A stretch of DNA of 64,000 nt from Patellaria atrata CBS 101060 (Eukaryota). Below the pieces are notes generated by a model. The model was not told the origin of the DNA and did no database searches. It saw only the letters and a list, made by a program, of their open reading frames with translations. This document shows, piece after piece, positions 1 to 64,000 of this stretch. A program made the translations under genes and the position numbers. The stretch lies in assembly GCA_010093705.1 (NCBI GenBank), contig MU006093.1:669462-733461 (forward strand), in the 5' to 3' direction. The stretch's first letter is position 1. Each line of letters opens with the position of its first letter.

Positions 1-1887
1 CCTCCCCAAGCACCCTCGAGCTCGTCTCCATCACTTGCACAAACAGCTCTTCGGCCTCCTTCCACCGTCCCGCAAGGCTTGTTGCTAGCCCTACCATCCC
101 CATACTGCTTAATGTGTCCTCATGCTCCCTACCAAGAAGTTTTTTCCTAACCTCCATTGACCTCATCGATAGTTTCTCAGCATCGCTCAGACTTCCTTTT
201 TGCCACGCATACGACGCTGCCCTATACAACAATAGAGCCCACTGTCTTAGGCATTCCTCAGACTTAGGCGGCTGTGACAGCGCCGACTTAACATGTGGAA
301 AGAGCGCTTGACATTTGGCCCAGTTCTTATATCCCCCTGTCGGAAATTCTATGCAAAGATTGTTGATGTACTGCTGTTTCCACGTCTCTAGTTGGCCCTG
401 CCCTTCCAACCACTTCCGTGTGGCCAGCTGCACAAGCCTATGCATGTCAAATGTGATTGCATCAGTGGTAAGTGCGATAAACGAGTAGTTCCTTAACGTA
501 AGAATATCCTCTTCGAACCTGTCGTCGATGCTGGCTTCCGACCTGCTATCGTCGCTATTACTATTTTCACCGTCTACGTTACAAGCTCCTACGTCCCTGT
601 GTCTATTTCCCGTCCCACTTTGAGTGCAAATAAGCGCTTCGGGAATCCCCTGCCGGTCAAAGAAACTCATTAAGGATAATAGGTTTGCCGCCGACCGCCT
701 TGTGTAGAGTATAAAGTCGAAGGAGATTTGCCATGTTAGAAGAATAGAGTTCTTAGCTTCGTAGTCTCTTCGAAGATGACCTCCCTCGTAGTCTAATAAG
801 CTTGTCTTTTTCCTGTCGCTCTTATAGAACTGGTCTAGATACTGCCGTATTGAACATCTTGGTGCTCGTTGTCGGATATACGCAGCCGCTTGCACAAGAG
901 CGAGTGGTATGAATTCGAGCGCTGTCGCTAACTCGGCTATACCGTCGTTATCTATTTCCTCCCCTAGTTTCTTTCGTAGAAGAGCTTGCGCGCCTATATC
1001 ATTCATCGGCTCGATAGTTATAATATCGGTGTCCTCCACTAACTCCCGCGCCGCTTTCCTTGTCCAACTAGTGACTAAAATCGCGCCGTTCTTACTCTGG
1101 GGCAAATAGGATGAGAGGTGCCGTTGACGAGCGCGATCTCTACTGCTAGCCTGTGTCTTATGGCTATTGCTCGCTTGTAGAGAGAGAAAAACGCCATCGT
1201 CGACATTATCGAGGACCAGCAGCCACTTGCCGTTCTTCTCGCTCCGAAGCCAGTTATAGACAAGCTCGAATATATCTGCTCGTGGGTCTTCCCGACCAGC
1301 CAGCTTGACCTGGTCCGCGATGGCTCGGTAGCCTTGCTCGACGCGGGCCTCGTTGCTGGCGTGTACCCAGAATACCCACGTCTCCGGCGATCGATCTGCG
1401 GTTCGATAGCAGTGCTCGATAGCAAGTTGCGACTTCCTATCCCTGCGTTAGGTGCGAGAACTGGGCCGAATGTCTTCTCCTCTTACCCCACGCCGCCGAA
1501 GCCGACTAACGCTATACGAGATGCCGGCGTGGAGCATTTCTCGTGTATCTGATCGAGTAGCGTGCCACGATCGACGAAGTCTGGGTCACGGCAAAATGGG
1601 ACGACGCAGGAAGGGCTCGGCGGGGTCTCTGGTCTCTCTATTAAAAGCGGGATGTTAGTATCCTTTCGCTATGACGCAAAGTTGCCAGCAACGACTCACC
1701 ATGGTACTGGATATTATAGGTTTCTGTTACGGAGCCTAAATAAAACTTAGTATAAGAAGGATATATCGCTGTGAATAAGAGATATACCGATTATATTGCC
1801 CGATAAATTATCGGCTACAATACCACTATTGCTAGAGATCGGGCCAAAATTAGTACCCGTCGGGGTTGCTGTCCCGTTCCTAGCCAT
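1..1887 (-). CDS. Fungal NLR (NB-ARC + TPR) with short N-terminal putative amyloid-signalling leader; 3' end runs off window
   Basis: Exons 1887-1788, 1735-1700, 1637-1487, 1436-<1 with GT..AG introns and branch sites. Translation: MARNGTATPTGTNFGPISSNSGIVADNLSGNIIGSVTETYNIQYHERPETPP..VPFCRDPDFVDR. P-loop GFGGVGKSQLA, Walker B WLLVLDNVDD, EFIPLALVQAAAYI, MHRLVQ, then TPR repeats (LGREHEDTLSSM..GRWKEAEELFVQVME). No stop codon found in exon 4 on hand translation. Confidence 0.9.
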
Positions 1888-2397
1888 TACTGCTACAGAG
1901 GGCTATGGATACTAGGACTGGACACTATAGTAGCGTATCTAGACGAGTAAATAAACACAGGAGTAGCTTTACCCTTTACTTAACCTACTTTAAATGAGTC
2001 GGCTTAAACACCGTAGGACCGCGATCGAGTGCGTGGTCTAACCTCTCCTAGCTTAAGGGTCTTGTTCAGGTCGTGCACCGTTTCAGACCATGCAACAGTC
2101 GCCCCACCAAAAATTGCACCCCATAGAGTGATTTTGAAAATGATGCAACTCGCTCTATATTTGATATATCTATACTAAATTGTATGATGTTGTGAATAAG
2201 AGGCTGCACTTTCCGTCTATCTATATATCAGGGCTCTGAAATCTCTGTGGCAGTCGTGATTGCCATCGGGGCCGACCAGTCGTGGGATTGACCGTTTCTA
2301 CCTCTACTACCTCAGTAATATTATCTAAGAGTTCTATAGCTAGTGGTATGATAATCTGCTTTTTCCATTTCGGTTGTTGAGGGGGTCTAGGTGTTTT

Positions 2398-2862
2398 TTG
2401 AGCCTCCAAGCGATAGTCAACCTTGCTCTCGTCAAGAGTGAACTAGGTAAGCTGGACGAGGCGGAGCAGCTGATTCTTACGGGTCTACCGATTACGGCAC
2501 GTAATTTCGGTGATGACCATATCGTATATCTGTGGGTCCGGTAACATCTGAGCAAAATAGAGGTTCTGCAAAAGCACTGGGAAGAGGCGGAGAAACATTT
2601 ACTTAACGTCACCGAGAAGGTAGAAGAGCCTCCTCTAGGGAAGAAGGAGGTATCACCTCGCAGACTAGGAGGGCTTGTGCAGCTTGCCACTGTTTACAAT
2701 GTGCTAGGTAAGTATGAGGAATGCGATCGCGTCGTTGATGAGGCGCTCGATGGGTTCAAGAAGGTTAGCGGGACTGAGCATCCAGTTGCGGCAAAGTTGA
2801 GGAAAGATTGGGAGATGTGGATGGTAACGAGGAAAGGGATTGGCTTCGATGGGAGCGAATGA
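2398..2862 (+). pseudogene. C-terminal TPR fragment of a second NLR-like gene, degraded
   Basis: TPR-like text (AIVNLALVKSELGKLDEAEQLI; LATVYNVLGKYEECDRVVDEALDGFKKVSGTEHP) with an in-frame TAA at ~2541, a probable local frameshift with TAG codons near 2620-2640, and no upstream NB domain. Confidence 0.7.
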
Positions 2863-3418
2863 ATATTTGGTGCTCCTCGTGTTGATGGAGAAACAGACGT
2901 TGAATCGTCAATTCTCATGCTCCTACGTCGGCCGTTTCGTCAAACTATACCGTCGTCGATCAGGGAGAGATAATTAATAATTTCTTTATCCTCCAGCGTA
3001 AGGGTTATTTTTCTAGCTAATATATCTACTATCTAGACGTAAACGTTATCTTAGAGCTATTAGAGAGGCTCCTTGAGAGGTAATCGTATATATTTAGAAT
3101 ATTTTATCTAGGCCGCCCAGTATTCTAGTAGGTAAGCTGCTCGTATAAGGTAATGAATAAGATACTTCATTTAGAGGCTCTTCGTGAAGAGTAGTAGGAT
3201 GGCGGAGATTCCTATATGTGTTTGTATCGAGAGTCGTGGTGTAAAAGTACGTATAGGCTGAGAAAGGAAGTCGTGGAGGTTACTAATTCTCTGTTAAGAA
3301 TTTAAGATCCATATACTGGTACGTTAAAAATCGTACGGATCCTCTGGTCTTTCGTTGGAAAATATTCATAGGGCTTTAAGTTAATGGTACATAATGATAG
3401 ATTTCAGATCGAATTGAC

Positions 3419-3537
3419 ACATACGACCACAGAATAAGGAAAATAGGGCATCCCGTCCGCTCTGCCATACTTAAGCCTTATATCGGTGCAGTAGTAGTTG
3501 AGTGGGTGACCATCAGCGAATGCGCACTGTTGTATGT
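3419..3537 (+). rRNA. 5S rRNA gene (dispersed copy)
   Basis: ACATACGACC...CCCGTCCGCTC...ACTTAAGCC...TAGTAGTTGAGTGGGTGACCATCAGCGAA...TGTTGTATGT, 119 nt, terminal helix intact, followed by T-run Pol III terminators. Confidence 0.96.
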
Positions 3538-5189
3538 TTATTTTTTGCAATTTTTTTTTGGTGATATGGTGGGATTGCAGGACGGTCCGTTGGAACTAAA
3601 AGCGGGGATAATGTTGCATTTTTGCATTTGTTAAGTCGGATTGGAATAATGCGGGCTCTTGTGGATTATGGCTGTATGTATGAAAGGAGCTATGGGAGGG
3701 TGTGACAAGAGAACATGATATAGGTAGATAGGTCCACTGTGAACTCTTATTGTAATACTAGCTGTTGAAGTTTGGATTGGTTGAGCGTAGAACTGGTGAG
3801 AGTGTGGGAACGTCGCATTGAAGGTTAATATTACAAACTTGCTCTAACGAAATTATTGGATCGCAGAAAAATGCTCAGGGGGTTAGTTCTAACATTGTAT
3901 TATGGTATCTTTTTGTAGGCGATATATGCTGTAGGGTTATACCTGGAATAATCCAATACTCCAAGCAACCTACTCGCAAGAACTCTTTTGCGGTCATCAT
4001 TATTCTCACAGCTATGTGGTGTGTCATTCAAGGACTTTCAATGCCGTGGAACCACATTTCTATATACTGCGAGCATGGCCCAAGGGGTCCATCGAAGCGA
4101 TATCGTAAATTTAATATATAGCACTTTAACTTCCCCTCGTTTTGCGTGAAGTCCCCCACCTCGCCGACTACCTTACTCCTCGGGGAACCCAAGAACCTAA
4201 AGACATACCCACCAGATCGGTTTCTCTCAGCTCAGGAGATATTTGCATCGGGCGTCTGGGACGGGAGTCTAGATCGTTTTTGACTCCAGAAACCGGCGTT
4301 GAGGATCCGTGATGCAGTTGTGGGGCTCTTCGGATTCGATACTTGTTGATATTAAAGCCCCTCGAATCTGATTTGTAGTCGAGTGAGGTATCGATGTACG
4401 AGGTGTTCTGTTCTGAGAATATTCACTATTCTCCAAGAGTCCGCGTTACGCACCATTTCTCCGGGATGCGAAGCAAATCCCCAGACGACTCGACACTGAA
4501 GTCTAGAAGCTCACCCATTTCGAGTAGTCTCTCTGTATAACCTCAGCAGCGGGGTAGGAACAAAGGAATCTGCAAGAGAGATGGCTTTGGTGCTACAAAA
4601 GTAAAAAGGCGGTTACATGAACCGGACAGACCAGATGGATCTGATTAGTGAAGCTTGAACCATAGCACACGTTTGAATACCACTCGAGTTAAGAAAGAAG
4701 CTGATTGGCCCTCTACAGTTTTATCAACTCGTCTCTCCTCTTCTGTGGAATCATCATAAATGCCTCAGCGGTTATACAGTAGTGCTGGGAGTATCTCCGT
4801 AATAAATTTTCAGTATTCCTCGCCGAGGATCAAGTCATTTCAGCAAGAATCTCGGCTTCATGTCATTATTTTCTCAGGTAGCAATTGCTACACGCGTCAA
4901 TATCAAGGCTTTGGTGGTACCTCAAACCTTCTCGTCGCATTCTGAATACAGGGAACATTATGGACTTATAGGGATGAGGAATAGCCTCTTCTGTATTTCT
5001 CGCTTTCAACTGAAGAAGTGGTTACCCTTCATTTAGATGTCGCTGGGCACCAAAAACACAAAACGTAACAGAGGGAACCGTCCTGATGAAATAAAGTGTA
5101 TAAAGAGAGTAGAAAGACCCGCTGAGTGTGCTTTGGATAACTTAAAAATCTCTACCTAAGTGAAAGCAACCTCTCTAAAGTCGTTCATC

Positions 5190-5601
5190 ATGAAGCTCTC
5201 TGCTTTGTTCGGTCTGTTCGCGGCTGCAAACGCTCAACTTTCTCTATACGTCTAGTGAGTGATTATTTTATTGCATCTAATGTGAGTCACTAATGATAGT
5301 ACTCTTCAGTGACGGCACCAACTACTCAGGCCGAAGCAGAACCATCACCAATCAGGGGAACTGGAACATTGGCTTTTCTGCAGATAGGCACGTCATACCC
5401 GAGTTTTGATAGCCATTAAGACTGATTCGTCACAGTTATCGCTTCCGTAGGCTTGAAGCTGTTAATTGTTGTGTGACATTCTGTAACGGACGGACAAACG
5501 TTGGATATCGTTGCCAGAATACTGATCGACCTGATGCTTCATCGTCTTTCAACAGGGTATCAATCGGTTGCAATGGCCGTCGGAGGACTTGTAACTTCTG
5601 A
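5190..5601 (+). CDS. Small secreted cationic Cys-rich protein (102 aa, 6 Cys)
   Basis: Exons 5190-5254, 5310-5387, 5436-5601 (second intron GC-AG). MKLSALFGLFAAANAQLSLYVYDGTNYSGRSRTITNQGNWNIGFSADSYRFRRLEAVNCCVTFCNGRTNVGYRCQNTDRPDASSSFNRVSIGCNGRRRTCNF. Signal peptide; TATAAA upstream at ~5098. Confidence 0.8.
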
Positions 5602-6549
5602 GACGAGCAATTGTGGAAGCTGTCAATCTTTGCTTAACCTCTGAGTTGGCTTATCAACTCTTGCTGGGGAACTAGAAGGATTCGCGTAGTATTTGCTCGA
5701 GGAGTGTTTTGGGATTCCTGTGGGGTTAGCGTTGATGACAAAACGAGGCACAATTGACCGCTTATCGTTCGAGCAGAGTTCCAGTTCGTCAAAGTCACGT
5801 ATTTGGATAGTAATTCTGTGCTGGGTTACCGGTCGTCTTCGAATGATTGCATGAGGTTACCTCCTGACTAAAAGAAACCTAAATTCCTTGATCCGAGTAT
5901 TAAGGATATCGTGCCTTTCTATTAAGCTTGAACCTAGAACCTAGCAATGCATTTAGTGAAGTGATAGCAATGTAATGTAAATGTGCCCGATTATAAGATG
6001 TGGCGCATCGTCTACATTTAGTCCTTGTAAACCCGATGCTGGAAGTTTTCGTTCAGAGGAAGCTCTCTGGTTTCCCCTCATTCTTGTGATGCAGCCACAC
6101 TAACGCATATATATCTCAGCTTACCTTTAATTTCCCAGTCCGAGTAATGCGAAAACATATACTAATTCTGTGAAGCGACCCGAATTTCTGATGTTGCATA
6201 CTTGGGAACCTTTTTATTTAGACAACTGGTTGGTCTCTTATTGGCTTCTGCCCGACATGAAGATAGTATCATTGATAGTCGGCAGCGGTTGGAAGACCTA
6301 AAGCATATGGAAAACGTCGCACAGAAACGTAAACCCTACGAAGAAGAGAGTCTCGAACTGCGGCTAGAGATCATGAGCTTTTTTGAGAGTGCCGCAATCA
6401 AAGATCAAAAAATGGAAAGAGGAGGTCTTGGGGGCGAGAAAAGGGTATAAATAAAAGTTTAACGACCTGAATTGTAGAAGGAATCAAAGCGGTCAAACAT
6501 TCTCCGAGAAATCCTTTAGATATATCCCTATCGGTCCACGAAAGCCAAT

Positions 6550-7114
6550 ATGAAGTCATATCTTCTAGTCGTCCTCACAGCAGTTGCTGCTATGGCCAAC
6601 CCAGTCGAGATGTCCGACGCGGAAGCTCATGCTTTGGCCATGAGGGATGTTGTTGAAAGAGCAGTAGGCTCATCATGCTCGTACAATGTAAGAGGGTCAT
6701 TTTGTAGACGTGGGAAGACAGACTAATTCAATCGCCATAGGGTATGTCCGGGTCATGTCAACACACTGGACATTGCGGGTCGACACTAGACTTCTATGTC
6801 TCCGGCAAATGCCCAAATGGTAAGGCCTGTCCAATACTATTGTTATTTCTCAAATATATTGGACCGGGTACTCATGAAACTTTTTCCGGTAGATCCGGAC
6901 GACGTCAGGTGCTGCATCACCAAGTCTTGTAACAATAAGAAGGGCGGTTACGGTTGGTGTATGAATAAGAGCACTGCAGGATCCTTTTGTAAGGAATATG
7001 ATGGGCATTTTGAAGCGTACGTTGTCCGGAACCTTCTGCTGAAGAAGTTGACTGACGTCTTGTAGTGGATTCTGCCCCGGTCCTAATGATGTTGCGTGCT
7101 GTGTCATGACTTAG
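6550..7114 (+). CDS. Small secreted protein with two tandem 6-Cys domains (129 aa, 12 Cys)
   Basis: Exons 6550-6687, 6741-6819, 6893-7016, 7066-7114, all GT-AG. Signal peptide and propeptide ending VER, then CSYNGMSGSCQHTGHCGSTLDFYVSGKCPNDPDDVRCC and CNNKKGGYGWCMNKSTAGSFCKEYDGHFEAGFCPGPNDVACC. TATAAATA upstream at ~6446. Confidence 0.88.
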
Positions 7115-7378
7115 AGTCAATGGATCCAGGATATTATTTGCATGGTATCTCTAGTGTTTACTTAGCTATTCAATATAATTATCACGTACCTATTGTGAGC
7201 TTTGTATTCTTGCATGGTAGATCGGGCCAAATAATATGTGTCTACTCATTGCGTCGTAACCTCACTACCTCAGGAACCACCTTCTTGTATGATCTCCTAA
7301 TCTAATTGGGATATTTCTAAATATATTTAGACAAAACGCGTAGGACACGGAGAGGTGCGCTAATGGTGACAAACGACG

Positions 7379-7604
7379 TGTTACGTGTTGATCAGATTAG
7401 ATTTCAGCTATGGTCAGGTTAGGCAGCCAAAAGGGGAAAAGTTGGCTATCAAGGTATAAGTGCCTTGGATGATCCAGCGGCTTAGTCATACTGTACTTTA
7501 GCAGAACAGCATATTCTGTCTCAACACTTTCTTTCCTTAAGTTTAAGCTTCATGTATATGTAGCAATATACCTTTCAGCTTCCATCTGAGGTTGAGTCAT
7601 GACA
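7379..7604. mobile_element. Solo LTR, long variant (226 bp), inverted relative to the copies at 32.0 and 35.5 kb
   Basis: Ends TGTTA..TGACA. 7452-7604 is the near-identical reverse complement of the copies at 32005 and 35485. Carries ~53 extra internal bases; no clean TSD. Confidence 0.75.
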
Positions 7605-8510
7605 GAAGGGGTCTCCCATCTTAGGGAAATGCAGGACCAAATTTTCCCGTTATTAGCATAGCTATGGAAGGCAATCACTGGGCTTGGATTCTGACAGATC
7701 ACGCAATATAGGTTGACGTCATCGTATCATGATTGCACAATCCCATCGATTCGTTGTTGAGTGATTGCGCTGATAATGGGTAAGTAAGAAGAAGAATGAT
7801 GCTCAGCAGCAATGTACAGAGATTCTCATTGTCTCCAATATAAAAGTTAGAACGCAGTTTTTCCGAAACAGTCTACCCCTGAGTTTCTAACGCAAGTGGT
7901 CGATAATTTCAAGGGAGAGCAGAAGAACAGTTTATTGGTTTATTGAGTTGTCCGTCCTTGCCCTACCAGAAAACGAATAATTGAGTGAGGAAAAAGAAGT
8001 ACTCTCAAAGGAAACCATAGTTACCCATTCAGTCGAACTAAGGCCGTATGAGCAATTGGTCATCTGAGATTCGGCATCGGCAATCAAGGACCCAGCATTC
8101 CTCCTTGTGGATTATTCCTTTCTCTCCATTCGCGACCCCCGCTTTTTATTCATGAAGATTATCCTTTAACCTGCTTAGTTTTACTTCTTTGTGTCGTTCG
8201 ACAAGCACTCAAAAACAGCAGTCTTTGGGCACAATCACCCAATTTTTGGATCACCCTACGAACTCTTCGATTGCTCTGGCGGAATAGAATGCCGTATTTA
8301 TTTCCTGGGACTGATGTTTAACGCTTTAAAAATTCAGTGCTCAAGGCTTCGGTTAAGGAGGAGGACTGACGGTGATGATATAAGGACTTTTGGTATATTA
8401 CTATACCGGATGCCCACGCGCTTTTGAGTAACCGTTGATGCTAATAAAAATCTGAAAAGAAATATACCTATCCCTTAAATGTAAATAAAAGAAGGTAAAA
8501 GGAGAAAATA

Positions 8511-8650
8511 GCAAAAGAAAACCTCCAAAGAGGGAAACTTAACCCGGCGAACGCATTTAACTTTATATTCTGGCGGAGGCAGGGCTCGAACTAAGGACTT
8601 TATAAATTTGACTGATAGGAAATTGACTGAAGGAAATATGACAAAGAAAA
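8511..8650 (-). repeat. 5'-truncated copy of tRNA-like Pol III (SINE-like) element
   Basis: Closely matches 42412-42551. Retains B box (TAGTTCGAGCCC), CCGCCA, two 3' hairpins and T-rich tail; lacks the A box. Confidence 0.7.
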
Positions 8651-10073
8651 TTATATGATCGCGCTATCAGTGAGACTGATGATAATAATCCCTCGTCCAC
8701 CTGCAACCACATTCATATTTGCGCCACGTCAAGTCCTCTTTGCTGTGTAGGGTAACGGCATCTTAGGGGATAGAATAATAAGCCGTAGATAAGATACTGA
8801 TACGTAGTATCCGATAGGAGATATGTTCAGCAGCAGTACATAACTACGATACACACCGTCGTCATCCTTCTTCGGCCTATAACCGTTGCTCGTGTGATCG
8901 ATGAAGGGAATCGATTCGTGAGACCACGCAGAACAATAGCACCTTCATCAAACAGGTCTCTAGCCGAGGAAATATGGAACCTTAAAAGTTCAAACTGGAC
9001 TCCAACTAACTGCTTCCTCGTTCGGTCGTTCCAGACCGCAACTTTGGGTCCACTCTAGTGGTTGCAAGGAGCAAGAAAGAAGAAAGCAGTGTTCGAATTT
9101 GTCGGATGGAACAACTGATATCGGGAGATCAGGTGGCGTGAAATGTAGAGATATAGTCTTCGCCTGTGGAGAGCATCAAGAGAGTGTCTTCTGACATGTA
9201 CCCAAAGACTACCGGAACGGGCCTCTTCTCATTACGTCTCCTTTTAATATATGATGTCATTTGACATAGTCGAAGACGTTTAGTCATTTTGATTATCATT
9301 TGCTGGAACCCGAAACGGATTTATTAGCTACACGGACTAGAATAAACTCCACTCAGTTATCAGTAGCAATCCAGGAAGCAACACGACAGATCCTGATTAT
9401 TGGATCGTGATTAAGAATCCAAGTGGATCTCTCATTCTGGAGGTAGTCTACTGCACACAATGATATATGGAGAGGAGTTGGTCCTATGTGTCACCGACAA
9501 TTCCCAAGAGGACTTGGAAGTACGGGACATGCTTCTAGACTGACGGTGATGAACCGCATCAGCGTAATCTCCAAATATTCGACACGTACGCTGGTAGTCA
9601 TTGAGTCCGCTATGGGATCTCGTAACCTACTGCGAAGGAGTGGTACTCAAGATTTCTGTGGATCACCTCATTGACCCATAATATTGAGATTATGGCAATA
9701 CTCACGAATCTAAGTATTCATGTTGTTATCCTGTATAACTAAGCGTAACAAATCTCTTTTTTGGGGGAAAAGCAAAATGAAACCACGTGGCTTCAGCTGT
9801 AGAAAAGTAGAGCAATTGATTGTGAAAAAGTTACTATAAGCTTCGAAGTATGCCCTCGGTCTGTCAAATTATTACTGAGAAATGCTAAATAGATTGGTAA
9901 AACAATCAAGATCGGTTCTCTCTAGCAACTACTTACATTATATTGGTAATGTGACTTCAAATAGTCATGATCATAAGCAGTCTTCGTCATCCAATCATGA
10001 GAAATTCCCTGCACTGCATTTCAGGTCAAGCAAATACTTTATGCTTAGATGACTGGCACATCAAAATTGCCCC

Positions 10074-11111
10074 TTACATTCCAGTAACATATCGATGCTT
10101 ATGCGTAACCTCGAGAATCCTGATTTTCATGCCAACCCTCAATTCCCCCTCTTCCCTTGGGGCGCAAAGCATTCCAAAACAAGGTTTGTATTTGATACCC
10201 TCGTCCACCCTCCGATATTTCATCAGTGTATCCCACGGCTGACGTTTATTCTTTTCAGCTGTGTCTGGATCGACGTTGGGGACCTGACATCTTGCGCACC
10301 GTGCTAAGACATCCAATGTAATGGTTTGTAACGTCGACTTCTCTTTTTCCAAACCTACAGGTGAAACTTCAAGAGTCTTCCATACGTCTTCAGTCCATGG
10401 CTTATGACCCTTGACGACAATGTTTGGGCGGAAGCGCTCAATGGTGATCTCATCTTCGCCTTGTTTCTTGAGACGAGAGTTCAGTTCCTCAATACTCTTT
10501 TCTGAACTGACTTGAACCGGTGCTAAGTCCGGAAACATGATGCTTTCAGTTCGACCTAGAAGTTTAGGTTGACCATTACCGCGAAGGACTCTAGGAGTTG
10601 GTCCTTTTCGGAAGAGTCGAACATCTTGGCCCAAGAACTCAGATATAGGTGCGGTAAGTTCAGAAGAATATTCGTAACCATCAGTTTCCTCTCCCCAAAT
10701 GATGGCTTTCGAAAGGATAGTGTTCTTATTCAGCCATTCCTCCGAGGGATGAGCTGGGATGGCGAAAAAAGATTTTGTTCCTCGAATCCTGACCGTAAGC
10801 TCATCCCTCTCTTGATCTAATCCTGTGTCGATAAGGGTCATCTTGGAGATTTGCCGAATTGTGATGAACTTGCGTTCAGCAGCCGATATAAACATCCAAG
10901 CTCGGTCAAGATCAAGGCCGGTTCTCAAAAGTTTTGCAGATGTTACTTGTATACCTCGACATGACTTGATAGGGTACAATCGCAGCTGAACGATTTCTGT
11001 TGAAGCTGGTAGCGCTATGGTGTTTTCTCGTTTCAGTAATACAGAAATACACAGAATTGAGATCAATGCTACAGCGGAGATGACCAAAAGATCCTGTTGA
11101 GATAGAGCCAT
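10074..11111 (-). CDS. MOSC-domain molybdoprotein (mARC-like) with N-terminal membrane anchor
   Basis: Single ORF: LYPIKSCRG, DRAWM, ERFRPNIVV, ARCARCQVPNVDPDT, FGM motifs. Hydrophobic N-terminus; first ATG at 11111. Confidence 0.93.
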   Translation of the reverse strand: MALSQQDLLVISAVALISILCISVLLKRENTIALPASTEIVQLRLYPIKSCRGIQVTSAKLLRTGLDLDRAWMFISAAERKFITIRQISKMTLIDTGLDQERDELTVRIRGTKSFFAIPAHPSEEWLNKNTILSKAIIWGEETDGYEYSSELTAPISEFLGQDVRLFRKGPTPRVLRGNGQPKLLGRTESIMFPDLAPVQVSSEKSIEELNSRLKKQGEDEITIERFRPNIVVKGHKPWTEDVWKTLEVSPVGLEKEKSTLQTITLDVLARCARCQVPNVDPDTAEKNKRQPWDTLMKYRRVDEGIKYKPCFGMLCAPREEGELRVGMKIRILEVTHKHRYVTGM

Positions 11112-11976
11112 TGTATGAATTTCGATACAGGCAGTCAAACAGATATGAACCGACAATTTTAAATTGAAAGAAATCTCTTTATCTCAAGTAATGATAGAAC
11201 TATAACCTGTGTGTACAGTACATGCGGAGGAGATCTTTTATCTTCCTGCGATTAGCACCCTGGGGTACCTTAGGAGCTTGAGAGGCAAGCTACAACGCTA
11301 AGTCGTCATTTGTGAGAGGAAGCGCTGATTATATAAGCGCTCGCTTTTCGGTTCACCAGGTCCTCGAGGACATCTTCAGACCAGGAGTCATTGATCTGAT
11401 CACTTCGGCACCGTTCTTTGAATCCATACATGATGGTGAATGTCTTTGGTGATTGTTTTATGTGCAGCGGCTTGCTCGACTGCGTGGACATACCTTATGT
11501 ATGTAGAGACTTCCAAACAAAGATGGAAAAAGCCTTACAGACAGTGTGGATTCCTTATCGCTGACCTGTGCTTTGATCTAGCGTCGTAGGTTTGGGGCTT
11601 GATAGGGTTAAACTATATTGGAGTAGATATTATTGATATATAGTTATTTGCCAGCGACGAGGCATTCCTTCATTTAATATCAGTATTCCGTCGAGCGAAG
11701 ATAGTCAGGGGAATATTTAGCTTAATAAGGGAAATTCGGACGGAAGAACTCCGGCTATTCTTGTTTGTCGCGTCTGCGGATTTTTGGATAACTCATGCCC
11801 TGGACCTGTACCTTTCTTCCTCATATGACTCTCTGCACCCATACACCTTCAACAATCATCCACGACGTGACGAATACATTGCTCCTATTGACTCATTCAT
11901 TGTAACGCGTTCTGGAGCGATTCTAGAAGGGTAACACGATATCAAACCGCGAGTATAGGACCGGATTCCGAAAGAT

Positions 11977-14900
11977 ATGGCTCCACGCGGGCGCAAGGTT
12001 TCCCCAGAGAATACCTCTGCTGAAGACGTAACAATGAACGATGCCATAGATACGAGTGGGCAAGAGGATGAAGTTGTAGGAGTGAGTACAACTCTATCAT
12101 CAAGTTATTTCTCCCCCTTGCGGGGTGTTGTCATTAATACCGTTTCCATACTGAGACATTATGGCTTTAGGGTTACCAGGACACTCCAGATTATACTGTT
12201 AGTGTGATACCTTAGATCGGCTCATGATTAATACTGATTACTTCCCAGGACTCAGACACCAACCCCAACACAACAGCTAGCAGTGTTGCTGGTGAAGCAA
12301 TTCATATGGATGGCCGCAAGCGGCGGTCAGAGGCTTTACAGTTACGAAAGAGCGTATTTGGGAAAAAGCATGATCGGCTAGGCGAATCGAAAGTATGACT
12401 GACCAGTCGATCCATTTGAAACCTGCACTAACGAAGGATTTAGGAAGATGATTCAATCCGTCGTTTTCGATATCTTTTAGGACTTACAGACCTGTTCCGT
12501 CACTTTATCGAAGCTAATCCTAACCCTAGAATCAAAGAAATCTTGGTTGAGATCGATAGACAAAATGCCGATGACGAGGCAAAAGCGAAGAAGGGCCATG
12601 CAAGAAAGGGTGGTGCGGCCGGTGAACGCCGGAGGAGGACGGAACAGGAAGAGGATGCAGAACTCCTGAAAGAAGGGAAGCGCGGGGGCACGTCAGAGAC
12701 AGTCTTCAGGGAATCGCCTGCCTTCATCAAGGGAGGAGAAATGCGCGACTATCAAGTCGCAGGTCTCAACTGGCTTATATCTCTACATGAGAACGGTATC
12801 TCTGGAATTCTTGCGGATGAGATGGGCCTGGGAAAGACACTTCAGACCATCTCATTCTTAGGCTATCTCCGCTACGTGTGCGGAATCACCGGACCGCATC
12901 TCGTTGTGGTGCCCAAATCTACTCTAGACAACTGGAAGCGAGAATTCGGAAAATGGACTCCTGATGTAAACATTCTGGTCCTTCAAGGCGCGAAAGAAGA
13001 ACGGACTCAACTTATCAATGAGCGGTTGATTGATGAAGATTTTGATGTTTGCATCACAAGTTACGAAATGATCCTCCGCGAGAAGACCCATCTCAAGAAG
13101 TTTGCATGGGAGTATATCATTATAGATGAGGCTCATCGCATCAAGAACGAAGAATCATCTCTCGCCCAGATCATTCGCCTCTTCAACTCACGGAATAGAC
13201 TATTGATCACCGGAACACCCTTACAAAATAATCTCCATGAACTTTGGGCCCTACTGAACTTTCTCCTCCCGGATGTCTTTGGAGACGCAGAAGCGTTCGA
13301 TCAATGGTTCAGCAATCAAGATGCGGATCAAGATACCGTTGTCCAGCAGCTGCATAAAGTATTAAGACCTTTCCTACTGCGACGTGTAAAGAGCGATGTT
13401 GAGAAGAGCTTGTTACCAAAGAAGGAGATCAATTTATATATTGGCATGTCTGATATGCAAGTGAAATGGTATCAAAAGATCTTAGAGAAAGATATTGACG
13501 CTGTAAATGGTGCGGGGGGAAAGAAAGAGTCCAAGACGCGCTTGTTGAACATTGTCATGCAGCTACGAAAATGTTGTAACCATCCCTATCTCTTCGAAGG
13601 AGCTGAACCTGGACCCCCTTATACAACTGATGAGCATCTCATTAACAATGCCGCTAAGATGATAATGCTCGACAAGCTATTGAAAAGAATGAAGGCCCAG
13701 GGAAGCAGAGTGTTGATCTTCTCTCAGATGAGCAGAGTCCTCGATATTCTTGAGGATTACTCTGTATTCAGAGGCTATCAGTATTGCCGTATCGATGGCT
13801 CTACTGCGCATGAGGATCGAATTCAAGCCATTGACGACTACAACAAGCCCGGTTCCGAGAAGTTCCTCTTCCTACTTACTACTCGTGCCGGTGGACTAGG
13901 TATCAATCTTACAAGTGCAGATATCGTAGTATTGTTCGATAGTGACTGGAATCCCCAAGCGGATCTTCAGGCCATGGACCGTGCTCATCGCATTGGCCAA
14001 ACGAAGCAGGTTATGGTTTTTAGGTTGGTAACTGAGAATGCTATCGAAGAAAAAGTACTTGAAAGAGCGGCGCAGAAACTTCGCTTGGATCAACTTGTTA
14101 TTCAACAAGGACGGGCCCAACAACAGGCGAAGAATGCAGCTTCCAAGGACGAACTACTAAGTATGATTCAACATGGTGCAGAAAAGGTCTTCAACTCTCA
14201 AGGCGGTACCGGTCCTATGGTTGGCGGGGAGATTACGGATGATGATATCGATGCCATCTTAAGACGTGGTGAGGAGCGTACAGCAGAACTGAGCGCAAAA
14301 TATGAGAAGCTGGGCATCGATGATCTGCAAAAGTTCACATCCGAGGGTACGTACGAATGGAATGGAGAGACTTTCCAGCCTCGCAAGAAGGAAATTGGCA
14401 TCAACTGGATTAATCCCGCGAAGCGAGAGCGCAAAGAGCAGTCATATTCTATGGACAAATATTACCGAGCCGCACTTCAAACTGGAGGTAGAACCGCTGA
14501 TACCAAACCGAGAATACCTCGCGCACCAAAGCAAGTCACTATTCATGATTACCAGTTCTTTCCCCCAGGTCTGGCAGAAATCCAAGAGAAAGAGACTGCA
14601 TGGTATCGAAAGGAGAACAATATCAAAGCTCCGCTCCCCGAAGGCGAAGAAGCAGACCTTGAATCTCGACAAGCCGAGCAAGAGCTTGACCAACGAGAGA
14701 TTGACAATGCAGAACCTTTAACGGAGCAAGAACAGGAGAAAAAGTTCGAACTTACTGAGCAAGGGTTCGCTGAATGGAACAAGCGAGACTTTCAGCAATT
14801 CATCAACGGATCCGCTAAATATGGACGCAAAAACTATGCTGGTATAGCAGAAGAAGTCGATGGTAAAAATGCCGAAGAGATCGAAGAATATGCGAAGGTC

Positions 14901-15576
14901 TTTTGGAAGCGGTATAAGGAACTTCATAACTGGGAACGCCACATCTCCATCATTGAGGAAGGAGAAGAGCGAACAAGGAAGATTGAGCATCAACAATACC
15001 TACTTAGAAAGAAGATGTCAATGTACCGTGTTCCCCTCCAGCAACTTAAGATCAACTACTCGGTGTCAACAACGAATAAGAAAGTGTACACAGAGGAGGA
15101 AGATAGGTTTTTGTTAGTCATGCTTGACAAGTATGGTGTTGACACGGAGGGTATCTATGATAAGATCCGGGATGAAATCCGGGAATCACCTCTGTTCAGA
15201 TTTGATTGGTTCTTCCTCAGCAGGACTCCTGTTGAGATTAGCAGAAGGTGTACCACGCTCCTGACCACTGTTGCGAGAGAATTTGACAGCGGAGATACTA
15301 AGATGGCTAATGGAAAGAAGCGACCAATTGATGAGGATGAAACCGAAGAGGAAGAGGTTCCAGTCAAGAAGAAGGCGAAGAACGGCGTCAAGGTGAATAG
15401 TTCCTCTCAGATGTTCGGTAGTTTTCAATAATGGATGCTAAATATTCTAGAACCCAATTGATAAGGTCAAGGCCACCAGCAAAGGAAACTCCACGACAAC
15501 TTCACGAGCTGCGAGCGTCGTCTCCAATGGTTCAGCACCACCGTCGAAGTCTAAGTTTAAATCAAAGAAGCGATAA
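11977..15576 (+). CDS. ISW2: ISWI-family chromatin-remodelling ATPase
   Basis: SNF2 motifs [40 protein letters not shown]-terminal HAND-SANT-SLIDE ([21 protein letters not shown]). Small 5' exons and a final exon ending TAA at 15576. ISW1 vs ISW2 naming is nominal. Confidence 0.96.
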
Positions 15577-16025
15577 GCTCAAATGAACACAAAGGCTTTC
15601 TCATCGGCGGTATGTTCTGTATGGTTTCCATAGGGGTTCCCGTCCTATTTGGCGTTGGTGGAGAGCAAAACAAGACAAAATGATACTTTTGTGGGGTCTC
15701 TATCTCCTCGGTTGTATGATTATCTGCATGTTTATGGGCGGTGCATTACTTGTGATGCTCATGATAGAGCTCGATTGAGAATTTACAAAGTAGAAGTTGC
15801 TATAGAAAACGCGTAAAGCAGTAACCTAAGGTATTCTCTGATCTACCGCAGAATGGTAGCGCACCCCACTTGAATCGTGCCAAGACATATGACATGCATT
15901 CAGAGAACAGCCAAACCTCGAAATCTAGCCTTACACACGATAGACGTTTCACCTTTTCCTTTGCTGTGTACTCTTCAACTCCTTCCCTAGGTCAGGATCC
16001 AGTTAACCCCAGAGAAGCCCCCAAA

Positions 16026-17207
16026 ATGAGCAGCACTGCCGTTCTCAATGATGACGATGTCATGGAACCGACTCTTCAATCGGTCCTAGACCAGAAGACA
16101 TTGCGTTGGATCTTCGTTGGCGGCAAAGGAGGTGTAGGCAAGACGACCACCTCATGCTCACTGGCAATCCAGCTGGCCAAACATCGCAAATCAGTTCTAC
16201 TCATTTCCACCGATCCCGCCCATAATCTCAGCGACGCGTTCAATCAGAAGTTTGGCAAGGATGCACGGCTGGTAAATGGATTCACAAATCTGAGTGCGAT
16301 GGAGATCGATCCCAACGGGAGCATACAGGACTTACTGGCGGCCGGTGGAGAGGGTGCTGAGGATGCCATGGCGGGGTTGGGTGGGATGGGGAATATGATG
16401 CAGGATTTGGCGTTCAGCGTAAGTCTCATGGCATAGGGAGCAAGCAAAGGGGCATGGAGTTGGGAATACACAATTATTTCAGACAGAGGAGGCTGATTCG
16501 CAATCACAGATACCAGGTGTCGACGAGGCCATGTCCTTCGCCGAAGTGCTCAAGCAAGTCAAATCACTGTCCTACGAAGTCATAGTGTTTGATACCGCAC
16601 CGACGGGCCACACTCTACGGTTTCTACAGTTCCCGACCGTCATGGAGAAGGCTCTTTCGAAGCTTTCGCAGCTATCATCTCAGTTCGGCCCGATGCTGAA
16701 CTCGGTCCTCGGTGCGCGAGGCGGCCTCCCCGGCGGCCAGAACCTCGACGACGTTCTCGCAAAGATGGAGTCATTGAGAGAAACAATTGCTGAGGTCAAT
16801 GTGCAATTCAAGAACCCGGATATGACGACGTTCGTCTGCGTGTGTATCGCGGAGTTTCTGAGCTTGTACGAGACGGAGCGTATGATCCAGGAGCTGGCTA
16901 GCTATGAGATCGACACGCACGCCATAGTGGTGAACCAGTTGTTATTCCCGAAGAAGGATAATCCGTGCGAACAATGTAATGCGAGGAGGAAGATGCAGAA
17001 GAAGTACCTCGACCAGATACATGAGTTGTATGATGAGTTTTTCAACGTGGTGAAGATGCCGCTGTTGACGGAGGAGGTTAGGGGGGTGGAGAAGTTGGAG
17101 AAGTAAGTTGATTTCACCATATTTCTTTCACGCTACTTTCTTTGCTAACAACATATATCAGGTTCAGCGAAATGCTTGTAGACCCATACATACCCCCCTC
17201 GGAGTGA
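16026..17207 (+). CDS. GET3: ATPase GET3/ASNA1 (tail-anchored protein targeting)
   Basis: [34 protein letters not shown], CxxC (CEQC); three exons. Confidence 0.97.
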
Positions 17208-17540
17208 GACGGTGAGGCACTTTGAGTATCAATTCGATTTTGTACGATACCCCGATATCGCTCGCAACCTCCTGTACGACCTAGCAGAAAAGGAAGAAAG
17301 TAGAAGCCGTTGCATACCTCAGTAGTCAACTATTACTCCTCAAACTACAACACAATCCCGCTAGAACCTCCAAGTATCTACCCCTCCCGCTTCTGCATCG
17401 GCGGGTATCCAGAAAGTACCATGAGAAGCGTGCCCTACAAGGCAGCATCCTCGAACTAGTTCTAGATATATAGAGAATGACATCTACAAATAGCAATCCA
17501 AACTCAAACCACGCGCATCGCCCATTATCCGCATACTAAC

Positions 17541-17912
17541 AAAAGTCGCACGCATTAACCTACTTCTATGATTTTACCGGCATGGGATAGGTAGTTGTAG
17601 AACATGCGTGCAACACTGTGAGTTGAATCTGCAACCCCACAATCCGCACGGGGCGTTGGCCGCTTCGCCAAAAAGCGCCTCCCCCTGTCACGTTTACAAC
17701 AGAATCGAACACCAAGCTCAAATCCCCTCGCGCCCTCAAACTAGCTCACGCTCGAACAAGCAGTGTCCTCCGTATAGTGGAGGGGAAGAAAGTCACGAGC
17801 TTTAAGCCGCGAGCTTTGACCTGCTCTTTTCGCGACGTAGAGGCGCTGCGGGTGCTAAATCGGGATGAGGGGAGGCACGAGGGACAGGGGGAAGGGGAGA
17901 CCTGCGGGGCTA
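17541..17912 (-). ncRNA. Candidate structured RNA of unknown class
   Basis: Three nested 10-11 bp helices plus a separate 11 bp 3' helix followed by UUUU. Several pairs are G.U on the minus strand but A.C mismatches on the plus strand. No recognised family motif. Confidence 0.35.
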
Positions 17913-18633
17913 AGAGGATTATATTAATGACGTCGTTGGCGCTCTGGTTCTGAAGAGCCTCGGTGAGTGAGTATTGACTTGTATAGGGTATGTGTGAATG
18001 TACTGAGGATATGATTTATGAGAGGAAATAGGGCTTTCATTATAGATTTAGAGAGTTTTATGCGCTGAGTTAAGTCCTACGGTATCGAGTGAAGGGGATA
18101 GGTGGGTGGAGTTGGATTTGGTGTTGGTGTTTTCCACTGTTGTTTATGGAGTTGCAAATCGCGGACTTCGCACCCAAGAAAGATCGACGACTTTTTTGCA
18201 AGCACCTCACCGGAAGACGGAACTATTGAATTTGCGCCGCTACAGCGCGCGCTTCGGGACGATTTCCAGGTTTCGAAGCAGGAACGAAGCCGGCCGAGTA
18301 TCAGATTCTGGCAAGGCGCCCCTAGAATATCCGGGGGAGCTTGCTAACTGCCTTTTCGATTTCGCGTGTTTATGCTGCTTAGGCTGTGCGTGACACTCGT
18401 GTTTGCCGGCTTGGACATGCATCCAAGAAGGGGTGTATTAGGACTCTGGGATGAAGATGGGAAGCTGGGAAGCTGGGGTAGCTATGGTATGGGGATAAAT
18501 AGATGCGTGGTGCCCAGGTGTTTTTGAGCGGGTGAGCGAGCGAGGTGCTTTTTGTAGTACTGAGTTTCTTTCAGCTTCAGGAGTTGACTGTTTGTGTGTT
18601 TCTTGCAACAGCTTTCTTTCGTTCATTAGAAAT

Positions 18634-19769
18634 ATGATGGGAAAGATGGCTGCTAAAGCGCTCCTCCTCGGCCTCCTCACTGTTGTAGCGAATGCTGCTC
18701 CGGCTGTGCTTGTGAATAGAGGTATGTTACATGATAAATCTTATTTTAGGACTTGACATTGCAGAAAGAACCTTTGCTAACAATAGAGTAGCGGTTGACC
18801 AGACAACGTATAATCAGCTTGCGTTGATGGAACAGTATGCTGCCGCGGGATATTGCCCTGGGAACAACAACAGCCCCGGCACCAAGCTAACGTGCACCTC
18901 TGGCGTGTGCCCGTTAGTCGAAGCAGCAAATACAAACACAGTCATTGAGTTTCAAAAGTGAGTGATCAGCAAAATCAAAAGATAAAGAATAGTCTTGCTG
19001 ACTTGGGTACTTAGCTCTCTAGTCACTGATGTGACTGGATATGTAGCCCTCGATCACACCAACAAGCTCGTTGTCGTCTCATTCCGAGGGACTCAGTCCG
19101 TCAGAAACTACCTAGCGGATGCAATGTTCCCTGAGATCCCCACCGACATCTGTAACGGCTGTACAGCGGCTCAAGGATTCTGGCTCTCCTGGCTGGAATC
19201 AAGAGCCCGCGTTCTCGCAGCAATCGAGAGTACAGCCGATCAGTATGGGTCATACAAGATCGCGGTGACGGGCCACAGCTTAGGTGGAGCTATTGCAGCC
19301 TTCGCCGCTGCTCAGTTGAGGAACGACGGGTACAGTGTAGCGCTGGTAAGAACCCGTCAAATCCACAGGCTCTTCGAGTGAAACGTTATTAAGATGTCAA
19401 CAGTACTCCTACGGCTCACCACGCATCGGCGGCCCAACCATAAGCCAGTACATCTCTAACCAGCCCGGTGGAAACTACCGAGTGACGCACACCAACGATC
19501 TGATTCCTCGGCTCCCTCCAACTATTGCTGGCTTCCGTCACATCACTCCGGAGTACTATATCTCGTCCGGTAATAACGTTCCAGTTACTCCGGCAGATAT
19601 CACTCGATTCAACGACGACCATAATTCAGCTGGAAATGCTGGACACTTGATCCCTAGCGTCACAGCTCATGGATGGTATTTCAATTCCATCAGTGCGTGT
19701 TATCCTGGAGGTGGGATTGAGGTGAAGCGCTCGTGGATTGTTCCTGTTGATGCAGAGTTTACTGAGTAA
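18634..19769 (+). CDS. Secreted class 3 lipase
   Basis: Signal peptide, QYAAAGYC, VVSFRGT, GHSLGG nucleophile elbow, YGSPRIG, HTNDLIPRLP, AHGWYF; three introns. Confidence 0.94.
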
Positions 19770-21287
19770 TGATTTGACATTTGCAAGTGCTTTGACAATC
19801 TTTCGGTATATAAAAACTGCATGGTATTCTCGGTGGTGGGCGGTACACAATTCTTCCTCCAGTGATTCCCAATTTCTTGTGTTGATCAGGCATTGTATAT
19901 AAAAATTAGCATGATCGCACCAACCAAAAAAAATAAAAAAAAATGAGACGTGTTCATAATTCATCGCTCCCATGTCGACAAGAAATCGAGAAGAGTGTCA
20001 CTTGGACTCAACTAAAATGGACTTTTGGACTAATAGATTCACCAAACAGGTACCAGAGATTGAGACAAAGTAGGCCAGTGACTTCCCAATATATTTCAAG
20101 CCCTTGCCCTTATTGTCACAGTAAAAGAATTTGAACTTTTGATAACTCTAGATATGCAGCCTTCATTCCTTTAAAACATAATGTCAACTTTCATAAGCCA
20201 CACAAATGGCACGAACGCACTAGGTGAAAGGTGAATATTCTCATGACAATAAGATCTTTAGTAACATTCGGATATGAGCGGGGTTATACTATACACTACA
20301 CGAGTACCCGGAACGTAAATCAACCCCATTCCGTAGACCTCTGACATCGCATATGTTGTACAGGAATGTTTTTACATATGGATATCAGGTTCGTTGCGCG
20401 TGCGGCTGCTCAGTCATTGATGGAATCCGTACTTAGAAGCAAACACCTATTGGACATATAATAAGGATGTCACATATTCAGATTACGGAATCTTTCTACA
20501 TGATCAGTTGTGCAATTGATAACACATCGCTTGGGTATAAGTGTTAAAGGAGTGAGAGATATGAAATCTAGAAGATGAATTTCGCTCCGAGGAGTCTGGT
20601 GCACGGGCCAATGAGGTTTGTTCTTTCTATTCTCAAGTACGACTTCCTCTTTCCGCCTCCAACATGGAATAGGAAACTCATAACTCATAGGACAACCATG
20701 TCGCGGTTCTCATAGTAAGTTATGCGCTGTTATCATCCGAACAAGTCGGTTTCTCAACTACGGCCACGCCACCAAGGCAACGAGGAGATCGGTCGAGCCG
20801 CCAATTAACAGAATCCTCCCTTGCTATCGGTTCAGATTACATTAGATTGCAGACACGGTTTTGACATCTATCATCCAATGAAACCTTGTTTCATCTTTCT
20901 GCCCATCCCGGATATGAGCGCAAATCCAGCAGAGTTTCCCTGCACCTTCTCATAGTAAACTACTGCGTACACAGAGATCTGCCCAAAAAGATGCTGCTCT
21001 ACAGGCATTTGGGACTACCGCTTATGCTTTCATCCATGTCGCTCTGGAAACATAACACAGCAACGGAAGGAGCAGGCCATGAGTCCAGGATAAAGCTTTA
21101 GCCTTGTGTAATTAATTTCATGGCGGGGAGCTCAACGAATATATATGTTTGCTGTCGCCCCAAGTCCAAGTTGGAGAGCAGCGCACTCCTTAAGGACTCC
21201 GTTTGCGTCCTTTTGCCATTGAGCGCGTCGACTGTGTGCGCACGCCTCAGTATATCTTCTTTCGCTCATTCTTAGTCTTTCTGTCCA

Positions 21288-23341
21288 ATGAGGTCATATA
21301 CGATCGTTGGAGGACTTTTGTCCCTGGCTGCCATTGTTTCTGGCAGGACTTCTAGTTCTGACATAAGAGAACCTTTCGAAGCTCTACGTAGCACTCCTGA
21401 AGGGTGGCACAAGGTCGGAACACCAGATCCAAACAAACGTTTACATTTCCGTATTGGAGTTACACAGGTAAGTTGAAGTCATCGTTCTACCTACCTTAGC
21501 CGATTGAGAAACACCAAGAAAACAATAAGCGCTTGGTAAGGCTTGGTGCAACGGCTTGATTAATGCCAAAGCTTTTCTCCCCTCTTCCATTTTACCTCAG
21601 CCATTTGCCGATACCCCAACTCTAATACTTTCACAGAGCAACTTAGATCTGTTTGAGCAGACTCTTTACGATGTCTCAACTCCAGATCACCCTAAGTATG
21701 GTCAGCATCTCAAGAGCCATCAGATTAAAGAGCTACTACGTCCTTCAGAGGACGCCACAGCTTCTATCAAGGAATGGCTTAGCGATTCCGATATCTCTGC
21801 AGAAGATATCGAGGATGACGGCGATTGGATAAACTTCGTCGCTACAGTCGCTCAAGCTGAAAAGATGATGGATACAACGTTCAACATTTACGAAAGCTCA
21901 ATACGTAAGAACCTAAGAAAGGTCAGAACGTTGCATTACTCCATTCCGGGCAAATTGCACAAGTACATCGATCTGATCCAGCCCACTACACGTTTCCAAC
22001 ACATCACTCCTCAACGCGAGTTCATCCTCGGACATGATGTTCTGGGTATGGCCGGTGCGGTGAACGTTAGCGCCTCCTGCAATACTACCATCACTCCGAC
22101 TTGTCTGCGAGATTTGTACAACGTCAAAGGGTTCACTCCAAGCGCCAATTCCAGCGGATTCCTTGGAGTTAATGGATTTTTGGAACAATATGCTCGATAT
22201 GAAGATCTGGCCCTGTTCTTGAGAGATTACGCCCCTGAGGCCGTTGGAGCCAATTTCTCGTTCACGAGTGTTAACGGTATAGTAGTTCTTGAGAGTATAG
22301 TATGAGACTGGGCTAACGGTCATATCAGGGGGTGTCCTTCCACAAGACTCTCCGGAGAACTCAGTAGAAGCTAATCTAGACATTGATTATACTGTATCTC
22401 TGTCATATCCAATTCCAAACACCTACTACAGTACCGCGGGTCGTGGCCCCCTCGTACCTGACCTTGATCAACCCACACAGGAAGACAATGCTAATGAACC
22501 CTACCTTGAGTTCTTCACTTACCTCTCCAACCTTCCAGACAACGAGCTTCCGCAAACCCTTACTACTTCCTATGGCGAAGACGAGCAGAGTGTTCCCGCT
22601 AGCTATGCTCGCCGTGTCTGCAACTTGATTGGCCAGCTCGGTGCTCGCGGTGTTTCCGTCATCTTCGCCTCCGGAGATACTGGTGTCGGTTCCGCCTGTC
22701 AAACTAACGACGGGCGCAACACAACCCGATTCCTACCCATCTTCCCTGCTGCCTGCCCCTTTGTTACCTCTGTTGGTGGTACCTACCGTGTCAACCCCGA
22801 GCAAGCTATCTACTTCTCATCTGGTGGTTTCTCTGACGTCTTCCCTCGTCCGTCTTATCAGGATGCCGCGGTGAAGAAGTATCTATCCATCCTTGGTGAC
22901 CGCTGGGAAGGTCTCTACAATCCCGATGGTCGTGGTTTCCCAGATCTCGCGGCTCAAGGTCAGGGTTATCGTGTTGTTGACAAGCGCCGCGTCATCTCAG
23001 TCGGCGGAACCAGCGCTTCTGCACCCACTGTCGCTGCCATCATTTCCCGCATCTCTGCTGCGAGAATTCAAGTTGGCAAGCCTCCGCTCGGGTTCCTGAA
23101 CCCTTGGATATACAGCAAGGGATTTAAGGGACTTACAGATATCGTCAATGGTGGTAGTCGGGGGTGCACTGGACAGTCGATATATAGCGGCTTACCAGCA
23201 CCATATGTGCCGTATGCTTCCTGGAATGCCACAGAGGGATGGGATCCTGTGACTGGGTATGGCACACCAGACTTCCAGAAATTGTTGGAGTTGGCCGATG
23301 CAGCGCCGGGAAGGCTAAGGTATGGAAGGACACGACAATGA
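21288..23341 (+). CDS. Secreted sedolisin / tripeptidyl peptidase (MEROPS S53)
   Basis: Signal peptide, pro-domain ([13 protein letters not shown]), [33 protein letters not shown]; two introns. Confidence 0.95.
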
Positions 23342-24595
23342 GGAGATGATGAGGGTAGGATATAGAGCAACGAAAGAGTTTACTATTACGCACTTTCATT
23401 ACTTAGATAGGATATAAGAGATGCTTATGTTCGAGATAAACGAGCGCATCAGACTATCACTAACGATGAAATACTAGCTTCAATGCATCATTCCTGCTTT
23501 CGTCAACCCATCTGCCGTTTGCCTGTCTTTGTGCTGGCGTACTGTATCTTGATATCGCAACCAATCAGACAGCGGAAACATTCCGTTCACTGGACGCCTC
23601 CGACGAACGCATCCACTCGGAAGAGTCTGAAGCGACGGCAAAGGCGTCGTGGCCACACAAACCAAGCACCGTTATACTTTTGTAAGGAAAGCCAAAAGAG
23701 CTTTCTTCAACGTCCGCCGAGAACTCAGATCTTGATCTCATAACGAAGCTTTGCTGTTTGCTGCTTGATTGTGTTTCCAAGTGTTGCTTGCACGGGTTTT
23801 CCAAGATGTACCCCATGTCGATTGTCTGGGGGTTATGGGGCCTGGTCCAGGAACCTGGAGGTCATACCCCGCGTGGTAAGGGTGTCCGATATTCGCCTTC
23901 CTGTTTGGGAGTTGAGGATTAATTTGAGCGAGAAGGAGCGAGGTGCTCTTCCGTAGCTTTGACTTTGTGCGGTACCGTGCCTACGATTGAGGGCGGCATC
24001 CAGTACGTTACGAACCGCCGTTGGATACGTTGAATTCTATCATTAGGTAAGTGAAGTTGTTTCTCTGAGAAAAACATCGGAGAGATATGATATCGTCCGT
24101 CGTCGCATCTCATATTGAGATATTTGAGCTGTAAAGATCGAGCTCGTTGGTCGTTCGCTGTTCCCGTTCTTCCCAGATCATTATCATTATTTGCCCATAC
24201 GGGTTTTAGGCGGATCTACCATTTTTTTTTTTTAAAATTCTCAATATCGAATGATTGCGATTCCGTCCAATTGTTATTCTCGAAGCTTTCCATCCTGCAT
24301 ACACAAACAGCCACTATCCATCCCTACCAAACACCAGGATGGCCATCCGAATGGGAACACAAACCGCTTCCTGGCTACCAGCCGCGCCGCTATCTCCATT
24401 ATCTCATCAAGATGGACAAGCAATTACGTCGGTGCTGACAGGCCAGCTACTTTCCCTTTCTGGAATCGTCATCATCCGAGATTGGGGAATCTGGAGCTGA
24501 TGCCTGTTTCTTATTTATCTCCTGCCTCCCCGCTGTTGTTTTGATCGTCTTTTACATCGTCATCTTTCTATTTGAAGCTTCAGATAGCTGTGAAA

Positions 24596-26511
24596 ATGCG
24601 TGTACTGAATCTTTTCTCAATCGCTACCCTTGCGACTGTCGCGTGCGCGAAGAGTGATCGTCTCATAACGCGAAGCCGTCCAGATTTTGTTCACCCTAAA
24701 AGGACTGTGCCGAATTCCAGGCCTGAGGAGGTAGTCAAGAGACAAAGCGACTTTATAATCCCTCAAAACGAAAATACCACAAGTAAGCAAATTTCACTAT
24801 CCGACTTCTCAATGCAAGAAACTGACTCCGCAAAGAATTCGCTGTCAATGGCACTGCTATCCCAGAGGTAGACTTTGATGTTGGCGAGAGCTATGCTGGC
24901 TTGTTGCCCATTTCAGAAGATGACCCTCGGGAATTATATTTTTGGTTCTTCCCTTCGTCCAATCCTGACGCAAGCGAAGAGATATTGCTATGGTTGAATG
25001 TATGGACCTCGATCCAAGTTGAGATGAATACCAGTAGCTGACGTGATTGCTCTAGGGAGGTCCAGGATGTTCTTCTCTTGAAGGTTTCTTCCAGGAGAAT
25101 GGCCCAGTACTCTGGTAAGAAGCTCTTCGCTCAGTTCCGCTCATCCTCACGTTTAACGCTTTCTTTAGGCAATATGGTACCTTTAAACCCGTCAAGAATC
25201 CATGGACTTGGGTCAATTTGACAAATATTGTCTGGGTCGAACAACCAGTGGGAACTGGATTTTCACAGGGAAATGCAACTGCGACCTCAACAGAGGAAGC
25301 CGCAAAAGAATTTCTAGGTTTCTGGAAGAACTTTATCGATACGTTCGAGTTGCACAATAGGAAAGTTTATATCGCGGGCGAGTCATACGCGGGAATCTAT
25401 ATTCCGTGGATTGCAAGTAAGTCAAAAACAATTGTCAAGGTAATCGGACGAGGAGTACTTACCATTTACAGAGGAGATGCTTGACCAAGAAGATACCACC
25501 TATTACAACCTGACCGGCACATTGATATACGATCCAACGATGACTTACAGTGCAATTGAACAGCAAAGTATGTAATGTCACGAGCCCCGCTAAGTGAATG
25601 ACTAACAACCTCTAGTTCCTGTCGTACCATATGTCGATCGCTGGCAAGGTCTATTTAATCTCAACGAGAGTTTCTTGGAGGACATTCATAACCGTGCGGA
25701 TGAATGCGGCTACACGGACTTCTACGACACATATCTCACATATCCTCCACCGGGTCCTTTCCCTACTCTGCCTCCTAATGATACGGCTCCTGGATGTGAT
25801 CTATGGACTGATATCTATTACGCAGCTTCGCTAACGAACCCATGCTTTGATATTTACCAAATCGCTACAACATGTCCCCTGCTGTGGGATGTATTGGGTT
25901 TCCCAGGTTCTTTCGGCTACATACCGGACGGCGCATTCGTATACTTCAACCGCACGGACGTCCAAAAAGCAATCAATGCCCCGATTCAAGAGTGGGAAGA
26001 ATGCAGCAACGGCGTGCTAGACATCGACACGTCAACACCCCCAGGCCTCGGGGTCCTCCCATCCGTCATTGAGAGGTCACAAAGGACAATCATTGGTTTC
26101 GGCAACCTCGATTACATCCTCATGAGCGAAGGCGCACTGATGATGATCCAAAACCTGACCTGGGGCGGCATGCAAGGTTTCCAAGAAAAACCCTGTGACC
26201 CCTTTTTCGTACCCTACCATGCAGACGTCCCGCTCGATTCGCTGGCATCCGCGGGTATCATGGGCACAACGCATACGGAGAGAGGTCTCACCTGGGTGGA
26301 GACGCATCTGTCGGGTCATATGGCGCCGCAGTATGCGCCCAGCGCCGCGTTCAGGCAGGTCGAGTTCCTGCTCGGGAGGATTGATAGCTTGAGCGAGCAG
26401 ACTAATTTCGTGGGGCAGGAGGGTGATTTTGGGAATGGGTTTGAATTCATCACTGCGAATGTTAGTGAGACGGATAGCGAGGAGTTTGGTGTCGCCGGTT
26501 TTAGGAGCTAA
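24596..26511 (+). CDS. cpdS: Secreted serine carboxypeptidase (MEROPS S10, CpdS/PepF-like)
   Basis: WLNGGPGCSS (split by intron), [22 protein letters not shown]; signal peptide and KR propeptide. Gene symbol is a best family-level guess. Confidence 0.92.
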
Positions 26512-26849
26512 GGGGATGAGAAAGAGGGGGAAGAGCGGTGTATAGGTATGCGACTATGTGCTGTATGATATGTACGATTGTCTATACGTACGTAGCTAAT
26601 GCAAAATTTGTAATCTTATGTCCCTGTCAGCGGCTTCTTTGATGTGTGGTGTGCGTTTCTGGCGGTGACGAGGGTCAGATGCCATCGAGGGGCTGGGTAT
26701 ATAGTCCTCCTCTTCGCTGCTCTTTTTTCCTTTTCTCTTTTTGTTGCATTACCATTGAGGAGAGGAACGGGTTAACACTGAATCTCAGTCGTCACGCACA
26801 GGGATAGCTTTCATTTCCGGGTGCTGCGCTCTCTCATCTTATCTACTCT

Positions 26850-27500
26850 CATTGCCTTCGTTGCTGGCTTGTCTGAACACCAGTCAACCATCATAGTTTC
26901 CATCCGCGTATTGTGAGGGGAAGCCGTCTTTTACAACGAGATAATGGTCTCCATTCTTTCATACAAGCGAAAATCCATGCGGCCTACTCTCTTCAAACTT
27001 CTATATTTGGGTGTTGTGTCCTCTAATGTTACACCATCCTTCAAGAGTATCTATACCTATTGCCTGCTTAGTTGGCTAGTCGAAACACCAGTCAAGAATC
27101 ATACTACTTGAACATTGTGAGGTAGCCTTTCTTTTTTTTTTTTTTCCAACGGCGGATAATTGTCTGGATTTTGTCACCCAGGAGAAGGTCCATTCGATTC
27201 ACATTCTTCCCCATTATTTCTTGGGTGTCGCGCCCTCTCATATCATATTACGCCATTCTTCACGAATATCTACATTCATTGCCTGCGTTGTTGGCTAGTC
27301 GAAACACCAATCAAGAATCATAGCCTCAGAGTATCGTGAGGAGTCAGTCTTTTATAACGGGATGATTGTCTGGATTCCCTCACGCAAGAGATCCCATTCG
27401 ATCCACTCTCCTCAAACTCCATTTTTGGGTGTTGCGCCCTGTCATGTTACAGTTCGAGCTACGGTTGACATTCTTCATTGTCTTGGGTCTGGATAGTCTG
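26850..27500. repeat. Degenerate tandem array A (~200-220 bp unit, 3 copies plus a partial fourth)
   Basis: ATTGCC..TGGCT(A/T)GTC..AACACCA(G/A)TCAA..ATCATA recurs at 26851, 27059, 27278 and partly 27477; TTGGGTGT(T/C)G..CCT recurs in register. Confidence 0.8.
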
Positions 27501-27711
27501 GGCTCTGGTTGAAGATACACCATTTCCGTGCTCTCGGGGAGTTGGGGCGCTATATCCCGAGTATTGTCTCGGGGCTTTGGATTCGTAGCTATTTGATCGG
27601 CTACTTTCAAAGAGTCACTTAACATTGTCGGGCTCTTCGTCGCTTAGGGTATTAGCAGTCTAACCTTGGTCAAATAACTTCCCATTGGGAACCAATATTA
27701 CGTTCAGCGGC

Positions 27712-28350
27712 AATTGTCTCTGTTCTTTCTGACTAGAAAAAACTGATTCGGGTGGGACGGGGTCTGAATACTTGCCGACTAGCAGGAAAGGTCACAGTGG
27801 TCACTCATTCTATTTATATCCTTCTGGCACAATAACTCACAAAACAAATTCGGATCCCCCTGGGTTCGATACTAGGGGATGGGAGATAATTGCCCGGTTC
27901 ATTTGGTGGGATACGCTACATTTGGACCGGAGACAGGATCGATGTACTTACTGGCTGGTATGGAAGAATTATGGCGTTCGATTGGATCTTTCTGGCATCC
28001 AAGGATGCGATATCCATTTGGATGCCCCTGGTTTCGACTATCTGACCAAATGAAGAATTGCCTCGTTGTTCCGCCGCTGAAAATTCATTTGGACCAGAGA
28101 CGGGGTCAGTGTCCTTATCGTGTTGCAGAAAGGGTTACTTTACCATTGGATCTTTGTGGTATCAACGCAGTGTGTATTTGGATGCCCCTTGATTCGATCC
28201 CTTTGAAAAGGGATAATTGCCCCATTCTTTCTGGTGAGAAGCACTCGAGAAACTCATTTGGAGCGGAAGCAGGGTGGATTTCCTTACCGGCCAGCAGGAA
28301 GGGTCATCCGTTCCATTTGGATCCTCCTGGCATCGGTGATACGGATTCAC
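27712..28350. repeat. Degenerate tandem array B (~160-175 bp unit, 4 copies)
   Basis: AATTG(C/T)C, CATTTGGA(C/G)C.G, TTGGATC(T/C)T.CTGGCA and GGATGCCCCT..TTCGA motifs recur in units starting near 27712, 27887, 28056 and 28215. Confidence 0.75.
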
Positions 28351-28479
28351 TGAGAGGCAAATTGAGGCATACTTTGTCTCGGGTGTTTTATTCCTATGGT
28401 CGATTTGGCGTGACTAACGAGTCCGACCAATCGAATCATATTATTTCTGGCCATTCTAGCCATGCCGTTTTACATTCGA

Positions 28480-29240
28480 AGCAAAATATTGTCGTGTCTG
28501 GTTGTTTATACCTTATGAAAGTTTTTTCTCCGTTGGGATGTCCTTGAAGGGAATCGGAGAAGTCTATTGTCTTTTCCTGGCTCGCTCTGGTGGAGTTGTC
28601 ATGGACCATGGATCCGATCGTGATATTCCCGATCATATAAATCAGTATATTGTTGTGTCTGGTTATTATCACCTTGACGAAACCCCATTCTTCGTCGGAA
28701 TATGAAAGGTCAACCATTAAAACGCATTGTCTGTCCCGGGCTCGCTTTGGCTGACCTTTCGCGAATCACTGGTCCCACTGTAGTATTTCCCGTCGTCCTG
28801 CTTAAGCTGGTTCATATTCGGCGTAAAATATTGTCAGGTTTGGTTATTATCACATTGACGAACCCCATTCTCCGTCGGCATCGGAAAGAGCTATCATCAA
28901 GGTATTATCTTGTCCCGGGCTCTCTCAGATTCACTTGTCATGAATCAAAAAATCGAATATAGTGTTTCCAGACGTTTGAAGTATGCTGGCCTCCGAGTAC
29001 TGCATCCTTCAAGAGTATTGTGCTATCCGGTTACCGCGACTACTACCCAACCCATGAACCTCTAGTTGATTGCTCGATGGGAGTTCCTAGGAAGCCAATC
29101 ATCATTGTGATTAGATTATCTCGAGCTTGCTCGGCCGACTCGTCATGGATACCTGGTCCGAATATATCATCCCGGGATTCTCCTCCAGCTTCATGTTCGA
29201 CGCAAGATAATGTGCTGTCTGCTACCGTAGACACTACTAC
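28480..29240. repeat. Degenerate tandem array C (~160-190 bp unit, up to 5 copies)
   Basis: TATTGT..G.(C/T)TGGTTATTATCAC.TTGACGAA.CCCCATTCT.CGTCGG..TGTCCCGGGC is clearly duplicated at ~28648 and ~28829; weaker copies at ~28486, ~29014 and ~29206. Confidence 0.65.
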
Positions 29241-32004
29241 TAGAGTCAGTAATCTACTTCATTGGTTGCCGGGAATGCGTTCAAAGAAACGGAATTGGTT
29301 TGTCCCTGGCTTTGAGCGATATCTAAAAGAAAAGCAGGATCCTTCTATTACGCCAACTCTATTGCCTTGCCCCTTGGGTTTCAATCAACGACAAAAACCA
29401 GCTATTAGTATTAAAACTGATTCCGCTGATCCCCTTAGCCAACGAACCTCCCAAGGTTAGGGATAAGATGTACACATACGGCCATATCGGTAAGGATCAT
29501 ATCGGCAATCACACTGCAACATTCCTCCTCGTTCCGATGCATACCCCATTTCCGGGATATTGGAGGATACACCTGAATTAAATGATGCTATTGTCTTGCT
29601 CCGGGCTACAAGTTATGTAAGTATGACCACGACCCCTATGATGTAATCCATCACCCCATTCTTTAGCGGTACCATCCAGGCATAATTCTCTGGAACTATG
29701 GGGACTGTATTCGCTTACAGCAGATATTCGCCTACAGCAAAGGTGAAAGAGTTTATTCCGGCGCCGTCGCGTCCCTAGGTCTCTTCCCAAATCATATGCT
29801 GGCGCTCGCTCCGTTGGGAAGCCGAGAAAGCTTACGAAGTTGACAATAGAACACTATCTGTGGTTTGGCGCTCAAGTCACGGTATCCCACCTTCCACATT
29901 CTATTCTTCGTACTGGTTGACCAAAACCTTTTATTGGAGTTTGAGATCGACCCTTCTACCGAGAAAGTATCATTCAAGTAGTTTGGATGGCGGGAGGAGT
30001 GCAAGGGAGCCATTCGGACCGTGACTGGCAGATTGAGACTGTATTCCTGTGCTGTGGCTACAAAATCATCCGTTCACTTTCCTTTGATCACTGTTCCGGT
30101 TACGGTCAGCATTTCCTACATGAACACCACTGTACAAAGGGTGACATTGCGGATTCATCTGAGATCTGACAATATGACCCTATTGCACTCGGAATGCCCA
30201 AGGAATTCTTTGACTTACTGAACAAGAATGAAGCTTATGAGCACAGCCGACACCTGAAGGACCCCTATAATTAGATGATAAAAGGGCAAATAACGAGGCA
30301 ACCAAGTGTTTTCATGCCTATAAGAGATAGATCTAGGAAGTTTATTGGGAACTCAAAGGCACTGGAAGGGACAAGAGGGTTACGATGTATTTGCATCTGC
30401 GAAAATGCACCCTAAATGGGAATTTTCGAATCTCCTATGGTTATTGAAGCAAGGAAAGATCACGCCAAAGGAACTTGGAATGCAATCAATCCTTAATGCA
30501 TTCAGGGGTGATTTGTGGTTAGGCAAGAGGAGCTTTGAATAGTATAACATGAAGGGGTTTATTATTGTCTGCAGCTTCTACTCTGGCATAATATTCCAAA
30601 TGCTAGAGCACGATCGCAGTATTGTGTGGAGACCTTGGCTATAGGGTGAATGGCTATTCGGACCAATGACCAACATGACCGATCTGTCTTTGAAGATCAC
30701 CGAATGGTTTATTGACGATGATAATGATTTATCGTCCCGATCGAGAACGATTAAATGATTCAACCATTGATTTTTTTTTTTTGGGGGGAATCTCCAAAGT
30801 TTACACATAAACTTTGAAGGAGGGGACGATTTACATTGGACTGACTTCTTCCCATTAGCTCTCTGGCTTCGGGTTCTTTGGGTTCTGCAACCGATGGACG
30901 GAGCATATTCGGACCGTGAGGGGCCTATTCGACGAGAATTCACCACTGGCTCATTTGTCGCTTCCGGATTCGCCATTTCAAGAATATGCTTCTGAATAGT
31001 CAACATCAGAACAACATTGGACGCTGCTCGTGTTGTGTCATCGTATTGGAAGATTCGGTAGTAGAAGCATCACATTTTGCGCGGACCGGGTGATGTGGTC
31101 AAGTTGAGTATTGGAGTGGCTTATTACCGATATCCTTTCAATTGGAATTTCCTGCGGGTTGTGGGAAGAATTTCACGAGAGTCCATTTCGGTCACGGAGA
31201 ATTTATTTGGATATTCTTTTCCTTTACTCAAGATCAATCCATCGATTTTATTCTGGTCACACCAACACATTCTCCGGCGTTGTGCTATTGTAGTAAAAAG
31301 GGAGTCTGCACAGACCAATGTGAAAGTTTTGTTGAACCTCATTTCTGCTCTCCTCGAGGTATTCCACATAGGAGAGTATGATGTCATTGTGGAGACCGGA
31401 TTATGGAGAGAATACTTGTTGATACTCCGATCTCCATAGAACTATATGATAGGACTATCCTTGGGGTTGGAGAAGGTCGATGGAACTGTTCATTGAACCG
31501 ACTATCTCACCCGACTATCTCACAGTTCGATTTGGAAGACCTTTGTCTCGTACCACCTATCGAAAAATTCTCCTCCTCCGGCCCATTCACCCTTGCTATC
31601 CGAGAGATACATCGTCCGGTCGTCGCGGAGCCCCTGAGCCCCTATAGAATTAAAATCCTTGGGGGCAGGGTAACGATTTGTATCTTTCGTCTTGTCCTCG
31701 ATCTTACTTCAATACCAGTGATCTGAAATGGGTTACCATCGACACATTGCCCTAGGTCGGTACTTGTCGGTAGTGACAGGAGTGGACTTCAGCGACGCAG
31801 GTAACATGCATTTTCGATCGGAGGTGGTCTTCGTGATTCCAATCGGGTGGTATGGTCAAGGAGAGGTATTGGATTGCATTCGTTCAAATTGCAAGTCTCT
31901 TCATTGGGAGCTTGTGCGGTGCTTGTCATAGAGATATCGGTAGAAATCATTTGGCTTCCTGTCCTTTCCTCTATCCATGAACTCGGATCTTTGGAATTGG
32001 TCAG

Positions 32005-32177
32005 TGTCAAGGCTCAACCTCAGATGGAAGCTGCAAGGTATATTGCTACATGTATATGAAGCTTAAACTTAAGGAAAGAAAGTGTTGAGACAGCATATGC
32101 TGTTCTGCTAAAGTACAATATGACTAAGCCGCTGGATCATCCAAGGCACTTATACCTATCGGGTCTAACCCGTGACA
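32005..32177. mobile_element. Solo LTR (173 bp) with perfect 5-bp TSD
   Basis: TGTCAAGG...CCGTGACA ends, flanked by GTCAG at 32000-32004 and 32178-32182. Confidence 0.9.
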
Positions 32178-33633
32178 GTCAGGCTTTCGGGATTGGATTC
32201 GTAGAGATGTGTATAGGAGTCTGCCACTCATATGTAATATCAACTCTTTGGGACGGCATTCCGGAATGCTACCCGCCAGTTGGATGCTCAACGACCTTGC
32301 ATATTGAGTGCCTGGTTTACCATTCTCTAAATCCGGTAATGGGCTGTCCTCTAGACCAATATGTAATACTTCTATTCTGGAGGTGGAGGGTCTAGGTCTC
32401 GGCCTAATCGCAATTGTGCTGTGGACTGTGTAGGCGACATGGAAGATTATTGTCGAGGTCATTTCGCTATACGATCTATGGTATAGAGAGGATTGGAAGT
32501 AAGCCAACAATAATGAACCTAATTGGGCCCGGCGGTAGCAGGTTCTACAAGCATCTCAGCATTGAAAGATTTAAAGAATACTATAGGGTATTATCATCCG
32601 CCTCCTTGTCTACTTGCGATCGACGTTTACGCACACATTGAGTACGACGGAGGTTTTGGGTTACTAGGCTTCCAAAGTTTAGAAACACTGCGTTATTTGG
32701 AGCTGCGGCGTTGATAACGAGGACATGGAATTGCTCTCCTTTTGTTGAGCCGAGAAGTAGTTTGCTCGCTCATTTCCAACTTTTGTATTGTGTGTTCGAC
32801 ATGCAATGTAAGCACATCATTCTCGGGTTTGCTGCTGCGGTTCCGAAGGTCACAAGAAAAGGTAATACCCAAGAATGGTACGAAGATTGGGTTATAGTGA
32901 GTTTCAGGGGCTGTGACCTGACTTCTGAGAGAAAGCTCGATTGGAGTTATTCGGTAATCATGTATCATGGTTATTGGGGAATGCAGACGACGAAAAGAAT
33001 GAGAAGGAAATAGTCCAATCAGATGGCGCATTCGTGGTTTCCTTCTGTGAATTGAACAAGGCTTTGAGGTGCGTATCGATAATTGAACAAGCTATCAGAG
33101 GATCCCGAGAGGGCCATCCCGATACATGGCGTAAAGAGTACAACGGTACGACTTATTTGCCGGTCTTGCTGGGAGACTCTTAGATCCTACCGTCGAACTG
33201 GGTATTGTTTTCTCTCTCGGCATCGTCCTTTGGTAACCATCGTTCATTCTTCGGCTCAAAAGAAATTATTATGAACCTTAAAGGATGAACTGGAGATAAC
33301 CCTGTTAGCTTCGTGAGTCTACCACGGAGGATTTACTAAAACTGCTCCTGTGATCGATGAAGGCCCTGGAATTGTTGTGGAACTGGGTTACAAAAGAAAC
33401 CCGTGGAAGAATGGTTACCCCAGTTCATTCTCTTTAGCACAAGGTTTCCAATTTAAAGGAGATGGCGATTGGTATCACGTCTGGTCAGTTTGTATTGCGT
33501 AACAGAAATAGGATAATATCAATTAGAAGGAAGGTTATCATTCGGGTTGAGACCAGGTGGAAGAGTACGCTGTGAAGCGATAGTGCCGATGTTTGTCATT
33601 TCGCGGGTGCTGGAGCCTCTCTAAGTAATCGCC

Positions 33634-35250
33634 ATGAAGAAAGAGATTCTCCCATATGGAATTCAAGACCATATATTCGTTTGTTGGGGGATCTTAGTCA
33701 GACAACATGGATGGAATTCCTCCTCCCTCTTTTTGCGAACAAACTCGTTGCTCAACTATTGGAAAGACCCTTCCCTGCAGGTCTTATCTTCCATCTGTGG
33801 CTCAATTTCGACATATCTGTTGGAACTCAGCAAGTTCGCCTACTACATTCCTTGTTCACCATTCTTCGTTCTCCGCTATATTTTATGTAAAAGGAGAAGT
33901 GGTTGGAACTGCCAATTCTCTTACCAGACCGACGATTGGGAGTTTTCATTTGGTGTTAAAAGAACCAAAGTAAGGAACATTAGCCCTCGATTATTCTAAA
34001 AGTTTGCTCGCTACGTACGCGATATTCCCTGGAACGGTTTTGAAGCAGTTGGCTTGAATAGAGGACTATGTGCCCGAATTCATTGCAGCGCGAGCTGGAC
34101 CGATTCCGATCAAGGGGGTCTTTTCCAATGTGAATTTCTGAAGCTTCATTATGGCAATTTTGCAACTACGGCCTCTACATAGAACTGTTCCACCCGCTAA
34201 TAAAAGACAAGAAGACCAGAATTGTCAGATATAGAGGCCGGTCTTGATTTATTGCTCCCCGCTTCGCTCCCTGCATCCATGGATATTGTGTCTTGAGTGC
34301 ATCATGAGAGAGATATTGCATTGAAAGGACTTGGCCTATGGAATTCCAGACCGTTCCGGGAGTCATGGAGTTCTTGAACCGACTGCGGTGCTCTTGTCGG
34401 TCTTTGATGACGATAATGCATTTCATTTGTCGTCAGCATCACACCTTATTTGTCGATATTGTCCCCTTTTGCTACTATCATAACGCTAAATCTTCCATTG
34501 TGGGGGCAAGGAATAGAAGTGGCTGGGACCAAACAGATCCCATTTTGTGGGTCTTCGAGTGCGGAAAATAAGTCCAGACTCCAAACGTCTCTCTAAGATC
34601 AGATGAGACAGTCCTATTAGGAAATTTGGCTGTGAAGGCCCTTATATAATTCAAAAAATTCAACGAACATTTCGGAACCGCTTAGGGTTCGTGGCATTAG
34701 AGTCCTTAAGATCTGCACTTGTTTCCCGGTGGTATTGCTGGAAGATGCTACCAAACCGACCCTGGCGTTATTTTTGGCCTAAGATCTCAGATAAATCATC
34801 ATTGGGGGTTTCGGGGATGAACACCAATTCTTATTTGCCTCCTTCGCTCGTTATTTCTATGAAAGAAGTCTTTAGCTGTAATCGGTGTTGGAGAATATTT
34901 GACTTATTGCGAGTGTCAGTCTCAAGGTATCATAGTGACTGAAGATGAACTTAAATTTTCAAATTACCTTAGGCACGAGTTAGAAGGTTTGACTGGATCA
35001 ATTAAAAAGCTGAAGCTGACCCCGCGTGTTTTTTTAAATCGGTCTCGTCGAATCGGATTTGGAACTACCCGCGTACAAATATTCGTTGGAAATCTGCGGT
35101 AAGAATATGAAAGAGTTACATCTTGAATTACAATGTGAAAGAGTAGAGGGAAGATTGAAGAAGAAACGGCCAATTTTCGGCCTGGCAAGGGCAACTTACC
35201 ATGAACTCTGACCTTCAAAAGTACATACCGGAATATCATCTTATTGGATC
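33634..35250 (+). pseudogene. Possible decayed F-box-type gene
   Basis: Across a frameshift reads ILPYGIQDHIF-(R)LLGDLSQTTWMEFLLPLFANKLVAQLLERP (F-box-like spacing), with later LxxLxL-like pieces (SIKKLKLT, KNMKELHLEL). Many stops and indels; 3' boundary approximate. Confidence 0.3.
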
Positions 35251-35484
35251 AAATAAGGAATAGAATGCCGACAGACAAATACTACAAACGCACAAAATGT
35301 CCTGGTGGACTTCGTTTGATCACTGGATCTTGAGCTTATGGTATCAGCAGAACAGCGGTCCGTATTTGTGCGTCACGCAAAATTTATCACGATCATCTAC
35401 CAAAAATTCACTGTGCAGACTGGATATCGAGGATTGTGTTGCCGGCACGATAATAGACATTGGATGGAGATCAAATTGCATTTA

Positions 35485-35668
35485 TGTCATGGCTCAACCT
35501 TAGATGAAAGCTGAAAGGTATATTGCTATATGTACATGAAGCTTAAACTTAAGGAATGAAAGCGTTGAGACAGCCTATGCTGTTTTAACGTTAAGTTACT
35601 AAAGTACAGTATGACTAAGCCGCTAGTTCATCCAAGGCACTTATACCTATCAGGTCTAACCCGTGACA
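35485..35668. mobile_element. Solo LTR (184 bp), same family
   Basis: TGTCATGG...CCGTGACA ends; TSD ATTTA/GTTTA (one mismatch); high identity to 32005-32177 plus an 11-bp insertion. Confidence 0.88.
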
Positions 35669-38600
35669 GTTTACCCCTGACTATCCATAAGACCCCTGAT
35701 GGACCACTTTTGAAGACGCACAACATTTTTCGAATTCAAATGAGACCGGCGAAGGTCTATGATGGTTCGAAAAACACTGACAATTTGTTGGCGGGTTTTG
35801 CAAACTTGCACCTGAAACTAGATTACGGTGTCATTATCAGTTTGAAACCGGCACAATCAGGAGCAGAACCAAATGCAATTCCTCTCTCCTGTAATCTACC
35901 GAACCAAATTCTCGAATCAAATTGCTTCCTCCTCTTCTGGGCTGCTCCATTCATCCCTAGAACTTCGGCGAGCGAAGTCAATCGGTAAATTTGAAATACG
36001 TCGAATACCTTGCCCATTTCACTTGTATCCGACTGTGGGTATTGGGGTCCGGTTAGGTGAATCGGACTACCTAATGCGAAGCGTGGATGCTCTAATCATC
36101 ACTCGGAATCTATTCGGGGACTAGGCCTGGAAATGCACTTAGAGGTTTTTGATGTGAGAACAGGATTTTTCAATAACGATCAAGGCTCATGCCATCTTAT
36201 TGTTCAGGCTGGCGGGTTCGGCACTCAGGGTAGTCTCTGTCCTCGGCGCTCATTTCCTTTGGCAGTCCGCTATGTACACGTCTCGAAGAAACCTGTCTAG
36301 AGTATTTTCGTGCAGCGTCTGGACTCCAGTCAAACGCTCGGGTACATACTGGGTGCATTACATATGATCATCAACAAGGAATGATATTAGGGAGCTCCGC
36401 TGTCGGGAGAAACACATGGTGGTGTACGACAATCGCAGGTGAACTATTGAGGTGCTCTCATGCCCAGAGGTCTAGTCAACAATCAAGATGAGACCATTTT
36501 GGAAAGAATTCCACATCTAAAAAAAACGAAACAAAAACAGATAATACAGGAAAGGAGGAGGAACGAAAATTCAAGAGTTCCCCCTAACCCCCTGAAAAGA
36601 AGCTGAAGCAGTTATCCAAAATATCAGTAACGAAATTCTTCAAAACTTACGGTTCGGTCTGATTGGGATTGTCTCTGGAAATTATTTGCAAGTTTCATCC
36701 AGAGAAGAGTATTGAATCACTATCGTATATACTATTGGTCTGAAGCATCATTGGGAATTTGAGACTAAGAGCTTCAGAGTCTTTCAGAATTCTAAGATTG
36801 AAGGTGAAGGAAAAGTAATTCATGTGGTGAAGAGTACAGAATCATGATTCAATTGAGCAAAATCAAATTCTCGGGTACGGTTGGGATAGAAACCAAAATC
36901 AAACAAAGACATTGTGGCTTTGTTCTCTTCCTGGTCTGTTCGGTTCATTCTCTCCTCGTGAAGGTTTGGATTGAAGATATTAATACGGAACACACTTAAC
37001 TATTAGTTCACCTCTACTAAGTCAAGCAGGAGCGGAACAAAAGAACAGGAAACATTGAAGGACCGGTCTAATGAATTCGATCTATTAGTGCACGTTGTTT
37101 ACATCTGTGAAACAATGAAGCAATGCTGATAGGCCATTATTCTCTTTAGAAACACATATCATGATATCCCTCGCCCCATCTCACTCATCCCGCTTCTTTC
37201 CGCTCTTCTAAACGGGATGTTCTGATTACGATTTATCCTTCCACTTGGGGTTCAACTCTTACCTGCAAATCAGTTTGGGTGAACATTCAACATTCATATC
37301 CGGCGCTATGTTAGCAAACTCCTCTTCCCTACTGGACATCGCATACATTTCAAGCACCAGGCATGCACCAAACAAGATTATGTATTGTGAGGATTACACA
37401 ACGTTCGAAATATTTTCCATGCCCCTTTTCAAGTCTATCACACATGGTGATCTCAATTCCAATCTCTCCCACCGCTGTTTCATCTTGTCCGTCTACTCAC
37501 CGTTAGACATTTGTTGCTTGGACCAAAAGCACCAGGGCTAGTCGCGATAGTTCTACAATGTTGACATCCAGGAGAACCTCCAGTTTCGCCCCGTTTTACT
37601 GCGGAAAATGTGGCCGTGCATCTCGCACTCCAGCTTGTTTGAGCCACCACACGAGGATGCGCCATGATATGCTTGGTGTGTATTGCTCTTATGGCCTCTT
37701 GATTGACAAACTCTCGATTGATCAGGCCTCGCTTGATCGTTATCGAACCCCGAAACTTGCCACTTAATCTGTCTATCAACGCATCACGGGAATTCCTCTT
37801 TCATCTCATCGGGCCCCAAGGTATTGCCTCGGTCATCAACAAGAGTATCATACACAATTAACACGATACAGGATGCGACAACCCCCAACCAGCATTATTC
37901 AAACAGCGCGGTAAACAACGGTACCTGAAGACACTTTACAGGAACATAAACATCATATCCAATTTCTCTGTTTGTCCGAGAATGACTGACCTATATACCA
38001 CATAACCATTGGCCTCTATTTTACTGTGACAGTGCTCACAGCCTTTTTCGTGGGCCCTTCGTCAACCACATGAACGAATTTTATCTTGCTAACCTCAATA
38101 GTTTGCGCTCACCCCCTGATGTCATCCATCTGCCGTACATCATTGTCCCAATCTCCCCAACCAGCTTTCGAAGATGGGTGAACATGTTCCACACCATCGA
38201 TCGTAAGGAGAAGAGATTATACAATGATAGTGAATGATTGGGCAGAGCAAGTTCTCAGGGGGATGACAACTGGAGCAATAACGGCATGACGTAGACAACG
38301 GGAGAGAAAACGGGGGTACTTATCAGATTGAAGTCTACCGGAACTATTTCTCCTGCATATTTGGGTCTGCACTGAGGCTATTCAGTGTGTAAGGGGTTGG
38401 TACTCAGGGGTAGCTTCTCAGGTAGCTATCGACTGTGGAACTTTACCTGCCATCTAATTATTCAACTTGATCATTGTGTCCATAGTAGAACTACAAATGA
38501 CATTTTGCCCTGTGTTAAGATCCAATGATCATATCATGTATCGAATACATGGTCAGAACCCACTGAAGCGGTACATATGGTAGCTGATCCTTTCCGAACG

Positions 38601-39549
38601 CAATGCTCTCTAGCATAGGTAGAAACAAAAAATACTTATAAACACCCAGAATATCTATATCTCTCCTCCAGTCAACACCATGTCCCTGCGTTCGTATACT
38701 AAATTCCTTAGGTGTCTCCATCATAGCATCTCAATGCTTGTTTGGAAGGGTGAGTTCACATTCCTCCACCACAGCCACATGCCCAACATTGATAGCAACT
38801 CCTCCAAATACCCAAACATCAACAACCTTAGCTAGAGGAGTTTTTTCTTTTCAGCCTCCTTTATCAGCATTGTTTGGACCTCCTCTTCTGCTATCTTCTC
38901 GCTCTTCTCGAATTTGAGTCTTAGTAGTTTCTCGTGAGAACCCCTTCCCTTTTCCAATCATTTGAATATTGATACAACATAAATTCTCGTTTTTGCTGTC
39001 TTTTGGCCCTTGATTGACTCAATATTTGAAACGTTCGTCGTTCTTGGTTCTCGCCGGCTATAATCGTCTTCCTGCTCCGTCGGGGGTTCAATTTTTTCAT
39101 CATCACCTCCTCGTCCACTTCACAATAACTTCCAAATAGATGTACGGGGACGTATTGTTTGTTGTAACAACTGATGGTATCATAACGAAATGACCGGTGT
39201 ACGCTCTCGGAACAAATCAGGGAAGAACAAGTATCACCTCTTGTTCGAAGTCTCCCAAGAATCGTAAGGCTCGTTCCGCTTGAAGTCAGTTTTGTCTTCG
39301 ATAATGAGCGCGATCGAGCAATCGGATACCATCTGGGGATGAGAGTGAGGAATGAATGGTGGGACAGATGATTAGGTTTGAACCAAATAGAGACTCATGA
39401 ATATGCTAGGGAGCTCTCGTAATTGGTTGCTCTTTTGAGCCCAGGCATGCGGCATCCAGGGGCAAATTTAAAAGTGGTGAGATGGTGAGATGATCTCCAA
39501 GTCGAAGACAATGAAATTGATTTGGATTGGACTCTCTCAATGAGCTATT

Positions 39550-40866
39550 AGGTCTAATTGTAGCGGTAAGGATAATAGTTCGGGACCGTAACCACGACTA
39601 TTGAATATTCTTTTGATTCGCCGCTCAGTTCCTTCCCAAGCTCTTCATCGTCCGTATAATACCATGGAGATTTGTTCGAACTTCTTCACCAGCTCCAGTC
39701 GTGGCAATGGGATAAACGGAGGAAGGTATATTGCCATCGATAATGCCGAATGGTGCGGTATGAGAGCCTATGCAAGCTAGGTCCCGTGTGTAGGAATGCA
39801 TACGTTCTACGCCCCTCTAACAAAAGCAATGAAAGGTCGAATCTCCTAGTACAAGAACTCACAGAACACTGGCTACGGTATAGTATCGACGAATGGTGAC
39901 AGCTGAATGGTGACAATCGGTATGCTTCTCAAGCTTCGTCTTCGACTCCAAAATGAGGGGCGATCGCTCGTAATTCTGACGGAGAAACAGAAACAACTCA
40001 AAGTATGCAAAGTGTAGTATTGGTGGCGTAGTTTCTAAGTTGAGATCAGACGACAAGAGTAAGGGTAGCCCAAAAGACAACACTAAGCCTGCTTTATGAA
40101 GCCATATCTCCTCATCCAGGCCGAATGACGAGCTTGCTTTTAGACTGGAACAGTAATAAGTATCGAGAGACAACATATTGTTCGGCCGAGAGCCTGAGAA
40201 GTAAACAACCACAACCAAATAGAGGATAACTTTGCGATCCTCATTGCTCGAGCAGTTTTGATTCCAAAACCCAGAGTTTCGTATGCTTGAAGACTTCAAG
40301 ATTCCATAATAGCTCTGGAGTTGCAATATGTTGTCCCAGCGTGGTCCACGACCTGACGGAAGCGTTCTGATTCTTCTCGTGTCTTCCGTGTCGAATAGTG
40401 AAATCTGGTGTTATGATGGCTAACATCCGTTGAAGGCTCAAATATCAAACGAAAGTCCAAATGCAAAAGAAACATTGCTCACGATTCTGAGTAGCCTCTT
40501 GCGCAAGTGCGAAGGTGATGTAGTATCAGGAAGTATTCTGGAAAAAAAAAATATATTCATCGTATACCATTTCTTCCTTCCCTGCTCCCGTAAATGAGTT
40601 ATTGCTAGACCCAATAGTACTACGATGCGCACTCCGGGAAAGAAGAATTATATCCTTATTCATTCTCCGTAGAAAATTCATCACTGATATTTGCCCCAGT
40701 CCAATGGATTATTATTGGTTGAAGAACAAATCCAACCTAACCTTTACTGTCAAAAATGAAAGGAGATGCATCAACAGGTACCAAGAGCCAGGAATGGCGT
40801 GAGGCCGTCGAAGACAAAATCGCGGCAATAAGGGAGAACTGTGGGTAGATACCGCAGAGAGATCAT
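39550..40866 (-). pseudogene. Possible decayed F-box-type gene
   Basis: Begins MISLRYLPT-(fs)-SLIAAILSSTASRHS-(fs)-LALGTC, F-box-like, followed by fragments such as LLWNLEVFKH. Heavily frameshifted; 3' boundary approximate. Confidence 0.3.
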
Positions 40867-42410
40867 AAATACCATAGACTCCATAGTACTCGCAAAGGGG
40901 AGAGGAAGTTTTCAGCTACCATTTGTTTTGCGTTTACGCCTTTCTTTGAGGAATGAAAATTTGGCGGAAATTCAAAGCTCGTTAGGACAAAATCCAAACT
41001 TGTCCTGGGTAAAAATGGTCATATCCGCATATCTCGAAAGGTGGAGTAGTGTCGGTCGAGCGATAGATTGATGACGTATCGCCCATGGGTATAATGATGA
41101 CTATGCGTTTGGTCTCCAAATGAGCGATTGTGCACGGATAAGTCTCTGTCTTCAATCACAGAGATGGAAACTTGGGTTCCTATAGAAACCAAAAAATGGC
41201 CTCCTCCAATACAGAGTTTGGCATGTATTTTCTTTGATTGAAAAACCAACTAAAAAACAAAGACAGGACAACGTTTATCTAACTTCTTATTCAGTGTCTC
41301 TGAACACAGAGAGTAATAGGGGCTACCAAAAGAAGGTCCATTACAACACCTAGCCATCTTTACGTCAACGGTACACGGTTTTTAGACTAATCCTGAACGA
41401 TGTATTCCCCAGAACCCAAGAAATTAATGTGAATGAGGTAGTAGAACGTTGATGGCACTGGAGTGGCTGAACTCTTAATACTAATATCCAATGAACAGCA
41501 GCGGAACCACGGAGGTATGGACGCCGACAACCCAGCCCGCAAAATGGAGAAATTGATTTTTTGAGGTCATAGAATTTGAAGAGATCAGTGCATTCTTCCT
41601 GAAACTATAACTGCATGACACCACTGGGTGCGGATAACCTTGTCTTTTTTGTTTTTTGAACCAGAGGAATCAGATTATCTGGACTTTTACGAAAGCATTT
41701 CCGGAATGAAGTCTCAGAGAATTTGATTCTACCAAGAGAAAATACAGTAGTGCGAGCCGCTTATTGATTCCACAATGGGTGGCGACAGGTTCGTATCCCG
41801 ATGTGATGGATGCCCGGGACTAGAGCATATGGCGACGCCTACGCAGGGAAAAAGCTGTAACTGTCTTCAGTTATTCTTCCCCCACAATTATTCTTCAGTA
41901 CGCTTTCTTCTTGACACCTGTCTTTTGCATAGATTCGATATCAACCCCATAGATTGCCCCGAATAGCTGTTTTGGTCAAAAATTGCTGTTATTGTCTCTA
42001 TCCCCCTTTCCAAATCATCGCTTCGTAAATCATATGAGCGGCTCAGAATACATGTTGAGGGCGTTAGCTGAGTACGGGATGAATGAGAAGGAATCCAAAT
42101 CGCTGATGCCGTTTGACGGTATCCCTCTCCAACAAGCTCCGAAAATACGTTGTGCTTTATGCTTGAGGATATATTGTTGAGCCGAGTAATTAAGTCTCTA
42201 ACTAGGATAGCAGAGAGAACCAGATCGCCGACGTAATAAGGCATTAAGTCCAGAGCAGGTCAATAGGTCCTGGATTACTTGTTCAAGCCTACGAGTTGCC
42301 GAAAAAGGAGAGCCCAAAAAGATACCCCGAGTTCCGTATCATCTCGAGATAGTTCTACTACAGTACTGAATATTACATTAAGAAAAGAAAGAAAAAATAA
42401 GGAAGAAAGG

Positions 42411-42580
42411 TGCAAAAAGAAAACCTCCGTAGAGGGAAAGTTAACCCGGCGAACGCATTTAACTTTATATTCTGGCGGAGGCGGGGCTCGAACTAAAGAC
42501 TTAGACATTTCACTCTTAGGAAATTGACTGAAGGAAATATGACAAAGGAAATGCCACCACTCAGCCATTGCCGCCAGAAT
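42411..42580 (-). repeat. Full-length tRNA-like Pol III element (SINE-like or small ncRNA)
   Basis: Minus strand: GGCGGCAA-TGGCTGAGTGG (A box)...TAGTTCGAGCCC (B box)-CGCCTCCGCCA; 10-bp closing stem ATTCTGGCGG/CCGCCAGAAT; two hairpins; TTTTCTTTTT. Second copy at 8.5 kb. Confidence 0.72.
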
Positions 42581-44741
42581 TGAAAGTAAGTAAGATTTGA
42601 GCACTTATGAGGGCTTTTTTGGTTGAAGGGATTTGTTTGAATAGCTACTGACGTAATGTGTTCGGCAGTCTCATGTGGCGTCTTCTTTGCGAATAAAATT
42701 TCCAAAGGACACAAGGGATACAACAGAGCCCTGACAATACATCATCCATTCCGTCTCAGGGGCGCATTGCTGACCGCCGAAGATGCACCACGCACCCAAT
42801 AATAGTGGTTCGAAAGAATACACCGGCAAGTAAAGGCGATAGGGCCAAATCGTTAGTCCGGTATACATTACAGAGAGCTAAAGCGTAAGTCAATCAAGCG
42901 AATGACCCTGAGGGTATGTTTATAGGGCAGCGCTTAGATCCACAATCGCTCATCGCCCCTTTTCTCTTTTGACTCTTCAACCCAGGAGAGAAACGAGTGT
43001 CCTTCATGACCAGTAACTCTGAATAAGTAACACCAGGATGAGGTTGATGGTATCGGAGCCAACCGGCTCAAGATACAGAATCGGGTGAACCGCGACTGCC
43101 ACAGAGGCCCTAAATAGCATCTCACTCCAAGACAAATCGGAGATGACAGAACACGATGAGCAGGAATCAAATCTAGCGCATCTCACACGAGGGAGAGAAA
43201 CTCCAGATTGATAGGATGTTGGTTCGATAGTGGAATAGAACTCTTCGACTCCAATACCACCCCATACGTGTCCACGGTTGCCGCCTTTGTCAATAGATGT
43301 AGGTTGTAGGCATAAAATGTATGCATATTCTAGCTCGAACGCTGTACTCTTTCTCAGGAAGCCGAAGGAAAACAATGATACAGCTCATAACTTCGTCCTG
43401 GTCGCTCCGTGCTCTGCCACCACTAGTCCGCTTCCAATCTACATTAACTAGTGAGTTCTTGGAAACCTTCTCAGAGTATAGAATGAATTGTCAAATGGAA
43501 ACTGATTCTGTCCTGCTCACGGCTGAGAACCATCAAGTACCAGAAAGCCGAATCCAAAAATGGTACCACTGATAGGACATAGTCAGTGCGGAAATACCTT
43601 CTCGCTATTGTCCAATCTCTTAATCCCACTATATTCGCAGGGCATGAGCAATCAGAGTGCCATAGCCCGCTTGCTATCCCAAGAGAAGCATGCATCCATA
43701 GCGCGTCGCAATACTAGGAGATATCACATCACTCCCATGGGACAACGAGCGATATGTTCTAACAGGAACGCACGAAAATAGCTTAATCCGTTTCCAGACG
43801 TATACCGCGATGGAATGAGTGCAGAGAAGAGCTAGGAATATGACAGTGTTTGACTAACCGGCGCACAACAAGGACACAATATGGCCAGGAGACTTTCGTA
43901 GTAAAGGTTCCCAGAGCCGTATAGATGATAATTAGACGTAATACTCCACCGAATGTCACATGTGAAATATGAGAGAGCTTCCCATCCGACGTCCCAGGAC
44001 CGGAACACCAAACTCTTTTGATCCATATATGCTGTTTTCGTGCTCCACGTATCACCGACGATCATAGCTCTTTCGAGTAATAGAAAAAAGAAATCGCTGT
44101 AGGCGACATATCCGATCATGAGCTTGTTAAGTAAAACGTGCATCCAACCAGAGTAGTTCCTGTATGTAGAGATATTTCAACAGGACCAGAATATATCATA
44201 GCAACCCCACTTTGGAAGGCCTAGGAGTGAACATCGACCGGTCGGAGATGACACAGCAATACAAAATCCATTGCTGGTCTACGAAGAGATAACATGCATT
44301 ACAGGCCATCCAGAATTACGCCGATTGTTTCTGATTCCTCAAGAAGGAATAAGGTTTGTAACTACAATGCATGGAATAGTTGACTTAAGGGGAATGTAGA
44401 TTTGTTTCATCGGCTTGTGAGGTAGTTCAGCACCCCAAGGATGTTCTACTGCAGGTTGAAATAAATGGCAGATTTCTGAAATTAGTTTCGAAGTCAAGTA
44501 ATGAGGGTAGAAACGGATCACTTGCTAAGACTTGCCGGTTGGTTGATGGATAGAAAAGAAAAGGAGAAGAGGAGAAGGGAACTGGGTACTTAACTCAGAG
44601 AAACAGGGTCATCGAGGCCATAAAATCATTGGCTCTATCTACTGTCATCGAAGTCAGTCCGCGTTGATATGTACAGCTCACACCGCTCCTTATTGCATAA
44701 TCTGCTGGCAAGTCTATATAATGATATTATTCTTCCCCCTT

Positions 44742-47139
44742 TTACTGAGGTAAACCATCCCTCTTGAACAAAATTTCTCCTCCAGTAACACTGCTTGTCC
44801 CAGATTTCGTAATGCTCACAATCCCCGCTTCATGTAGATCCTTAACCAGTGAAAAAATCATACCATCGCAGCCCTTAGCAGCGAGGAAGTTGACCGTAAC
44901 CGGAAGGTACTCAGTATGATTTGTGATAGTGGACTCATACGACGCTTGACCAACTACACCGCTATTAAAAACACAGCAAAAATTATGCATGATTAGGGTA
45001 CGTACTTGGGACCACCATATCTGGCACCTCAGCAAACACCGAAAACCTGCTCGTGCCGAAGCCAAAGGGCACCCCTGGAGCCGTTCTGTACACATTGCGG
45101 TAATTTTGAGAGTCAGATGTGCTTCCTACATAGACCATCAGGCTGCTGGAGCAAGTTTCGTCATCGGGCACGAGTACTTCGCTGTTGAACCAGTCCATGA
45201 AGAGAGTTTTGTTAGCTACCGCTTCTTCGACGGTATCGGTGCTGTTGTCAGCGTAACCCCAACGGCGCAGCGGAACTGGATTCACGAAGGGTAATCGGCC
45301 GTCATGCTCCGCTGCATAGTCCGCATAAAACGGGTCACGAACAAGCCTTGTCTGCTCTTCGGTGATAATGGTTGCATAGGTCAGGTTCAAGATCTGTGTT
45401 AACGGCAGTTGATCAGGTTTTGCGGTCGCCCAAGCGGTGGTTACGTTGAAAGTTGAGACATTGGCAGAGAGAAATTTAGAGAGGGTCCCAAGGAATTCGA
45501 CTAGCATGTTGTCGCTCTCGCTCTCCGCGGTTTCCAAAGTAGGATAGCTTACAGTCAAGATAGAGGAAGGGTATTGAGATGAAACGGTGATGTTTGAGCC
45601 GTACAGTGCCTGTGCCGACTCCATCCAGAGTATTGGATCCCGAGTAAGAATGCCAGGGGTATCCAGCTGAGGGGCCAGCGGCATGACATTCTCAAGGGAA
45701 ACCAATCCATGTGACGGGCGATTGCCATAAAGACCTTGAACTTGAGAGGGGCCACGAACAGACCCACCAGTATCACTCCCAAGAGTGATATCAAGCCACT
45801 CATATGCACCCTCTCCTGCACCGGGGCCAGTAGACGACGATGAGGCATCTTGGTAACCATCTCCCCGAGGATTGAAGGGAGCGTGGTAATCAACCCAGTC
45901 CGCAGTAGCCTGTTCACCATTCGCAAATTGACTCGTTTTCATTTTTCCTACAACAACCGCTCCTGCAGCGATGAGGTTGGAGACAACAGGTCCTGTCGTG
46001 TTTGCAGGCGGGTATAGATGATACCATGCTCTATTCCCGTTGCTAGTTCGTAGGCCTGCAACGTCGTAGATGTCTTTCACTCCCAGGCGCACACCTGCCA
46101 GAGGTTTTTCTGCTGTCTTCGTGTAGTAGAGTCGCGATGGCACGGCGATACCAAGAGATTGTCCCCAAGTATTCGCCGGAAGGACGGAGAATGTCCCGTC
46201 AAAGTTCTCGATCACAGACTCACTGAAGGCAACCTGAATGTCAGAGTACAATCTATATGCCTTATAAACAGTACCAATTGCAGAAACAAAGTATGGACCA
46301 TCTGGAATTATTGAAGCAGGTTGGGCAGTAAATATGGTCGGTATGGATTCGTTTTGGTTTGATTCAAATGGATAATGAGGTCCTGGAGCTACTGTGCCAG
46401 TGTATTGGATATATAAGGCTACAGTTCACGTCAGTCTTAATACAGAAACGATCACATCCGGCAAAGTGCAATATTCAAGGCTCTAGAGAAAAATACGTGC
46501 TGAAAGAGACATAATATAGGACTCGAACTCGAACAACCCCTTTGATACATAAAGAAGAATCATCCCGGACTCATATTGACGTGAGAATTCCTAATTTACT
46601 AAAGAAAAAAGCATTACTCATTCCCCTGTTATAGCACCCTGGCCACCCCAAGGCTTACATCCAGAAGGATTCTGGTTATGTTTTATGCAAGCGGAAGTCC
46701 TATAACACGCCGAAATGATAATCTTTCAATGTCTACACGAATAAGGCAAGCGTATTGCCGTTGGACACTGTTGACCTCAAAAGGAGAGTAAATCATACAG
46801 CTCTATGTAGGTACGAATCTAGTCCAATCTAGCAGAGGAAAATGACCAAGACTCACCTTGAAGAAAACCATCCTGCCAGACATCATCCTTTTCACTATAA
46901 GTCGCCACAACTGAGTCCATATTTAAGTTAAGTTGATCCGTCTTCACCACCGTGAACGGTTTCAACCAATTGCTCCTAAACTCCACATCTTCTACTGAGA
47001 TGGTAGTAACGGGATCCGGCGGCGCATAGTAATCGATTCCGTTGAGTTCAACCGTAAACCCTGTTTGTGAAAACAAGGCATCTGTTTTGGAAAGGAAAAA
47101 AGGCAAGAGAGAAACGAAAGTTAAATTGCCGAAGCGCAT
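44742..47139 (-). CDS. Secreted amidase-signature family protein
   Basis: [34 protein letters not shown] (Ser-cisSer-Lys triad motifs); N-terminal signal peptide; 438-nt first intron (46856-46419) and a short 3' intron. Confidence 0.92.
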
Positions 47140-48171
47140 TTTGAACATACAAGAACCGGAACCCTTGAACGACTTGACAGCAATAGCAATTGCAGCGGTC
47201 GGAGAAAGCGATTGACTGATAATAAACAGAAAGGAAGACATAATCTATTCTTATACTGTTCCCCAAGGCTGTTGTATCACTCGAGCTCCCACTTCTGACA
47301 TGTTCAAAGCTACCCATAGCTATCTACCCGCAGCTTGATCTTGCGTAGGTGGAAGTGTCCGCGAGTAATAAGGTAAGTGAGACAGGCAAAGGAAAGTGAA
47401 CAATGCGATAAGGCATCCGAATTGGTCATCAATATGGCCGGGGAGAGAAATCCTCTCAAGGGTGTGGATGCTCTCTCATCCCAGGTCCTCCCATTTCCAG
47501 AATCCTTATCCCCGAATGAGCAGGTTGGTCATTCGAATACACCTTTCTGAAGCCCCCGAAGCCCCGCGGAGCTGGAGCTCAAAGTTAAAGCAAGAGACAC
47601 TGACAGTGCAATACATAAGTTACGCGTTATTAGCGGGGAATGTAGTGTGGGATTTCCAGGAACCCGGCGTTGGGAGTTGTCAAAAGGTTTGACACGGAAC
47701 GGGACGGAAACAGCCTTATCAAGAAGTTAAAGATAAGGTCACGTGTTGTGACTGGTCGTTTACAATTCAGTACCATATTATATACACCTCAAAGGTAAGA
47801 TACCCTTATTCGAGAATCTCCAGTATAGAAGTACTAGCAACGCTCTTTACGTAGGTAGATTGTTGGTAGATGATTAGAGCTCTTAACACCCAGAGGTACT
47901 ATTAAGCTTGTCCTAAACGAGAACCACTACTTCGCAGAGAAAACCGTAAGCGATATTAGGAACAAAACCGAAACTGCGCTATTCACTCCGCTTTTACTAA
48001 GTGTATACATAGCGGAGTCCATTTACGCCCCTAAAACGCCTCATAAGATCGATTCAAACGTTCAATCGGCACCCACTTCAGTCCAATGGTCTTTTACAAC
48101 CACAAAAGCGTCAGAGACACCTCCACAGTCTCTCCCTCCAAGATACAGTAAAAATGATCCTTAATTAATCC

Positions 48172-51100
48172 TTATGAGAAACCCTGGCCATAAGTCCACC
48201 CCCCCTCCCTCATCATCCGTTCTCTCCCTTCCCTATCCTTTCTCCTCTCCTCTTCCGTCAATCGGTCGTTACCGTTCCAGTTGGCACTGCTCCCTCTATC
48301 TCTGAACCTCTTCGCCCTTTCCTTATTCTTAAATATCTCTTCCATCTGTAACGGTGCTATAGGTCCGAACACACTTTCTGGATCCACCAACTGCTGAGCA
48401 CTCAGTAATTCTCGTAACGCAGGCGAGTTCACCCAGCTGGGCGCAGCCCATTCATTCTCGCTGTCTTCGTCTTCTGAGTCAGTAGCGATTTCCGGTAAGG
48501 CAATAGTCTCGCCCGGAGTGTAACGCGGAGATGATTTCGCAGATTTACCTGCTGTCGTTGGTGCTATACCCGGTGGTCCACGTACTGGAGTCTTGTGAGT
48601 GGATTTATACGTTGATGGACCTGCTGCGGCAGGATTGGGTCCGTCTGCAAACGGAATCTTTGCGTTAGCAAACTTTGCCATGTCTGCTGTATATCCAGTC
48701 TTGGTGAGTTGTTGCATCTGATGTTGAGATGTCACAGTTTGCTTAAACATGGACTGGTTGTGTGCAGTAGCTGGTGGAGCGGGCATATAACCGTGAGTGA
48801 ATTTATTAGTTTCCTGCGAATGAGTTAGCATGCAGAGCTAGACAAGTTGAGCGTCTAAATATACCTTGCGGATGTTAGATTGACGGATAGGGGGCGCCAT
48901 GACCGAGCGACGTGTATCCTGGGACTCAATTTCTTCCTCGTTGCTCTTTCTACGCTTTGCATCTAGCTGTTGGAATGATGGTGGATTTCTTTGGGGAGCA
49001 GGTCGTGCCACAGGTTCATCATCATCGGGTTGAAACATCCGCTTCGGAGGTTTAGCAGGGTTGATCTGAGGAGTAGGTCGAACGTTCGGCTCTGGGGCAG
49101 CATTCATTCTAGATACCGGTCTAGCAGCACCCAAGTCAGCACGTTGGTGCGAAGGTGGTGCATGCATTTTTTCCTGTTGCAATGCGGAAGCCTGTACTAA
49201 ATTAGCATATATCATTTATTCTTCATGTTCTTATCTCATACCAGGTCGTTTGCCTGTCGGCTCTTGGCCTGATTTCTCTGTTGTTCCAACTTCTTCGCTT
49301 CCACAGCCGCAGCTTGTTTTTGAGCAGCCTTTTTCGTCTCCTGTGCTCTTTGTTGTTCTGCTGCCCTTCTTTCACGCTCGGCCTTACGTTCTTCCTCAAG
49401 TTTAGCCGCTCTTCTTTGCTCTTGTTCCCTTTTTAACTCGGCTTTTTTCTGTGCAGCCTTCTCTTCTTGTTCCCTTTTCTTTGCTGCTACCTCCAAGGCC
49501 TTGGGTCTTCCCCCATGTGACGAGTTTGCGGTCTTGAAACTACTCGTGGATGCCGCGCTATGTAAAGAGGCATTGCTAGCCTTGGTTGTGACAGTTGATT
49601 GTTTCGGAGGTGGTGGCGGTGGCAGTGTCTCTGAAAGTGATGAGGAGAGATTTACATTAGTTTGAGGACCATGTCCAAACTACATGCAATGTTAGCGGTG
49701 TATATGGATGGAGAAGAGAGGGACCCTACGCGTTGTGACGCCAACTTGATGGAGACTGGTGCAGGTTTGGCTTGCGGAAGTGGCTGTTTTGTGGGTTTTG
49801 CGAATCTTCTTGGTTCTCGAAGCTTTTGGGAATTCGTAGAAGGGACATTATTCTTAGGCGGAGGGGGTGGTGGCATTTCATCTGCAGATGCAATATCTTC
49901 CTCTTGAGTCGAGCTTGTTTCTGCTCTAATCTCAGCGCCTTGTCGATTTTGTGGTTGAGCAGCAGCAGCAGCGGTTTGATCTTTGGAAACAGCCTTGGAT
50001 TTTTGGACAGCTGCTTTCTGAGCTTCCTTCGCCCGAGCCTTCTCCAGGTCATCCTGGATTCGTAACCGCTCTTTTTCTGCTTGTTCTTTCCGCTTTTCCT
50101 CTCTTTCCGAAGAGCTTCGAGTCCGTCGTGGTTCATTTGCTTTTCCAGGGCTTCCTGTGGCAGTTGGAAGCTGAGGCAATTCCCGGAGGTCAAGATGAGA
50201 ATCTGGGAACCCGCCAGGAATTGTTTGCAGACCAGGCCGCTGATTACGCTTCGGACTAAATATTTCGTTCAACGATGGGCCAGGTGCAAGATCCTTTCCA
50301 CGACTCGAGGGTGACATTGCTTCCATCTTCGCTTGAGCGCTCACACCAGCGCTGCTAGCAAAAATTCCTTTCGCTGACTTCAGAACAGAGTAAAGCTTAG
50401 CTTTGGAGGCGCTCAATGGCCCATCCATATATCTCTTCCCAGCCGGGGAACCCACAGGTGTAGTCGATTCCAAAACCGATGCAAGGTTGGGATTCGATAC
50501 CGAAATTGCCTTTTTGTGTCCTGGATCTGGGGAGGTATGAGGCCTAGTTGGTGAGGCTAAAACTGAGGCAGATGACGATTTGGCATGTCCGAAGACCTGC
50601 CTCAAAGGTGAGCCTTCGCGACCAAATAACCTTGAACCGGTCGCGTGAGACTTTGGATCAAGAACGCCAAGGTTATCTTTCAAGTTAATAGTTTCCATTA
50701 TTTCTGTAGTATGGCTCTTAGTCAGTAGAGGCCTTGGATCTTGGATCGGAGCCGAAGCCGGTTTTATCGGAGCAATCCAATCCTCTTCCTCCTCATCAAC
50801 AGATTTGTTCGTAACTGTGGGCGTCAGTTCTTTAGTTACTGACACCGTTGCGACAGGTGCTAGTTCAGGAACAGGGGATACTGTTTTCAGAATTTCATTT
50901 TCTATTGCAGGCAATTGGGGATACTGTGGCTGTGAGGTCTGCGAAGTTGGATTACTAGGTATTGACTTTGACGACCTCGGTTCTTTGGATTGTCCAAGCA
51001 TGTTGATGCGCTCGTGTAATCGCTGTGTCGAAGTCTTATTGTGGATTTTAGTCGTCTCGGATTCTACACGGGGCATTACTGGCCTAAACTCTGGATTCGA

Positions 51101-52319
51101 TGTTATCTGCTCATGCTCGAGTTCATTCTCAACAGGCAGATTATTTTGATTTCCACCTAGACTCTTTCCACCAGTAAGTCGATCAAGAACGCTAGACCGG
51201 CCAGGAACGCTGAATTTGGTTTGGTCCAGGTGACTGGTACGTGAAGACCTAGCCCCCATACTCTTCTTTGTGATAGGTTCTCTTGCGGGAAGAGTCGCAA
51301 ATGTCAGACTACTTTTCCGAATCAACGGCTTAACTGGGCTGGAACCCTCTGATGGTGATCGGACACCATCAATCTCCATCATGTTCGTATCATCCACAGG
51401 ATTCATTATCGAGTCCAAGGCTGAAGCAGTCTCCGCTAAGATACTAAATTTCGGAGATGTGGCATTCTGGACTTCGTGTTCTTTCTGACCCTGCATAGAG
51501 TCCTTCATAACAATATCCACACCGTCGTCTATGGTTCTATTATCATTCTCTTGAGATTCTTGGGTAAGCTGGGCCTGTGTTTGTTTAATCATGATATCTT
51601 CTTTCGCGGAGTGGAAAGAACCATCAGTTGTGCGGCGCTCATCTTGACTGGATTCTTCCACAGCCACATTCGCTGTAGGAGGGGCTTCCTGTTGTTCTGT
51701 TGACCGTACTTGTTCATCGGTGGGCTTCGTCACAGGAACTTGGGCGGTATCGACCTCCATTTCATCTTCCGTCAAGCCGTGGTATCCAGAATCTGTAGTC
51801 GATTTGAAAACTGGTACAGGTTTCTCCCCGAGTATCACTGGGGCCGCGTTCTCCTGATCCTCGGCTACTTGGATCTGTGCTATTTGTTTGTAAAACTGTG
51901 TTTTCTGCGAGGGACTAGGAACTGCTTGTGTATTCGGAGCAAAGATATCGGTCAATGGCTAGAAAAGAAATTAGTATCTTATAGCGATGGAAATCTATTA
52001 TCGCTTACCGCGCGTGCTTCTAACGGGTTTCGCTTTCGTACGGTCCTTGGGGTCTGTCCACGTAGTTTACCGGGAGTTTTGAAAATATCTGTCACATTCC
52101 TACTGTCCTGTTAGTGGAGATAATGAGAGGCGAGGCATTTGCATACAGTTTATTTTGGTTGAAGATATCCGTCATATGCTCGTTCAGCCATTCCATCTCA
52201 TTCTTCACGGCATAACTAAACTCTTCCACTTCTTGCGCCACGAATTGATCCGCTTGCTGTCGTTCATCCAGAATCCAGTGTGCAGATCCAATCTGCGTCT
52301 TCGATCGTAGGGAAGCCAT
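48172..52319 (-). CDS. Inner centromere protein INCENP (Pic1/Sli15-like)
   Basis: C-terminal IN-box LPEIATDSEDEDS..PSWVNSPAL..DPESVFGPIAPLQMEEIF..RFRDRGSSANW; charged helical region; N-terminal EMEWLNEHM; multi-exon. Confidence 0.92.
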
Positions 52320-52346
52320 TGTTAAACTTCTCTCGGTGACGGATAC

Positions 52347-52352
52347 ACGCGT
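52347..52352. promoter_or_regulatory. MCB-type element (ACGCGT) just upstream of INCENP
   Basis: Exact hexamer ~30 nt from the ATG of a cell-cycle gene; a hexamer alone is weak evidence. Confidence 0.3.
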
Positions 52353-52714
52353 CAGTATGGTATGGGTGAGGCGGGACAGCTCTCTTAAGCGGCGAGATGA
52401 ATATACTACCTGTACATGGTAGATACAAAGAGCGTTAAAGATGCGACCGGCCGGTGGCTGTTGACGATGCGTGGAGTTGTTAGTGTTTTGATGTCGTTTG
52501 TTTGGGGTTGCTTAACCGCGTCGGGTCCCGCTAGATTTCGGTTGTGCACAGACCACACAGGATTATCGGATCCTTCCGCTACAAAATAGAACTACAAAAA
52601 CCTCAAGCCAACAGCATTAGATTCACCTTATAGGGTACTACAGGACAACTCACTATTCTACTAATGATAAGAAATTTACAATCGCTCTGAAGCCTCTGTC
52701 CGATATATGATACA

Positions 52715-54436
52715 ATGGCTGCAAGATACCCGGTATTGGGAATCCTCTCACATCTCCGCTTCCCTCCATTCCCCCATCCCATCTCTTTAACTTCAAGATA
52801 CTTCTCCGTATCAGTACCTAGACGGATCATGGAAATGTCAGGCTTCACAGAGGATCAACTCTCAGTACGAGAAGCTATAACGAAAATATGTTCAAACTTC
52901 CCCGACGTGCGACTATACTGAATCATAGCATTGATGTGAGTTAATTTGATTCAGGAGTACTGGGCCGAACGCGATGAGTCTGGAGAGTATCCCCATGAGC
53001 TTCATGCTGCTTTGGCTAAGGATGGATGGATAGGGATTGCATTACCAGAAGAGCTTGGAGGTGCTAACTTGGGCATTTCCGAAGCCACCATGATGATGCA
53101 TACTATTTCAGAGTACGCCAAACCTTTGCTAGACTATGCTCATTATTAATCAAGTTATAATATTAGGAGTGGCGCTGGGATAGCTGGTGCTCAAACAATG
53201 CATGCCAATGTCTATGCAACTCAGGTAACGTAAATGGTATATGTCCAATGATTAGTTTCCAATTGAGAAATCCATAGCCCATCGCAAAATTCGCGACTTT
53301 AGAACAATGTAGAAGGTTCCTTCCAGACTTGATTTCGGGTAAAACGAGAGTTTGCTTTGGGGTGTACGTTTTTAAAACTTTTGTAGCCATCTTCCTATAA
53401 CTCATCTGGTATCAGAACAGAACCCAACACCGGCTTAGAAACACTCAAACTACGCACGGTGGCGAAACGTGACGGGGATTTTTACTATATAAGCGGTCAA
53501 AAGATGTCAGTCTTTTTATAGCCGTTAAATCTTCTTGTTCTCATTTAGTGATAGATGGATCACATCTGCTCAAGTTACCTCAAAGATGGTCCTTCTTGCA
53601 AGAACCACGCCCCTTGAAGATGTGAAAAAGAAGTCTGACGGTCTATCGCTGTTCTTTATCGACCTCGATAAGAGCGCAACCGGACTAGAACTTAAAAAGA
53701 TTAAGAAAATGGGCGGTAGAGCTGTAGATGCGAATGAAGTTTTTTTCGATAATTATAAAATACCAGCTGATTCATTGATTGGAACGGAGGGAGAAGGATT
53801 CAAGATCGTACGTGTATCTTCTCCCTCGATCTTAAGGACTCAATACCAATTCTTCAGGTACTTCATGGTATGAATGCAGAACGCTGTCTCCTCGCTGGCG
53901 AAGCACTTGGACTTGGATATGCTGCGTTGACCCGTGCTTCCGATTATGCTCGTGATCGAGTAGTATTTGGTCGGGCTATTGGACAGAACCAGGGTATCCA
54001 ACATCCTCTTGCCGCTTCGTTTATGAATCTAGAGGCCGCAAAATTAGCAACGTATCATGCAGCAAGGTTGTTTGACGCAAGCGTAAAGGATGAGACTATT
54101 ACACCACACTCTGTCGGGGTTGCTTGTAATTCAGCTAAATATTTGGCAGCAGAGGCTGCCTTTACAGCTTGTGAGCGAGCGGTTAGCAATTCCCATTTTC
54201 CCCGATTCTTCAATAGGCCACTAACACAACCAAGCTTCTCGCTCATGGAGGAATGGGTTATGCGCAGGAATATCATGTTGAGCGGTATCTCAGAGAATGC
54301 TTTGTACCGCGAATTGCTCCTATTAGCCGCGTAAGTCCTCTAATTTAATCATCAAAATCAGGCTGATATATTGAGATAGGAAATGATATTGAATTATATC
54401 GGGGAGAAAGTGTTGAGACTCCCGCGTAGCTACTAA
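52715..54436 (+). CDS. Acyl-CoA dehydrogenase family protein
   Basis: GWIGIALPEELGG, TEPNTG, GQK/WITSAQ, EVFFDNY, MNAERC, RVVFGRAIGQNQGIQH, HGGMGYAQEYHVERYLRE; multiple introns. Confidence 0.94.
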
Positions 54437-55035
54437 ATTCTCTGGTAGCTTATATCAAATGACACATGACTGTGGTACTCAGCTGATGGTTCCCAATCTG
54501 ATAACGACTGTCCACATGGCTGTTTGTTGACATCACATGCCACCCTCCCGCCCAAGGACCTGTTTATTTAATGCTTCCCCCCTCCCACACCGTTCCTTGC
54601 TCTTGACCGTTTACCATTTGATTTCTTTTGCAACTCTACCCTATTCAAACTACTCAGACACTAACAGTAAGTTCTCACCGTACATTTTATACTCACTTAT
54701 CATCTAGATCAGGCACATTCCTCAAGCTTAATTGAGACGCAAACATAGGTGCAATTGGAGCAAGAATTCTCAAAATGCGTCGAACCGCATACGCGTCATA
54801 CGATACGTTTCGATCACCATGCTTAGAAAACCCAGCGTATCTTCCTTGGATTAGAGAAACGTTCGCAATCACGAGCAGAGTCGGCCAGGATTAGCTATAT
54901 TCTATGGATGCAACGCTCTACCTTGTTTATCAGAAAACCCCAATCAACCATGTCATGCCTAAACACACTTCTACGAATATACGTCGAACCGATGGATTAT
55001 TTGTAACCAATTTGACTAAAGTTAGCGTATTCACC

Positions 55036-55599
55036 ATGTGTATCATCGAGTGGTACAAATGCAGCTGCAAAGCAGAAATCAGGAAAGATATTACGAAATG
55101 CAAACTCGCACAAGAAAGCAGCAGTTTCATGGGGATCTGCGTAAGAAGAGAGCTGAATCCGCAGCTACTGGAGGGAGAAGGTCCCTGTGGAGAATGCAAG
55201 ATGGAGAGACTAGGTTGGAGGAATGAGCTTGCTGAGTTTCGGTCAAGGGCGAATATCCCAGAGTCAGGGGAGGGCATCAACAACTCACCATGCCCGCGAT
55301 TCGCCGTAAAAGACAATAAAGCTGACGGTACCGCAACAATTGCTACACTCCTGTCGAATGTACGCTGCGAAACTCCTCTCCTCTTCCCTGTACGTCCAGC
55401 ATATGTTCCTCAACCAACGGCGCATCCAAGTCTTCGGATTTGGATCGGAAACTACGGGTATGTGGCTGTTTGGGAGGGGGCCATCATCACCAAGAAGAGC
55501 TTCCGCGAGCTGAGGATGAACGGCAAAGAGCAAGAAGAGGAGGACGATGACCTTCTCGACGACAATCACAGCGTCGAGAGCGACGAGCTGTACAAATAA
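55036..55599 (+). CDS. Hypothetical protein with N-terminal Cys cluster (possible Zn binding) and acidic tail
   Basis: MCIIEWYKCSC..C..C..CGEC pattern after a CACCATG start context; an upstream in-frame ATG at 54904 is an alternative start. Confidence 0.6.
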   Translation: MCIIEWYKCSCKAEIRKDITKCKLAQESSSFMGICVRRELNPQLLEGEGPCGECKMERLGWRNELAEFRSRANIPESGEGINNSPCPRFAVKDNKADGTATIATLLSNVRCETPLLFPVRPAYVPQPTAHPSLRIWIGNYGYVAVWEGAIITKKSFRELRMNGKEQEEEDDDLLDDNHSVESDELYK

Positions 55600-56499
55600 G
55601 CTCGCGCTACTGGCGCCAATCCTGGTAGATTAGGGTTCTTTGGGGGGACGTTTATGGGGGAGTTCACGCTGTGAATGGATTGATGTGGATTGGCATTCTT
55701 TGAATGGCCTGGGAATTTGGCGTTGGGGAGGGGGGAGGATTCATCTCATTATCTGTACTAATTAATGACTGCGGAGGAATATCACCTTAGGCAACTGAAA
55801 TCAAATTTTGCCGAAAGCATCAAACAATGACTGTTCACTAGGCGTTACCTGTTCTACGTGATATTATCCCCTTCCCAGTGTATCTATATTGAGAGGGTAA
55901 CCACGACCTAGGAATAACCGTACACACGTATCAAAGACTGGGGACTTATCAGATTTGCATATTATGCATTCGCCGTAATTTTTCACCCATGGTAGGGTTC
56001 CTCCATACTGCACGCTCCCTCTGAAGACAGTCTCCAACTCCTCTGTATAGGATGGAGGAAATGTATGCGAGATTCCGATTATTCGTACGCCTTTGACCGT
56101 ACCAGAAGGGAGATCGACTGAAAACGTAGGGCTAACAGGTTATAGTAGTTATTTTGTAAGTGTATAAAAACGAAAAATGCCAATTCCGACAAAGGTGATA
56201 ATTCGGACTCAATAGCATGTCGATTCATGTTAAGCAAGTGTGCAAGGCGTAGGGATGCAGACCCAGCAGGAAAGGTGATAGATAGACTTGGAAGTCCAAA
56301 CCGACGAAAAGGGGAAGCAGTCGCGCTAACACGTGATGTCGCGACTTTTGGTACCTAAATCCCCTTTTATTATGGTATGTCCGGCGGAGCGACCTAGAAG
56401 GAAAAACACGGCATCACATCTATTATCTATAATCTATTATCTATCTCCATTATCCATTACCATCGCCCTGTTATTAGCACATGTGCTGTTTCTGTCATT

Positions 56500-57457
56500 A
56501 TGCCTCCCAATTCCAAGTCACTCATCCGGACAGCTTTTGAATATTCTCTCCTTATAGTCCCGCTGTATCTACTCGCCGGTGCTCCGCTCTTACGCTCATT
56601 TTTTGGTTCTCCTGGTGAGACCGATGACGAAGTTGCTGATCTTATTTCAAAACTCAATACCTCAACTCTAATGATTCCTGATGAAGATTTGATATGCCCG
56701 AAATCTACTTATGTAGTTCATATATTATCTAGAGATCCACTGGTTGCTTATATAGAAGATTTTATTAGAAATGATGAGGCAAGCCATCTTGTTGAGATCA
56801 GGTAAGGAAGATACTTATTGTGATCTTCACTGCGTGCATTTTATTTACCAATTTGCTAATAATGACAGTGAACCGAACTTCACACCGTCGACGGTGTGGG
56901 CAGGTAGTGAAGAGAGTCATGACATGACTATAAGGCTTTCAGAAAAAGCTTTACTCCCTCGAGATCACACCGTAAAGTGCATCGAAGCTCGAGCTCGAGC
57001 ATTTCAGGGTTGGCGTCCCGATGTGTTCATAGAAGAACTCTACAGTCAACGCTATGGCCCAAGCGGCTACTATCGACATCATTTTGATGGTGGAGTATCA
57101 TCATCTAGATTCGGCCGAATCTCAAGCTTTATGGTTTATCTTGATGCGAGTTGCACTGGCGGCGGGACCAATTTTCCAAAGCTCAAAAGGCCGGAGAATA
57201 AGAGCTGGTGCAAATTCATCGAATGTGGAGACGAGATTAGCAAAGGTATCGATGGTGAGGAGTTAGAAGGTATAACCTTTAAAGCGATCAAAGGAAATGC
57301 GCTTTATTGGGAAAACTTCCGTCCCGACGGCTCGATGTATGAAGAGAGCTGGCACGCTGGCTTGCCAGTGAAGACGGGCACGAAGATCGGACTGAATATC
57401 TGGAGTTGGTATCAAAAGGGATATGAAGAACTACTCAAGTCACAGAAATCTCCATGA
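56500..57457 (+). CDS. Prolyl 4-hydroxylase-like 2OG-Fe(II) oxygenase
   Basis: ILSRDPLVAYIEDF, HFD, SFMVYL..GGGTNFP, WHAGLPV..K; N-terminal hydrophobic segment; one intron ~56802-56868. Confidence 0.9.
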
Positions 57458-58402
57458 AGGAGTGGAGTCCCATTTCTATCACCCAGAAACTAGATATTCT
57501 TGAACTGGAATCCATACGCGGACGACGACTTTCCTAACTCAATCACTAATAAAGGATTTCCATTGTCAAATTGACATTCAAACTTTCAACCTATCTTTAC
57601 GTTTCATTACTGTATTTGGTTATCGATAGTTATTTCAACGAGTTGCCACCCGAGGCACCCCTTGAACGGCTTCCCCGAAAATTATTATCATTCTCCTCTA
57701 GGATCTTCCCAAATGCTCAGAAATACAACTGGAACTAGCACAGTTGGCGGTATCTGACTGGACATCGCCGAATTTATGTCTGAAGAGTTTGGCGTGCGCA
57801 CCAAAAGTCGAGCTGGATTTTATGATTAGTGAACATTTTTGGAGTGAGTAAGCAACGAAATCTGCTGTCTCGGCAACCGAGGCTGCATATCTAGGCGGAA
57901 GGAAGCATGACTTTGTATCATCACTTCAATATCTACAGCTTTAGTGCTGCAACTCTAAGGCTGCCCTTCGCCATCTAGCCAACGCAAATATATCCCAACG
58001 AAGAAACAAAAATGCGACAACCAAACTTCAATTGTGCACTTATACCGAATATGCCAGGATTCGGCTTCTTCTAAGTCCGAGGGATTTGCAATATTAGATT
58101 CAATGTTTCTATTTTATTCTTTTACTCTCCTAGCGATTTGCACCTTACTATTTCGACGTTTCTTAAAGCCCAAGTTTTGCTCCTTGATTACTTTCTGTCT
58201 GATGTTTTGGCTAAGCGATCAGCCCTAACATATAAGGCATTGATTACCTACATGTGTTATCTAATAATGATGTTCAGATATTTGATATAACTTGACTTTC
58301 TTTATCGCCAAAATTTCAACTTTGAAAAAAGTCATCAGGACTAAGTAGAACGCGAGGTGCCTCACATTGAGAGACATAGGCTACAGCGAATCACTCGTAC
58401 AC

Positions 58403-59862
58403 ATGATGCAGAACGAAACTCCGCGGCGCAGTGGACGATTCCATAACAAACGCTCAATTGACACGGTACAGCAGACCGAGGATAAGAGCACGAACGAGAG
58501 TCCTACTGAGGTAGGTCTAAGCGTAACACACTTTTAGTAGCTGAGCTTATGTCGGAGTAGAGGCGTAGGCGTCAACTCCGGATAGCACAACGACAATACC
58601 GAGCACGAAAGGACACCTCAATATCAACTCTTCACGTCGAAGTAGGTTCCTTAAGAACCGTTATCGGCCAACTCGACAACACCATATCCCAATTTCGAGT
58701 CCGCGCAACAGAACTAGGTCTCGACCAACTCGCCCCTCTAATAGCCGAAGACCTCGACAAGACCGTTGAATCTGTCAAATCCCTAACCTACTTTGCAAGA
58801 TCCAGCGGTATCACAAGACCATCGGCTGGAGTATTCCAGAGTCTGACGGGAGCGGGCTCCAACAGCTCAACTGACATTGAAACCAGTCCAACTAGAGATG
58901 TCGCATATACTGAGAGCTTACCAAACATATATACTCCTTCTATACAACTGAGCCTGAATACATTGTACAGTGCCTCCGAATATCCACTTACCCAAACTCT
59001 CGTAACCCATCCATCCCCAGGGGACGCCCTTCTACCGTTCGGCTGCCGTCTATACAGATACAGCGCCGAGCTCGCCTACACGCTCCTCTTGCGCGCAAAC
59101 AGCATGCCACCCGCCCTCGTCGAGCGCGTATTCAGTCTCAACTACCTGTACTTCGAACACGAACAACTCATCACCCGATTCCGCAACTTCCTCGATGGCA
59201 TCGACAAAGGTATAGTCGACCTCCGTAAAGGGAGGAAGGAACACCTAACCCGCCTTGCCCACAGTAGCAGCAGTACTACAAATCAGGCTGAACCACGTCC
59301 ATCTGCTCTTCCGTGTCCACTCAAGATGCCACCGCTGGCGGATGAGGATGTCGACGACGTCCTCGCTTACCTCAATTTTGATGGCCGCTTTTTGGACCCG
59401 TATGAGGTCGAGCAGTATCTCGTTGCCAAGGGCGTCGAGTTTGGCCCTGATCCGAATGTTGCTGTGTTACGCCGACAACGCAGCTGTTTTAGTGAGGACG
59501 CTTTCTTACCTACGGGCTTTGCGATCGAGTTGGATTCCGAGGTTCTGGACTTGGATCCAGTTCAGGAAAGGAATCCAACTACGGACTACAGCGGGACGAT
59601 CCCACCTGACGGGTTCTGGGAGGCGGAGAAGGTGCTGTATGAAGGATTAGAGAACGGGAGTGGAGAGAATATGACGTCCTTTCCCGCTTTCAGTCGTCTT
59701 CAAAGGGCTCGAGAGACGTTTGAGGAAGTAAACGAGGACACGGTAAAGGTGGATGTCAATGTATTATTGAAGGAGTTATCGGCATTAGCGGTTTGTTGTG
59801 TGAGGACGCCGGGCTATCGGGTTGAGAATGTGGACACCGCGCTTAATACTGCGATTGTATAA
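58403..59862 (+). CDS. Fungal bZIP transcription factor
   Basis: Exon 1 ends ..ESPTE, intron 58511-58560, then RRRRQLRIAQRQYRARKD plus heptad leucines, in frame with ORF 58963-59862 (PFGCRLYR, FLDPYEVEQYL, TPGYR). Confidence 0.85.
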
Positions 59863-59939
59863 TTCGAGGACCTGAAGGGATTCCGCTTTTCCTTGGGTGA
59901 CGCGTAGGTGGCTTTGGTTTATTGTCCAATACAATTGGA

Positions 59940-60310
59940 CTGTACGTACTTTACAGTACAGACAAAACCTAACTGTACAAGATCCAACCTTACAAAACCT
60001 TCCGTATCAATAACCCGACTGTATAAATGGCACGTTATAGAGAATGTCGTTGCCGTACAAAACAGCACCCCAAAAAATGGTCACTCCGAATAGCAAGATG
60101 GGCCTGCTGTACCAAAGATCCTGCTATACCAAAGATCCTACTATATCGAAAGACCCTATTATATAGTATAAAACAACCCTACTATACAAAACGAGCGGAG
60201 TATAAGAACGACTCACCTATAAAGTGACAACACAGTATAAAACGACCAGACCATAACACAACCGATCTACGGAATAAGTTAGCTATACAAAACGAGCACG
60301 TTACAACCTA
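59940..60310. repeat. Degenerate ~17-19 bp minisatellite
   Basis: CCTGCTGTACCAAAGAT / CCTGCTATACCAAAGAT / CCTACTATATCGAAAGAC / CCTACTATACAAAACGAG and looser flanking copies. Confidence 0.6.
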
Positions 60311-60676
60311 CAGAAGAACCGCGCAACAGTTGCAAAACAACAAACTCGAAGAAGAAACCTACAACACACATACCCGCTAAACACCAACCTGAAATACTAG
60401 CGAAACAATGGACATCATTCCCCTCACTCGAAACGGTAGACTCGGGGTAAATCTTCCTATAAAGACGTGCAGTAGCTCATACCATTAACTAGTACACACC
60501 GCAAACACATACATCCCCATTCATCCTAACCCTCCCTCCCCTCCCCTACAAACCAAAAAAAAAAAAAAGAAAACCCCCCCAACTAATTCAAACAAACCAC
60601 ATATCCCAAACACGCCTACAAAACAATACCCACCCTCACCCCCGTACCCGCAAACCCAACCCATACACCACCCCCC

Positions 60677-62779
60677 CTAAAGCCCCCTCTGCGAATCCAT
60701 CAGTGTAATCTCCTCCTCCGTAGCATACCCCTCCTCCATATCCTCATCCACGACATCCGAGATCAGGACCTGCTCAGTGCGTGAACCAGTCTCATAATCG
60801 ACAACATCAGAAACAAAGATAGGGTGAGCGCATGATTCCGACCGAGAGTCTGAAGTAGCGATTCCGCCGTCTCTGTCTCCGGCTCGGTCCGGTAAATCTG
60901 GGAGTAAGTCAGTGCCATTCCCAAACCCCCATAAAAAAACTCAAAAGATGTTTGAATTATGGGTATATAGCTACTAACACCCAAACAAAACAAACAAGCA
61001 CAAAAACACAAAACAAAAAAAAAAGTAGTGAAAAAATTCAACTAACCCAAACCTAACCCAACCAAGAGCCCCATAACCCTAACATGACAATCAGCCATAA
61101 CCCTCACCGCCTCATCATCGCCCCTTTTCCTCCTCGCATCCGTCCATGCTCTCGTCCGCCTCTTCAGGATCCCGTATAGCGTCACCTCGCCCAATTTCTC
61201 CGTTGTCTTTAACGAGCCCTGCTTCAAGAGAGTCAGCAGCGTGTTCTCGAGTAGGAGGGCAAGTTTGGCGTTATCGGATGTGTTGTGGCTGTTTGCCGCA
61301 TGTGGGAGGAAGTGTCTTTCGAAATCCGCTTGATGCAGTGCGCTTCCGCTGGAGTACTCGGGGGGAGATGTAGGGAGCAGTGGGCGCATTGTTATTGCGT
61401 TGAGGAGGAGTTGGGAGGAGGGGGGAAGAAGTGAGGTTTGTAGGAGCGCGGTGAAGCGGGAGAGGGGGAGGGAGCGGAGGTACTCGGAGTAGAGGTCGAA
61501 GAAATCGCGTTGAGTGTCTAGGAAATGCGGGGTGTCGAGGGAGATTTTGGACAACTAGTGTGTTGGGTAAGTTGGATGTTAGGTAAAAGAGAATAAAAGT
61601 AGAACTTACGAATGCAAGAATTCGTTGACGGAGGAGGATAGATTCGATACCACCGTATGCAGCGATCCCTGGTGATTGGAGTTCGGAACTGGGTGATTTG
61701 GTTTCCCTTGCTGATGGTACGTCCTCCATGAGATCATCGTCATCATCTTCATTGCCATAGTCTCCCAAGTTGCCTTCCTCGAAGTTCACTCCCTTGGATG
61801 GTGTCGGCTTCTTTGTCTGCTTGACTTTCCTCTCTTTCGTCTCATTATGGAACACCTCCCCGAATTCGTTTAAAAATTTGGCATCCCCGTCGGCAAGGAT
61901 AGCGCGGAAGATCCTCTTCTGAAAATGACGGTGCTGCCCTTCGCGGAGATATAGTGCCGCCAAACTCTGTTCTAGTGACTTGTCTTTCTCCGGTTTTGAT
62001 TTCTTATTTTCAGAAAAGCGTTCATTCCAATCAGCTTCCATGACATCAAGCATATATTCTATCCACATTTTCCATCTCTCCCATCTTTTAGGCCATATTA
62101 TTGAGCAATTGAATGCCCATCCCACAATATGCCAGAAATCTTCAGCATTTGCAAATATCGACTCCTCGGTTGCTAGTTTTGAAACGATAACGCGCTCGTT
62201 GGGATCATCTTCAGAGGAATCAGAGCGTGCAGTCACTCCTCTACGCTTGCCTCCGCCACGCCGTGCAGAGTTACCCTTGGAGAAAGCGAAGGCTGTGGAT
62301 GTATGCGTGTTTATCGCTCCCACTACTTTATTGATCGTGGCCAACGTTTGGAGGGCTATATTGGAGGCATTCGAGCGCTCGGGAGAGAGTGCTCTTGTAG
62401 TTGTGGTCGGATGGACTACTAATGTAGCTAGAAAAGCTAGATGTTGTGGTGGAGGTATTAGAGCGAGATGTGCATGTTTTGGGGTTGAGGTGGAGGTTCC
62501 TGCATTGGTGACGCTGGAGAGAAGACTCAAGCCTTGAATATCTGATCATCTCAGAGGTATTAGCTTCCTATCCAACCAAAGTAGAGTTTCTAGTTCGTAC
62601 AATCACCTGCTTCAAAGTATACCGCATAATTATTCTGTATATCGTAGCTCATAACCTTTGCGGGGCGGTAGAAAAGTGTCTGAGTTAAGGCATGTTGCAA
62701 AGGTATCTTAGAAACTGTAGAACTATTACTGTCAGAAGCACCTGACATCCTGAGTAGGTATGTCAATCTCGGTGCTCAT
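60677..62779 (-). CDS. Conserved fungal hypothetical protein
   Basis: Spliced model from ATG 62779 through IPPPQHLAFLATLVVHP and AEDFWHIVGWAFNCS..RWERWKMW. Either stops at 61042 or splices (61046-60898) to an acidic last exon ending at 60677. Confidence 0.75.
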
Positions 62780-63651
62780 ACTTGTGTATGAAATTTGGAG
62801 TCACGAATTGTATTCGACCCGATGTGGAGTACAAGGAATCGTAAAACGCGTCATCACATGACAAGACCATCAACCACTAACTTTATTAGGGTTAGTGAGT
62901 TGGAGTTGGTGTTTCCCAGCTTTCACGTCGTCATAAGGTTTCCATCACCATGATGTCCTTCCTCTCTGCAACAATTGAATAATGATCATTACATGTCATT
63001 TTTCTCGCCCAAATCATATGCACAGCCACTTTAGAGAGACATGTATTGCTAAGAATAGCTACAGCCTACATGTCCCCGCTCAACGTCTATCCAACATGGG
63101 ATGATGTCATTTGATTGGCGTACAATGTATATAAAAGGCTTTCCCTAAAAGGATATTGTCAATGACTACTTACATACGCTTTGACGGCGTAAGGGAGCCC
63201 TTGAGGTACAGCAAGCTGAGCAATTTATTCCCAGCCATTCATCAGTAAGGTCTATCTTGTGTCTCCTAACTTACTACCTCGAACAACGCATTATATTATC
63301 TTCCAGCCCCCGAAGTGTCCATGTCTCGATGATGCACTGCCCCCATCCCCATCCTTCTGTCTGCAATGCTGCTTCCGCAACAACCGAGCCCTTGCACGAA
63401 TGACATAAACACGTAGATCCTGCTGACTTGGTCACTTGGTGCTGTAAGTTGTTTGTCTTGACTCGACTTATAAACACCGCGACTCACTACCAGACTCTCT
63501 TATTTTTTTTCTATCAAGTCGTCCATCAACATTTCTATTAAACTCAAACCCAAAGCAAACTTTCCTTCCTACAGACATTCCAAATCATAAAACCTTTCTT
63601 GATAGTCCACTCCATACCAAACACGCTCAACTCCATCATACATAATCCACA

Positions 63652-64000
63652 ATGGCAACTCTACCACAGCAGGTGCCACCGCAACCCCAATTCGCATCTA
63701 ACATGCCCCAAGTTGTTCCCCAAGCCGCCCCAGGAGCAGGACATCAGCATCAACCATTGAGTCACGACTCCGCCCAACATGCACCACCACCAGCAAAACA
63801 GGCACCCACAAGCACTACCACCGCAGCCCCAGAAACCGCTCACCTCTCCTCGGTCGGAACCGAAATCGGCATCTTCAAACCCTTCATCGCACAAAAATCA
63901 GAAACGCTCATCCTAACTGAGCGCTTCGGCCTCTCAGGCGACAGCTTCAGGATCCAAAACCTCGAAGGGCGCCCGATCCTGCAAGTCGAGGGCAAAGTCG
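63652..64000 (+). CDS. LURP-one-related / tubby C-terminal-like (DUF567) protein, partial
   Basis: Low-complexity N-terminus then IGIFKPFIAQKSETLILTERFGLSGDSFRIQNLEGRPILQVEGK; open to the window end. Confidence 0.85.
   Translation, partial: MATLPQQVPPQPQFASNMPQVVPQAAPGAGHQHQPLSHDSAQHAPPPAKQAPTSTTTAAPETAHLSSVGTEIGIFKPFIAQKSETLILTERFGLSGDSFRIQNLEGRPILQVEGKV

Follow-up and report, generated by a model that had tools for sequence, protein, structure and literature searches.

A two-exon N-terminal leader of a Patellaria atrata NLR as a candidate amyloid-type signalling motif shared with the C-terminal tail of a SesB-like hydrolase

Introduction

Which protein could respond to an NLR-type receptor that carries only a short peptide ahead of its nucleotide-binding domain? 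This question is raised by an NB-ARC–TPR gene at the left end of the window, i.e., the whole stretch of 64,000 nucleotides of Patellaria atrata CBS 101060 that was analysed (contig MU006093.1, here C5, positions 669,462 to 733,461). A known precedent is PNT1 of Chaetomium globosum, described in two papers as an NLR with a short N-terminal PP motif and without an effector domain (PMC5485727, PMC7885112); the gene beside PNT1 encodes SBP, a putative lipase with the PP motif at its C-terminus, according to parts of the same papers and of a preprint (PMC5485727, PMC7885112, bioRxiv 10.1101/2020.01.06.895854). A preliminary description of the locus, made from the DNA alone, proposed that two small exons of the receptor gene encode a signalling motif of this general kind, and noted that no matching effector is visible in the window.

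The receptor gene and its leader

The predicted parts of the receptor gene within the window are the following:

1788–1887, minus strand: NLR exon 1, with the start codon and most of the motif (100 nt, 33 codons plus 1 nt)
1810–1830, minus strand: motif core N-S-G-I-V-A-D, with an Asp codon (1812–1810) at the Gly site of the family
1736–1787, minus strand: intron 1 (52 nt, GT...AG, CTAAG branch-like site)
1700–1735, minus strand: NLR exon 2, with the second motif half GS...TY.I (36 nt)
1638–1699, minus strand: intron 2 (62 nt, GTGAGT...TACTAAC...TAG)
1487–1637, minus strand: NLR exon 3, with the ERPETPP linker and the first part of the P-loop (sequence and gene models of homologs)
1437–1486, minus strand: intron 3, interrupting the P-loop (50 nt)
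1–1436, minus strand: NLR exon 4, with the NB-ARC-type domain, DUF7779, and the first TPR repeats (domain matches)

Translation starts at an ATG at window position 1887, and in the predicted spliced product a leader of 45 aa is followed by ERPETPP, an intact P-loop (GFGGVGKS), and TPR repeats. Exon 4 extends beyond the left edge of the window to a stop at C5:665779; the frame is open across 1709 codons, and since N fills about 3.4 kb of the TPR-coding part, the receptor may be broken inside this masked stretch. An in-frame stop is found 5 codons upstream of the ATG, and the equivalent Met is the start of outside homologs; therefore, no upstream effector exon is indicated, in agreement with the earlier proposal that the receptor has no effector domain of its own. 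Outside ORF calls quit the motif at the position of intron 1, and the gene models P0007 and P0025 have both motif halves fused straight onto RPETPP. Two sequencing runs (X1 and X2), both DNA-like, contain no joints between exons, which speaks neither for nor against splicing; a contig of X1 is identical to window positions 1694–2009, and it may belong to the source data of the assembly.

Four paralogs of the window receptor, with three introns and identical splice sites, are located on contigs C3, C8, C14, and C23. The matched part of exon 4 is identical to that of the window receptor at 94% (C3), 93% (C8), 86% (C23), and 85% (C14). Among the paralogs, exon lengths vary by multiples of three only (100/106, 33/36) and intron lengths by 1–4 nt (48–52, 61–64), so the exons, which differ in threes where the introns do not, behave as real exons should. 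At the sequence level, the two-exon, 45-aa leader is thereby confirmed as a real feature of this NB-ARC–TPR gene, and the two small exons placed directly before ERPETPP and NB-ARC in the preliminary description are borne out, splice sites and frame being kept in the four paralogs. A sixth related fragment, on contig C120, begins within the domain. When the genome was searched with the leader, either as DNA or as protein, the five receptors and nothing else came up, and the P0007 leader, used in a word-based search, retrieved P0007 alone. As judged by eye, all four paralogs sit amid transposon-like frames (flanks L033, L034, L036, and L037), and three of them are at or close to contig ends. As for other NB-ARC–TPR genes of the genome, six of the seven inspected look like HET-domain fusions, again as judged by eye. 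Finally, the NB-ARC domain of the window receptor clusters with those of C3 and C8, whereas its leader clusters with that of C8 alone, and this difference in grouping makes the window gene a mosaic.

The partner hydrolase and its broken copies

The C3 paralog lies head-to-head with an intact hydrolase gene on the opposite strand, with 528 bp between the two start codons. This gene has three exons and codes for an alpha/beta hydrolase of 351 aa with an AHSLGG elbow and an invariant His. The database protein P0121 (labelled Patellaria atrata) is identical to it over the 280-aa query and shares its last exon, and the Pfam matches of P0121 to DUF676 and Abhydrolase fall just below the cut-offs; an AlphaFold2 model of the hydrolase (pLDDT 81) resembles alpha/beta hydrolases. 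From sequence and model, the partner is classed as a SesB-like alpha/beta hydrolase with a predicted nucleophile Ser elbow and a predicted catalytic His. In the last exon, I..N.G.V.G.I is followed by GS..TY.I, the same as in the leaders. A SesB-like hydrolase with a matching C-terminal motif, one of the partners that the preliminary description had suggested looking for, was thus found, although next to the C3 paralog. The expectation of a separate effector with the same C-terminal motif has stood, with the qualification that this effector belongs to the SesB-like hydrolases and not to the HeLo pore-formers.

The hydrolase has fared differently beside the other receptors. In C8, a broken copy is adjacent to the receptor, with four stops, an internal deletion, and a surplus of C-to-T and G-to-A changes, its motif exon being present; in C23, the adjacent copy is deleted and truncated; and in C14 and the window, the shared upstream DNA ends about 140–150 bp before the ATG and the hydrolase is absent. 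The intact and broken hydrolases beside the paralogs therefore indicate that the original unit consisted of receptor plus hydrolase, both of them intact at C3 only. As a separate observation, the broken hydrolases of C8 (L079) and C23 (L036) share a near-identical loss of 250–270 bp between two similar ...LGG-coding stretches; because both copies lost nearly the same stretch in this setting, it seems that a short repeat was the site of the deletion. What stands in place of the hydrolase in the window is a set of repeat pieces with a broken TPR fragment, and the surroundings of the receptor start are as follows:

1888–2041, minus strand: remnant of the promoter region common to NLR and hydrolase at C3 and C8 (homology stops at 2036–2041)
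2054–2403, no strand assigned: dispersed repeat pieces in the position of the C3 hydrolase (matched at 88–93% in the vicinity of the C8 and C14 paralogs)
2344–2862, plus strand: TPR-encoding remnant of a different NLR-like gene, broken, with an in-frame stop (2542–2544)
3419–3538, plus strand: dispersed 5S rRNA gene (Rfam RF00001, 78.4 bits)
6520–7065, plus strand: multi-intron gene for a small, cysteine-rich, apparently secreted protein (one exon tested, without a Pfam match)

Within the 64-kb window, no partner effector with a matching motif was found, as had been noted before. Window positions 2662–3395 recur at 92% identity on C3 (L033:8464–9198), about 6.6 kb from the start codon of the C3 paralog. 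A HeLo-like (PF17111) pseudogene at C5:663422–663877 (L031), some 6 kb beyond the left edge of the window and convergent with the receptor, was considered as a partner, lying about 1.8 kb beyond the receptor stop, and was discarded on account of its three stops and missing motif.

Other candidate effectors of the genome were also considered. The motif was found at none of its HeLo (nine), HeLo-like (four), and PNP_UDP (three) loci, the motif scores of the last being at most 7.2 bits. A first genome pattern gave 29 matches and missed the hydrolase, as it demanded Ser/Thr after Ile, and among 30 examined of 34 pattern matches in this gapped assembly there was no second effector with the motif.

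A motif on both receptors and hydrolases

Leaders and hydrolase tails alike share the core consensus N-x-G-V-V-x-G (general form N-x-G-φ-[VI]-x-G), spaced as in PP and RHIM, which are defined by a Gln at the centre. The centre residue is V in 24, I in three, and A in one of the 28 leaders from outside the genome, and V in 19, I in nine, Q in two, A in one, and D in one of 32 tails; the second core Gly is present in 26/28 outside leaders and 22/32 tails. Within the best 120 of 731 receptor homologs, three (P0003, P0007, and P0025) carry the same Q-less leader, and a pattern search found the PP-type G-x-Q-x-G within the first 45 residues of 45. A profile built from eight leaders retrieved 25 more proteins at E ≤0.001, 23 of them short, isolated ORF calls that may or may not head NLRs, most of which exit the motif at the intron 1 point; the remaining two are one receptor of NB-ARC–TPR type and one NACHT-ANK receptor (P0249). 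The leader is therefore conserved, being present in 5/5 genome copies, 3/120 closest NLR homologs, and 25 further proteins.

The relationship between the two sides holds in both directions. A receptor-side profile of the 28 outside proteins gave at least 8 bits for 13/120 hydrolase tails, versus 1/2400 shuffles, the C3 tail itself scoring 6.4 bits, below the 8-bit mark. Conversely, a tail profile was made from 32 of 45 aligned hydrolases, after removal of P0121 and of 12 whose tails, shorter than 45 aa, seem in many cases to be truncated at the intron. With this profile, from which the C3 tail is excluded, 26/28 outside leaders reached at least 8 bits, compared with 3/45 PP leaders, and the C3 and C14 leaders scored 13.1 bits each (equalled by 1 and 0 of 1000 shuffles, respectively). 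In pairwise alignment to the C3 tail, the leaders of C3, C14, and C23 were equalled by 6, 2, and 23 of 2000 shuffles. The tail-bearing hydrolases have source labels of genera of the Dothideomycetes, Sordariomycetes, Eurotiomycetes, and Leotiomycetes. An NB-ARC tree of 125 rows, from which P0264 was excluded, places the eight receptors with the variant in a single clade (38 members, support 0.99), the rest of which comprises six PP-bearing and 24 other sequences, and this mixture of N-termini implies that they have been exchanged within the clade.

As in two-component NLRs generally, a short N-terminal motif takes the place of the effector domain here, and the same motif is found at the C-terminus of a separate effector for the C3, C14, and C23 leaders and for the family, not for the window leader in pairwise comparison. 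The best explanation, to which we assign a probability of about 75%, is an amyloid-type signalling motif present in two copies, one on the receptor (the leader) and one on its partner (the hydrolase tail). By sequence and by analogy, the reading advanced in the preliminary description is favoured by the conservation of the leader, its location at the position of PP, and the occurrence of the same motif on an effector tail; we infer amyloid behaviour by analogy from position, composition, and pairing. In terms of sequence, the motif is probably a family of its own, plausibly related to PP.

An initial scan of metagenomes found nothing. In the best 80 of 356 loci with related hydrolases, an adjacent NLR–hydrolase pair with the motif was seen in 0/80, so that, compared with these 80 metagenome loci, such a pair was seen in the Patellaria atrata genome only. 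Other tail types were noticed along the way. For example, the more distant hydrolases P0170 and L089 have a PP-like G-x-Q-Q-F tail, and the hydrolases P0174–P0201 have tails of an N-rich type, e.g., INNxGxITNL...Q. A further head-to-head NB-ARC–TPR/hydrolase pair is found at L144:4800–7005; the tail of its hydrolase is N/G/Q-rich, with RDFYQG and RDWVNG repeats, and matches neither PP nor the new profile.

Drift of the window copy

In the window leader, Asp replaces the near-invariant second core Gly, a change common to the C8 paralog only and present in 0/32 hydrolase tails, and the window and C8 leaders also share a two-residue deletion. On the tail profile, the leaders of C23, C8, and the window score 9.3, 6.7, and 4.9 bits, the last value being within the top 1–5% of shuffles, and in pairwise alignment to the C3 tail the window leader is equalled by 501/2000 and the C8 leader by 365/2000 shuffles, i.e., at chance level. 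On the outside receptor profile, the window leader scores 25 bits. Judged by sequence, the window copy is the weakest of the five, orphaned and drifted, and that its leader could still seed the C3 hydrolase is a tentative proposition, with odds a little below even.

The strongest rival explanation follows from this drift: the family would signal and the window copy would not, its leader being a decaying remnant and its receptor either inert or acting via another route. We consider this a serious contender, somewhat short of an even chance. The hydrolase is gone from the window locus, the leader combines the Gly-to-Asp change with the deletion, and its match to the only intact tail found, that of C3, is at chance level; in addition, leader pN/pS is about 0.5–0.6 in comparisons that involve the window versus 0.3–0.4 among C3, C14, and C23 (on small counts), the RIP index is 0.65 over 1501–2000 versus −0.40 for the whole window, and pseudogenes flank the receptor on both sides. 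However, the window receptor retains its start codon, its frame, and all its splice sites, its leader still shows more synonymous than non-synonymous change (pN < pS), the receptor-profile score remains as high as given above, and the leader aligns better to the family tails P0144 and P0142 than to the C3 tail. Besides, many NLRs per one unlinked effector is an arrangement described in part of the literature (PMC9815663).

Non-NLR partners in metagenome loci

Tails of the new family occur in three metagenome loci (L087, L088, and L099) of the best 80 of 356. On the short contig L088, no gene neighbours the hydrolase. In L087 and L099, the hydrolase is head-to-head with a gene without an NB-ARC or NACHT match, whose N-terminus is tail-like:

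L087:892–3060 and L099:1500–4716, minus strand: non-NLR partner genes with an N-terminal copy of the motif

The L099 match is locus-specific (0/2000 shuffles, first among 35 tails), and the N-terminus of the L087 partner matches its own tail weakly (94/2000 shuffles) and the C3 tail more strongly (0/2000). The two partners are homologous in their second domain (E 1e-9), and neither has a Pfam or Atlas match; a non-NLR partner was not found in the Patellaria atrata genome with one query. These two loci are a lead and not a rule, and a role as adaptor or as second effector would suit the partner just as well. If they hold up, amyloid-type signalling would extend beyond NLRs.

Proposed mechanism and significance

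On the preferred reading, that of a two-sided amyloid-type motif, the ancestral unit would be an NB-ARC–TPR receptor head-to-head with a SesB-like hydrolase bearing the same motif at its C-terminus. This unit would have been duplicated at least four times, with an intact hydrolase retained at C3 only, and therefore the other receptors could signal only in trans. Binding of a ligand at the TPRs would lead to oligomerisation of the receptor, by analogy with NWD2/HET-S and PNT1/SBP as described in parts of two papers (PMC5485727, PMC7885112); the clustered leaders would then form a beta-arch amyloid nucleus, this seed would template the tail of the hydrolase, and conversion of the tail would switch on lipid hydrolysis and a defence or cell-death response. 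Several receptors per one unlinked effector have been proposed for other motifs, as part of one survey states (PMC9815663).

A broader and doubtful extension is that of a widespread, unclassified, Q-free family with a RHIM/PP-type core, attached to one SesB-like subfamily across Pezizomycotina and served by both NLR and non-NLR triggers (L087, L099). If this were true, the Gly-to-Asp haplotype of the window and C8 would represent natural variation, either a loss of seeding or a change of specificity. To our knowledge, few families of fungal amyloid signalling motifs have been described so far. The cores of PP, RHIM, and BASS3 are defined by a central Gln, and a Val/Ile-centred two-sided family with two Gln members would offer a direct test of the need for a Gln ladder and of seeding specificity. 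The genome provides a ready panel of five receptor leaders, two haplotypes, and one intact effector, and, were the hydrolase the sole effector, it would be a clean system for the role of amyloid-activated SesB-like lipases.

Comparison with known motif families

Test patterns for the known motifs were taken from parts of three papers (PMC9815663, PMC5485727, and PMC12261475), the core definition coming also from part of a preprint (bioRxiv 10.1101/2020.01.06.895854). The preliminary description could not assign the leader to a known family and allowed for a new variant, and this has been upheld: the leader fails PP, sigma, HRAM, PUASM, and GDQN, while NLR34, NLR39, and NLR40 were compared by description only. 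With regard to sigma (PF17106), no match was obtained on leaders or tails and none among 25 of 41 families listed, whereas a positive control, the head-to-head SesA/NACHT-ANK region and hydrolase sharing the sigma motif at L125:1–5846, was matched. The HRAM rule (hydrophobic residues at 3, 6, 8, and 14; Gly at 17) was satisfied by 0/5 genome leaders, and a loose HRAM pattern by 5/28 outside leaders and 9/32 tails versus 7/45 PP controls, so that the outside members show no better fit than PP does; the HeLo effectors of HRAM systems bear a double repeat, and no motif was found beside the 13 HeLo or HeLo-like loci of the genome. The pattern of PUASM (FxGxGxQxxGxGxF, paired with a PNP_UDP effector) and that of GDQN were both found in 0/5 genome leaders, 0/28 outside leaders, and 0/32 tails.

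A first question of assignment concerns PP. The leader might be no more than a PP motif that has diverged, still belonging to the PP family and able to cross-seed with PP, and there are reasons for this view: it sits at the position of PP in 45 of the best 120 of 731 homologs, it has the same N.G...G...G spacing, Q is found at the centre of 2/32 tails, the tail profile gives at least 8 bits for the three PP leaders already mentioned, and PP too controls a SesB-like lipase, SBP, according to part of one paper (PMC7885112). However, the PP core NxGxQxG occurs in 0/5 genome leaders, 0/28 outside leaders, and 0/32 tails, compared with 43/45 PP leaders (a set chosen by a similar pattern); a PP profile gives maxima of 9.1 bits for genome leaders, 6.4 for outside leaders, and 4.7 for tails; PF17046 has no match in the genome or in the short leaders; and the second half of the motif is longer in the tails, an extension that PP lacks. 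We therefore regard identity with PP as rather unlikely.

Less probable still is that the motif corresponds to one of the unnamed classes NLR34, NLR39, or NLR40 of Wojciechowski et al. (2022), compared by description. In the parts of that survey that bear on them, these are ascomycete N-terminal motifs of 24–28 aa, and NLR40 occurs on NACHT-ANK/WD receptors (PMC9815663), much as the new motif occurs on the NACHT-ANK receptor P0249. In the same parts, however, NLR39 is described as G-hydrophobic-Q-hydrophobic-G and NLR40 as HRAM-related, no genomic-neighbour effector is given for the three classes, their listed rows hold no NB-ARC–TPR annotation, and the sole hydrolase-seeded motif id of Fig E, PF07819_017, co-occurs with a sigma-cluster motif (S5 Table, PMC9815663). 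The remaining alternative, pairing of the shared segments as homotypic tags of small soluble beta-structure and not as amyloid, is favoured by an AlphaFold2 beta-hairpin in the tail (residues 316–335, moderate confidence) and by a core without Q and rich in Val/Ile, and yet it is very improbable, given that, in the relevant part of PMC9815663, validated fungal amyloid motifs were discovered by their position, their length, their content of N/G/S, and their pairing on two sides, and that an amyloid fold is beyond what a monomer model can show. Neither motif nor pairing is described in the literature searched, mostly outside subscription journals and including parts of the reviews PMC12881547 and PMC10197012.

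The candidate amyloid-type motif can thus be placed among the known systems. It resembles PNT1/SBP/HELLP (PP, PF17046) in the short-motif NLR, the lipase-like effector (adjoining the receptor at C3), and the N-x-G-φ-X-φ-G spacing; it differs in having V/I for the central Q, no pseudo-palindrome, and a longer second half, and also in that no motif-bearing HeLo-like effector was found and 4/5 receptors are without an intact neighbour. With HET-eN/SesA/SesB (sigma, PF17106) it shares a SesB-like hydrolase effector, unlike it in having no sigma match; in the Atlas, P0121 is near DUF676 clusters with sigma in 15–33% of members. From NWD2/HET-S (HRAM) comes the assumed templating, although here a hydrolase, which has a single copy of the motif in its tail, takes the place of the HeLo effector. 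Finally, PUASM and GDQN, as presented in parts of PMC9815663 and PMC12261475, show the same pairing of a receptor N-terminus with an effector C-terminus, with other types of effector.
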